A stretch of DNA of 63,624 nucleotides, filler included, from Pelomyxa schiedti (lineage: Eukaryota > Protista > Evosea): assembly GCA_020536535.1 (NCBI GenBank). It is 11 parts of 11 records of this genome, joined end to end, with 100 filler letters (N's around TTAATTAATTAA, not from the genome) between each part and the next. Parts side by side here need not be neighbours in the genome. Positions count along the whole stretch, not along the records: positions 48,064 to 61,151 come from JAHLWZ010001199.1; 10 more parts are not named here. One strand, written 5' to 3'. A program made the position numbers and the translations under genes. This document shows positions 1 through 63,624 of this stretch, one piece after another (position 1 is the first letter of the stretch; each line of letters begins with the position of its first letter). Below the pieces are notes generated by a model. It worked only from the letters and a program-made list of their open reading frames with translations. It had not been told where the DNA came from and did not search any database.

Positions 1-2019
1 CGCTGAAATCGGGGAAAATGATTGCAATAACGCAGGTCACAGAGACAAGAACTGTGCGTACAATGCATCGCAAGGCCATGGGAGTTGACTCGGTGAAAAT
101 TTCATCTTCCAGAACTTCATTCGCAACATTAAGTCCAAGAGGAAATGTAACAAGAAGAGCCAATGTGAGTAATACTTTGACGACGGTAATTGGAATTCCC
201 TATTTCGTGTAAGTTCTTTTTTTTTTTGGGAAATGAAAATTAACTGGAGGCAGGCAATCAAGTACAACTGAGCAAGTCCCATACCCAGACACATACATGA
301 TGGATCCAAAAGCAAGAACCATCAACGCGTAAAGCCAAAATCCAATGCCGGCCATAGCGGGTGCTTGGGAGGGTTTCTTCAAGGTGCCCTCACACGCAAG
401 CACACTATTAAACCCACACCCGTATGCATAAAGCAAGGTTGATAGAAACAGTGGTAATTGTGCCCAGTCCATAGCAACAACGTCTTTGTAATGCTCTTGG
501 TCCAGATTTGGGAATGCGTAATAAAAACTAACACCCATGACACCAAATACATAGATGGCAAGCCCCAGGAATGATGTATAAACTAATTGTTTGATGTAGC
601 GGATCCACGATAAGAGAACGAGGAGGGGATAGAGCTGTGATCTATGAGATTGCAATTGAATATGTTAAAGCATACCCACACTATCTGGACAATCCGGGAA
701 ATACTGGGAAGCAAGGTGTGGATATTGTTGCTCATAACAATTACCCACCCTGTGCAAAAGCACAACTGCAGGCAAACAATAGTCAGAAGGACAGCCCATT
801 TTCCCATATTGCTTGTAGTAGCCCCCAAATCTTTGTACGTAATAACTAGTTTGTTCCAATAAGTGTGGGAATAGAGTACAGTCAAAAAACCTGGGCCTTT
901 GTAATCGTCCCCGGTAATTTGCTTATTTGCTGCTCTTTTACACTTTATGTGATCTGTGAAATGAAAAGAAAAGAATCAAACCATTACCTTGACGATGATT
1001 AACTGCCCAAACATGGTAATAAGGGTTAAAATTGGTAGAGCAACGAAGCCAAGCCATAACCCACTCTCTGAAAAGGACTTTGGCATTGATAATATACCGG
1101 CTCCAAGCATGCTCCTGTAGAAAGCACAAAGGAAATACAAAGCTTAGGTCAAGGAACAAGTGAGTGAGAGACACAAACAAAGACAGAACTGTAAATAATA
1201 TTAGCCGTAATAACGCCAGAATGCTGTATAATTGTGCGTCACACACTTAATGAATTGCCCTGTAGCTGCGGGTGTGTTGCTTCCTCTTCGGTCCTCCGCC
1301 ATCTTCTGTCTCACAGAGCGTGACTCAATTGAGACCATTGACTGTGACCGCTTGAAAGATTTACTGAGTGTTCTTCTAAGTCTACGCATAGGGGTTTCGC
1401 TCTCATTGACGTTAATGGATGCTGACGTTTCCACCGGCGGCGAAGAGCGTAAATATTCCGTGTTGGCGTCGTTGGGTTGCCAATGCGTGTCCTCTTTGCC
1501 TCCATCAGGTTTAATTGTTATTCCAACAGCAGTATCATCCAACGTTGAAGGCGTACCTCTAGAGGGATGTGCAGAGCCCTTCCCAGGAGAGCGTTCGTGT
1601 GAGTGACTATGACGGTTGTCGTAGCGCGGTGTTGACGAGCGTGGCATGCTGTGAAACCGTGCCTCCGATGCGATATCAGTGCTTACGCTCCTGTAGTATT
1701 TTCCTCCTGCTCCTGTGCTAAACAGCGGAGTAACCTCGTCGGACTGAATGTGAACAGAGGCCGATTGGAATATAACATCCTGATCTCTGCGCAACTCGGC
1801 CTCGTCGTCAGACGACGAGCAAGAAGAAGAAGCGCTCCCGCTGCTGCTTCCTTCGCTGTCAGAAGGCGGAGGGGGCGGCGACGGAGATCGCGACAAGGAC
1901 GATGAAAAAGACGCAGATCTAGCACCGCCGCTGTCACTACTACCAACAACGCCACTGTCACTACCACCACCAGTCGCTTCGGCGCGTTTTGCTGTCGGAG
2001 ATCCGGAGGAGCTATGCAT
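1..2019 (-). CDS. Amino-acid transporter (Aa_trans, SLC36/38-like), multi-exon, 3' end beyond window
   Basis: Long Ser-rich N-terminus, then spliced SMLGAGILSMPKSFSESGLWLG, LQLCFCTGWVIVMSNN, LPLFLSTLLYAY and further TM exons. Confidence 0.85.
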
Positions 2020-2126
2020 CACCTATCAACGATTCGACAATTTTTTTCTTTTGGTAATGAAGCTTCTTTTCTCATAACCATTTTACGGAGAGATTTGATG
2101 GCCGGAAGCATGGTGCATTCAGAGAT

Positions 2127-3392
2127 CTACAGCAGGTGAATTTTCAGTGGGAATCCAAGGTTTCCAGGCAGAGACACGGCCTCGATATTGAACACGGGAT
2201 TTCCCGATGTGACCTCAAATGCTTTCACATCGTTTTCTCCAACAAGAAAAACCAGGCCAGCTTCGACTTGCACACCAGAAATGGGATCACTAGGGACCTC
2301 CAAAGTCACACACTTGGGTGGCCTGTCAGCCTCTGTGCTGCAGTCCCAGAGGTAATAAACATTGCACTGATGCACGTAGTACACGCAGAACCGGGACTCA
2401 TCCAGCTGTGACACTGAAAGCTCCCTCTCTGATTCTGCTAGTTGCCTCACAAGGGCGGTTCCTTCTTCCACCTCATAGACGCCAAATATCGGGGGCATTC
2501 TAATGACCAAGACGAATACACGGCGGCCTCCGTTCCTCCTCATCACTAGTGTTGATGTTACCTTCCAAAAACTGTCATTAACTGGAACAAGACTTGTGGT
2601 TGCACTGCTCAGACTGAGGCATCCTGAGCTGTGGGAATTCTCCAGATCAACAACCAGGAAAACGGCAGTTCTCTTAGCTTGGTCTGTGAGAACAGCAGTT
2701 ATCTCGTTTGGGGCCAGTTTGTCGAAGCACAGGTCAGCAATATAAAGAGCCTCCAAATTACAATATCCAGGGATACACAGCTTCGTTGTATCCCTGTTAT
2801 TCCCTTGCCTGCTCACTATCATCACTTGGTTTCCCTCCACTTCCCCTATTTTTATGCTGCTTTTCCTCAAACAGGTAACCACCCACAAATTGTTCTCATT
2901 CCACCACATCGATATCTTACCCCCAAACACTCCACATGGAGCCCTCTGGTCCCCACAGTCAGCCACTCCGTCACAGGTGATCCCACACAGAGGTGAAACC
3001 CCAATAGTTACCCACTTTGACCACGATGAGTCACTGCACCACAACCTCACAGCCAACACCCTCTCAGTCAGAAACGCAGCCACCAAGTCCCACACCACTG
3101 ACAACAACACCGGGCCTCCCTGTGTCCCCAGAATCCTCACAGCCGGTTGTGCCACTGTCATTGCAAGTGACATCGAGCGCGACACTGATACCGACGCACC
3201 CAGCATAAGTGTCATCAACTGACACCATTCCCTCGGGAACATTGATGACATCACCTCAGCCCTTGTCCTTGGCCCTGATTGATCACTGCGAAGTAGGCTG
3301 AATGAAGGGCACGTGGCTATTACCACACCACTCCCGCCCTCCAGGAAACTCCATTTTGATGGTCTCGTCGGTTCATTGAGACGTTGCATCAT
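2127..3392 (-). CDS. Intronless 421-aa hypothetical protein of a lineage-expanded family (related to 38427-39885)
   Basis: Long ORF; shares motifs GVSP/GISP, SQLDESRFC/AQVDCHRFC and EAGLVF/EAGFLF with the 38-40 kb locus. Confidence 0.7.
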   Translation of the reverse strand: MMQRLNEPTRPSKWSFLEGGSGVVIATCPSFSLLRSDQSGPRTRAEVMSSMFPREWCQLMTLMLGASVSVSRSMSLAMTVAQPAVRILGTQGGPVLLSVVWDLVAAFLTERVLAVRLWCSDSSWSKWVTIGVSPLCGITCDGVADCGDQRAPCGVFGGKISMWWNENNLWVVTCLRKSSIKIGEVEGNQVMIVSRQGNNRDTTKLCIPGYCNLEALYIADLCFDKLAPNEITAVLTDQAKRTAVFLVVDLENSHSSGCLSLSSATTSLVPVNDSFWKVTSTLVMRRNGGRRVFVLVIRMPPIFGVYEVEEGTALVRQLAESERELSVSQLDESRFCVYYVHQCNVYYLWDCSTEADRPPKCVTLEVPSDPISGVQVEAGLVFLVGENDVKAFEVTSGNPVFNIEAVSLPGNLGFPLKIHLL

Positions 3393-3713
3393 CCTTCTTC
3401 ATGTGTATAAGCACAAAGGGAGTGAAAAACAATTTCGCACTTACGTAGGAACGTCTTGCGTATGTATTTTGTTTGGTTTTGAAGGGTCAGTTGTTGCGGT
3501 TGGGGGCATCCCCCGTTGTTAACGGAAATTGATTTGTTCATCACCGCCTGCTTCATGAAGACGCTGTTGCGAAGCGGCATTTTTTATTTACCCGGAGTGG
3601 GCGTTTTCATCGGGTGGTAGTATCGAAAAGGAAAACTAGGGGAAGTGACTTTGATTGTGTCCGAAATTGTTGTGAATTATTAATAATATTTGTATTAACA
3701 AGAGAATATAATT

Positions 3714-4009
3714 TTAGTGCTGGTGGGCTGGATGCCTGGCTTCAATTCCCCTAATACAATCACAGGCAGTCTGCCCACGTGGATCCCCAAGGCTCTGGGC
3801 CAGTTGGAACCACCTCAGTGCCTCCTTGATGTCCCTGGTGGTTGCTCCTCCAGTGCCTTTCTCATAATACATCCCCAGGTTGCACTGAGCTATATCACAC
3901 CCCTGCATTGCACCCAGTGAGTAGAGCCTGAATGCCTCCTTCTTGTCCTTTGCCACACCCCACCCTTCGTTCTCATAGCACCAGCCCATGTTGGTTTGTG
4001 CAAGGGAGT
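3714..4009 (-). CDS. SEL1-like repeat protein, C-terminal fragment
   Basis: AQTNMGWCYENEGWGVAKDKKEA and AQCNLGMYYEKGTG repeats; truncated at spacer. Confidence 0.9.
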
Positions 4010-4109
4010 NNNNNNNNNNNNNNNNNNNNNNNNNNNNNNNNNNNNNNNNNNNNTTAATTAATTAANNNNNNNNNNNNNNNNNNNNNNNNNNNNNNNNNNN
4101 NNNNNNNNN
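4010..4109. other. Artificial contig spacer (N44-TTAATTAATTAA-N44); others at 5696, 7276, 33175, 40486, 43560, 45109, 47964, 61152, 62291
   Basis: Identical 100-bp format with a six-frame-stop 12-mer between N runs. Confidence 0.98.
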
Positions 4110-5183
4110 GCTTCTGGGTTTGGTGTGTTGGTAGTTTCACCACTGTTACTTGATGAAATAGGGGTATTGGTGGGATTGGGATTGGTTGTTTGGATGTTGG
4201 TGCTGGTTTTGTTTGTATCACCGCTGCTTGTTGTCGGAGCCTGTGGTTCTGTCGTGGTTGTTGTTGTGTTGCTTGTTGGCGTGGATGCAGTGGCGGATGC
4301 TGCAAGTGGGGGTGGTTGGTAGTTTGTGATGACTTGGAGGTGGTGTGAAATCTGTCTAATCCGTTTGTATTCGTCTGCGGTGACAACAGAGGCTGGAACG
4401 CCGTTTTCGGAACGGTTCCTTTGGAACAAGAGAGCAAGATATCCCTCAGTGGTTGGCTGGTGAGATGTATTAGAAAGCTACGGGCTGGGAGTAGATGCAC
4501 ACGTATTTTGAGAGCAGAGAGGGGTCAGTGAGGAGCCGTTCATTGGCTTCATACAAAGAGGCACGGACTCCACTCAATACTTTGTGCACAGTGCCGTCAG
4601 CTGTTATAACATTGCACAAGACAGAATTGGTATCAAAATTGATTGCACCTCGTAAGCATGGGTTTAGAACAATCAAAATTGGAAGCAGCTGCAGGTGGTA
4701 TTGCGCATGTTTTGCGGCTGTATTACATAAGAAGCAGCTGGTGGAAGGGACATATTTTTTTTCTTGCCAGAAACCTTGGTAACCACACGGCTCTTCCTTG
4801 CTGCGTCAATGTCAAACACAACTTTGGTAATTGGCCCATGGATGTGTGCGCACAGAGCACGGTGCGTAGGCGCCAAACCAACAATAAGAACCTTATTGGA
4901 GTGCAAGTATATGTACTGATCACATCCCTTCATTCCTCCGACATCTCACCATACCCAACTTTAAAACAAACAAGGGAAAAAACCCACCAAATAAAAGGAA
5001 GTATAACATAGAGGGAAAAAAAGGGGGGGAAAGAAAGGCAATAAAAAGAGTACCTAGGGCGAAGAACTGGGTCGTGTATCTCTCCACAAATGACGGAAAC
5101 TCCTCCACAGGCTTGTTGTTGTCACCATTTACCGGTGCCACGGTACTTGTTGTGGCCGACGCGGACCCCCCACCACTCGCCAT
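4110..5183 (-). CDS. ABITRAM: ABITRAM/FAM206A (Simiate)-like protein, multi-exon, 3' truncated
   Basis: FPSFVERY, DQYIYLHSNKVLIVGLAPTH, KVSGKKK, VRASLYEANERLLTDPSLL, EGYLALL. Confidence 0.85.
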
Positions 5184-5795
5184 CTCAGAGAATATTTTTT
5201 GATTTGTTTTGTTTCAGAGGTAAGATCTTGAGACAAATTGTCCACAAATTCACCGTTTCGCTCTATTCAGTAGTGGTTATCTCCAAAGTAAGATTGTCGA
5301 AGGCGCCACGGGAGTGCCGGCAGATTCACACGCGTTAAGCTCGGTTTTTCTCGCGTTTTCCTCTACCGAAAGCAGAAGGACGTCCTTTGTCAAAGAAAAA
5401 ATAGATCTTTTCTTCCGAAATCAGTTCGTTCGGCACCAACAAAAATTACAAGCAAAAACAAAAAATGTCCTCCAAAAACAACGCGCGCCGAAGCGCGGAG
5501 GCCCCCACCACCACGTCCACCAGCGCGGCAACTACGACCACAAGGGGCAACTCCCCCCCGCGGTCCCCCCCCGGTGGCTCCCACACGTCGCCCCCGTCAC
5601 CACCCCAGAAGCAAAGTACATCCACAGCAGCAGCAGCCGCCGCCTCCTCCTCTGCGCCCAGCAAGACCGCTAATAATGCCAATGCCAATGCCAACNNNNN
5701 NNNNNNNNNNNNNNNNNNNNNNNNNNNNNNNNNNNNNNNTTAATTAATTAANNNNNNNNNNNNNNNNNNNNNNNNNNNNNNNNNNNNNNNNNNNN

Positions 5796-6667
5796 ACACA
5801 ACGAACCAACCACACTCTGGTGGGCTTCCACGATGTCACTTGTTGGTGCATGTTTTGTTGCTGGAATTGCTGTGGACAGGGACACCAGCAAAGCTGCATC
5901 ACTTTTCAGAAGGGCTGCCGATGCCGGAAATGCCGAGGCAATGAACAACCTTGGTTTGTGTTACAAAAATGGCTGTGGTGTTGAGAAGGACATGAACGAG
6001 GCTGTGTCACTTTACAGGAGGGCTGCTGATGCTGGAAATATCGTAGCAATGAGCAACCTTGGTTGGTGTTACGAAAGTGGCAATGGTGCTGGCAAGGACA
6101 TGAACGAGGCTGTGTCACTTTACAGGAGGGCTGCTGATGCCGGAAATATCGTTGCAATGTTCAGCCTTGGTTTGTGTTACCACAATGGCAATGGTGTTGG
6201 CAAGGACATGAACGAGGCTGTGTCACTTTTCAGGAAGGCTGCTGATGCTGGAAGTGCCAATGCAATGTACAACCTTGGTTGGTGTTACGAAAATGGCAGT
6301 GGTGTTGACAAGGATATGAACGAGGCTGTGTCACTTTTCAGGAAGGCTGCTGATGCTGGATGTGCCGAGGCAATGACCTCCCTTGGTTTGTGTTACGAAA
6401 ATGGCAAGGGTGTTGGCAAGGATATGAACGAGGCTGTGTCACTTTTCAGGAAGGCTGCTGATGCTGGAAGTGCCAATGCAATGACCGCCCTTGGTTTGTG
6501 TTACCACAATGGCAATGGTGTTGGCAAGGACAGGAACGAGGCTGTGTCACTTTACAGGAGGGCTGCTGATGCTGGATGTGCCGATGCAATGTTCAACCTT
6601 GGTTTGTGTTACGAAAATGGCAAGGGTGTTGGCAAGGACATGAACGAGGCTGTGTCACTTTTCAGGA
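5796..6667 (+). CDS. SEL1-like tandem repeat protein (about 7 near-identical 108-bp/36-aa units), partial
   Basis: Repeated AMxxLGxCYxNGxGVxKDMNEAVSLxRxAADAG. Confidence 0.95.
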
Positions 6668-7018
6668 GCGCTTCTTCTTGTCGTCTTCCATCTGCGGCAC
6701 CCCCGCTTGGTCGGCGGCGCCGTCGCGGACCGCACCGCCTTCGGCTCCTTCAGCCGGTGCCTTGCCGGTTGCCTTGGCCCCTCCTCGCCCGCCTCTGGGT
6801 CGCCGCCCAAAGCCGCGCCCGCGGCCTCGGGACGAGGTGCCGCCTCGGCTGTTGTCGTTGTTGGAGGACACGGGCCGGGCGAGGTCCCCGAGTCCCTCGC
6901 CGTCGATTCCGAGCTTGTGCAGAGACCGACGCAGGTCACCCATCCGTAGACGCTGAAAAATTAGTTTAATTAAAGACCTGAGTCGCAACTGCGAAAAGAA
7001 AAATAGATAAGGCTCCGG

Positions 7019-7275
7019 TTAGCTCGTCTGGGTGGGAAGTTTCGATAGGGCGGCCTGAGCAGCCTGACACCCCTCAGCAGCTGCCCGACGGTAAAAGGTG
7101 TTCGCCACCCCAACATCCATCTTCACACCATTGCCGTATTCGTAACACGAACCAAGGTTGTACATTGCCATAGGCACATTTCCAGCATCAGCAGCCTTCC
7201 TGAAAAGTGACACACCCTCGTTCATATCCTTCTCAACACCCTTGCCATTTTTGTAACACCAACCAAGGTTGTTCA
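7019..7275 (-). CDS. SEL1-like repeat protein, C-terminal fragment
   Basis: NLGWCYKNGKGVEKDMNEGVSLFRKAADAG and AMYNLGSCYEYGNGV. Confidence 0.9.
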
Positions 7276-7567
7276 NNNNNNNNNNNNNNNNNNNNNNNNN
7301 NNNNNNNNNNNNNNNNNNNTTAATTAATTAANNNNNNNNNNNNNNNNNNNNNNNNNNNNNNNNNNNNNNNNNNNNTCTTTTTCTAAACACAACTTGCCCG
7401 GCCAGATGCCCACCCTCCCAAAAAGGGTTCCCTTCGGTGAAACAAAAGTTTTCCTTTAACTTGGAAAGAAAATCGACTCTCTGCTGCTTAACTTGATCCG
7501 TCAGGCCAATACCAACCCGGAGGCCGAAATAAGGGGTTTATGTAAGCATTCCAAGGAACCTTGGAAT

Positions 7568-8943
7568 TCAGTAATAGCATTCGTGCTGAATAGAATCACT
7601 GGGTTGATGTTCCAGTTGTACTTCCTGCTCGCCGTGTTCATTTCTTATCCACATAGAATAACCAACATTGCCTTGGGAATCCAATGTCAAATGGAAGACT
7701 CTGGCTCCATGGGGTTTCTCAAATGGGTACCATCCACCAATCCCCGTTTTTCTGCCGTAACAGAGTTGCAACCAAGGATGCTCTGAGAAGGCACCACAGT
7801 AGTCGTTGAGGTGGTCATGACCACATGAAGCTACTTGAACGTCATGCATCTCCACAAGGGCATCATAGAGACCAGTGTTGAGCTGAAATAGTGAAATGGC
7901 AAATGCAAAAGAATGGTGAGTAAATTGGGGTGATTGCAGAAGAAACAAACATCTGGGCAGCAAACTCTTTCCCCCTTCGTTCCAATACACACTTCTTCAT
8001 TCCATAATGCCATGTACTCATCTAGGGGAATGTGGAAGAACATCAAAGAGAAGAAAGGTGAAGTGCGGTCCACGTTCAGTGTCCTGGAAACGTTTTTGTA
8101 CCATTCAACCTTAGTGAATTATTAAAACGAGTAGGGATTTATTGCCGGTAAGTACTTGTTGATAGGTTGCACAGCCATTACCACTGACATTTGGGCATTG
8201 ACCAGAATCCAAGGTATCGAGGAAATACAGTACCGCCGCTATATCGGTTTCACCAGAATCACTGTACACAGGAAGCCAGTAATTACTTACACCAGGTAAG
8301 TCTTCAAGAAGAAATTTAATAGAAATGAAAGCCAAATGACAATGAAAAGTGATACCAGTTGGGCCGATCTGGGAGAGACTTCCTTGCAGAGATTGGTCCA
8401 GTGTCATAAGTTCCTGTCTTGTCATGACGCCTCTATCGTCGTGATTCCCAAATCTTTGTATGTAGACCGAGAGTAAATACAAATTTAACCATTGAATGTA
8501 GAATACGTGATAGCCCAATTCAAGCCGCGGTCCATCATTGGGCCCACCATTTGTTTCCACAAAGCAGTCTCCTCGTCAGCACTCCACTTATCATTACCAG
8601 TCAACATGTCGCCACTAGTGACAACTAAGTCAACCCGTGCCCCAAACAACTCGGAGTCTGTTGACTTTAGTTGAGTTTGGCATTCATTGGCATGAGTGGG
8701 ATGAAAAGGATGAAGTGAATGCCATGGGGAGGGCACAGGCTATTTTTTTGAGTGGCACACACCCAACACAGTTTGTTGCACTTGTGTTGTCTCTTGGTCA
8801 GGGTAGTCGTACTCAAAGTGCATGTCGGTGAACTGTACAACTTTGAAGGTGCCGTCATTAAAATGCAACCCACTGACTGTACCCACAACAACAAAACCCA
8901 CACAAACAACCTCCCAGGGACCCACCCTTCCACCCCACCCCAT
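7568..8943 (-). CDS. Dcr2-like calcineurin-family metallophosphoesterase with hydrophobic N-terminus, multi-exon
   Basis: FKVVQFTDMHF, DLVVTSGDM, FGNHDD, FFHIPLDEY, CGHDHLNDYCG, LCYGRKTG. Confidence 0.92.
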
Positions 8944-9090
8944 GTGGCTTTTTTGACTTCTGCTTAGCAGAAAGAAACAGTTGTGGGATATCAACGGAAC
9001 TATGAACAGGGTTGTGTTGTATTAAGAACAAAATGAGTGGACATTGACCCTCGTTTGTGTTTGTGACTTGTAGTAGGATGGATGGATGTG

Positions 9091-10471
9091 TTATAACGAA
9101 GATTTCTGAGTTTGTGATCCACAAGAGCTTTGAAGGTGGAAATCCAGCAATTTATTTAGGGCTGCTTTCTCAATCTCGCCAAGTACAGTAGTGGCACCAT
9201 TGATAGTCTCGCGTGCGTTGTAGAATATTGCTTGATGCCACTTGATAGTAATAATTACCACATTATTTGAATTAGGTTTAGGCTGTAGCTCAACCCTCCC
9301 CAAGCCTGTTGGCTCACCTTGTGGTTCCTCTCCAGTTTTTTTGACATCAAGGCGTCAAAGTGTTGCTCTGTCAAGTTGTAGACCTGTTGCCATTTCAACT
9401 TGAAGGTACTAGGATCGGAGTTGTATACAGTCGACCCTAATGGGAATTTGAAATTTTTGTGAAGCTGGTCAAAGCGCTAAAAAGTGAGAAAGGAAAAAGA
9501 AAGTACGAACATTTGGGGTTCCCTCCGTTTTCAGGAGTGCACAGGATCTGACGTGCGATATTGATAAGCGTTGCTGTAAAAATTTCCGCGGACAAGTTTA
9601 GTGCGTCATATTGCTATCTGGTGTTACATAGAAGGTGAGGCTATTCACAGAATACCGGAAGGGCTTGGAGTTGCTGTTGTAGGGTGATATTGTGCGCATC
9701 CCGCTCTTCCACCTGTTTCAGGGCAGCTTCTAACTTCTTCTGCATGGAATCTTCCATCTGTTTCAGGGCGGCATCTAGCTTCTTCTGCATGGAATCTTCC
9801 ACCTGTTTCAGGATAGAATCCAGCTTCATCTGCATTGATGTGTTCTGCTCTTCTGCCTGTTTTTGAACCAGGTTCATCTTCATCAGCTGGGATTGTTAGA
9901 TTGAGTTGTGTTGTTAAGCAAATGGCCCAATTTGCTTTATTAAAGCGAAAGATAACAATTGTGGTATCAAACCTGTTCTCTGGAGTTCGTTGCCCAATTT
10001 GGTTTTTTTAGAAAATAAAACCCATAACAGAACCAGAAAACTAGTCACTTACGTGTGCTTCATGCCCTGTTCAACCTCGTGCAGACGTGCTGACAATGTA
10101 TTGGGTACAGATGTTGCAGCAGGCACTGTGATGCAAATCATGCCGTGGTCAGCCAGAAATGTTTCCAACGATGTGGAAGCGGTCACATCCCCACCACTAG
10201 GCGTGGTGTACCCCATGTTGATGTTCTCAAAGCTCGGTAACTCCCTTGTTCCCAACTCGGTTGCCATTTTGCCTTGGACCGCCTGCCATACCTGCTTGGC
10301 AAGGGCAGGTGGGAAAGGGATCGAAATTGTCGTAGGAAGGCTGAGTGCTGCTCTAAACATGTGAGCTTCCTGGTACACCATTGGCATTTCGAAAACACGG
10401 GTAGGCAGTGACTGGGAGGTCGAAGGAGTTGAATGCGGCTGAGAAAAAGGTTTGTTGCTGTCTTTGCCCAT
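9091..10471 (-). CDS. Hypothetical multi-exon protein with coiled-coil 15-aa tandem repeat
   Basis: Exons at 10049-10471, 9641-9883 (KQxEDSMQKKLxAAL repeats) and 9091-9240 flanked by splice signals. Confidence 0.55.
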
Positions 10472-10645
10472 GTTGGCCTCGTCACTGCGGCCCCACGTGA
10501 AGACAATGAAAATAATGGATCTGCAAAGTTAGAATGGTGAGCAACGTGACCCGTATTTCAGGTGCAGGTAACTGTGGAAGTATGTTGTGGGTTGTGGAAT
10601 AGAAAGTAGCCTCGTGTATCCCAGAAAAACAAAAACTGTTCAACA

Positions 10646-12558
10646 ATGAAGCAGTGGGATACGTTCAAAACAGCAGCAGGCAACACGCTGTCGAACACAG
10701 CGGCGGCAGCGTCTGCAGCAGCCACGGCCACATCGGCCTCTCTCAGTGCCAGCGCCGCAGCAGCAGCGACAGCCCTGGGGGTGACCACGGGATCGTCGTC
10801 GAGGCAGCAGCGGGCGCATACGCCGCCGCCTACTTGCGGTGTTGCTGTGGGGCCAGTGGCGAGTGCAACTGCCGCAACGGCTACGTGTGGGGGTGGAAAT
10901 TTTGGTGGCAGGAATGAGCCCCCTGGTGGAATTATGGGTGAAAACCAAGGTGCCACGAGTAAGTTAGCTCCTCCTTGTTCTGGCTTGTGCTATTCATTTA
11001 ATTTCTTTTTTTTGTTGTTGTTGTTTTTCTCGCACCCACCTCTATGTGGCTTATAATCCCAGTATTAAATGCTTTTCTGCCATGAAAACTAGGAGGTGGC
11101 AGTAGAGATTTGACTGAGCACTTTCTACCTGGTAGGATGGCCTTTTTTAAGGCGTACCATGATGAATGTGAGCGGACTGTTATTGCCTTTCGATTGGTAA
11201 GGCCCTTTTTTTCCCCAATGATGTTATTATGAAATGAAAGCCTGGACTTATTCGTTTGTTAGTTTTGTCTTATTTTCCTTCTTTCTCTTTTGTTGTGACA
11301 TTTATGTACCAAGTTATCACACACGGCAGCTAGTCAAGCGCAAAGCAAAATGTTCCCTCAACAACAACTCACGTCTAGTGCTTCCCGATTTTTCAGTAGT
11401 GCTGGGTCTTTATTAAGTGAAACTCTCAAGACAAGTGGCGCTCTGGTTGGAGCAAAGAGCGACAGTCCTACTCCCTCCTGTTGTCCTTTCTGCCGGTAGT
11501 TGCAGTACTCACTATTTTCCATCATCCAACTGTGATTTGTAACCAGAAAGATATTTTCAGGATTCTTTGTAAAACAAAGACAATGCCCCCTGTGTAATCG
11601 CATAACATGCCTTGACTGCAATAAATCTGCGGATTACTTTCCAGTTGGAAATTCCATTGACACATCAGGTTAAGTTTTCCTGTGACTAATCTTAATTACT
11701 TAATACATGCAGCCAGTCTTGGGCAGGCCACTATGTGCCTCAAATGTTACTCATATCTCGAGCATTACAGAAAGAAACAAAAATTTGACCAACTTAAGAA
11801 CACGGCTATGTTTAAGCGGTTTACTGATGTATATGACAACCAGCAGCTATTATTAGTGCTACTGCACAGAAGAATAGAGCACCTATCATACTTAGTTTCT
11901 AAAGTAGACTCAAACACCTCACCAGAGTTCAAGGTGGGGAAACACTTCTCACAAGAAGCTTTTACTTTTTCTGAGACCCAAAACACAGGAAGCTCAAGAT
12001 TTTTCATTAAGTGTCACTGAATTGAGCACATCGTTACTAAAAGGCGTGAAGCAAATAAGTGAACTGCAATTTGAGGATAAAACAAACCAGAAGTTGCAAG
12101 CAACAGTTAACGGTGTGTTTGCCAGCCAATTGCAGTCGGCGTGCCCACAAGCGGCGGCACTACAACAGGTACCCAATGTAAAGACAAGACTCCCCTTACA
12201 TATTCCACTAGAAACTCAAAGCCATAGCTACCCAAAGAGGGCCTATGTCCATACTCGGTGTATGTCCGGCCATTGCACCCCCATCTGGGGCAGTAGTGGC
12301 CATAACGGGAGAGAACTTCCAGACCGGTGTTGAAGTGTATATAAATGGAATGAAGTGAGCAATTCCTTGCCAGCCACCAGACATATTAACTAACATTCTA
12401 TGCTGTGCAGGTGCAAAGCTGTTGCCAACGGGAGTGGAACCTCTATACAAGTTGTGGTTCCACCAACAAAAACTCTTGGATTTGCATGTGTGAAGGTTGT
12501 AAACCCTAATGGGGACTCGATTGAAATGCCTGAAGTTTTGAGCTACAGCGACCTGTGA
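10646..12558 (+). CDS. FYVE-like zinc-finger protein with C-terminal IPT/TIG-like domain, multi-exon
   Basis: CPFC...FFVKQRQCPLCNRITCLDC...CLKC; C-terminal PPSGAVVAITGENFQTGVEVYING...VKVVNPNG. Confidence 0.7.
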
Positions 12559-13146
12559 TCCTCAAATGGAGGGTTCACCAATTCTGCGAACCCTCCATTG
12601 GCCACTGGCTTCTTCGTTGACTTGCATATCTAGGTCGTGTGTATCCCATGAACCACGGAGAACGTGATCTGAAAAAGAAAAGTTAACAGATCTGATAAAA
12701 GGAAAAAAACAAAAAAATTGCCCACATTATTTTCGTGTATGTGTACAACACATTCGGGTGGTAATAGTACCGTCGATCTACCCCGTTGCGGTACAGCGGC
12801 ACCCAGGCCCCTCTCTGTGCGTTCCCCCGCACCCTTTTGCAATATGTTAACGGTTTACAGTCAAGCGGCAACTATGGGAGGATAGAAGACAGGACACCTC
12901 GTCCGATAGAAACATTCAACGCGGACTTAATTACGAAAGTAGCCAACACGTCGATGAATCCATTGGTTCTGCGCGAGTGGGTCGGACGTCATAAAACGGA
13001 GTGTATCAAGTGGGACGTAATCTGGGCATGGATAAATGCGGATCCATCGACCTATTTGTCGAGTTATGTATCTCGTGCTAGTAATGGTCGGTCTATTTTA
13101 CTCTGAATTCGAAATAACATGGCAATTAGGCACAGTGAAAATTCCG

Positions 13147-14536
13147 ATGCCAGTAGTATCTCCTGGAGCAACTTCTCTTTCCGTCGGTTCTGTGAATGCG
13201 TCTACTTCATCTCTTGACCCTTTTCCAGTAAAAGGTTGTAAGCTTAACCCTTTCTTGCTTCTTCATGCAGCTTTCTTGTTTCGATTTTGCATTTGCACTG
13301 AAAGCTTGTGCCATTGTTCCGGGTCAGAATATCACTGGCTCTGCTCTGCTCACTGAATTCACATTGTTTTTTTGCATAAACCTGACCATCACTAGCAAGA
13401 TCTGGTTTTCCTCCAGGAGCTCGGGGAATCTTGGAATCCCTTGGATTGGTATCCTACGCTTCTATCTGTGGCTCAGTTCAAAACAGTCTCCCAACACCTA
13501 TTGGTAATCCAACATTTTTCCTCTCTTATGCCGTACTCACTTCAAATCAAGATTGGAGGCCACCAGTGGAGATTCTTGCTGCAACTACTTCTTTCTTCTC
13601 TACAAAACCCCTGTTAAATGACATTAAAGTAATTGGGAAAATCAACATTGTTGGTGACCTTCATGGCTGCCTGGACTCCCTCTTTAGGTACCGAAAAATT
13701 CCTCTCTTGAAATAAGTGACACAAGTGCAGTGCACTAAATTCGGGCGGCCTTCCAGCTCAAGATAATATTTGGCTGTTCAATGGTGAGCCTCCATTTTAT
13801 AGCCAATATAATTTACCTGGTTGCAGGAGACTTTGTTGATCGTGGGCCATATAGCATGCAAACATTGGAAGCCCTATGCCAACTTGTGATGAGATATCCG
13901 GGCTGCGTTTTCTTAAACAGGGGCAATCATGAATGTCCGTCCATAAACATGGGCTATGGGCATTGGCAAAGCCTAGATAAATTTGGCCCACACAAGCAAG
14001 ATGTCTGGCAGGCTTGCTTAAAGTTGTACCCCTGTTTACCTTTGGCTTCCTTGGTCCAGTTCCCCAGTGGCATGCAGATCTTCGTCGTGCACGGAGGAAT
14101 TTGTGAGAATCTCTCAATACATAATATCGCAACAGTACCCCGGGTCGAGGAACCAGGTATATGTTCATTGCCTGTAGAGGATTATGCTTACCGTTTTTGC
14201 ATACCAGTGGGTAATCACCCCGTGGAAAATTTACTCTGGAACTCTCCTGGAGAGCACGCGAAGGGAATGATGAGCAGTGTCAGAGGAGCAGGGGCACTAT
14301 GGGGCACAGAAGTGACATACAACTTCCTGGCTGCGAACCACGCCACCTATATAGTGAGGAGTCATGATTCGGTGGAAAACGGCTTCTCTCTATGCCACTA
14401 TGACAGAGTCCTGACAATATTCTCAGCCTCTGTTCAGTGTGAAAAGCCAGCCTTTCTTCAGGTAACTGATCAACCGAACTACCAGTACAACTTCAAAAGG
14501 AGCTGGCAGGTAATCCCGATCACAAACAACGCATGA
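13147..14536 (+). CDS. Ser/Thr protein phosphatase (PPP family), divergent; start uncertain
   Basis: GDLHG, GDFVDRG, RGNHE, VHGG and RSH motifs across exons. Confidence 0.92.
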
Positions 14537-15022
14537 ACTTCATGACGTTCACACCACAATCACCAGCCAACAAAGTGTAAGTAAAAAAAAAGTGTGGAAC
14601 TTTTTTCCAAGACTTTTCTTTTGTTTCCCTCAAGGAAACAAGGGCATATTTTTCCACTGCACCGTATTACATGATACTTCTCTGCGCGGACTGGAGATAC
14701 CATCCAGAGCGGAATCGCTTCCAGTTCTGGCCTGTCAACACACGGAAATTTTTCTTCTGGGCGGGACAAATCCCTGAAGGATAGAGACCCCCGGATAGAG
14801 ACCCCCTGTCGCATGCTGGTTGAGGGGTACTCTGGCCTCCTGTTGTGACACAGGCCCTCTCTGAGCCTCCCTCTTGGGGTCTACTAACGAAACTGTTACT
14901 CTTTTGAGCAGCATGAACATGGCTCAAAAAGTCTCTTCCAAGAAAAGTAACGGACAAAATCCACTGAAGAAACACTTTTAAGACAACGACAATTTCTTCA
15001 CGATTAATTTTTTCGAACCAAC

Positions 15023-17318
15023 ATGGCAAGCACCACTACGAGCACACCAACGACCGAGTACGAACGAGCACGAGCACTGAGGCAGGAACAAATCAACGCC
15101 CTGCCGATTGGAGATCTCTCGGCTGTGCCTGAGGTGCACCGATTGGGCCCCGCCATCACCCAGAGGGAGTATTTGATAGATGGCAGGCTGGACACGTGGC
15201 CCGGTGCCATGCAGGAGATCGTGTCGCCCGTAATTGTGGGAGGCAAGCCCGTAGTCATTGGCTCTGTTCCCATGATGGACTCAGCAACGTCGCTATTGGC
15301 TCTCGATGCTGCTGCCAGAGGCAATTTTCTATTTCCATTCCTCCCTTTTCTCCTTCTTTTGTTTGTTCCCTCTAAAATCACCACTCACATCGAGTACGTT
15401 AGCATGGGGAAATGGCATGGGAGTATGGCCTGCGATGCCTATTTCCGGACGTATTGCTTGCATGCAAAAGTGTGTTTCTTTAATGAAGGCACAACGGGAC
15501 AGGTTAGTGGAAGTAGAGATACTTTTGAACTCTAAAATGTTGTTAGAGTGGTCAACCTGTTGATGTGGGAAATTGGAAAAAATCTCGGCGACTCCCAGCG
15601 TGAATTTGACAGAACAATTGAGTATATCATTGACACTATTGATGCCTTGAAAGACTTGGACCGTGTGAGCAGCAGGTTTTCCATCTCTCAAGGTTCCTTC
15701 TTCTCTTTTTCTTTTTGTAGTTTGACGTTTTAACTAAATACAAGGTATCATTGGGCAAATCCGACGCTCTCCACTGGGAGTTGTTCTGTGCATGGCTCCT
15801 TTCAATTATGTATCTGTCCAAGTTCTCCCTTGGATTTGCTTCTTAACCCCCTTTAGCCATTCAATGAACTGTTCACCACTCTTATACCAGCACTTATAAT
15901 GGGGAACACTGTTATTTGCAAGGCATTTTCCCCTCCAAATATCTCTTTGTTTACGTTCTTTCAGCCAGCAAAGTTTGGTATTCTGATCCACCAGCCACTC
16001 TTGAATGCCTATCGAGAGAGCTTCCCACCTGGGGTTCTAAACTTTGTTTATGGTGACGGGCCTGTTGTTGTTGGCCCTCTTATGACGTCTGGTACTTTGC
16101 TCCTTCTTTCTATTCAAGTGGTGAACTCTATCTCCAGGTAGGGTCGACGTGTTAGCCTTCATTGGCAGCAGCAAGGTTGCAAACATTCTCAAAAAGCAGC
16201 ACCCCAGACCCCATCATTTGCGCTCTGTTCTGGGCCTTGAAGCTAAGAACCCTGGTACCCCAAATTCAAAATCTTTCTCTCGGTAATATCTTGCCCAGGC
16301 ATCATTCTTCCAGATGCCGATCTCGCCAACGCCGTAAAGGAGTGTGCCCTAGGTGCATGGTCCTTCAATGGGCAGCGTTGCACTGTAAGTTGCATTTTTT
16401 TCCCCCAAGACTTAGGGATTGTTAGGCTATTAAAATTATTTTCGTGCATGAATCGATTGCTGAGACTTTTGTCAGTATGCTTACAGCGGCTGTAGAGAGT
16501 TTAAAGCCCGGCCTTCCCTGGAGTGCTGGAGCACAGTTGACCCCTCTCCCAGAGCCTGGTTTCTTTCTCTTTCACTGGTTACCTCGTACTAATGACTGTA
16601 AGGAAAACCAAAATGGATGGCTGACTACGTGAATGATGCTGTTGCCAATGGTGCACGAGTGGCGAATCCCTCCGGTGGGGTAGGCAACGAGACTTTCTTC
16701 TTCCCAGCCATACTTTATCCAGCTTCCCTCAAGATGAAGTGCGACTCATTCCTCACTTCTGAACTGTTACAAACTGACCCCCAATCTAATTTAGGATTTG
16801 CCATGAAGAACAGTTCGGACCTGTAACTCCAGTTTGCACATTCTCAGACATAGCGGAACCCCTTAAGTTTATTGCTGACAGCAAGTACGGGCAGGTTAGG
16901 TTTCCTCCTTCTCGGCCATTTTTTCACATTTTCACAGCAAGTAAGCGTCTTTGGTAAGGACACTGACAAGTTGTCCACCTTAATTGATGGTCTCGTCACA
17001 CAGGTTTATCTCCCTTGAAACAACAGTCCCTCATTTACCTCTCACCAGACCTGCCGTGTTAACATAAACTGCCAATGCCAGCGTGGCCCAGATACCTTCC
17101 CCTTCACAGGGAGGAAGGACTCTGCTGAGGGTACTTTGAGTGTATCTGATGCTCTTCGCGTTCTTAGTATAAGGTTTTGCTTTACCTTTGTGGTTGTGTC
17201 TAAAACCTCTTCCAGAACCCTAGTGGCCACAAAGGCAACCCCACAAAATGAAGGGATTGTCACGGAGATTATCCATTCCCGGAAATCCAAATTCCTCAAC
17301 ACGGACTTTATCTTTTAA
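15023..17318 (+). CDS. gapN: Aldehyde dehydrogenase, bacterial-type NADP-dependent non-phosphorylating GAPDH (GapN-like), many introns
   Basis: [87 protein letters not shown]. Confidence 0.85.
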
Positions 17319-17792
17319 CCTCTACCCTCCCTGACAACACCAACTTTTCTTCCGTCTTGGAAAAGTTGGTTTTAGCGTTGATACCGTGCCAACAATAAAA
17401 CACTTTTTCTTTTTGAATTGAAAGATACTGATGATTTTGAGCCAAAATGTTGGGGATAGTGCTGGAAAGACACCTGCTATCGGCAATAAAAAGTAAAAAA
17501 GAAAGTAAACAGAGAAGTAGAAACAGTTTTTTTTTTGTTTGAAAAACGGCCTCCTAGCAAAGGAATATTTGCAAGAGACCGCACCACGCTTTGCGGGTGT
17601 AAACAGTTAGAAAAACTGTCTTGCGACACAAATGATGTCCACTTGTAAAAAGGTTGAATTTCTATTTGGAAGGTCGTCGATTATAAACGTCGCCTTCGGG
17701 ATTTGAATTGTGGGACCTGTGCTAAAACGTACTCTGGGCTTCCTAGTGTTGGTACCGTGTGCTGTAGTTTGTTACGGAAAAACTGCGTGGTA

Positions 17793-18948
17793 TTATTGTC
17801 TCTTTGAAAAAATGAATTGCGTGTGGCTGGAGAACGTTTTTCCAGGAGAAAGAACAGTGGAAGGGAAAGTGGGGTGGTTAATAGAATCTGCTAGGTGCTA
17901 GAGACAAAGTGAGGTATGCATTGTAATAAAAAATCAGTTATACCTGCGTTTCCAAGCACAGTGCATAGCGCCTAGTATAAGGCCTGCTACTCTTAGTTCC
18001 AACAGGAGAATCCAACCAATTTCCAGTGTAAAGGTGTACACAAGGCTCAGATGTGACCACTTCCATCACAAGGCCCGACTCCGGATCCTCCAAAACAGCA
18101 TCGGGACCAGCCTTGGGCTCGTCCAGTATGAAAGAGTGGTCATACCCATTTCCAAGAACAAGCTGCTCACACGAAGCGTCGTTGATTCTTTCGCCAATAG
18201 CACGTGGCCGGGAGAAGAAATCAAGGGGCGTCCCTTGAACCGGCAGAATTTCGCCGGTTGGAATCATGTCGGCCGAGACCGGCGCGAAACGGGATCCGCG
18301 GACGGCCAGTGTGTGTCCCATAATGTCGCGGCCGCCGTTCTCTCCGTGCAAGTTAAAGTAGGTGTGGTTCGTCAAGTTGATGGGCGTGGCCTTTCCCTGC
18401 GCCATCGCCTTGTATTCTATGTTGAGGAAGTCTTTCCTCCCACCACCCGACGTCTCGTTCCCAACAGTGTACGTGACGTCTACGGTCAGCTCTCCAGGGT
18501 AGCCCTCGTCGCCGTCGCGCGAAACCAGCCTCATAGTCACAGACGACGCGGTCTCGCGGATGCACGTCCACGGCAGCTTGTCGAATCCCACGTTGCCGCC
18601 GTGCAAATGGCACGGGACGCCGCCCGACTCGGAGTTGGTGGCCAGGACGTAGCGCACGCCGTCGAGCTGGAACTCGCCCTTGGCGATGCGGTTGCACACC
18701 CGCCCCACCGTGGTCCCCAGGAACGGCTTGCCGTTGTGGGCGATGTAGTCGGCGAGGGTGGCGAACCCCAGCACGACGTCGACGGGGGCGGTGGAAGGGG
18801 AGACGTCGGGGACTAGGCTGACGAGGATGGCGCCGTAGTTGGTGACGAGGGCCCGGGTGTTGGACGACGGGGACGTGAGGGTCCACAGGAATATTGGCGC
18901 ACCTGACACTGTGCCCCACTCCTGCTTATTGGGTGCTGTAGCAGCCAT
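17793..18948 (-). CDS. galM: Aldose 1-epimerase (galactose mutarotase), 2 exons
   Basis: GRVCNRIAKG, HLHGG, DGDEGYPG, NLTNHTYFNL, GYDHSF, YTGN, LCLETQ; final exon HLADSINQPHFPSTVL. Confidence 0.95.
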
Positions 18949-19195
18949 GGTTTGTCCGCTCAAAAGGTGCAACGGTTCAATTTTTGGTTTTTTTCTTTAC
19001 TTTTCTACCAGAGCTGCAGTATTCCCGCTCCAAGAAAAGAGATATGGGAAGCAGGAGCCAATAAGCTGGCGGGGAGTGCTGCGAGCAGTGGAATTTCATG
19101 GGGAACTTCAACGGTGTTGCAATCTTCTGGGCCTTAAAGAGAAATTTTTCAAACGGTGTTTTTCTTTTCATTTTTTTTGCAAACAACCACCTACG

Positions 19196-21160
19196 ATGCT
19201 GTCAGCTTGTTACTCCGCTCTTCAGACACGCTCGTTGTTGAGTGCTGCTGTTCTTCGCCGACCCGCGTCTTCTTGCGCGGTACAGTTCTGCTTTTTTTTT
19301 TTCTTTTTTTTTTTAAGTACAACAAAACCACTCTGTTGGTAGTTGATAACGTAGGTATTTAGTGGTCCAGGCCAATGCAACAAGCTGACCCCGAGTTGTG
19401 GAAAATTATGCAGAAAGAAGAATACAGGCAGAAGTCTGGTCTCGAGATGATTGCTTCTGAGGTGGGCTTTCCCCTCCGATTCTTTTTTTTTTTTTTTCCC
19501 TCCTTATTCTTTTTATCCTATGCACCTTACAAGGACATAGAACTTCTGCTCTCAAGCTGTACGTGATGCCTTGGGTTCGTGCATGACCAACAAGTACTCT
19601 GAGGGATATCCTGGTGCCAGGTAGGCAATTCATTAAAAAAGATACCTGTCTCTTACAAACTATTGCAGGTACTACGGTGGCAACCAATTCATTGATGAGA
19701 ACGAGCGCCTGTGCCAGAAGCGTGCTCTACAAGCTTTCCACCTCGACCCAGAGCAGTGGGGAGTCAATGTCCAGCCATTGTCAGGCTCACCTGCAAACTT
19801 TATTACTTATGTGGGACTCCTTCAGCCCCACGAGCGACTTATGGGTCTCGATCTTCCACATGGTGGACAGTATGTCTCGTCACTTTTTGTCGATACATCT
19901 AATAGACACCTCAGCCTTACACATGGATATATGAGCGCAAAGAAGCGTGTTTCTGCCACCTCAATTTTCTGGGAGTCTATGCCTTACAGGCTTGATGACG
20001 TGTGTCATCTTAGTACTTGACTCACCAGCTTAATTTTGTAAAGGAAACCGGGCTTGTGGATTACAAGAAGCTCCGCTATTTAGCAGGAGTTTTCCATCCC
20101 AAGTTGATTATTGCAGGAGCTACTGCTTACCCACGAAATTATGATTACCCTTCCATGCGCAGCGTGCGTGACTTTTCTTTCTGTTTTCGTTTAAATGCAT
20201 TTGTAGATTGCTGATGAGAATGGAGCCTACCTTATGACGGATATGGCACACATCAGTGGACTTGTTGCTCACAATGTTGTTTCGAACCCCTTCCCTTACT
20301 CGGTATGTCTGCCCAGTCTCGATCGCAGTTAATCATCGTATAATAGGATGTTGTCACAACCACAACCCACAAAACTTTACGCGGGCCTCGTGCTGGCATG
20401 ATCTTTTTCCGCAAGGGGGTCAAGAGCGTGGATGCCAAGACTGGAGAAAGTGAGGTTAAAGTCTAAACCCCAAAAAATAACAACTTTTTAGAGACGCTTT
20501 ATGATCTGGAAGAAAAAATCAATGGTGCAGTCTTCCCAGGAATGCAAGGTGGGCCCCACCAGAACACAATTGCGGGAATCTCCACCGCTCTTTATGAGGT
20601 ACACAACTTTTCCATTCCCCTTTCGCTAACGTTAATAAGGTTATGAGCCCACAATTCAAGGCCTATGCCCACCAAGTAATCCGCAACTGCAAAGTATTGG
20701 CGGATCAGCTTCTTCAACGTGGTTACACTCTCGTCTCTGGTGGGACAGATAACCATCTTGTTCTGCTGGACTTGCGCAACCAGAACATTGATGGTGCCAG
20801 AGTTGAGCGTGTTCTCGAGCACGCCGGTATCACAGTCAACAAGAATGCCGTTCCAGGAGACTTGAGGCCATTTGTCCCCGGTGGACTACGCATTGGTAAT
20901 GTTGTAGCCTCTTGATATTGTCAACTCACCTTGATTCAGGCACTCCTGCCTTGACTACACGTGGTCTTGTGGAATCTGACATGGTTAAGGTTGCTGGATT
21001 CCTTGATCGTGGTATTAAGATTGCTGTTGAGTTGAACAAGGATGTGGACGCAAGTAAGAACCTGAAGAAGTTCTTCGCTCTGGCAGCCAAGGGCAACCCT
21101 GCAATTAGGGCCCTGTGTGAGGAGGTCGAGGAGTTCGCCAACTCGTTCCCTATGCCTTAA
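19196..21160 (+). CDS. SHMT: Serine hydroxymethyltransferase with N-terminal presequence, multi-exon
   Basis: [71 protein letters not shown]. Confidence 0.97.
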
Positions 21161-21845
21161 ACTACCACCAAGCGCCAATACCAATAAGAAAAGACCATCA
21201 CTTTTACGTGCTTTGTTGTGGGTAAACACAAACATAATACCGCTACAAGAATAGGCCAAACATACAACAAAAAAACAAGAAATTTTGGTAGAATAATCCC
21301 ATAATGAACCCGCTGGGAAAATCTGTGCTGGTTTATGGGCCGAGTTTGAGACATTTCTTCGGAGGTTGATGCAATTGAGGTGTGCTCCTTCGACTTAAAT
21401 ACCAAGAATTGTGGAGAATGTCCGTTGGAAACCCAACCACAAACCCAAACAGTTTTCTCGTAAAAAACCCAGTTTAATAACTCCTTCGAAATTTTGCCCC
21501 CGAGGTTGACGATTTCATCGATAATTTGGGGGGCTGATTTTCCTCCGCGAACCTCAACTCAAATGCGTTGTCTCAGGCTCTGCCACCGTGCTCACTGCGA
21601 GCTAATTCCGTGGCTCTTTGACTGCCCATGCCCCTCTGGTGATGTGTGGTTCCCGGCGCACCAAGCGCCGTGGGGCCACGCTCGCCGGACGGGGTGGGGG
21701 TGGCTGGGGGGTCATTTCCCATAGCCCGGTGACAGATCCCACGAGGCGCCGCAGGGGTTCGTTGGGGTTGCACACCTCACAATCATCTCCTTCTTTTTTG
21801 TTTTGTTGTCCACAATCGCCTACAGAAATACTTTTGTGCCAGGAG

Positions 21846-23061
21846 ATGGCGGGGGCCAGTGGCACTAGTATTGGTTGCTGTTGCGCCAAGGTGTCGTCCC
21901 TGTTGGGGTGCGACCGAGTGATGGTGCTTGACGAGGAGTGTTTGGTTACGAAGGTTGCAACAATCGCTGCCGCAGTGGCTGCTGCCAAAAGTGCGACAAC
22001 TACCGTACCTTTGGTAGTCATAGCCGATTTCGACAGGTGGTTTCCCCTGTCCGAATACAGTTACTTATTGACCTTTGTAGAACCCTAACTGCCAAGTACT
22101 ACTATGACAATAATGGGAAACGCCAGGCTGGCAGTAGCACATTTGGTGCAATTGAAAACTGTTCGTATGTGTCTGAGGACTACCGCACACAGTGCCGTAA
22201 AATGCTTGAACACTATATACCGATTGAGCTTGACCCACATATCCCCATTGACGAAAAAACAGCTGCCATGAAAAAGTGGTGGGCTGATGCATACGCACTC
22301 TTAGCAGCACAGGGCTTGAGAAAGGAGTATCTATCAAGTATTGGGACTACTGCCCTGGTGCAGTTTCGAGAGGGTTGTTGGGTTAGTGTTATAAAGACAT
22401 CAAATTGATGTTCTATGTAGTAGTGACTGCGCACAATCCAAGTCTACATACAAATCCAAGATTTTAACAAATTGTAAGCTCACTCCTCTCCAAAAAAGGA
22501 TGCCTCGAGTTTTTCAAATTCCTGGAGGAGCAAAATATACCTTTGTTCATCTTTAGTGCTGGCGTAACTGATGTGATTGAAGCACTGCTTCGCGCAAAAC
22601 TTGGCATTGAACTCCCCCGGAATGCCCACATTATCAGCAATAAAGCTATATGGAACGACGAAGGAGTTCTTGTTGGATTTCAAGGTATACAACCTGTGCC
22701 CTTCCATCACTGTAAAACCAACACATCACTAGATCCTGTAATACACTCTCTGAATAAAAACTGTTTTCGAGTCCTAGAGAGCCACCTCCCCCCAGAACTC
22801 GTCTCCACAGGGGTTGCCTGCCCCAATCCCACGACTCCGTTCCACACACTACTCCTTGGTGACACACTCGGTGATGCCTGCATGTCCCAGTGCCTTGCCA
22901 CAACCTCACTGAGCACCTCCGTGGTTGTACGGTTGTGCTTCCTCTCTGACGATGCAGAGCAACACGCAAAGCAGTACGGAGCTGCATTTGATGTACTTGT
23001 CACTGGCGACGGACCAATTACTGTGGCAATGAACATTGTGAAACACATTCTAAAAGTCTAA
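21846..23061 (+). CDS. Pyrimidine 5'-nucleotidase / NT5C3-like HAD hydrolase; start uncertain
   Basis: VVIADFDRTLT, HYIPIELDP, FIFSAG, IISN, VIHSLNKN, LLGDTLGD. Confidence 0.9.
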
Positions 23062-23195
23062 AAACACGTTTGGTGGACATTTCTTTTTATTTTTGTTTTT
23101 TTTTTCTTGTTAACAAACGGAGCCATTTTCACAGCTGAGAACACCCTAACAAATCCAAATGTGAGCCAAGTAAAGGTGCAATAAGAAAAGGGACA

Positions 23196-24339
23196 CTAAC
23201 TTTCACAAACGTCGTAATTGCATCCCATGGAGCAACGGAATTTCCGGCTAGATGCAGAAAACGTTTTGCATACTTCACACGTCCACATGAATCCAGGGGT
23301 AGGCCATAGTGGATGGGGGTGCCTAGTGACATTGCGTATGCCTATATCCAGGTTAATGAAGACAAGACAAAACATCGTGCTTTTTACCATTAGCATTGAA
23401 GCACCCAAAACATACGTCATAGCTACATATTACACAACGATAAGAGGCCTGCGAAGCTGTGAAAGTTAGTGAAGAATATAGAGGAGGCTAAGACAAACCA
23501 GTTCTGGGGCTCTTGCACAAGCAGCACACCCAGTTGTTGTGGTTAAACATGCAAACCAAAGAATGTGGATGTGAGGCAACAAAGCCGTCGTGTGTTGCCT
23601 GGCCAGTGGCTGGTTGTGCAAAAGGCCCAATTGCCGACATAGGTGGCATGGGGGTATAAGAAGGGAGAGTGGGAATCAGAGAATTCACAGGTGGGTAAAA
23701 AGGCATAGTAGGAGGAGGACATGAGTAGGGCATGGTAACAGGCACATAGACTGGTTGTGTGGGAGTTAGGTTGGTGGTAGGGAAAAGTGGAGGTATAGGT
23801 TGCATCACTGGTCTGCTATAAGTTGTGGGAACAGACGGAATGGTGGGCTGAGTGATTGAGTGTGAGATAATGTTTGTCATGCATTCTTTTTGGGAGTCAA
23901 TGAATAGTGTTAAACACTTTGAGGTACACACTAGAGCATGCATCCCAGTCACATCCTTGTTTGCAATGGTAGCGCGATCCTCCAGGGGAACTCGTGCTAC
24001 ACACATCACATCTCCATCCACCGACAGGGTTAAGCGGTGTGAGGGGATGCGGATGTCGAGGGTGAATGAAAATCTCTGCGCGTATTAAAAAAAAAAAACA
24101 GAATATAAATAGGGAAAAAGGGGCCAACGATAAGCGGCAAAGCAATTATGGCACATATCGTAGTCACACATATCGCACCTGAACGTCATCTGGTCTGAAC
24201 AAAAAAATGTTAAAAAAAAAAAAACCCGTGCAAGGGTCAACAAACCAGCCAAGAAAGATGCCCTGCACGAATCACAAAACCAAGCCGTGGACGTGCGCTT
24301 CAGTTGCAAAGCATGGGAGTGGGACGACACTTGCTGCAT
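23196..24339 (-). CDS. Protein with four Cys/His-rich (ZZ/DC1-like) zinc-finger repeats
   Basis: Repeated HxHxL...WxCDxC...CxxCDYDxCxxC units. Confidence 0.75.
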
Positions 24340-24515
24340 TGTCGTTGTTGTCTATTATTTTGTTGTTTTTTTTTTTTTGATTTCGCAACAACGGTTGTTT
24401 TAACGGCACGAAGAAACTCCAACGCCAGTTTCCGTGGTAAGTATGCTAATTTTTTTCCAATTGGAGCAAAAATAGAACTCAAGTGCCAGCCCACAGGCTT
24501 AAACAAAAGTTTTTT

Positions 24516-25636
24516 TTACAGTCCATTATCAAAAATCCTCATAAAGGCTGGGGTTGTGTGCCTCTTGTTTTGTTGCTTTGATGAAAAGAGAGTAATTAGT
24601 TCAGCAAAAAAGGGAGGAAAAAGCACCCCAAGATCTTGGTCAATGTGTTGCATAACATCGAGAAGCTTTATCTTGTGGCCATCTTCAACTATTTCTTCCA
24701 ACAACTGGAATATTTGGCATGAGCAAAATAGAAAGCGGCGAAGAGATTGCAGATATATTACCATCACAGCGGTATGTATTAGTGCGAGTGTGTGTTCTTG
24801 CTGACTGTCACTTGCTATTTTAGCGGAATCGGAAGAGTCTTCCGTTGGCGGAGATATTGCTCCGGTACCGTCTGTTGTTATTATCTCCAATAAATATTAG
24901 AGGTCAACACAAAGGAAAGGAATGGCGGAAATCGTACCGTTGATTTGTGCGAGTCTACTAACCCTTCCTTAGGCAGAGTTGGGGAAGATAGGGACCGAGT
25001 CTTCACAACAGGTGCCATTGTGTATGGAGGTGTGCTTACACGACTGCCGTGCTCACCTCTGGGAGAGGGTGAAGTTTCTAGGGGATTTGGAGATGGAGAT
25101 GGAGACACTATTACAGCAGGGCCAGTCACCATTGCTGAGCCCTCTGTGAATTTGGCACGGGTGTCAGCCAAGGCCCTGTGAAGGTCCAGGCACCTTGCCT
25201 TTGTGTCTGCGATTATGGCATCCATCTTTGCATTTTCAGATTCCAGAGCTACGATCTCAGCAGTTCGCCTCAATGTTTGGTTTCTGGCCACCAGGGCACT
25301 CATGTTTCCGATCGAACTTGGCAACACTTCCATCGCGTCAGCGAATTGCCTGACTCTCTGCAGCACTACCTTTGCTCGTGCTGTGGCAGTTGATTGAGCA
25401 GAAGGCGGCGTTGTCTTGGCCAATTGTATGGCCTCGTTCAGTGGAGCTGGGGGACATACTCCAGACAAAGAACAAGCTGAAGCAACATGCTCAAGGCACG
25501 CGGTCAATATTTCATCTATGACGCCGATGTATTTCTCTAGCTGTGCGAGGTGTGTTGCTCCCGATGACATTATGAGGAAATTATTAACTGAATCAACTTC
25601 ATTTCCGGAAGCACCCAGAATCAGCTCGGGGAACAT
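24516..25636 (-). CDS. Hypothetical coiled-coil protein, multi-exon
   Basis: 251-aa and 124-aa ORFs linked by plausible introns; no family recognised. Confidence 0.5.
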
Positions 25637-25780
25637 GAGAAAACCCCAGAGGGTTGGGAATACTGGCTAACAACCTGGATTCTCCTGGAAGGGAGTGTCT
25701 AGAGCACTCCCCTCCGCTGGGGGCCTTCAGGGAATAAAATTTGGTTAACAACCCAAGATTTTGATTCGAGAACCCAAGCG

Positions 25781-26461
25781 ATGGTGTCTCGAGTGGTGAC
25801 TGTGTGTGGGATATCCACTGTCTCTTTCGTGTTCGTGTCTACAACACTGCTGTTCCTGTCCCTATCGACTTGTAACCACCAATTTCGTTTCCTAACCCCC
25901 CCTCACCCTATATTGCTCTGACACCCAATAACCCACACAGACGAGCCAACGAAGCACAGTACCACGGGTACTACTGGTACTACCACGCCCTCGCGACTGG
26001 GCAACACACCCGCTGTGGGGGTGGTTTTCCTACGTGCCGGTTCGTCTTCAGCGTCCGGTGCCACAACTGGGTTGTGCCCTGGTACGTGCAGTGACCCTAA
26101 TCCTGTTTGCTGCGAGTCCGAAATTTTGTCTGAGTATGTCACGACTCTCTCCGCATTCGTTACTGTGCACTGTCATTCACTTGTTTTTCCTCCCAATAAC
26201 GTTGGAACAAAAAGGTATTCCTGCTTCGAATCGAATGCTACATGCTGCACTTTATTGCCAACATTCAATTCCATACTTGCTTGCCCAAGGCAAGCACCAG
26301 TTTGTTGTGGATGGGGAGATGTTGTTGGGTGTTGCAGTGAATGCTGCTCCAAGACACCAGGGTGGTGCAATTCACAGTGTGCTGTTGCAGACCTCCCTCA
26401 TGCACCTACAGTCATTGTAGTTGTTTGTGCAGCACTAGTAGTTTTAATAGGCCTGTGCTAA
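25781..26461 (+). CDS. Cysteine-rich secreted/membrane protein
   Basis: Hydrophobic N-terminus MVSRVVTVCG..., Cys-rich CPxxxPVCC repeats, C-terminal hydrophobic segment. Confidence 0.55.
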
Positions 26462-26560
26462 TGAGGAGTGCCTTTTTTTTTAAGGCACTCCCTTTTGCTC
26501 TCCTGTACAAAAGAAGAATAAATCTGTTGCACTTCAAAAGCTTATGATACATGCACGCAC

Positions 26561-27831
26561 TTATTGAACTTTCTTGGTCAAAGTTCTCCTACCTTGGTCT
26601 GTAAAAATTCTCGGACAGCAGGAATTGTTGACAGAGAACTCAAGTGGGCTCTTTCTTGTGGTAGTTAGTAAGAGCTCTTGTGAGAATAAGTACCGGTTTT
26701 GACTAAAGAAGGCTTCCACATCGCATATAAGTGGTATTGAAATTGACTCCAAGGAACCTGTGGAAGGTGTTAGGTCAGGTTACACAAGTAGGGTAAACCT
26801 GGTGTTGTTCCCCTAAAGTAATCCAGTCAGAAATGCACTCTGTTGGTGTGACCGGGAAACCTTGGAAGAAAGCAGGATTACGCAATATACCATTGGCAGC
26901 CATGACGCCTGAGTAAAGTGAGGACAGAAAGAAAAAGAGCTGTGTACCAGCACACCCTGTGTGTCTAGAAACGTATTCAGCCTGCTCGCGTGTCCGAACA
27001 CCACCGTTTGCAATTACAGGGATGTGGACACTGGACCGTACCTATGGGTAATATATCACTTCTCCAAAAAAAAGTGTGTAGGAGGCAAAAGTAACCAGTT
27101 TGATGGTATCGTAATCACAGGGTTCACTATCTCGCTGATTCGCAGTCCTTCCGTGCAGCGTTATGAAGGACGCACCTGCATGCTCAATTTGTCTAGCTGT
27201 TTCAACAGTGGCACTAATAAACTTAAGAGAAAGAAAGCAGGCGCATTCTTACGATATGTCAGGATTTTTCCGCATTTTGACGCTTATAGGTAGCGATACT
27301 CTGCTCCTCGCGGCCGAAACCATTCTGCAAATGAGTTCAGGGTTCTTTCCCAGGGCAGAACCACAGCCTTCACGGATGACCCAGGACTGTGGACAGCCAC
27401 AATTCAAGTCAATTGCCTCACACTGTGATGCCACCAACTCTGCGGCATGTGAAAACTCAACTTCGTCGTGCGAGGCAAACTGTACAACCAGTGGGTGATC
27501 CTCTTGGTCTGTTTAAGAATCTCGGAGGAATAAATAGGCCACAAACGAGCATTAGTGGAAAAATCAGCATCGCGGGCTTGTTGGCTCCTCACGAATTCCT
27601 TTGCTACAAACATAGGAGTAAATGCCACGTCGCATCCCCACCTGTAAAGAATAGTCAAAAAGGTACCGCTCAAAAGGAGTACAACGAAGTGGAGAAGTAC
27701 TTTCTTGCTAACAGTCGAAACGGAAGCCTAGAATACCGCACCATTGGAGCCACCACTGGCACGACTTTGGTGGTGCATCCCAATAGATCAACAAGGGGCG
27801 TAGATCTCCCACCTTCCTCCACCGCCGCCAT
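26561..27831 (-). CDS. DUS4L: tRNA-dihydrouridine synthase 4-like
   Basis: APMVRYSRLPFRLL, AFTPMFVAKEF, IDLNCGCPQ, ISVKMR. Confidence 0.9.
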
Positions 27832-27838
27832 CACTACA

Positions 27839-29077
27839 ATGTCGGCCTTGCAAGTATCTGCCGATCAATTCCCGGAACCACTTCGGTGTGATGGCCCTCC
27901 TTTCGAAACATTAAGCCACAATGAAATGCAAGAGCCGGAGGAAATAGCTCGGTACGCATCGGAACAGCTGGTGATCGTAGAGGCAGCTATCACCGTATGA
28001 GGCCTTTTCTTCTTTTTTTTTTCTAATGTTGGAGGCTGACAGGCATGCGGACTGACTGAAGAACTGCTACGTGCACGTGAGGAGCTCATGGAGACGGCGA
28101 AGATGGCAGCGCAGCTATCTGCGTTGATCGTGGCGGGATCCCATAACCCGCAACCTCCCCATCGCGACGGCGGCTCCGCTGGGACTAAAAATGGTGGCAA
28201 CGAAGAGGAGCCGGGTGAGTGCGTGAATTTCGGTGACCGAGGAAGGGATAATGGGAGTGGTGATGTCGGATCCAATTCATCAGAGGTTATAGATCTGACT
28301 GGGGATACAGAGAATTTGTGTGAGGGTGGGAGTGTGTCGAACGACATGTTTGCAAAGGGCTTTGCAGAATTCACTGGATTGAAAAACGATGGGGATGACT
28401 GCCACCGCGCACCGTGTTGTTCAACGGTGGGGGTGAAGTTCATTTTTGGAAGTGTCTTGGATCCAGAGAGACCAGTTGCATGTTGTGTGAACAATGACTC
28501 ACGTGAGGGTGAAGGCGACTGTTATGACTCAAACTGGGCAACTGATGATGACAAATGTTGTACCGCCGAGAACTTTCCGCCTTTTGGTGAGAAAATCGCC
28601 ACTGAGGAGAGTGTATGTAAAAATAGTACCTCTTGCAAACAAACCTTTGCTGGATGGGAAAAATATACCCGCGGAGTAGGGTCTAAGCTAATGCTCAAAA
28701 TGGGATACATAATGGTAAGCAATACGATCTCTAAGTATTTATTTTGTAGCCATTTCAAACCTTTACTAACATGATTCAAGGGAACAGGATTGGGTGCATC
28801 ACAGAAAGGCCGCATCACCCCTGTACCAGTAACCATTGTGAGAAAGGAGAATGCTATGGTGGGCTTGGGGCACAAAAAGCGGGACCCTACTTCCCAGAAG
28901 CGCACACCAAAGAAGAAGAGCACACCTACTGACCCCACTGTCTTCCACCTTATGAACAGATTATTTGACACTGGCAGTACAGCCCAAAGACCAGGTGCAA
29001 CACAACCACCCACACCTCCTTATGAGTCTCCACACCCCAGACCCCCAGCAACTAAAAAAAGAAGAAGCTGGTTCTAG
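27839..29077 (+). CDS. G-patch domain protein (ZGPAT-like)
   Basis: [36 protein letters not shown]...GLG. Confidence 0.85.
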
Positions 29078-29152
29078 TTTAGTCCAGAGGACTTCAACAA
29101 GTTTTAGTTTGCCAGCTCTAGTTTTTTTTTGCATGGGATAAAACATACCAGA

Positions 29153-29972
29153 TTACAAGGCCAGGCCTGGTGTTGTGGGGGTGTTCAGGTCAAGCAACTT
29201 CTGTGACAGTTCTTCAAAGAGAGAGCTAACTCCGTCTCCAGTTTTGGAGCTTACTCTCACGACAAGTGTATGAAGATTCTTCTTTGGCGTGGATGACAGG
29301 AAATCAGTAACTATGGCAGGACTGATCCACGTGGGAGTTGTCCCTTCCAAGTCTATCTTGGTACCCACAATCACGATCACCTTGAAGTCCCATGCTTCAA
29401 CACAAGTGGTGTACCAATTCTTCATTGTATCAAAAGATTTCAGGTCAGTCGCATCATACACTAAGCCATATTCTAAGTTTGGTTACATAATAACAAATCG
29501 TACCCAGAACCGCCACATCATACTGCCGGTATGTAGTAGGTGTCAGTGCCCGATCCCTATCTGTTTACTTTCCTTTGTCGGCAGTCTTCACAAGAAAAAG
29601 AGGGGAATTCAACCTCTGCCACTCGTATCCCAGAGCTTATAAAGGTTAAGGCCCGGTAAGACAGTTATTTAATATGCACCTGGTACTTGACGACTCTATC
29701 TCCAACAGTGACGGTGTGTTGCAAAAACGAAGAGCTGAAATCAAATTAGCCCTGAATACAAATGGGCACACATTGCCTGTTTGGCAGGAAACAACTCACC
29801 ATACTGTAGACAAGTACTCCTCCATGAACTCTCCCTTCACCTTCTTTATTAACAAACAAGTCTTGCCACAAGCCTGTGAGCCCAACAACACAACTTTAGC
29901 ACCGGCAGTCAACCACCCACTCTCAACAGGTTTGGCACTGGGGACTGCTGGTGCACTACTTGTTGCTCCCAT
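29153..29972 (-). CDS. Atypical Rab-like small GTPase
   Basis: KVVLLGSQACGKT, LWDTSGR, VYDATD, VGTKID, VSSKTG. Confidence 0.88.
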
Positions 29973-30059
29973 GTAGTTGTTGCTTATCCAGCAACGGACG
30001 ACGGTTAGTTGTTTGGTTAAGGGAAGCAGAACAAAAAATGGTCTTTTGAAACAGCTCTA

Positions 30060-33000
30060 TCATTCTATCATGTCTAGCAGTTGATCGGCTCCTGGTTCGT
30101 CAGGAGCAGCGTGGGGTAGAGGTATTGTTGATAGGGTTCGGTCAACCTGTGGCGCTTCGAAGAACTGAAGGGCATTAAGATCACAACTCAAAGGGAAATT
30201 GAGTTACCGTCGAAGCTTCCGTGAGTGAGATGCTACTGTCCGCGGATTCTTCGTCACAGATCAGAGTTAAAGCTGTATTCTCCACAATAAGTTTCCAAAA
30301 TCTGACATGATTTAGGGTTTTCACTCCACAAAAAGAAGCGTTTACCCATCCCTCGTTTTCCCTTCATATCTTCTCCTTAGTTCCTTCAAGAAAGAATTGT
30401 ACGCCAAAGGTTCATCCTCCTGTAATTGCAATTAAATGGGGTATCCTAAAACTGGGTGAAATAAATACCATAACACAACCCTGCCGCAATGCTACAACAC
30501 AGGAAAGTGCCTTAGCATAGTAGGTATCCCGGATGGATTCTTCAACAAGCTGGGTTATTCGCCCTTTCAGTTGGGTGATAGCTTGGTAGAAGGTGAGTGC
30601 ATAAAAATGACACCAATACATACCTGTTTCAACAAAATCATCATCCCTGCGTTTTAGCATTTGCATAAAATCTCTAGCAGGATTTACAGATCCAACAGAG
30701 CCCACGGGTGCAGACACGAGTTTCTGGGTTTTAGGGGGAGAAAAAGGAGTATCAGGCTGAGAAGGGTGTGGCAGCTGGGCTTCTTTTATACCTCCAAAGA
30801 CATAGCACCTCCATTAAGATTTCCATAAAGGTTCCGTCTTCCATCAGCTGCACTGTTGTCGGTATCAGACCCCTTATTTGTGTAGGAATCAAGCTTAATA
30901 TCCAGAGAGGCATCATTGAGAGTGTTCCTCCAAAACTGTTTTTGCTCGCTTTTTACTGCCGCTTCGGATTTTTTCAAGGGAAAAGATTGTTCAAACTCTG
31001 CTATTGCTGGCTCTGCTGCATCAAATAAACTCTTGAGGGGAGTCCTGTTGCGATGCATGAGAATGGCGTATTTTACAAAGACGTCACACATCATCACAGA
31101 AGGGTCCAAATTTGGAAGAGGAAGGGTTGGTGTTAGTGCACGCTGTTGAACTGTTTGATAAAATCTTTGAAGAACTGGATTGAATGTTTGTTTAAGCTGT
31201 AGGGCTTCCCGTGCTTCACTATTTTTTGTTGGCAGGATCATTGACAGAAAATGAAAACCTACCCTTCCTGTTCCACTGACATTAAATCCAGAGAATGAAT
31301 TAGACTTGCAGCAGCCTTTAAGTGAATCTAAATATTTGTGAGTTTGGAACTAATTACATAATAAAAGCACCTGTGAAGGGAGAATAGTTTTCCTCGTTGA
31401 AGGATTTGACGGACTCAATGGTGGGAATTGATGCTGGCGTAGGCTTTCTGCAAACGGCAAGTATTGCACATAGAAATATTCAACATCGTGCTTGATTTCT
31501 TATCAGTAGGTTATCACCATTCACAAGCAGAGAAGTAGGTGCACACTGGGAATGCAGCAAGCCAATTTTGGGAAGGAGCGCTTTGTCTTCACATATCTCA
31601 CAATGGCAACTTTTGCTGTTTCTTCAAGAGCGTGAATAAGGGCAGAAAGCGCAACAGCTGAATTATTATCGTCTGGCCATGCTACAAGAATTTCAGTTGA
31701 TGAGCAGTAGTGAAATCCTAAAAAGTCGTTTTCAGCATTTTGAGAGCAAAACATGTCTTACGAGGAACAGATTCTCTATCAGCAAAACCAATAACGCATA
31801 TTCGCCGGTCTTCCGGCTTTAACCGGAGAGCCTCTTCATCAATTTTGGAAAAGGGAACCTGGTTCCCTAGTTAACATGGAGAAATATCAAAAAGCTCCCA
31901 CCAAAGTTTTTCCGTACTTGTAACCCTTGACCACTTCTTCGTTGGATACTTCTGTATCAGGGTCTTGTATTGACTGGATAATTCTTTCCTGTCTAACGGC
32001 CATCCCACTAGGTTTGGCAGCTGTGGGAATTGATTACTTCTTTCGATTAGTTACACGTACCAGACATGGCAACTGACGATACTTTCGTGAGAGTGGGAAA
32101 GGCCTGTTTGGTGGTCTTCACAAAAGTCCACACCTGATGGATACGGTTAGTCAAATCGGCGATTGGGTTGAGTGCACACAGGCGAGTCACCGCACCGGTA
32201 TATTGAGCAAAGAACTGATTTCCATGTTTCCACGGAATGTGGAGCGCTGTAACACTCCCCTGGATCGAAGTTGTGCCATAAGTTCCAGTGCCTCAGTTAC
32301 TGGAAATACAGCTCCATTTACTTTTTGCGCTATTTCATGGAGGAGAATCTCATTTGCTCGCTATTGTCGATGACGGCGAAGGTAAGAGTCGTTGTTAAAT
32401 AAGAATGGAAAAAGTACTTTGTCCTCGGAAATTTCCCTTTGAGATGGATGGTCAACGTCTTCATCAAAATCTATGCCACTAGAAGTAACATTACTTAATT
32501 AGGATACGTACTGGCAAGAAGAGTTCATACATAATGTTCAGTCTAATTTCCATTGAATTAAGTCTTTCAAGGATGACATCTAAGTTGTCTTGGAGGACAG
32601 GACACCCGCCGTCAGTGATGAGGAATATCCTTTTTTTGTATTTCTTTTTCATGGTTTTCCTAGCTATCATATCCATGCCAACAACAAGTGCATCAATAAC
32701 TGAAACAGTTATCATAGTCAGAGTAACGTACTTTACTATAAATAACAATAAAAAGTAGTGAACCAACAATCAGCAGGACATCCCCCAATATCAGTGGTGA
32801 GAGTCGATATTCTTTTCAACAGCGATAAGGTAGGACCCATCAACTCAGATATGACAGTGATGTGCTGGTACTGTCCTTCCCCTGCCAGCACGTTGTCTGT
32901 CTCCTTTGTTCCAAACAATGCAACACCCAATTCATCACTCTTCACAAACAGCAACTGCAACAAGGTCCAATGAGTATACTGAATCATAAGCCAGAAAGCA

Positions 33001-33174
33001 TCATGTACCTTCTGCTGCAAAAGTAACACTACAGCGGTTATAGCATCCCTGAACGACTTTCGTGCGCACATCGTAGTCCCAACATCCAGCAACACAACAA
33101 GCGCTTCCTTTTTGTGGAGTGAAAACCCTAAATCATGTCAGATTTTGGAAACTTATTGTGGAGAATACAGCTTT
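30060..33174 (-). CDS. XRCC5: Ku80 (XRCC5), many exons, 5' end at spacer
   Basis: vWA start EALVVLLDVG, FNPVLQRFYQ, VGSVNPARDF, C-terminal DQLLDMIE (DNA-PKcs-binding-type motif). Confidence 0.92.
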
Positions 33175-33274
33175 NNNNNNNNNNNNNNNNNNNNNNNNNN
33201 NNNNNNNNNNNNNNNNNNTTAATTAATTAANNNNNNNNNNNNNNNNNNNNNNNNNNNNNNNNNNNNNNNNNNNN

Positions 33275-33690
33275 GGAGACCCACAGGCCCCTGTACTTAC
33301 TTCATGTGTCAATGGCAAGCTACCTGGCACCACCGGTTGTTGTGTGACAACACATCTGTCAGTGATGGGTGAGGATGCACTCAAACTAGAGATCAGTGGC
33401 ATTGCCCCACAATTGCATTGCCCCACCGCCTCCCCCATCCTATCACAACCACGCACTGTTGTTGTGGAGCTCACCATCACTGGGGACCTCTCACCATTGC
33501 ACACCGCAACTGGGGAGCTCCCAATGTTGACCACGATTGCCGCGGACCTCACATTGTTGACTGCCGTCATCGTGGGACCCCCACTGTTGACCACCGCAGA
33601 AGGGCTTGGGTCGTTTGTCGTCGTTGCGTTACCGCTGCTCGCGGAGTTGACACTGGTCACCGGCACACCACCATCTGTCAACATTGCCAT
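33275..33690 (-). CDS. Low-complexity hypothetical protein, N-terminal fragment
   Basis: ORF MAMLTDGG... running into spacer. Confidence 0.4.
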
Positions 33691-33779
33691 GCAAGTTTTT
33701 TTGGTTTTAATACACACCTTCGGCTGCACAGAAGAAAGTTCCGCCTCAAACGAAAGGAAACAAAGTGGGTAAAGCAAAA

Positions 33780-33854
33780 CGTTTAAAAGGGATTCAAAAG
33801 CGATTCAAAAGCGATTCAAAACGGATTCTAAAGCGTTTAAAAGACTTTAAAAGC
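33780..33854. repeat. Degenerate ~11-bp tandem repeat (GATTCAAAAGC)
   Basis: gattcaaaagc gattcaaaagc gattcaaaacg gattctaaagc gtttaaaaga. Confidence 0.8.
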
Positions 33855-34261
33855 TTATCACGGGTGCGTGGGTCCAAGTTCGAAGTGGACCGAGGTTTTC
33901 CCTACTATAAGTCAAGATATTTTAAAAGTGGCACAAGAGTGAAGAAAAACTCCATTAAAAGAAGGAAGAGTGAGAGAAGAAAAGAAAAAGAGAAAGACAC
34001 CAACCCTCTTCGATAATTCATGAAAGACCGAAATCCTGTTGTGTAATTGTGGGTTCGCAGCGAAGGCCAGCTATAATCAAAAATAACGGAGTTGGAACGT
34101 ACTATTATTTTGATTTGTGAATCAGGACTATTCCCATAATCAGAATGTTGTCAATCTATGATGTCATTGTAGGGTGCGGAGAAAGGGAGGGGTGATAAAC
34201 AACCTTTAAGTCCCTTTGTGAACAAGTGTTAGTAAGTCATATATGCCACCAACTCTCTATA

Positions 34262-35482
34262 TCAACTTACTGATGCATGAACTCCAAAGCATTCGTAATG
34301 GAGGTCGCCTTGTGCACCCAAGAACATGAACGTCGTAGCTTTTCCAAAAAAAAAAAAAAAAGGAGTGAGGAGGGGAAGAGAAGCAGTGCGTGTACTGTGT
34401 GTGCCATGCGTGTTCCAATTTGCCAGCAGCAAGTTACCAAGATGTTGCTCCCGATGCTGGCTATTTCGTTGCAAGACGAGCTTCCACGTGGTGGGGTCCC
34501 GCAGCTCCCACGTTGCTTCTGCTGAAAGTATCTGCGTCGTAGTCACCTCCTCGTCTGGTGATACTGCCACCTCGCTGTGCAGGCGGGGAATTCAACACAC
34601 GCGCACGCACAATCCGCATTCCGCAATGATAAGCAACAAGTAAGTGAACGGTGTCGGTTGAGTGACGAATTCTAGCTTGAGAATGTAAAGAGAGCGGCGA
34701 ACAGACCTGTGGCATTTCAACAAGGCGCAGCCAGGAGCGTAAACTGTCACAGTTGCGTGCACGGGTCCCACGAACGGGTATGCCAAAACAAAATCACAGG
34801 CGGCATTGGATCCAATCGTCAGCGAGCAGAATTTCCTCACGGTTACCACGGTCCGCTCCCTGTTCATGGCGGCGCAGCTGTGCCCCTCGCAGATGGCCAC
34901 GCACCCCCACACACCAGCCCGCGCACGAGGGAACGCCAGCGGCGCGTATGTAGCAGCTTCGGCCGGGCGAGAAGGCGCCGCCGAGGCCGAGGCCGAGGTT
35001 GTGGTTGTGGCTGAGGAGGAGGGGGCTGTTGCGGTGGTGCACTGGCAGAGCCGCGCACTACAACGCGGAGACACCGAAAGCGACGACGACGGGTGGGGCC
35101 GTGACGATAACGCGGCGCGCGAGATTCCCACGGCGAGCTGATAAACGACCCCCGCACCTGCGGCAACGAAGAACAAGACGAGGAGGAGGTAAATCGTAGT
35201 CGCGAAACTACGATGAAAGTGACAGGGTGCATTCTCAAAGGCGATTTCCTTTCCTGTAAGCGACATTCGGGCGAAATTAAACGAAGGTTGTGAGCGGATG
35301 GGGAACATTTTGCCGTGGCGCAGCACGAAGACGAGGCCGGCAGCTACGGCAGCGGGGGTGCCAGCTGCGCCACCCGCCGCCGCGAGCACGAGTTCGACCA
35401 CACCGAGCACGAGGCCGCCGACGGCAACGGGGGTGCCGGCTGCGCCACCGGCAGCCGCGAGCGTGACCGTGAGCGTCGCCAT
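34262..35482 (-). CDS. Hypothetical protein with arrestin-N-like start and FHA-like segment
   Basis: GGLVLGVVEL; LTIGSNAACDFVLAYPFVGPVHATV resembles an FHA core. Confidence 0.45.
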
Positions 35483-37874
35483 GCCCGTCGAATCTGCTCC
35501 TGGTTCGATTATCGTGTCGCCGTCGCCCCTGGGAATCCAGTCCCTCGACTGCGATGCCGCCTTGCTGTTGACTTCGCCTTCAAAGGTGGTTGTTTTTTTT
35601 TTTTTGTCTTTAATTTCAAAATGTACCGACTTTTTCCTTGTCATTTGTTTGACTCAGGGAGGCAGTCCAATATCACAAGACGTTAACCCTCTCAGAGACC
35701 ACCCAAAAATAGATTTTTTGGGACCATGGGCCATTCTTGAGAATGTCAACGGAGCCGTTGATTTCACCATAACAGGTTTTTCCCACCTCTCTTACTGTTG
35801 TGAAGTACTATATCTCTAACACTTCACGCAGAGTCCTCACAAACTATCAGGGATCAAAATGGAACCATACTTTTTGATATTACAAGACAATCTGTGAATG
35901 GCCTCCCTTATCAGGGCAAATTCAACGCCTGCCGCGCACTACTTACGTAAGTAAAACACCCCTCCCCTTTCTCCCTGAGCTTGGAATAACAATTCGTTTT
36001 TTTTTTTTTTTCCCAATAGCTGCCGTTTAAACTTTTCAAACCTTTGTGTTGGTAACACAGAAGTTGCTATGGGTAAAAGTGTACCCTTAAACCACGGAAA
36101 CCTGATCCAAGTGCAAAAAACTGGTAGTGCCCCTACTCCAACCCCAAATAATCCTTTGCCACTCTTATATTCCTCTTGTTTTACTACGTTTATGATAACA
36201 CCAATGTAAACAGGCCAGCAGTTGTGCAGGTTCATTTTCACAAAGCCCATTAACAAAGAAGGTGTCTTTGAGCTCTGTAAGGGTGATCCAGTGCGTTACA
36301 CAGTCTGCTGGAATCAAGGACCAATTGCCCGGTATGTGGTTGCTGCACTGCCATCCATAAATTGGGATAACAATAATAATAAAAATAATAATAATAAAAA
36401 TAAAAATAATAATAATAATAATAATAATAATATATTCGTTAGACTCACGCTTTGCTCAAGTGGAGAAATAAGTGAGGTATGGCCAACTTTGGACAGCAAA
36501 GGAAACTCCTTGGCAACAAAAGTATAAAGTTTTTTTTTTTTTTGCAACTCCTTCATTGTACTTCGTAGTGTAGTAACTTCAAAGAAAAAAACAAAAAACA
36601 CAAAGGTCATATCACTTCCGAGATATTCAAATTACCTCCTGCGTCACACAAAAGAGCACACTAATGATTCCACTGCACAACTACAAGAGAATTTTGCATT
36701 GGAACATTTTACAAGAGAGTCAGATGTACTCACCAAGTACAAAATGAAACAAAAAAAACCAAAAAAAAAAAAAAAAAGGGTAGCTCGAAAAAACGCTAAT
36801 GCCCTTTGCAGACTCAGAGACTGTCGGACAATACCTCAGATCACTGCTTCTTTCCAGCCACACAATGATGCAGCCCACTATCTAGTAATGGAGAGGTACC
36901 CAAAAGAACCCCACCCACAAACCTGCACCCAATCTCAGTTTGATGATGACACACAGAGTTCCTGGAAACACACTGCAATCTTTGGTGGCTGGGAAGTTTC
37001 AGTTCACTGAAACTCAGATGGCCAAAATAATCTGGGATATCCTTGTGGCACTGTCGCATCTGAAGCAATTCTCATTTTGTCATAGAAATATTCACGTCAG
37101 TAGTACCCGTCTATCGTTCTTCATCACTCACATTTTTTCTATTCTTCCTTCTCAAGCCATCGAACGTAATTGTTCACGGCCTTCCTGATTGTCCAGGAGC
37201 GCACCTGGTTGGCTTTAGTCACACCGTCGAATTTCAAGAGGCTGATGAAGAAGCAGTTCCCTGTGGTACAGAAGGTTTCACGGCACCAGAACTCAGGCCC
37301 GAGTTAAAAGATAGCTTGGAACGAGTGTACGCCAAGACTGGTGAACAGTTGTCAAAGAAGAAAAGTGACGTGTGGAGTGTAGGAGCTCTTCTGTTATTCA
37401 TGTGTGCAAAATTTTTCCCCCATTGATATCAAAAACCAATTACAACATATGCAAAAAGGATAACTGGTGCACCTCCAGCGTATGCCACTCCGCCAGCAGC
37501 GAATCTCTCTGTTTCCGCCGAATGTTAGTTACTCTTTCCCCACTATTTTCACCACTTACCCCCTAAATATTGCTCAACATCTAGGTGCACAACTCCTGCA
37601 GGAAATGTTGTTTCTCGATCCAAAGGATAGGATTGGAGTGACCACAGCAATGGGGAGTTCATGGCTACGCGATGTATACAACGAAGAAGATATGGAAATC
37701 CCACTGAGGAAAAGGAGGAGGCACCCGAGCTCGGAAACCAGCCGACGGGTTGTGCCGCCACAGGCTCAAATTCCAAGAACCAACAGTTACATTGTCAAAC
37801 CACCAACCCCAGTCACTCAAGGTACCCCGACTTACCCCCCATCCACATCCACATCCACATCCACCAATGACTGA
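35481..37874 (+). CDS. Protein kinase-fold protein, probable pseudokinase, multi-exon
   Basis: YLVME, LSHLKQFSFCHRNIH-PSN, CGTEGFTAPE, KSDVWSVG, DPKDRIG. Confidence 0.85.
36372..36431. repeat. (AAT)n microsatellite, probably intronic
   Basis: About 20 imperfect AAT units between a GTATGT donor and a TTAG acceptor. Confidence 0.85.
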
Positions 37875-38046
37875 CCAGGCAAGGCCAAACAAAATAAATA
37901 ATAAATGACAAAATTTGGTGAATGCAACCCCAAAAAACGGAACTCTGGATTTTCTTTCATCGCAATGTGAGTCCCAAATTTTGATTACAAGCGACATCAA
38001 ATTCCGATAAAAGTCAGTTCCAGTCTTGACTGTGATTGGTCACCGG

Positions 38047-38339
38047 CAGGGTTGTTATTTCAAGTAAGTACTTGGCAAGTATCGTTTGAAATTTCGTTGC
38101 CAAGTCTCAACAAGTACTTGCTTATCTGTTAGAGGGTTGTTTTCGTTGAGGTTTCCCCTAAATCCAGGTGAAAATAGCCCTTGTGTGGCACTCACCAGCT
38201 GAGTCGGATTGTTTCCCAAATAAAGGAGTCACAAAGCTCATTTTTTTGTGAAGGCACACTACTTGTTTATTGGCCCAAGTACTTGTTTATCTGGGTTTTA
38301 CTAAACAAGCACCATCAAGTAACTTGAATAACAACCCTG
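38047..38339. mobile_element. Non-autonomous hAT-type MITE (293 bp)
   Basis: TIRs CAGGGTTGTTATT / AATAACAACCCTG; 8-bp TSD GTCACCGG at 38039-38046 and 38340-38347. Confidence 0.9.
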
Positions 38340-38426
38340 GTCACCGGGTTGGGTGGGACCCCACAGAGCAAAAAGGAAAAACACAAAAACTGTTGGGGGG
38401 CCCGGAAACCCTAGACCGATGCCGAC

Positions 38427-39885
38427 GTGCACCTGGGTCCAATAACTGAACCTTCACCACCATCTGTGGGTGCTGCGAAAAAAAGAAAGAGACCGGAATG
38501 GGCCTGTTCCACGTGTGCGCACAGACGACGGCACCGCATTCGTGGTCGTGCTGCGAATGCGGTGCCGCCGCTGCCGCCATCACCCCCGGCGCCGCCTCGT
38601 CCGCCAGGGTGGCCAAGCGCAAGCTGGCGCCGAAGCAGCGCCAGCACTCCGCACCAACGTCGAGGCGCCGGACAAGATCGACGCACCCACCGAGACCACG
38701 CACCAGGTCGAGCGGAGCCTGGCCGAGCAGCTGCTGGCCTTCGCGTGCGCGGCGGCGCCCGAGGTGCGGGGCGCGCAGCGCTGCGGCTGTGGCGGCACGA
38801 CACCTGCGCAGGGTGATTGCCGTGTCCGACCTGTTCTTTGCTGTGTGTGTGTGTCACTGCCCCAAAGTTCCGTGTGTTCCACTTTGGCATTTCCCCGCTC
38901 ACTCTGGGTGTGTCCGTCGAGCCACGCGAGATCTCTGTCAAGCACATACAGTGCCGCAATGCTGCTTTTGCTGGCCAATCCAACATCTGCTTTGTAAAGA
39001 AGGAGCTTCTTGGTCACTTGTGCGCGCGGTTCTCGTTGGTCGACGTGATGACCGGAAGGAAGGAAATCCTGCTCCCAAGCACCCATTCTTACACTCGCTA
39101 CGCTGCCAATCACGCGTGGTGGGTGTGCTACGACTTTCAAGGGAAGGTGCTCCATGTGGCAAACTTGTTGGAGAGGAGATACGCGCGCTGCCCTTCAGGC
39201 GACATCGACGTTCCAGAGCACACAGGCGCATTCATGTACTTGAGCAAGATGAACAGAAATGAGGCGGTGCTTTGCGTGGAGCGCGGGGAATTGAGCGGCA
39301 AATTCTGCATCTTTGTGATCGACGTCGAGCAGAGCTTCCATCAGGGATCCTCCGTCATTGCCCGCCAAACGTGTTGTCAGATACCAGCAGGCCAAGCCTA
39401 TGGCTCCAGCTTCTTAATCTCCGGCCTCGGCTCCCCCTACGGGAATAGCAGACAGAGAAGAAGAAGCTGCACCAACGACAGCTTCATCATCTTGAGAACA
39501 AAGTACGCCGACCTCGTGACTGGAGGAGACCTGTTCCATGTAGTGGAAGCCAGAACCACCAGTTCACCAGAATGCAGGCAGCTGTCCAGTGATGTGACTG
39601 CGCTCGCGCAAGTTGACTGCCACCGCTTTTGCATCTCCAAGCAAGATAGATATGAGATATGGGGGTTCACTGTTGGAGGAGGAGCTGTGGAGGAACCAAC
39701 TGAAGGAAATCACGTGCTTCCTCCCTTTGGAGCCACTCACCACTGTGTTTGCAGAAGCCGGCTTCCTTTTCAAGGTCCACAGGGGGGACAACTCCATCGA
39801 AGTGAGATGCGCCGAGACCTGCTTTCCCGTCTGTTTTGTGACCTTAGACCACGCCTGGAAGCTCACCATCACCCAAGCGGTCTGA
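38427..39885 (+). pseudogene. Frameshifted member of the lineage-specific family, with RanBP2-like zinc finger
   Basis: Coherent motifs (WACSTC / WSCCECG; EQLLAFACAA / PRCGARSAA; FGISPLT; FAEAGFLF) lie in different frames. Confidence 0.65.
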
Positions 39886-40063
39886 TCACCACACCATCCC
39901 GCAGTGTGGTTCAGTGGTTGACCACCAACAGAGAACCTCTGCTGGTCAGAATCCACCATCCACCTTGGTCTTAATGAATGAATGGTTCATTCACACACCT
40001 GGTGGGATATCAAGGCTTTGATATTGGTTTGTTCCGCTTTGACTACAAAAACAAAAACCCACA

Positions 40064-40485
40064 ATGGGGGGAAAAAAGAAGTTAGGTAGCCCCGGCAAGA
40101 TCCGATGAAGGACCCCCTAGACTTACGCATTTTGCGTGTGTTGCTCAACCTCACGGCTGAACAAGCGCGCCCGAACCCTACCGTCCGTCCACTTTCGCTC
40201 TTTTTCTGGGCAAAAAGTTCGGCCTCCGTTGCAATTATGGGTTCCAAAAATAGAACTTTTCCGCAGTTTTCAACAACAACGTAGGGACTCGTAGTGGCAG
40301 CCACGCCGGACCTTCCACCTGGACTTTTACATACGTATGTGCCTCCCATCTGCCCTCCTACATGGGGGGAAAAAAAAGAAAAGAAAACAAAAAGTTCGGT
40401 AGCCCCGCAGGATTTCGATCCCCTAGACTTACGCATTTTGCGTGTGTTGTTCTGACGCGTTGAACGCCCGAACAAGCGCAACGCC
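40064..40485. repeat. Degenerate ~306-bp direct repeat with identical 30-bp core
   Basis: CCCCTAGACTTACGCATTTTGCGTGTGTTG at 40114-40143 and 40420-40449, plus shared flanks. Confidence 0.8.
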
Positions 40486-40829
40486 NNNNNNNNNNNNNNN
40501 NNNNNNNNNNNNNNNNNNNNNNNNNNNNNTTAATTAATTAANNNNNNNNNNNNNNNNNNNNNNNNNNNNNNNNNNNNNNNNNNNNGCACACGTTCACAGA
40601 TGCTGTGTCTGGAAACTTCTTGTTCAGCATCAGCTTGCCTCATGGAATACTCCCACAGTCCCTCGTTCCTCTCCCTTTCAGGAATCCCAAAGTTTTCACA
40701 TTTTGAATCAAATCAACAAAGATCTTTGTTGAAAAAAAAGAAACAACAAGTTGGATTTTTTTATTCCTATTCACAATTGTTCCCAGTGAATGCAAAGATG
40801 CCGGGCACTGTTTAATTGATTGATGTAAC

Positions 40830-41873
40830 TCATAGGTCATCATCATCAGTAGGCTCAGGAAGGGGTACAGCGTTGATGAGGTTGAGCTGCCTCTTGTATT
40901 CCCTGATAGTGTCCATGTCCAGGTGCACATCGGCTGGCCGGAGTGCTGTTTCAGCCACAAACCTCAGCTCGGGGTTTCTGTTAGTGAATGTCAGATTGTG
41001 CCGTGGTATTATGTTCTTAGTTAGATGCGGTTTTGGGGTAATGGGAAGCGGAGGGGAAAAAAGGATAAGGGAAATATACCCAATGAGTTTGCGGGCCAGC
41101 CATAGGAATGGTTTTTCAAAGTGATAGTTGGACTTGGCGCTGATGTCATAGTACTGCATGTTCTTCTTGCGGTGGAAGTTGATCTGTTTGGGTCGAACTT
41201 TCCGGTCTTTGACATCCACTTTATTCCCACATAGGACAATTGGTATTCCGCCACCTATTATTATTCCATATGTTATTTAAGTTATGGGTACTTCAAAGTG
41301 AATGCATACAAACTCTGACCAAGTCCTTGTGCCAGTTGGGAACATTTTTATATGTGTTGTGGCTAGTCACATCAAACATCACAATTGCGCAGCTCCCTTG
41401 AATGTAGTAGCCATCCCGAAGTCCACCAAACTAAATGAAGTGAGAAGCTGTTTCAGATTCTAGAATAAAAATAAAAAACCTTTTCTTGGCCTGCAGTGTC
41501 CCATACATTGAACCGAATTGGTCCACAGTTTGTTGCAAAAACCAGTGGGTGAACTTCGACTCCGAGAGTTGCTGTAATGCTAGTTAGAAAACAACCATTT
41601 GAAAATTATTACACTCACGAATATATTTTTTCTCAAACTCTCCACTCAGATGACGCTTCACAAAGGCTGGAAATGTAATGAGAAGGGTAAAAAAAGAAAT
41701 AAAATGTACGAGTTATTAGCAGTTAGCGGTTAGAAAATGAATACAAACGAATAATTTGGCATACTTGTTTTCCCAGTACCACCATCACCTACAACAAGGC
41801 ACTTGAATGTGGGCATTGTTGTTGGTACTGTAACCAGTGTTGATGACTCTTGTTGTTGAATAAATGTTGTCAT
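40830..41873 (-). CDS. RAN: GTP-binding nuclear protein Ran
   Basis: [45 protein letters not shown], acidic tail DDDDL. Confidence 0.97.
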
Positions 41874-42080
41874 TGTCTCAACAAATTTTGTTTGGGCTGT
41901 TGGTTTTTTGCTGTGTATCGTATTGTTGTTGTTCTTTGTTGTTGTGTTTTGGTGTGAGTATTAAATAGACAAGGCAGAAGTTCCCGTGCCATTTTTTCCC
42001 TTCACTTCCTGGTGAAGTTCCTTCATCACGCCTTTTTTTCTTTCAGGTAAAATTTCAATTGATAAAAACAAAAAAGAAAA

Positions 42081-42152
42081 TTCCGATGCCGGGAATCGAA
42101 CCCGGGGCCACTGAGTGAAAGTCAGAGATGTTGCCAACTACACCACATCGGA
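42081..42152 (-). tRNA. tRNA-Glu (TTC)
   Basis: TCCGATG/CATCGGA acceptor stem, CTGA-CTTTCAC-TCAG anticodon arm, GTTCGATTC T-loop, downstream T-run. Confidence 0.96.
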
Positions 42153-42205
42153 TTTCACATATTCACTTCTCCTGTACACAATAAATACACTCTGTAATGT
42201 GTCGG

Positions 42206-43364
42206 TCAACTTAATCCTTCTTGTGTGGGCACCAGAGTCACAGGGCTATTGGCGTAGCACAGAGCGCAGGCATGATACCAAAAGATATGTTTGCCTTGTG
42301 GTGACACTCTTTTGAGAAAACAAATTGAGTGAATAAAGAGCAAAATGTGTAAATACAAACCTTGGGAGAGTCACTGGTTGGGAAAGGGATCCATTTCCAA
42401 CAAAAGCTTCAAGGGTTCCGGCAACCAAATCCACTTCAATTGTGAAATCCTTTGTTTCCTTTTTCCCAGGATAGTTTCTGGGAGCTGGTGTGAATAAATC
42501 TAACACGACACTGTGATTCCAAAGTATTGCTCCGTCCGAGCAACGGAGTATCACTGAATATTTACATTCCGGAGGCCTGGAATGGAAATAACCGTTGAAA
42601 CTGAAAGAGGTCACATCGATTTCAGATGTGTATCCCAGGATTCCAACAATAAATCCGTGTTTTTTGTCCATTCTTTTGTAACACCTGTGAACTGCGATTG
42701 GGGATATTCAAACTGCAGTGGTGATGTTTGAGAGGGAACTGACCTGGTTGTGGCACTCTTCTTCCACTGTGGCTTCTGCTTTGGATTGAACTCCACCGCA
42801 CTCGGGTGCCCACTGACTCCCCACCCCCACTTTCCCGCACTAACGTCGATTTCATCGCTTCTGAGGAGTGACAAATCCGCACCAGAGCCATCAGGCAGAC
42901 AAAAACTGTCACTTGTGAGAATCCACCTGTAGCGGCCGTCGTCCGCAACTCTGGTCGCAGTCAGTCCATCATCACTCAACCTATAATCTCCATTCTTCCT
43001 GAACTGAATTACAAATATCAGCACCAAAACCAAGCCGAATCCAATGTAAGTAAAAATCACAGAAACACAATAAAAAAAACAGCATACATACACCAAAGAA
43101 AGGCGGCTTCGTCAACAAACAAATGGATACAGTGAGGGTCAACGGGAGGTCTTCTATCCCACAATCGCAACGGCGGTCGCAGCTCGTCAACGGACGTGGT
43201 GCCACCCTGGTTGTCGTGCAACCAAAAATAACGGCGACACACACCCTCCTCCAGCATTCTCTGTTCCACAAAACACCGGTGGTGCCCACCGTCCCATCAT
43301 TGTTCGTTCGGCAGATTTCGTACGCACCAACCGCCCGTTTCAACGCCTCCCACACCCCATCCAT
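42206..43364 (-). CDS. Hypothetical protein with F-box-like and SPRY-like segments
   Basis: IEDLPLTLTVSI; YRLSDDGLTAT; IEVDLVAGTLEAFVG; WYHACAL...VTL. Confidence 0.55.
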
Positions 43365-43866
43365 AAAAAAAATCGAATCTGCTTCCTAGTAAAATCAAAA
43401 TTCAAAAGCACACAGCAAGAGTCGCCAGGGTGATTCCCGTGGTGCCATCCGTGACCACGATCACTTTCTGGTGCACTCTTTGTGGTGCACGCAATTGGTG
43501 CCACACAACAACGCCAGCGTGGGAGGGAACATCCATGAGTTCCATGTGAGGAAAGTGGCNNNNNNNNNNNNNNNNNNNNNNNNNNNNNNNNNNNNNNNNN
43601 NNNTTAATTAATTAANNNNNNNNNNNNNNNNNNNNNNNNNNNNNNNNNNNNNNNNNNNNCTTTTCTTTTTTTTTTTTTTTTTTGTGGCAAACTGTGCCAC
43701 ACAAACACTGTGGTTTTTACTTTTAAAAAGTTGCAACCTGCTTCTTCTTTCTATGAGCCTCGGATTTACGGTATTACTAGAAGGAGTTTAATCGTCACTC
43801 ACCTGGAGACTGGTTACAGGTGGGGAGTCGAAGGGGACTGCTGAAGTCCGCTGTGGGAAAATTGCC

Positions 43867-44771
43867 TTATGGAATGCCACTGAATATTCTTGCACTGGTC
43901 AAAGCATCTCTGAATGTGGTTCTTATTGTTAGCCTGGTCACACTTGGTAAGCTGCTCGTTGTGGCCTCACTTCGGCGAACAGGGGTCCTTTTGGAAGCTA
44001 TCTGTGCTGTTGCAGTTGAGCTGGACACCAACAGACCACAACCAGCAACAACATACTGCTGCGTTCTTTGTGGGTGCTGGTTTGTTATGCACGGAGCAAG
44101 CTGAGGATGTGCCTGGTCAATAAGCCGCTTCTTTTGAGTTGAAGGAGTGGTGGCGGCGATTCGCCTCAGTGAAAAAACGGAGGCGGAGGAGTGGTCACTG
44201 GTGGTGTCGTGCACACGTGCGATTCGTTAACAGCCTTCACCTCCAGTCCTGCGTCATCATCCAACCATGCTGTGGCGATTCCAGTGGCCAAATCCAGGAG
44301 CCTTTCTGTGCGCCCCACTTGTTGGCGGAACTGAAATGAAGTACTACTTGCCGTTCACTGAAACACAAGCAACAGGGAAGCAGGCAGGGTTCCGTGAGGT
44401 ATTCCTGCGGTCAAATTGCAACGAGACACAAAGCAAACTGGGTCCGTGATATTGAGTTCCTTCCACACACTGTTCAGATGTGGGAATGGGAGCAAAGCCC
44501 TGACCTTCACCGTGACTCCAGCAGTAATGGTCTTCTCCAGATCAACAAACGAAATGAGAGAGAGAGAGAGAGATGCCGGTGGTTCGCAGGCAGCATGCTC
44601 CCACAAAAACCACTTGATCACAACAAGGCCCATCAAATGGACAGAACCTTGGGCAAGCCCACCAAGTGGAACTGTGCGTTTCGCAGCGACACAGGCACGC
44701 CGTCCCCCGTCCTCCAACGACGAGGCTTTCCACTGTGCCCGCACTACGGACACACTAACTTTTGGAGGCAA
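43867..44771 (-). CDS. Hypothetical, possibly arrestin-N-like; may be degraded
   Basis: PLGGLAQGSVHL start; ORFs not cleanly joinable. Confidence 0.3.
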
Positions 44772-46003
44772 AAGTTTTTCACAACGAAATTTTTTTTATT
44801 GTTGTGGTTCAGAACTGGGTGGGTTGGGGTAACCCATGAGCAGTTATGACGTGATCACTCATCTTCTTCTCATATCTGGATCAATGGGCGGTGATTTTTT
44901 TTCCCGATCAAGTTCCTGTAAACGGCTCTGCCCCGTTTTTTTGGGCGGTGATCCAGTCAAAAAGCTGTGAAAAATCACTGCCCCGGGCGGTGATAAGTGG
45001 TTTGCACCTAGCTGTTATTCCTCACTGCAAAAGGCCTGGTCTTGCTTATTTGTCCCAGACAAACACGATGGGGTTCTTTGATCCCTTTGTTACTGTGTAT
45101 AATAGTGANNNNNNNNNNNNNNNNNNNNNNNNNNNNNNNNNNNNNNNNNNNNTTAATTAATTAANNNNNNNNNNNNNNNNNNNNNNNNNNNNNNNNNNNN
45201 NNNNNNNNCATCACAAGGTTGGTTTTTTTCCAAAAATCCTTCTTTCCTTGTGTTGTTGGAAACACTTGTTTTAAGGCCCAGGTGAAACCTCTTTTTCTTG
45301 TTCTTATCCTCTTGTCTATTATTATGTAGATATGTCCTTTGGCATGGTGCCAAAACTGACGCCTTCACACAAAGGCATACATTAAAACAAGTGCCACGTA
45401 ACACTATTGCACGTTGCTGTTGCAACTTGCTGCCACCAGTACCACACTATGAAGAACACCAGTGGCCACCTTGCTTTTAACACAACTGTTTGTTTTGAAC
45501 ACCAAGGTTTTCCACAAAAAATGACACTCAACTGAACAAAAATAGCAAGGATTTTTATAACTTGATTTTCACCAGTGGCAGCCGAGGAGTCAGATAGGAG
45601 GTGCAAGGAGATTCTCGGGCAGACACTGACAGTGGAGAGCAGTGAGTCAGAGATGCAGCAGTGCTCCAAGGAACATCTCGTCATTGATGAAGAATCGTGA
45701 AAATATGAAAAAGAAGAATGTGCAAGGAAACTCAAGGCAGTTTGCCCCTCTGATTGATGATGCATCAATCACATCAACTTAAAAGTTCTACACGAATTTT
45801 TTCAGAGAAGAGCTCACGTCGCCACTCCAAGTGCGAGCCCAATTGGTTACAAACTCCTGTGGCTTCCAGTCCCCTCTGTTTTGCCACAGCTTATTATTCA
45901 GCCAAGTTATAATAGCTATAAAAGCTTTAGGTCGTGGATTGCTGGTTGTTTGTGCTTTTACCTGTGGCTTTCAAAAGTCCCAAGGCTGCCCCAATTTCTA
46001 ACA

Positions 46004-46912
46004 TTAAATTAATAAGGGGTATCCCAAACCAGCAATCTGAAGGAACTCCGGCCATACTCGGTTGCTGTCCTCAACGTGTGATGGCATGAGGAAGTTGTCA
46101 AGTATTGGTACAATATTCACGTCTAAAAAAAAAGTAAATTCAATGCCTCGTTGGCAAAATGGAACCTGTTATCGAAATCCACTCCAAGAGTTGTATGGGT
46201 TTTGGTTCGCAATATTGCCGGAAATCAGAGGGATACACACACTCAGTGGTTGTAATAGCATAGAAAAACCGGGTTGAGTAAACCTCAGTCGGTTCGACCG
46301 TGACATTCGGTTTCCAGACCAATTCCGCTCGTGTGAACCTAAAACAGGAGAATCAATGACAAGAGATATGTAGTAATGAGAATACAACATGTAATATTCA
46401 GTTCCAGGGATCCCCGCCATTGCTCCACAGTCTTTTAATGTTAGGAACAGGTTCGGAAATAGAAAATTACCTGGAGGAGGACAGATAAAAGTTAAAGCAG
46501 AGTTTGGTATATGACACTCCTCTCCGTGGGCACAGAATTGAGAAATCCTGCAGAATATGTTACTTTTCTTACTTCAGAGAGCCAAAGTATTTCGAACCTG
46601 TTGTCCCTGGTAGCGTTGAAAATTGTAACAACTGAAAAGTTCACCTCCAGGTACTTGGAAATGAAGTCATTCTCGGCAGCCACAGCAATTCTTGGATACC
46701 AAGCTGTATTGCTGGTATTGTAAACAGCAGTAATCGGCGCAGTGGCCTATTCTTTGTGGATACGAAAAGGGCACTAGGCATTTTCAAGGCCTACTTCTAC
46801 AACAATCACTTCGCCAACTTGGGACCAATTGATGATAGAAACAATCGCTAGAGAAAAGACCAGAATGGCAAGAAGAATAAAAAGAAGCCCAAAAAAAGGG
46901 TATGGGCGCCAT
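46004..46912 (-). CDS. Hypothetical protein with N-terminal membrane anchor, multi-exon
   Basis: MAPIPFFGLLFILLAILVFSLAIVSII followed by several exons. Confidence 0.5.
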
Positions 46913-48063
46913 CTGTCGCCTTAGTTAGAACCCAAGGAAAGGAGAAACAAAAAAAAAAATAGAGGAAACATTACGGCCACTCAGGTGGAGGAACAGGAGA
47001 AGGTGCAGCTCTTGGAGGTGGCAGTGGCAATGGCAATGGCAGGCTGACTGGAGAGAAGGATACAGTTGCATGTATTGTTGGGTCATTCACAGCCGACGCG
47101 GTTGTAGTGGCAGTGGCAGTGGCAGTGGCAGGGGCCGGGCACAGAACGGAGTCCTCACTATCACAGTCTTCATCCACACCGTCGTCCGGTCCCGTAGACA
47201 TGGGGAACGTGAATAGGATCCTATTCTCTGAAAAGGTTCTCAGTGACCGGCCTTGTTGGTTTGCGGTGGAGCGTTGAAGCCGAGATGAGCGAAGTGGGAA
47301 GGGAATCCCCTGCCTCTGTTACCTGGTAACAGTGAAGGTCGGAGTTGCCGTACAACTCTGAGGGCACTCGTTCAACGTGTCATTCAGAAACGGTGTGCTT
47401 CTTTTTTGTTTTGTTTTGTTTTTTTTTTACAAATCTTTTAGGTGGGAAATGTTATCTTTTTCAACTGGTGTAGCATGTGACCTTCTTATTTTCCTGCCGT
47501 TTTGTTGTTTACCTGTGTGGGCTTTTGTGCACCTTGTGAATGACACGTTGTTGGTTTGGTTTATGTTTTCGTATTGTTTCCCTGACACTAAATTAGCTTA
47601 TTGTGTGTTCTGGCTTTCTTTTCGTGTCTCTTTGTGCCTTTGGTTATGCTATACTATATTCTTTGCAGTGTTTTACAACACCATCAGGGGAACAATCCAA
47701 ACTTGGTGGGATGCTTTTTGCGTGTGTGGGTATAAGTAGGTGTGAAACACTATTTCTTTCCGTAATCGCTTTGTAGTTCTGTGCATATTTACTGCACTGG
47801 GACCATTGTATGCACGCCGTTTTCAGTTACATTAGTTTGAACATTTTAGCTCTCTGGGATTCTCTAACAACTATGGTTCCACTATTTGGAATATGACACT
47901 GATATGCACAGTTTATGGTGCTGTGCTGCTTGCATACTTTGCCATCATATTTTCCTGCCCACTNNNNNNNNNNNNNNNNNNNNNNNNNNNNNNNNNNNNN
48001 NNNNNNNTTAATTAATTAANNNNNNNNNNNNNNNNNNNNNNNNNNNNNNNNNNNNNNNNNNNN

Positions 48064-48266
48064 AGGCGCCCAAGAGGAGCAAGAAGATGGACCACGCGCA
48101 CATGCCGGTGTGGTCGTGCTGCGGCCGGCTGTCGCTGTCCCCGGGCTGCGTGTCGCCCGCCCTCGGGGACGAGGTCTACTCCGCCGTGCTCAACGACTGG
48201 TTCTCGCAGTACGGCGACATCATCGACGACATTTGCACTCAGCACAAGAAGCTTATGATGCTGTAG
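48064..48266 (+). CDS. C-terminal fragment with WSCC...PGC (BTK-motif-like) segment
   Basis: HAHMPVWSCCGRLSLSPGCV...KKLMML*; GC-rich codon usage. Confidence 0.45.
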
Positions 48267-48599
48267 AGATGTAGAGTAGTAGTAGTAGTAGTACTAGTAC
48301 TACTCTTTGGTGCAGTGAGAGTGGAATTGAGGCGTTCTGTTAAAATCCTGTTGTTCTTCCAAGCGAACATTTTTAGGAGACTGACTTTTAAGTAAAAGGC
48401 CTTTGTTCCCTGCTTTGTGAGTGCACTTTGCGGAAAATCACAGAAATGGAAAAAAAAATTTCCAGCAGAATACGGCTTCACGCCACGTTCGCATCATGGC
48501 ATTTTAATCGACCTAATGGCAAAACGCCGTTTTGTGAAGTCAAACAAAAAAAAACATTTTGAACAAAGCAGGTGTCTCATTAGATACTAGTGCCATCAA

Positions 48600-49186
48600 A
48601 TGGGCTGTGGAGCAACTGTACCCATGTCGTCGCATTCAGTTCCAACTCGTTCTGTTGGTAATTAATTTTTTTTTTTTCCCTTTGTTTCTCTATCCGCGTG
48701 ACTGTTCAACTCATCCCTGTATGCACACTTAGTTGCAAGAGGAAGTACAAGTTCCAAGATGACTGCCGCACAAGTCAAAAGAGCAACACAGCTCCACATC
48801 GAGTGGCTCACAAAGACAAAAAAAGCCATTCAAACCGCCGAATCCCCAACAGGTTGGCATTTTTCCCACGTTTTTTTCGTTTTTTCTTCCTTACCTTGTG
48901 GTAACTTTCTTTTTTTTCAGCAGAGTGGGACGAACTGAGGAAGATGGTGTCCAATCCCAAGGCATGCGAATTTGGCAAGTGGTTGTACCTCAACCACACC
49001 ACGTGGACCACAGACACGCCGTCCTGGAACCAGGTGCATGACATACACTGCAAGTTCCATTCCGGGGTTGTCAAAGTGCTGGACGTTGCCTGCGGTGACA
49101 CATCGAGGGCTGTGTCGCTGCTATCTGTGGGCGACATTGCGGACATATCCAATGAGCTTATCCAGACTGTGAAGTGCTTGGCATAG
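48600..49186 (+). CDS. Stand-alone CZB (chemoreceptor zinc-binding) domain protein with MGC lipidation motif; exons 48600-48657, 48733-48852, 48921-49186 (147 aa)
   Basis: GT-AG splicing yields MGCGAT...LHIEWL...SNPKACEFGKWLY...VHDIHCKFHSGV, matching the CZB HxxW, CxFGxW and HxxxH motifs. Confidence 0.85.
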
Positions 49187-49386
49187 AGAAGAGCTATTGC
49201 TACTCCACGCTCATGGTGCTCGGAATGGAGAGAGGAATGGAATTTATGTATGTGTAGATAAAGGCGTGGTGGAAGAATACAATTTTGTGCGGCAAGAGAA
49301 AGGAAAAAGGCCTAGCCAACATCTAAATAAAAAATATATTCTATTGTTGAATTCATCCATTTTGTTGTGCTTGAGAATGTACTTGT

Positions 49387-50863
49387 TCAAGGAACCCATT
49401 GGAGAATCGATCCTGATAGGTCCGATTCTGCCTCTGCAGAGGCCCATACGTGGGAGGAATCATACCCATCCACATTCGTAACAATTTGCTGTAAAGTATG
49501 AGTGATGAAATGGTAAGAGGAAACACATACTCCACGAATTTCAAAGCTTGCCCATGCTGCTCCTCCATCAGTTGTGTGTATGAGTTGGCTGCGGTAAAAG
49601 AGTCCATCCTCATAGCCACCTGTGAAACTTTGAGAATTTCATCTACAACATAGAAAGTGCTTACCAACTACCCAGCCTTCAGTCTTTGAAATCATGTACA
49701 TTTTTTTCATGGTTACATCAGGGAGAGTTGCTTGGGTCGCCCAGCTGAGGCCACCATCAATTGTGGCTACGATGAGGCCATGCGCAGCTTGCTCGCCTGC
49801 TGAAATACTGTGAATACAACTCAAACAAAAAAAAAAATCGTTCAGAAACCTTTGGGAACATTTAGAATTGCCCAACCATGCATCGTATCAGTAAAGTAAA
49901 CATCAACAAAATATCCACTGGAAGAAAGAATTAGAGCAGAAATTCGCTGGTAAAACGCATACCCTTCTGTTACATTATATAAGACATCCCAGTCTCGCCC
50001 GCCACTGGTCGTTTTCGCAACAAGTGCTTGGGTCTTAGTGATGTCAGATGATTGGACTCCTCCCACTACCCATCCAACAAGGGAAGAAATGAATGAAGCC
50101 GAGTGTGCTGTAACACCATCAAGTTCCAAAGCATGATTTGTCCACGAAAGACCAGCATCACTGTATCAGTGTTTGCATGTGACATCAAAGGATAGGACGA
50201 TAGAATACGTGGTAACACCGATTCCAGAGCCGCTTCTGAGCAGGGTGTACCATTCGCCAGCACGGACAAAGTATCCAGTGCTACCAATTATGGGTTTTAC
50301 ATCAAACCAGTCTACACGAGGGTAACTATGTCCAGGTTAGATGCACGTTACTTTCTTTATCGAAGCCAACCTCTCGTCAGCAAGGGACCATGTCCCGCCA
50401 CAGTCCTTGCTATACACGCATCCCACAATGCTGTCCTCATGTCAAAAAATAATAGGGAAGAGTTTTTTTTTTTTTTTAAAAAAATTAACAAATTACAAAG
50501 TAACAACAGCAAAACCGGCCAAAATCCACAACAAGACGAAAGGGAAAAAAGAAGAAAAGAGTGACAAAATACACACTTGTCACCGTCGCCGGGCCCGCAA
50601 AGAACAACATCGGAACCGGACATGGCAGAATCCACGAATCGAGTGACTGGCATGGTATCGAATACAATCTGGGTCCAGTTCTTGCCTGATGTGGACGTGG
50701 CCCATAATTCCTCCTCGCCGGCGCTCCAGCCCGCTGTCCCCGCGCTCGGCTGGCAGAACGCCGCCGTTAGCGAGTAGTGACCCACTTCGGATCCCACAAT
50801 CCAGTCCGAGCCGACGCTGGCCCCCAACAAGCACGCCACGACTCCGACCCAAGCCAGAAACAT
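49387..50863 (-). CDS. Secreted BNR/Asp-box beta-propeller (Ycf48-like) protein
   Basis: Signal peptide; TSTSGKNW, KTTSGGRDW, ATIDGGLSW; FTDTMHGWA. Confidence 0.8.
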
Positions 50864-51129
50864 CACTCTTTTTTTATTTTGTTTCTAACTATTGTGATCG
50901 AGATGTAGATGGAGATGTTCTCCTAGCTGCCATTCAGGTTCTGATTTGAGCAGAATGGCACTCCTCTTCAAAGCTTCTACTGTATACAAATGAAGTGAGA
51001 TTCATCACCAACGGAAGCTGGTGTTGATGACTTGAGAAAGGAGCAGGAACATCAACTTCAAAACAACGGCATGCCGGCTTTCAACGAAGCCAGATTCTGT
51101 TTTTTCTTTCAAAAATCAAAAGTCTTTTG

Positions 51130-52298
51130 ATGGCTGCTCGAGCACCGGAGACGTCGTTGGGATACACCAAGATCCAGAGAGAGATTTCGTGTTTGTGTGT
51201 AAATGAGTGGCGCGAAGTGGCGTATGTAGATTGGGTGCCGGCTACGACTGGCGATTCCGGGATCGTCCTATGCGTTCACGGTCTCACGAGAACCAGCTAC
51301 GATTTTGAGCCCTTGGCTAAGTTTCTCGTTTTGGAGTGCAACTTGAGGTATTGCTCTTTTTTATTACCCGTACAAAGGGAACTGTTTCATTTAATTGTAA
51401 ATAGAATTTGGGCGTAGGTTGTAAAAGAACCGTTCTAATTAGGCTTCCAGAGTTGTTTGTGTTGACCTCGTCGGACGAGGAAGAAGTGACTGGCTTTCCG
51501 ACCCAGCCAATTACAACTTGATCATATACGCATCAACTGTTGCAACTCTTATGTCTTCTTTGGGAATAGGCGTCCCTGGTGGATACAAGGATTGCTTGTT
51601 CGTTGGTGACGACGATTATAATAACTCTATCACAAACTGACATTGTCCCAAGGAACATCGTTGGGAGGACTGATTGGAATGGTCCTTGCCTCTGCAAAAC
51701 ACGCTCCGATAAGAAGGCTTTTCATGAACGACATTGGGCCTTACTGCCCCAAAGAGTCTCTCGAATTCCTCAGAGCAATTGTCACCCCACCAAAATTCAA
51801 TGTATGAGTGACCCACGAATATCCTGCAACACTACTAACCTAAGAGGCAGACATTGGAAGATGCTGTCAACTTCCACCGTCAGGTCGCCTGTGTAAGCTG
51901 GGGTCCAATCTCTGACGAACACCTGCTGGATATGATTAAAAATACCATGAAATGTGACCCAACGACTGGTGCGTATACATTTGCTTACGATCCCGAGATA
52001 ACGGCCTCATACAAGGTTTCTCCAGGTCCCCTTTTTAATCACTCCTAATCCTCGCATTCAGGGCCCCATTGTCGACTTGAATTTGTGGTCTTTCTTTGAG
52101 CAAATCAAATGCCCCGTGTTTGTTCTGCACGGAGGCAAGTCTCCACTCCTATCACAGCAAACACTGGACGAAATGCACACCAGGGCCTTAAGTTCCGGAG
52201 TGAACCTGCAGTCCCACACAGTACCTTATGCTGGCCACGTTCCGGCCCTTATTGATGTTGAAGAGATCCGCATTGTGTCCAATTTCCTCACACACTGA
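51130..52298 (+). CDS. Alpha/beta hydrolase, bacterial-like
   Basis: LCVHGLTR, DLVGRGRSDWL, GTSLGG nucleophile elbow, MNDIGP, AYDPEI, AGHVPAL. Confidence 0.92.
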
Positions 52299-52413
52299 GC
52301 TTGCAACACAACAAACAATGCTGTTCATTTCCCAGGGCTAAGAAGAGATAAAAAACTACACAATCAATTTTTGCCGATTTCTTGCTGAATAGATAAATAA
52401 GTGACTGGTGAAC

Positions 52414-55400
52414 TCAAAAAATTCCAGGCAGTGACAATGACGCAGGAGATTGCGATGAAACGGAATTGAGTGTGTTTGTTGGTGGTGAGAACGGCGAGAA
52501 GGGTGCAAATGGCTGACTGAATGGTGAGAAGGGTGCAAAGGGTGCAGATAGTGTGATAGGTGATTGTGGTGGTTCTGGTGATGATGGTGAGGTGCTTTGG
52601 GAAGAATGTGAGGTGGTTGGTGATGATGGTGATTGCGGGAGTGGGTGGTTCACCGCTATGCTTTGTAAGGAATACATTCCAAATGGATTCTGCGGCGGTG
52701 GTTGGTGCGGTGGTTGTTGTTGTTGTGTGTAATTGGTTATAATGGGTGGTGCGGGAGTGTGGGGTGTTTGTTGTAGTGGAGGGGGGCCTGGTGGCCCGGT
52801 TGGGTTGATGGATTTGGTGAGTTGCCGGAGGAGTGAAATGGAGGGTGCCGCTCCCATTGGAGACATTGACATTGACGCTGAAAGGGACATTGGCGAGGAT
52901 TGGGACCGGTGGAGGGAGTTGAAGGAAGGTGTGAAAGGTGTTGGAGGTAATGGTACAGATGTAGGTGGCGGGTTTGGTGTGGGTGTGGGTGTGGGTGTGG
53001 ATGGAGTGCCGGTGGGAAAAGGTGGTGGCGTTGTTTTGGGTGTTGGAGCTGGTGGGGTGGGGGTGCCAGGTGTGGGAATTGTGAGTGTATGGGTAGTGCT
53101 GGTGACAAGTGATTCTGTTGAGGAGGAAGACGAAGATGAAGTGTTAATGTGGGTACTAATACTTTTATCTGTATTTACACTCGTCCTTATGTTTGTGTTG
53201 GAGGTGGATAAATGCGAGGATGAGGTGTGTGATGTCATGGATGTCGAAGTGGTTGTGGAAGGTTGATCATTGCTGATAGGTTGTGTATCATCTGTGGGTG
53301 CAGGGGGTTCCCGCTTATTCGGTGGTTTGTGTTTCGTGGAATCCCCAGATTCAAGTGGTGCACTCTGACAAACTCGACGTAATGTAAAGTTTCCTTTCTG
53401 TATTTCTTTGAGCATAGAGTCCCTCGGACTTTCGTGCTTGGGAGCTTTGGCGTTGGCGGCAACTTTTTTATTTTGGGCTTGCTGCAGGTAAAAGTTACAG
53501 GAAGACCGTTGATTATTGTTCCTACCAATTCTTTGCTTCTCTTTGTGGCTTCTTGTTGCTGCTCTACCAACAATCCCTTGTACGTTTCCTGAAAATGGTA
53601 AGAAGTACAAAAAAAAAAAAGTAACTAATTGCCTGCCACATTGAAGAAAACGTTGCCAATGTAGAGAAAAATTCCGGAATAGTTGTAGGGATTGACGGGT
53701 CTTCTCCAAAGGAAGTAACTATAGAATTTGTTTTTTGTTGTAGATTTTTGAAATCTTCACTCAAGTTTTTGATATTCTCGTCAAACTCTTGGAAGGAACT
53801 CTACTCAGAGGTCAACTGAATTTAGATAGAAAACTCCTAGAACCTCCATCTTGGCTTTGAATACAGGATCTGGTTGTTTTGCTAAGGATGACAGATTCTG
53901 TTGAAGATCCTGTTGTAACTTGCCTATTGTACCGACCATTTCTCCCAAAGGATCTATAATTTTTAGTTTTTGAACTGTTCTGGTGAAAGTGGAAATGAGA
54001 ACCTACACTTGCAACAGTGTGTAAGATGCTTCAATTCACCTGGAAATTTGCTGTGTTCAGGTTTCGTAATGACTACAAGCTTCACTACATATTTCAGGAG
54101 TGTGATAGCAGCATTCACAGGAGACCGTAAATCTTTAAGCTGAAGATTTTAAGAGAAATTCAGAAAACATTGTATGTACCTTCTTTAGGGTCTCAATCTT
54201 GAATCCTGTGGCATTTCCCTGGGGGGTCCCATAATTCATGAAGTTACCACACAATAAAATGACCTTCAGAACCATTTCAGCACGGTACATTGGAAGGAAA
54301 TTGAACGAACGCACTTGCATGACATAGGATAGACCTTTGCAATTGGTAATTTCTTCCATAGCAGTGTTCCATGACTGAATTTTCTTGACGAAGAAAGTGA
54401 GAAGAACATCAGATAATATCATTCTACTGACCTCACTTAGGTCCTGATATTCCGGGAAAAACCGCACTTTAAACAGCAAGGAGAGAACTTTTTCTTGGAA
54501 CATAGGCACACGAGATACCTTGAAACAGGTTAGTGAAGAGCATTTGTTGTGTCCGCTACCTCCCGAAAGAACAACTCAGCCTTAGGAAGTAGGTTTATAT
54601 CTCCCGCGTAGGATGTAATGAGGTCCAGCTAATGCAGTTAGGGAAAAAAGTTTCATTGAGGGAGATTACTTCTTCCTTTGTGGGAGCAAAACTAGAAAGT
54701 GTCTGCAAGTTTTCTACAGAAAGTTCTTCTGAGGCATCATTCACAGCATCAATAATTTGTTGTTGTGTCATGTTCTTAAATTGACTGAGTCCAATGGATA
54801 CATTGTTTGATCTCTTCGTGTCCAAAAGGAGGAGGAATTTAGGTTTACTAGCTGGCTTCGGCTCAACAACCACCACTTTGGGATTTTGAGGGAAAAGTTC
54901 CTCCATTTCCTCTAGTGGGATGATCTAGGTTGAATTAAAAGATTGGTATAAATCAAAGTTATGTACCTTCGAATCCACAACTTCCCTCTATTTGAATAGA
55001 TAAGAAAGAGGAACAAAATCTGGTTATATACCTTGACCCACATTGTATTGTTCACATTTGAGAGTTTGAGCCACTGGAAAAAAATCAACCATTTAAAAAA
55101 AAAAAAAGGGAAGTACAAAAAATTGTCGCAATTTCACCCTTGGTGCAGGTCCAGAATATGCTGATTTACAATTAGTGGGAAGGTTACTATGTTGTGAGTA
55201 CCATCTGCACCAGGTGTGTTGCGCCAGCTTCGGCCTCTTCCGCCTGGTGGAGGAGGTGGAGGAGGGGTTGCACCAGGTAGTGGTGGTGCAGGGGGGACTG
55301 GTGAAGGTGGTGGATTGTTGTTTGGATCAGCTTCACCACTCCCCCTTAGGGGAGTATGGGGGCAGACCGCTTCTCTTGAGCCACTTTCTCTGAGATTTCC

Positions 55401-57080
55401 AATATTGGCCATTGAACTCCCACGGAGAGGTGTGGCAGAAGGGGAACAGGGTGGTGGAGGGGCAGGGGGTGGTGGAGGCGGTGGGGGACTGGCTTGATGA
55501 CAGTGTGACCTTTCGTCTTCAGCATGCTGTTTCTTCAGTATTTCAGAGAGTTCAGTTATGCTTAACTTGTACTCTAAGAGATAATTACTAAAATTAATTA
55601 TGCAAAAAAAGAAGATAACCTTGATTTTTGGTGTCTTCACTTTTGATATCAAGTGCACGATGGAAAATTTTCTCAATAAATTCCCAGGGAAATCTATTTC
55701 ATTATGAAATTAGAAACCAAGTGGCATGCGTACTGTGAGGAATTCTCTGAAAGAAGTAACATGTGCCGCAGAATGTTGAGAATGGATGAAATGTGGGGGG
55801 TTCCCTTGAGACGTAACAGCACAATTTTAAACACGGCCTCAGGATCACTACACAAATTGCATGTAAATTTTTATTTTGTGCGTTTTTTGGGAAGTCAAAA
55901 ACCTCAGATCTAGGTTGTGACAAGCTTGAATTTCCTCAATCTTTTTGCGGTCATGATCCATTTGCAGGAGAAATGCCTCTATTTGCTTTTGAATGTCCGG
56001 ATTGGTTTCAAATTTCTTCTGAACAATCTGTTCTGACCCAGAATGGGAGTCTATAAGTATGCTAGAGCACATTAATGTGAAGTTAAAGGCACACCATAAG
56101 GGTATCATTAAACGCCAAATCTACAAAGAGAGTACGAATGGAGATTCTTTCCTCCAGATCGGCAGGTGAATTGACAAGGGTGTTAATGAATGCAATGCAA
56201 GACCACTATGTGTAATACTGTGAATTTAAGCAACCAAGACGAAAAATCTCACAGTCAATTGATCATCAAATGACTCATTTGCCCATGTGCACAGCATCTT
56301 AAAGGTTTTTGTAGAAGAATCTGTGATGTCACGTGTGGCAGTGAGCATGGCCCTTATATCCCTTTTTAAAAATAGATTTCAAATAGGAAGGTGACATACT
56401 GACGTGCCTCTGGAGAGGAAAGCGTTATAACAGAAAATATTTGCAGTATTTGTGACCGAACAAGTAAGTTAGATGTCCTGGATACAGTATCAAGCATTCT
56501 CTGAAGTAGTGATTTGTGCTGAGCAACTAACAGCTCAATTGATTCCTAGAAGTGTTTTGGATAATAAAATGGCAGTTGTCATACTTTAGATGATAACAAG
56601 CTTTTTAAGCATAGAATGAGGTGGCATTGGCATGAAGCGTGTGCAAAATGAAATGTCCTGTAATTGAATGAAAAACTGAAGGCCACTGAGGGGAAAAACT
56701 TTTTATCAAATCTCTGAATAGCACGGATGATAGCATTTAAGCCATCACTTTGAATGAACATATCAGTCCAATCTCTATTTCCAGAGTTAAGGAAAGAGTT
56801 AAACATGACACGCAACTGCTGGACCTTGGAGAGCTATCAATTTTTTCCCTCAGTTGAAGGAGAAGAGAGGCAGGGTAGTGCTTCTTTTCCAAAACATTCA
56901 GTAATGTTACAACATCAAGAGGTGATTCTGGCAGTTCTCGTGTTGGTAGTGGGTGCCTCTTTGCTAGCACCTTGGTTCCCTTGCTCCTTCTCCTTTTCCC
57001 CCACGTAAAAAATTGGTAGTGGGGAGGGAGTAAACACATACTTGACTCGTGGGGACTCAGAACCAGCAGAGACAACCTTT
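52414..57080 (-). CDS. Formin (GBD/FH3-FH1-FH2) with WH2-like motif and Pro/Ser-rich tail; start uncertain
   Basis: Poly-Pro FH1; LLDTKRSNNVSIGLSQF; ILLCGNFMNYG...ATGFKIETL; SFGEDP...EFFSTL; RDSMLKEIQKGNFTLRRV. Confidence 0.92.
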
Positions 57081-57649
57081 GGATTGTTATTTTTGTTTTT
57101 AGATACAGCAAGCAAAACAAAACAGAACAAAAAAAATCAATAAAACAAAGGGGGGACTGAAACAGCGTAGTGACAGAAACTTGCAAGGAAGAAGCAACTT
57201 GGCACGGCTCGGGGAACAAAAAAACAAACAAACAAAAAAAAAAAAAAAAAGTTCCCCCAACAATGAAACGCAGGTGGCGCTTTTTCAACGAATCACACAC
57301 GCACCCTGTCGTTGTCCATTTCGCTTGTCTCGTAACACACACACCCCTCGTGTGCACTGTCACCTCGGTTGCTTCTCGCCGTATTTCCGATACGATATTT
57401 TCGATAATGTCTCGGTGTTCTCTTTTGCTGTAGTTTCCTCCACTTTTTTTCTCGAATTTGGCTCATTGATGTTTAAACAAAAAGCTTGATTTGATTGTTC
57501 CTAGAAAAAAGACAAAAACGAGAAGAAACCCAACCCAGAAGTGAAGATTCACAAAAAATAATCTTTTTATTGTCCTTTCCCCCCAAAGTCGTTTAGGGGG
57601 ACACTACACAACGGAAAAAAAAACATTCACATAGGAAGGGAGCGCACGC

Positions 57650-60559
57650 TCAAGTGTGCTTGGCCATCTCATTGAGAGCACTTCCGGCACGGAACCACTG
57701 TGCTTGTACTTCATTGAAGGTGTTGTTGAGCTGTAAAGGTGGTTTGTTGTGAGAACCGGGTGGAAACGGGTTGGTTGTTTACCTGAATATCAAACGGTGC
57801 GGAGCCGTCGGCTGGCTTCACGTGGAGGGTAAGGGGTTTCCCTGACCCAAGGGTTTCCAGGCCAACAATGCTGACTTTGTCGTCGCCTCTGAAACATGCA
57901 GGTTAATTGTTGGGTAAAGGTAGAAATAACGAAGCACACGTTAGTCTGTTGTAGTCATCGGGGTTGGCGAACGTGAGTGGAAGGACACCCTGCTTTTTAA
58001 GGTTGGACTCGTGAATGCGAGCGAAACTCTTCACGATGATTGCGACTGCACCAAGATGGCGGGGCTAAAAGTGGTGATAAGAACTTTGTTGTCAAAGGAA
58101 AGTCAGATATACCTCCAAGGCTGCGTGTTCGCGGCTGCTGCCTTCACCGTAGTTGGTGTCACCTATGGCAACCCATCTGATTCCCCTGCTCTTGTAGAAT
58201 CGAGCAACATTGGGCACGGTATCAAACTCCCCCGTGACATGATTCTTAACCAAGTTTTGTTTCATGTTCATTGAATTTACGGCACCTAATATATGTTAAG
58301 TCTGCACAATACTTCAGGTCCACTCACCAATGAGCATGTTGTTAGAGATATTATCAAGGTGTCCTCTGTACTTTAGCCAAACACCAGCAGCGCTGATGTG
58401 ATCAGTTGTGCACTTGCCCCTGACTTTGATCAAAATTGGCAAATCAGCAAACGCTTCTGGTCGGACATTCTCCCATGGTTCGAATGGAGACAGCCTCTGA
58501 AGCCTATCGCTTGTGGGGCTAATGACTACAGTAACAGAATCGCCGTCTACAGCGGGTGGCTCGTAGACAGCGGCTGTAGTGGAGGAATCGTAGCCATGTG
58601 GTGGAAGGTCCATCCCAGTGGGTGGCGCAAGTCTCCATGGACCAGTAGGTGACTCTAGTTCATCGCGGGCTGGATGGAAACGAAGAGTACCAGCAAGGCC
58701 AAGGGCGACAACTATCTGCAAGAAGAGTGAGGGATTTTGGAAAAGAAAGCGTTGCATACCTCTGGAGAGGTTACAAAGGCCATGGTTTCGGCATTTCCGT
58801 CGGCACGAGCGGAAAAGTTTCTGTTATAGGAGTGCACAATTGTGTTCTTTCCAGAGGTTACATCTGTTCTCTTCCACTGCCCAATGCAAGGTCCACATGC
58901 ATTGGCCAAAACAACACCGCCGACTGCTGTGAATAGATCTTCAAGTCCATCTCTCTTCATTGTAGCCCTAAAACAAGAATAAGGGGATAAAGACACAAAG
59001 CACAGCAGTTACCTCACTTGTTCAGAGCCAGGAGAGATGTAGAACTTTGCCTTCATCTTGATACCATGATCAAGGGCTTGCTTGCATACATTAGCTGCCC
59101 TTGTCAAGTCTTCGTAACTGCTGTTAGTGCAGCTGCCAATCAAGGCAGCGCTAACATCGAGAGGCCATCCATTGGCCTCTGCAGCAGCGCTAACGGCAGA
59201 GAGAAGGTGATTACGGTCAGGTGAAAGAGGACCGTTAATCTGGGGTTCGAGAGTGGAAAGATCCAACTCGACTACTTTGTCGTAAATTGTCTGAAAGGTG
59301 TGGCTGAGAACAGGAGGGAGATGTCATATATGTACCTCATCTGCAGAATCTGCTCTGAGGAGCTCGGCAAACTGTTCAGCGAGAGCGGCAATTTCTTCTC
59401 GACCAGTGGCTCTAAGGTATTCCGCTTGCCTTCTGGTGAACGGGAAAATGGAACCTGTGGCACCAAGCTCGGCACCCATGTTACAGATGGTGGCTGCTCC
59501 CGTGCAAGAAATGGATTCAGCACCAGGACCAAAGTATTCAATAATAAATCCTGTGCCTCCCTCGACGGATAAGCGACCAGCGAGTGCAAGAATAACATCT
59601 TTTGGTGCTGTCCAACCTTTGGGAGGGTTATCGAACCAAGAATCTTGGACGGACTCCCTACCAGAAAGTGCGCCAGTTAGCTTCACTCCCAAAACTTTAG
59701 GCGCTTTAAGCTCCAGCGCCAACCCAGCCATTACATCAACAGCATCTGCACCGCCTACACCAACTGCAAGCATTCCCAAACCTCCAGCATTTGGAGTGTC
59801 TAAAGAACATTAATTCATAACCTCAAGGAAATAGTCATACGGCTGTCAGTTCCAATGACCATTCCTCCAGGGAATGCATAATTTTCCAGAACAATCTGGG
59901 AAAGATGTCACAACAAAAGAGGGTAAGTGTGAAATTGTCACCTGATGGATAATTCCACTGCCGGGTTTCCAGAATCCCATACCGTATTTATTAGCAGCAC
60001 TTCGGAGGAAGTCGTAGACTTCTTTGTTGACTGTGCATGCAGCAGCAAGATCGGAAACAGCTCCTTTATCTTGAGCTTGAATCAAGTGGTCACAGTGAAC
60101 CGTTGAGGGCACTGCGGTCCTCTTCATTCCAGATGACATAAATTGAAGAACTGAAAGGAAACATGAACAATTTACAGATAGAACGGGAGACACTGACTGG
60201 CCATTTGAGCGGTGGCATCTTGCATGGCAACACGGTCGGGTTTAAGGTACAAGTAACTCTTTCCCTTTATGTACTAGAAGGGGGGCGGGTGAGAAACATA
60301 GAACACTCCAAAGGAAGAAAAAAAAAAGTGCGCACTTCTTGATGGACATCCTCGAGATGTGAGACAATGACCTTCTCTGCGAGAGTCATAGGAGCCGTGT
60401 GTGTGCGGCGGAACTCCTGCACCACATTATTAATACGAGGGGGGGAAAAAAAAACCCAATAGAGATCTTGCACACAGCAATAACGGCAGCCATGCGTGGG
60501 TAATCCACAAACACATTTGCGTCGAACTTGCTTATCGGTACTCGTGCTGTTGCAGCCAT
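57650..60559 (-). CDS. ACO2: Aconitate hydratase, mitochondrial (ACO2)-type, many exons
   Basis: [69 protein letters not shown]. Confidence 0.97.
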
Positions 60560-60974
60560 CTGATGGTCGTCACTCCGCCTTGTCTCCTTGTTTTTTTGTT
60601 TATTATTTCGACGTTTTTTCGTCGTTTGTTAAATAGACAGATCGGCGCCGAAAGGAAAAAAATTGTGGAAGCTGCCGAACATATAGAGGAAGCTCGTCCA
60701 TTTTTCTCCTTTCCTATCAGTGGACTGATTGGAATTTCAGAGGAATTTATTCATGATTGAGGAGGGCAGGGTAATCCAGATGCTGCACCACACATCGTTT
60801 TTATGATTGCATCCCCGTTCAGATTGGGCTCCTCCACTCCAATTATCGACAAGAGTAATTTCCTCTGACACAATCAGATAACTGTGAAAAGTGAATAAAT
60901 AATTAACAACAAACAAACCAAAAAAAAAACACACACCCACCGCCGCACACAGATCTACCCCGAATAAGCGACAA

Positions 60975-61151
60975 ATGACGTCGGGAGGACCAAACGCGTC
61001 CGCGAATGGTAGTGCGTCTTCCGTTGGAGTAATGCCGATGGTGCAAGGAATGGGCGGAATGGGGATGCCCGGGATGGTAGGAATGTCACCCCCCGCAATG
61101 CCTGGAATGCTCGGGATGCCTTCTCCAGCGATGTACATGGCGCCCGGCGGA
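60975..61151 (+). CDS. Met/Pro/Gly-rich N-terminal fragment
   Basis: MTSGGPN...MGMPGMVGM running into spacer. Confidence 0.45.
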
Positions 61152-61892
61152 NNNNNNNNNNNNNNNNNNNNNNNNNNNNNNNNNNNNNNNNNNNNTTAAT
61201 TAATTAANNNNNNNNNNNNNNNNNNNNNNNNNNNNNNNNNNNNNNNNNNNNCTCACGGCCTCGCTGCACATTCTGTCCATGCAGTCGCACATTGGCCGCG
61301 AGGACTCCTCGCCCCACCTGCTTTCCGCGCCGGCGCCGTCGCCGCACACTCGGTTCCACTCGGCTTGTGTGTAGTATTCCGGCCGGAACCCGTTCCTCAG
61401 TCCAGGAACCAGCACGGGAAACACAAACTTCCACAAGAACGAGGACACCCACAGCACCCTCTCCGCCTTGTTGTTGTTGGTATTGTGCACAGCGGCATCA
61501 TTTTCTCTCAGCCCTTGTACTCCTGAGTCACCGGGAATAACTACATTATGGGGCGCACTACAACAAGCACCGTCGTAGTCGTCATCGTTTTCGCCGAAGC
61601 CGAACGAGCGTAGGAACGACGACGCAGTGTCGTTTGACGTTATCGAAGTACACATCACGTTATCGGTTCCGTTTTGTGAAAACTCGAGTCTACTGATGTA
61701 GACTCTGGGTCCCAGAGTGTTGCTCCGTAGCCACCTCCAAAATGTGAAAGCTTCCTTTACTGAAGGGCAGAGGTGAGCTCCTCAAAGCAACGCTTATCTC
61801 GTATCTCCAACGGTTCCGTAAATTGAACGGGTTTTTTTTTTGAAAGAAAGGACCGGGGTAGACACACAGGTAACACACAGGTGAATAACGCA

Positions 61893-62290
61893 ATGCCGCG
61901 AGGGAGATCGTCAAGAAAGAAGGACCAGGAAACGTCGTTTGCGGTGTATGTGTACCGCGTGTTGAAACAAGTGCACCCCGACGTTGGGATCTCAAAGAAG
62001 GCAATGCAGGCACGTCCCGTTGCCACTCTTCTCTGTTTTGTTGTTTAATTTTTTTGGTTAAACTGGAAAGTTAAAGAATCTAAGGATGATGGCCTGAATT
62101 GTTTTTTTTGCCCCCTCCCTCAACACTCCATCTGAGCCTTATGTTTAAACTAAACTGAAAAACGTCTGGTGCAGATCATGAACGACTATGTAAATGATAA
62201 CTTGAGAAAAGTGGCGAAGGAGGCTTCTTTGTTGTGTAAAATTAATCATCTTGGAACACTTGGCAGTAGGGAGGTACGACCAAACAGCTT
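61893..62290 (+). CDS. Histone H2B variant, partial
   Basis: [33 protein letters not shown]...AKEASLL...TLGSRE. Confidence 0.92.
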
Positions 62291-62390
62291 NNNNNNNNNN
62301 NNNNNNNNNNNNNNNNNNNNNNNNNNNNNNNNNNTTAATTAATTAANNNNNNNNNNNNNNNNNNNNNNNNNNNNNNNNNNNNNNNNNNNN

Positions 62391-62539
62391 TCCTCAGCCT
62401 TTGTTTCAGGCCAGCAGAGACCAGGCCATCATCAGCAACCATGCTGACACACCCATTCTTTGACATGGCCAGTGGCCCACAGGCACTGGTACCAGTCATT
62501 GCAATGGCCCTCAAGCTGAACTCTGACAAGCTACTATAG
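62391..62539 (+). CDS. Protein kinase C-terminal fragment (STE20-like end)
   Basis: LSLCFRPAETRPSSATMLTHPFF. Confidence 0.65.
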
Positions 62540-62658
62540 CAGATACACAGACACCCTCACGAGAACCTATTATCAATCTCGACAGCCCAGTCAACAAAAT
62601 TTTTCTTGCGCCTTCAAAAAGGCCAGCAACTATTTCCGGACGCAGAGTCGACGGACCG

Positions 62659-63624
62659 ATGAACTCAGACAGCATGAGCACCACCCCCACACAACCACCA
62701 ACACCAACACCAACAACCGCGGATACCGCCACGGGAACAAACAACGACAAACCATCACCGCAGCTCCATAAGCGCAAGAACACAATCAAGGCGCTTGTGT
62801 CCAAGGTGCTCCACGGCCACCGTCACCACAGCCACCACGGGCGCGGCCCTCTCCGCTCCCACCACAGCCGCCTCGCCGTCGCCGCGCCTGTCGGCGACCC
62901 ATCAGGCCGGGCCGGCGGAGGAGGAGGAGGCCACAGTGATTATTACGGCACCACAGCCACCACCACCACCGCCGCTGCTGCTGCTGATGAGAAATCGGAC
63001 GAGCATACGACGACGACCCATCATGATGAGTTGGTGGTGTGTGCCGACGATAGTAGTAGTGCTTGTGCTTGTGCTCGTGCTGCTGCCGACGCCGACGCCG
63101 ACGCCAATTACGACCAGGGTGGCCAGCGGAAATTGGTCGGGTCGCCGTCGCCATCATCATCATCGTCGTGGCGGGGGGCGGTCGAATTGACTGGCGGCGC
63201 AGGTGCTGGGGGGTTAGGAGTAGTAGAAGCGCAATTCATGGGAGCTGGGGCTGGAGGAGGAGAAGGAGAAGGGGATTGTGGGATGATTGAGGGGGAGGAG
63301 GATGTTCGACGGCTGCTTGTGGGGACGGCCTCCACAACATCACTGTGTAGTAGTAGCAATGCTAATAGCTGTACAACTAGAAGTGGTAGTAGTAGTAGCA
63401 GTAGCAACACCATACGATGCGAAAGCGAGAGTGGTGATTACCCCCTGACTGGATCAACTTCATTGATGAACACAGTTGGCTCTTCTGCCTTGGGAGCCTC
63501 TTCGAGTCTTAGCAACACCAGTCGCGTTGACCCGGGAGAAGAAGAAACAGAGGAGCCCCACAAGCACAGCCACCGCCACAGGCATAGGAATAGGCACAGA
63601 AATCAGACAGATACAAGAGAGAAC
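62659..63624 (+). CDS. Low-complexity hypothetical protein, open to window end
   Basis: Uninterrupted frame from MNSDSMSTT to the end of the window. Confidence 0.5.
   Translation, partial: MNSDSMSTTPTQPPTPTPTTADTATGTNNDKPSPQLHKRKNTIKALVSKVLHGHRHHSHHGRGPLRSHHSRLAVAAPVGDPSGRAGGGGGGHSDYYGTTATTTTAAAAADEKSDEHTTTTHHDELVVCADDSSSACACARAAADADADANYDQGGQRKLVGSPSPSSSSSWRGAVELTGGAGAGGLGVVEAQFMGAGAGGGEGEGDCGMIEGEEDVRRLLVGTASTTSLCSSSNANSCTTRSGSSSSSSNTIRCESESGDYPLTGSTSLMNTVGSSALGASSSLSNTSRVDPGEEETEEPHKHSHRHRHRNRHRNQTDTREN

Follow-up and report, generated by a model that had tools for sequence, protein, structure and literature searches.

Can a eukaryote possess a CZB domain of its own and, if so, what could it do with one that is joined to no output domain? 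The question is raised by Pelo_16838, a gene of the amoeba Pelomyxa schiedti that lies in the window, i.e., the whole 63,624-nucleotide stretch of DNA analyzed here, and that GenBank has so far annotated merely as "hypothetical protein." The largest survey of CZB domains contained a single eukaryotic sequence, which was dismissed as contamination (PMC8262984). In the literature we searched, we found no paper connecting CZB domains to amoebae. An earlier note on this DNA had proposed a laterally acquired, domesticated, lipid-anchored sensor of zinc and HOCl. Here, we consider which parts of that proposal hold.

Read from the sequence, Pelo_16838 consists of three exons (444 nucleotides, 147 amino acids) and two GT..AG introns, all on the plus strand. 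Exon 1 (48600–48657, 58 nucleotides) supplies codons 1–19 plus one nucleotide, and its first 15 nucleotides specify MGCGA, a candidate N-myristoylation (Gly2) and S-palmitoylation (Cys3) motif. The ATG at 48600 has A at −3 and G at +4, and direct reading of the sequence reveals an in-frame TAG (48588–48590, plus strand) four codons 5′ of it that closes the frame upstream. Intron 1 (48658–48732, 75 nucleotides, GTAATT..TTAG, phase 1) is T-rich. Exon 2 (48733–48852, 120 nucleotides) encodes the end of a disordered linker and helix 1. It contains an in-frame ATG for Met28 (48759–48761) and, within an HxxW motif, the codon for His41 (CAC, 48795–48797), the first predicted zinc ligand. The frame carrying this histidine had been reported to go untranslated in the ORF track; indeed, the listed ORFs, all of 60 amino acids or more, do not include it. 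Intron 2 (48853–48920, 68 nucleotides, GTTGGC..TCAG, phase 1) ends at a tandem CAG-CAG acceptor (48918–48923). Exon 3 (48921–49186, 266 nucleotides including the TAG at 49184–49186) encodes the C-terminal helices, and with them Cys75 (TGC, 48965–48967), within CEFGKWL, and the HxxxH pair His102 (49046–49048) and His106 (49058–49060). When all one- and two-intron GT/GC..AG models were enumerated by script, this splice model alone yielded the database protein. Residue for residue, the product matches the GenBank entry "hypothetical protein Pelo_16838 [Pelomyxa schiedti]," encoded on a 13,088-bp contig. Thus, the two canonical introns and the 147-residue protein claimed by the earlier note stand exactly as drawn.

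Transcripts bear this model out. Specifically, RNA contig X1 (579 nucleotides, from single-cell RNA-seq) spans 48621–48656, 48732–48849, and 48918–49342, skipping 75 and 68 nucleotides with GT..AG ends, and a second RNA contig, X2, likewise lacks intron 2; the junctions are precisely those predicted. No RNA contig covers the ATG and codons 1–7, as coverage begins at 48621. At the other end, X1 continues past the stop codon to 49342, making 49187–49342 (plus strand) a probable 3′ UTR. An AATAAA (49326–49331) lies near the X1 end, where a poly(A) site may be located. The 5′ end of X2 falls at 48690, within intron 1, and is preceded by a template-switch-oligo tail. A second DNA contig is 95–99% alike, and every one of its 15 differences falls outside the coding exons. 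Pelo_16838 is a genuine spliced, transcribed eukaryotic gene.

The protein belongs to the CZB family. Exons were searched separately, and the GenBank protein, identical to the spliced model, served as the full-length query. Against the Pfam CZB profile (PF13682), the full-length query reaches 39.9 bits (E 5.5e-10), compared with a gathering score of 29.4 bits, and residues 41–112 align with profile positions 1–63 of 64. Exon 3 alone scores 29.2 bits, and exon 2, which is too short, returns nothing meaningful from Pfam by itself. NCBIfam gives a sub-threshold hint (12.9 bits) to the DgcZ equivalog, and ESM-Atlas feature matches are to CZB clusters in 30 of 30 cases, all of them 100% Bacteria. 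In an alignment of 74 sequences of relatives, the sole invariant columns are H41, C75, H102, and H106, and G78 and W80 are kept in at least 90% of the sequences. The helix-3 motif C-x-[LF]-G-x-W-[LI] is satisfied by C75-E-F-G-K-W-L. Direct similarity to the Escherichia coli diguanylate cyclase DgcZ is too low for phmmer, which finds no DgcZ match at E<10 when the whole protein is compared with PDB sequences; thus, the family profile is needed to reach the DgcZ structure 3T9O. The profile of the 74 sequences does so at E 4.6e-8, with HxxW, CxFGxW, and HxxxH aligned to the DgcZ zinc-ligand motifs. The DgcZ ligands are His22, Cys52, His79, and His83. The phmmer matches that did appear, to arenavirus GP2 and hydroxyacid oxidase, are weak (E 0.04–1.2) and arise by chance. 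Chance does not account for a CZB match of this strength, the earlier claim of a stand-alone CZB domain with four zinc ligands is upheld, and Pelo_16838 is predicted to bind zinc.

The predicted structure is compatible with this assignment. The model (pLDDT 87.4) is disordered over residues 1–30 and forms a helical bundle thereafter, with six DSSP helices of at least four residues and a short one before the cysteine; 3T9O has five plus a 3-10 helix. The comparison with DgcZ suggested by the earlier note succeeded as a superposition and failed as a discriminator. Specifically, the model superimposes on the DgcZ CZB domain (3t9o_B) with Z 10.3 and rmsd 3.5 Å over 112 of 120 residues, yet this match ranks seventh, tied with unrelated four-helix-bundle sensor domains, and Foldseek against the PDB returns none at E≤0.001, its best match being the middle domain of DosC, a generic helical bundle. 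The fold agrees with CZB without singling it out.

How might such a bundle be positioned in the cell? The MGC start that had been pointed out in Pelo_16838 proves to be shared, as MGCGA, by all three Pelomyxa paralogues (Pelo_16838, Pelo_15370, and Pelo_10333), whose next approximately 30 columns contain no invariant residue. The MGCGA codons differ synonymously between paralogues (GGC/GGT, GGA/GGT). Retention of the motif ahead of approximately 30 variable, disordered residues argues that this myristoylation/palmitoylation-type sequence is under selection. Initiation at the annotated methionine is favored by the upstream in-frame stop, the good ATG context, the presence of MGCGA in the three paralogues, and the spliced contig X1, which takes in exon 1 from 48621 onward; on the other side, the ATG itself lies outside RNA coverage and X2 starts within intron 1. 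The N-myristoylation pattern PROSITE PS00008 calls for Gly2, is permissive at position 3, wants position 6 to be small or hydroxyl-bearing, and bars proline from position 7; a Cys3 beside a myristoylated Gly2 is available for palmitate. Gly2 and Thr6 of Pelo_16838 suit the preference of N-myristoyltransferase. MGCGATV (Pelo_16838) and MGCGATT (Pelo_15370) fit the pattern, and MGCGAPA (Pelo_10333) fails at position 6, a proline. The MGC-CZB architecture, proposed as something to seek in other protists, is thus present in the three Pelomyxa paralogues and missing from the related proteins of Mastigamoeba, which lack an MGC start. Analogous N-termini are found in Src-family kinases (Lck, Fyn) and in G-alpha-i/o, which combine a dually acylated Met-Gly-Cys start, a small or hydroxyl residue 6, and a flexible linker. 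Pelo_16838 resembles them in the Met-Gly-Cys start, residue 6, and the linker, whereas its cargo is a bacterial-type zinc bundle, not a kinase or GTPase. Lipidation and membrane tethering of Pelo_16838 are predictions from the motif. Other targeting signals were considered. A signal peptide is ruled out, there being no hydrophobic N-terminal stretch, and CaaX-type prenylation was rejected: the C-terminal cysteine sits at −3 in Pelo_16838 (..KCLA), at −2 in Pelo_15370, and is absent from Pelo_10333.

The strongest competing account, to which we grant a real but minor chance, is that the protein is a soluble, cytosolic CZB-only protein engaged in zinc binding, buffering, or partner binding with no tether, either because MGC goes unlipidated or because translation begins at Met28 (120 amino acids). 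The X2 start within intron 1 leaves room for such an anchorless form, since Met28 is the next in-frame ATG, and codons 1–7 fall outside the RNA contigs. Furthermore, the bacterial relatives are mostly 117–130 amino acids in length, Pelo_10333 has Pro6, and the Mastigamoeba proteins do without MGC. However, X1 has intron 1 spliced out and contains exon 1 sequence from 48621 onward; a lone contig start within an intron may represent an unspliced fragment; and a small ATG-to-stop reading frame (48721–48729) would precede Met28 in a transcript of that kind. In addition, MGCGA is invariant in the three paralogues despite saturation of synonymous sites, while the following approximately 30 residues vary freely.

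If the bundle is tethered, what would it sense? Known CZB proteins suggest candidates. E. coli DgcZ (PDB 3T9O, 4H54) has the HxxW, CxFGxW, and HxxxH ligand motifs in common with Pelo_16838, but in DgcZ the CZB, once zinc-bound, inhibits a GGDEF output domain to which it is fused, whereas Pelo_16838 has no output domain. Helicobacter pylori TlpD and other soluble CZB chemoreceptors possess, like Pelo_16838, a CZB with a zinc-thiolate cysteine, a proposed redox/HOCl switch; in TlpD the domain lies C-terminal to a methyl-accepting chemoreceptor signaling domain that feeds CheA/CheW. To our knowledge, CheA/CheW-type machinery is not to be expected in an amoeba. By extension, Pelo_16838 could detect HOCl (bleach) as DgcZ and TlpD do, with Cys75 converted to sulfenic acid and zinc released, a notion consistent with conservation of the zinc-binding cysteine and of CxFGxW, which mediate HOCl reactivity in DgcZ (PMC8262984). 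We consider this reading unlikely. P. schiedti is described in PMC10579272 as an anaerobe that lives with methanogens and syntrophic bacteria, conditions in which HOCl is not expected, and the authors of PMC8262984 hold that zinc binding is ancestral and HOCl sensing a later adaptation to animal hosts. Thus, for an anaerobic amoeba of sediments, the HOCl sensing put forward by the earlier note is improbable; HOCl is, moreover, only one among several known CZB inputs.

Even less probable, in our judgment, is that the N-terminal 30 residues constitute a presequence for the mitochondrion-related organelle instead of a lipidation signal. The model predicts this stretch to be disordered, and its composition favors Ser, Thr, Arg, Ala, and Val, the first acidic residue being Glu43. 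Against this, the paralogues have early acidic residues (Glu31 in Pelo_15370, Glu20 in Pelo_10333) and share with Pelo_16838 only MGCGA, which a presequence does not require; as a weaker point, the gene names were not found in two files that accompany the paper on the Pelomyxa organelle proteome.

The genomic setting is that of a host gene. Pelo_16838 is flanked on the same contig by intron-containing genes, in pieces, for an FH2 formin and an aconitase. The paralogue search proposed in the earlier note returned two further Pelomyxa copies, also in eukaryotic surroundings: the contigs that carry Pelo_15370 and Pelo_10333 are 29.7 and 167 kb long, and the neighboring genes include Ras/Roc, Yip1, ATG8, PUF, and TMEM33. 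Each paralogue has three introns, the second of which matches intron 2 of Pelo_16838 in phase and, to within a codon, in position. Mastigamoeba balamuthi carries two related genes, g2302 and g2303. Between the Pelomyxa paralogues, pS is 0.76–0.80 and pN 0.31–0.49; synonymous sites are saturated, so dN/dS is not computable and only the fact that pN is well below pS can be stated. On the basis of these values, the paralogues are under long-term constraint. Bacterial contamination from endosymbiont or prey, mis-assembly, or a decaying transferred relic is refuted for practical purposes: although the genome derives from single-cell amplification of an amoeba that PMC8887013 and PMC10579272 describe as full of prokaryotic symbionts, and although a nematode CZB gene once reported as "eukaryotic" was put down to contamination (PMC8262984), the transcripts have lost two spliceosomal introns, the formin and aconitase neighbors are eukaryotic and contain introns, two paralogues with three introns apiece are embedded in large eukaryotic contigs, identity to bacterial proteins reaches no more than approximately 30–40%, frame and ligands are intact in every copy despite saturated synonymous divergence, and the second DNA contig differs solely outside coding exons.

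Where did the gene come from? A search of 1.84 billion cluster representatives produced 76 matches. Among the 29 non-query matches checked for names, only two Pelomyxa proteins and one from Mastigamoeba are eukaryotic, and word-indexed profile searches added only a second Mastigamoeba protein. The closest other matches that could be named or placed belong to Parabeggiatoa, to Sulfuritalea, or to gammaproteobacterial MAGs, or are encoded within compact gene arrays; all relatives identified beyond Pelomyxa and Mastigamoeba are bacterial. Double-CZB proteins occur among the relatives, in Ca. Parabeggiatoa and Sulfuritalea. Metagenome scans with Pelo_16838 and with the three-paralogue alignment revealed no close relatives. 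Because the CZB family is otherwise bacterial, it is natural to suppose that the gene was acquired laterally and gained its introns afterward, and the earlier claim of a eukaryotic, intron-bearing gene of lateral origin is strengthened by the introns, host neighbors, and transcripts described above.

The trees speak clearly on the Pelomyxa copies and ambiguously on Archamoebae as a whole. Support is 99/95 for the Pelomyxa trio and 100/100 for the Mastigamoeba clade. A quick tree joins the two genera (SH-aLRT 61), and in a careful free tree Archamoebae are not one clade, coming together in 20% of bootstrap trees. Constraining Archamoebae to be monophyletic improves on the free tree by 2.24 lnL units (p-AU 0.53), all of these values being drawn from only 124 columns with long branches and nearest bacterial rows that are mostly metagenomic proteins. 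Hence, of the phylogeny called for by the earlier note, the Pelomyxa clade is secure, and a single archamoebal clade is not. The branching is compatible with a single transfer that predates the Pelomyxa paralogues, possibly in the common ancestor with Mastigamoeba.

The absence of an output domain had been regarded as a mark of domestication, a view that the bacterial relatives do not support. CZB-only proteins account for 27.1% of 10,140 CZB sequences surveyed (PMC8262984), and the bacterial proteins nearest to Pelo_16838 are mostly 117–130 amino acids long. Given how common the CZB-only form is and how short the nearest matches are, the gene was probably acquired in its output-less form, the missing domain being inherited from a bacterial CZB-only gene. 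Bacterial CZB-only proteins resemble Pelo_16838 in being a single CZB bundle of approximately 115–130 amino acids without an output domain and in possessing the 3His/1Cys ligands, CxFGxW, and HxxxH. The ten best matches outside Archamoebae are 26–42% identical to Pelo_16838 over the domain. Unlike them, Pelo_16838 has spliceosomal introns, a eukaryotic setting, and an additional 30-residue disordered N-terminus beginning with MGCGA. We know of no function for the bacterial CZB-only group.

Our preferred reading, which we hold to be probable though by no means assured, is that Pelo_16838 is a functional nuclear gene for a stand-alone CZB domain, derived from a laterally transferred bacterial CZB-only gene, that operates as a tethered zinc bundle. 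The transfer would have occurred before expansion to three Pelomyxa paralogues. Residues 31–144 would form the helical bundle, holding one Zn2+ through His41, Cys75, His102, and His106. Zinc occupancy and thiolate state would switch the Cys75 region between order and disorder, as in bacterial CZB domains. MGCGA and the flexible linker of approximately 30 residues would permit N-myristoylation of Gly2 and palmitoylation of Cys3, and this dual lipidation would hold the bundle at the cytosolic face of a membrane. Having no fused output domain, the protein would act via protein partners or by local zinc binding or buffering. Dimerization, the switch mechanism, and the input, either labile zinc or thiol-reactive oxidants, are what we infer for this arrangement. 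More speculatively, we offer as a tentative idea, less apt to be right than wrong, that Pelo_16838 undergoes dual acylation and works as a Zn2+/thiol switch on plasma, phagosomal, or symbiont-containing membranes, at their cytosolic face, reporting labile zinc or oxidants to eukaryotic partners.

Here, we have described a small CZB family that is clearly eukaryotic, with introns, transcripts, and three old, constrained paralogues, and with relatives that extend to a second genus of Archamoebae. This is a case in which a prokaryotic sensory module has been kept by a eukaryote without the usual output domain and with a new, conserved, lipidation-type N-terminus. The family also offers a simple system for exploring output-less CZB function, a form that makes up approximately a quarter of the family, and it bears on the related question of zinc and oxidant sensing in anaerobic amoebae with endosymbionts. 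If the membrane-switch reading is true, Pelo_16838 and its paralogues would represent the first functional eukaryotic CZB sensor family, a bacterial module rewired into membrane signaling, and would provide a route to the function of the large bacterial CZB-only group.

The CZB gene at positions 48600–49186 on the plus strand is a transcribed, spliced, and conserved eukaryotic gene encoding a stand-alone CZB protein with all of the predicted metal ligands and a lipidation-type start. The gene lies on a single contig of 13,088 bp (48064–61151). As read from the sequence, an in-frame TAG (48588–48590) precedes exon 1 (48600–48657, 58 nt), whose ATG at 48600 is flanked by A at −3 and G at +4. Intron 1 (48658–48732, 75 nt, GT..AG), exon 2 (48733–48852, 120 nt), intron 2 (48853–48920, 68 nt, GT..AG), and exon 3 (48921–49186, 266 nt, stop TAG at 49184–49186) follow. 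The summed exons, 444 nt, comprise 147 codons and a stop. When exon 3 was used as the query, a single database protein was returned, P0001 (147 aa, 100% identity over the exon). NCBI lists it as “hypothetical protein Pelo_16838 [Pelomyxa schiedti]” and places it on a contig that likewise measures 13,088 bp. Among the one- and two-intron GT/GC..AG models that a script built over 48600–49186, the three-exon model is the sole fit to P0001, and the spliced protein proposed in the earlier note is the same at every residue. Exons were searched separately, and full-length searches used the stored P0001; exons were joined by script alone, for the translation check and substitution counts.

RNA evidence comes from contigs assembled from three single-cell RNA-seq runs of the same study as the genome, and is not independent material. 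Contig X1 (579 nt) maps to 48621–48656, 48732–48849, and 48918–49342. It skips exactly 75 and 68 nt, each stretch bounded by GT..AG, matching the two introns that had been called from the DNA; intron 2 is absent from contig X2 too. No RNA contig from the three runs covers 48600–48620, which includes the ATG. A tandem acceptor, CAGCAG (NAGNAG, 48918–48923), closes intron 2. Both contigs use its first AG; choice of the second would remove Ala60. X1 ends 11 nt past an AATAAA (49326–49331), and this end suggests a 3′ UTR of ~156 nt. A single variant was seen in the RNA, T>C at 49096; it turns GGT into GGC and is silent. X2 begins at 48690, within intron 1, after 16 loose nt that resemble the end of the SMART template-switch oligo, and may be a piece of unspliced RNA or mark a different 5′ end. 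Translation of such an RNA would start at Met28 (48759–48761), preceded by a tiny ATG-stop at 48721–48729, and would yield a 120-aa protein lacking the MGC anchor motif. X4, a DNA-like contig of 12,296 nt from a second sample of the same study, is 95–99% alike to this stretch and could derive from a different allele, a different cell, or a related strain. Its differences (8 substitutions and 7 indel sites, within 48300–48716) all fall 5′ of the ATG or within intron 1, with 0 in the 444 coding nt or the 3′ flank. Because they are clustered and the 3′ flank is unchanged too, they are only weak evidence of coding constraint.

Formin and aconitase genes share the contig, both on the minus strand and split into exon-sized ORFs. 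The formin gene (54138–55676) has FH2 pieces at 54138–54509 and 54598–54906 and a poly-proline FH1-like stretch in the ORF at 55134–55676. The aconitase gene (58317–60473, several ORFs) matches Aconitase at 59327–59779 (138.6 bits) and Aconitase_C at 58317–58757. Upstream of the CZB gene is the GC-rich 3′ end of another plus-strand gene (48064–48266, stop 48264–48266), truncated at the contig edge. X2 record 2, an RNA contig, extends over the 3′ UTR of this gene as far as 48361, so the transcript of this gene is separate from that of the CZB gene. A convergent minus-strand gene composed of several exon-sized ORFs (49353–50866) lies on the 3′ side; its stop, near 49353, is separated by ~10 nt from where the CZB transcript is apparently polyadenylated, and two tested pieces of it gave no Pfam match. 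Farther along, a Ser/Thr/Pro-rich minus-strand ORF of 431 aa (52414–53709) with strong GC skew (0.69 at 52564–53063) represents either a low-complexity protein or an exon of no recognized type.

Assignment of P0001 to the CZB family is founded on its profile match and its predicted ligands. P0001 scores 39.9 bits (E 5.5e-10) against Pfam CZB (PF13682), exceeding the gathering score of 29.4 and bearing out the CZB call of the earlier note, with residues 41–112 spanning profile positions 1–63 of 64. Exon 3 by itself scores 29.2 bits, and exon 2 by itself is too short for Pfam scoring. When 1.84 billion cluster representatives were searched exhaustively with phmmer, 76 matched P0001 at E<=0.001. 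In the alignment of 74 of these, H41, C75, H102, and H106 are the only invariant columns, and W44, L48, G78, W80, and F105 are kept in at least 90% of the sequences. The profile of this alignment matches the sequence of the CZB structure of bacterial DgcZ (3T9O, E 4.6e-8), with HxxW, CxFGxW, and HxxxH aligned onto their DgcZ counterparts. His79 and His83 of DgcZ are reported to be zinc ligands in the 3T9O paper. DgcZ His22 and Cys52 have zinc-binding roles (PMC8262984). AlphaFold2, supplied with the 74-sequence alignment, returned a confident model (pLDDT 87.4, pTM 0.75) in which residues 1–30 are unstructured and helices span 31–54, 60–70, 76–86, 93–116, 120–128, and 131–144, with a short helical turn right before Cys75. 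The model superposes on 3t9o_B (Z 10.3, rmsd 3.5 Å, 112/120 residues), but other four-helix-bundle sensor domains tie with this match, and Foldseek with the model found nothing significant. Given that tie and the Foldseek result, the predicted fold is compatible with CZB but non-discriminating.

Pelomyxa has two paralogues, the best two matches after the query: Pelo_15370 (P0002, 143 aa, E 1.3e-15) and Pelo_10333 (P0003, 135 aa). Their contigs measure 29.7 kb and 167 kb, and their neighbors there include Ras/Roc GTPase, Yip1, ATG8, Rer1, PUF, and kinase genes. A TMEM33/Pom33-family gene (294 and 287 aa) adjoins each paralogue (3096–4438 in locus L001, 3349–4613 in locus L002), suggesting that the two genes were copied together in a segmental duplication; no TMEM33/Pom33 gene adjoins the window gene. 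Each paralogue possesses three GT..AG introns. Intron 2 of both paralogues interrupts, in phase 1, the codon just before W-D-D. The window gene has its intron 2 one codon farther 5′, likewise in phase 1, and the second AG of its tandem acceptor would move that intron into the same codon. Because the phase is equal and the sites lie within one codon at a tandem acceptor, intron 2 most likely predates the paralogue split. Intron 1 occupies a similar place in a different phase in the window gene versus the paralogues, in a linker that is unalignable, and intron 3 of the paralogues is missing from the window gene. Synonymous sites are saturated among the three genes (pS 0.76–0.80) and non-synonymous differences are lower (0.31–0.49); these copies are old and retained.

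Two related genes sit side by side in Mastigamoeba balamuthi, m51a1_g2303 (P0006, 254 aa, two almost identical CZB halves) and m51a1_g2302 (P0086, 179 aa). As g2303 spans ~2 kb for 255 codons, either it has introns or the gene caller fused tandem copies. Among the 29 non-query matches, of the 76, that were looked up, few are named, and every named non-archamoebal one is bacterial: Ca. Parabeggiatoa, Sulfuritalea, and gammaproteobacterial MAGs. Two nameless matches sit in compact prokaryote-type gene arrays. All 30 CZB clusters retrieved by an ESM-Atlas feature search come from Bacteria, and metagenome scans turned up no close relatives. The best bacterial identities to P0001 are 26–42%. With introns, eukaryotic neighbors, and other named relatives that are bacterial, the proposal that a eukaryote took up a bacterial CZB module is supported. 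Lateral transfers into Archamoebae are common. Maximum-likelihood trees (74 rows, 124 columns) support a Pelomyxa trio (99/95) and a Mastigamoeba trio (100/100). The quick tree joins the two trios (SH-aLRT 61), whereas the careful free tree keeps them apart, with 20% of its bootstrap replicates uniting them. A tree constrained to unite them is 2.24 log-likelihood units better (p-AU 0.53). The test thus does not reject a single acquisition in an archamoebal ancestor, which is the best tree by a small margin; with sequences so short and long-branched, it is a possible history.

The MGC start described in the earlier note is present, and M-G-C-G-A opens 3/3 Pelomyxa CZB proteins. Its codons differ synonymously among the paralogues (GGC/GGT for Gly2, GGA/GGT for Gly4), so the conservation lies in the protein, and the motif is no recent copy. 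The N-myristoyltransferase pattern consists of Gly2, a permissive residue 3, and a suitable residue 6, and Cys3 is the classical palmitoylation partner. Gly2, residue 3, and Thr6 of P0001 and Pelo_15370 match the pattern; Pro6 of Pelo_10333 conflicts with it. The Mastigamoeba proteins begin MGIQSP and MVSALP, outside the lipidation pattern, so MGCGA appears to be a Pelomyxa addition. The next ~30 alignment columns hold zero invariant residues, in a region disordered in the model. An organelle presequence is a weaker reading of this N-terminus, given that the paralogues share MGCGA alone and carry early acidic residues; the accessible portion of the supplements to the Pelomyxa organelle-proteome paper does not name the CZB genes.

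By analogy with DgcZ and TlpD family work, each protomer would hold one Zn2+ through 3His/1Cys (PMC8262984). As in the CZB family, the protein would form a homodimer via helix 1, and zinc loss or thiolate modification would disorder the segment around the Cys and alter the bundle. Judging from the motif, a flexible 30-residue tether bearing myristate and palmitate could anchor the protein at a membrane, on its cytosolic side. Since there is no output domain, partner proteins may read its state, or the protein may merely bind or buffer zinc locally. The missing output domain is not a eukaryotic novelty: CZB-only proteins make up 27.1% of bacterial CZB sequences (PMC8262984), and most of the closest matches to P0001 measure 117–130 aa. 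P. schiedti is described as an anaerobe living alongside methanogens (PMC10579272). Labile zinc or a thiol-reactive oxidant is therefore a more plausible input than the HOCl first suggested. Overall, the observational, structural, and evolutionary parts of the earlier note stand, but its functional parts are unproven.

The family is a bacterial CZB-only sensor module naturalized in Archamoebae, to which a conserved candidate lipid anchor was added in Pelomyxa. In a survey of 10,140 CZB sequences, essentially all were bacterial, and the single eukaryotic entry was judged a probable contaminant (PMC8262984); our literature search found no paper joining CZB and amoebae. The window gene family contradicts this published view of CZB as bacteria-only, and the Pelomyxa CZB proteins provide an entry point to the function of output-less CZB proteins.
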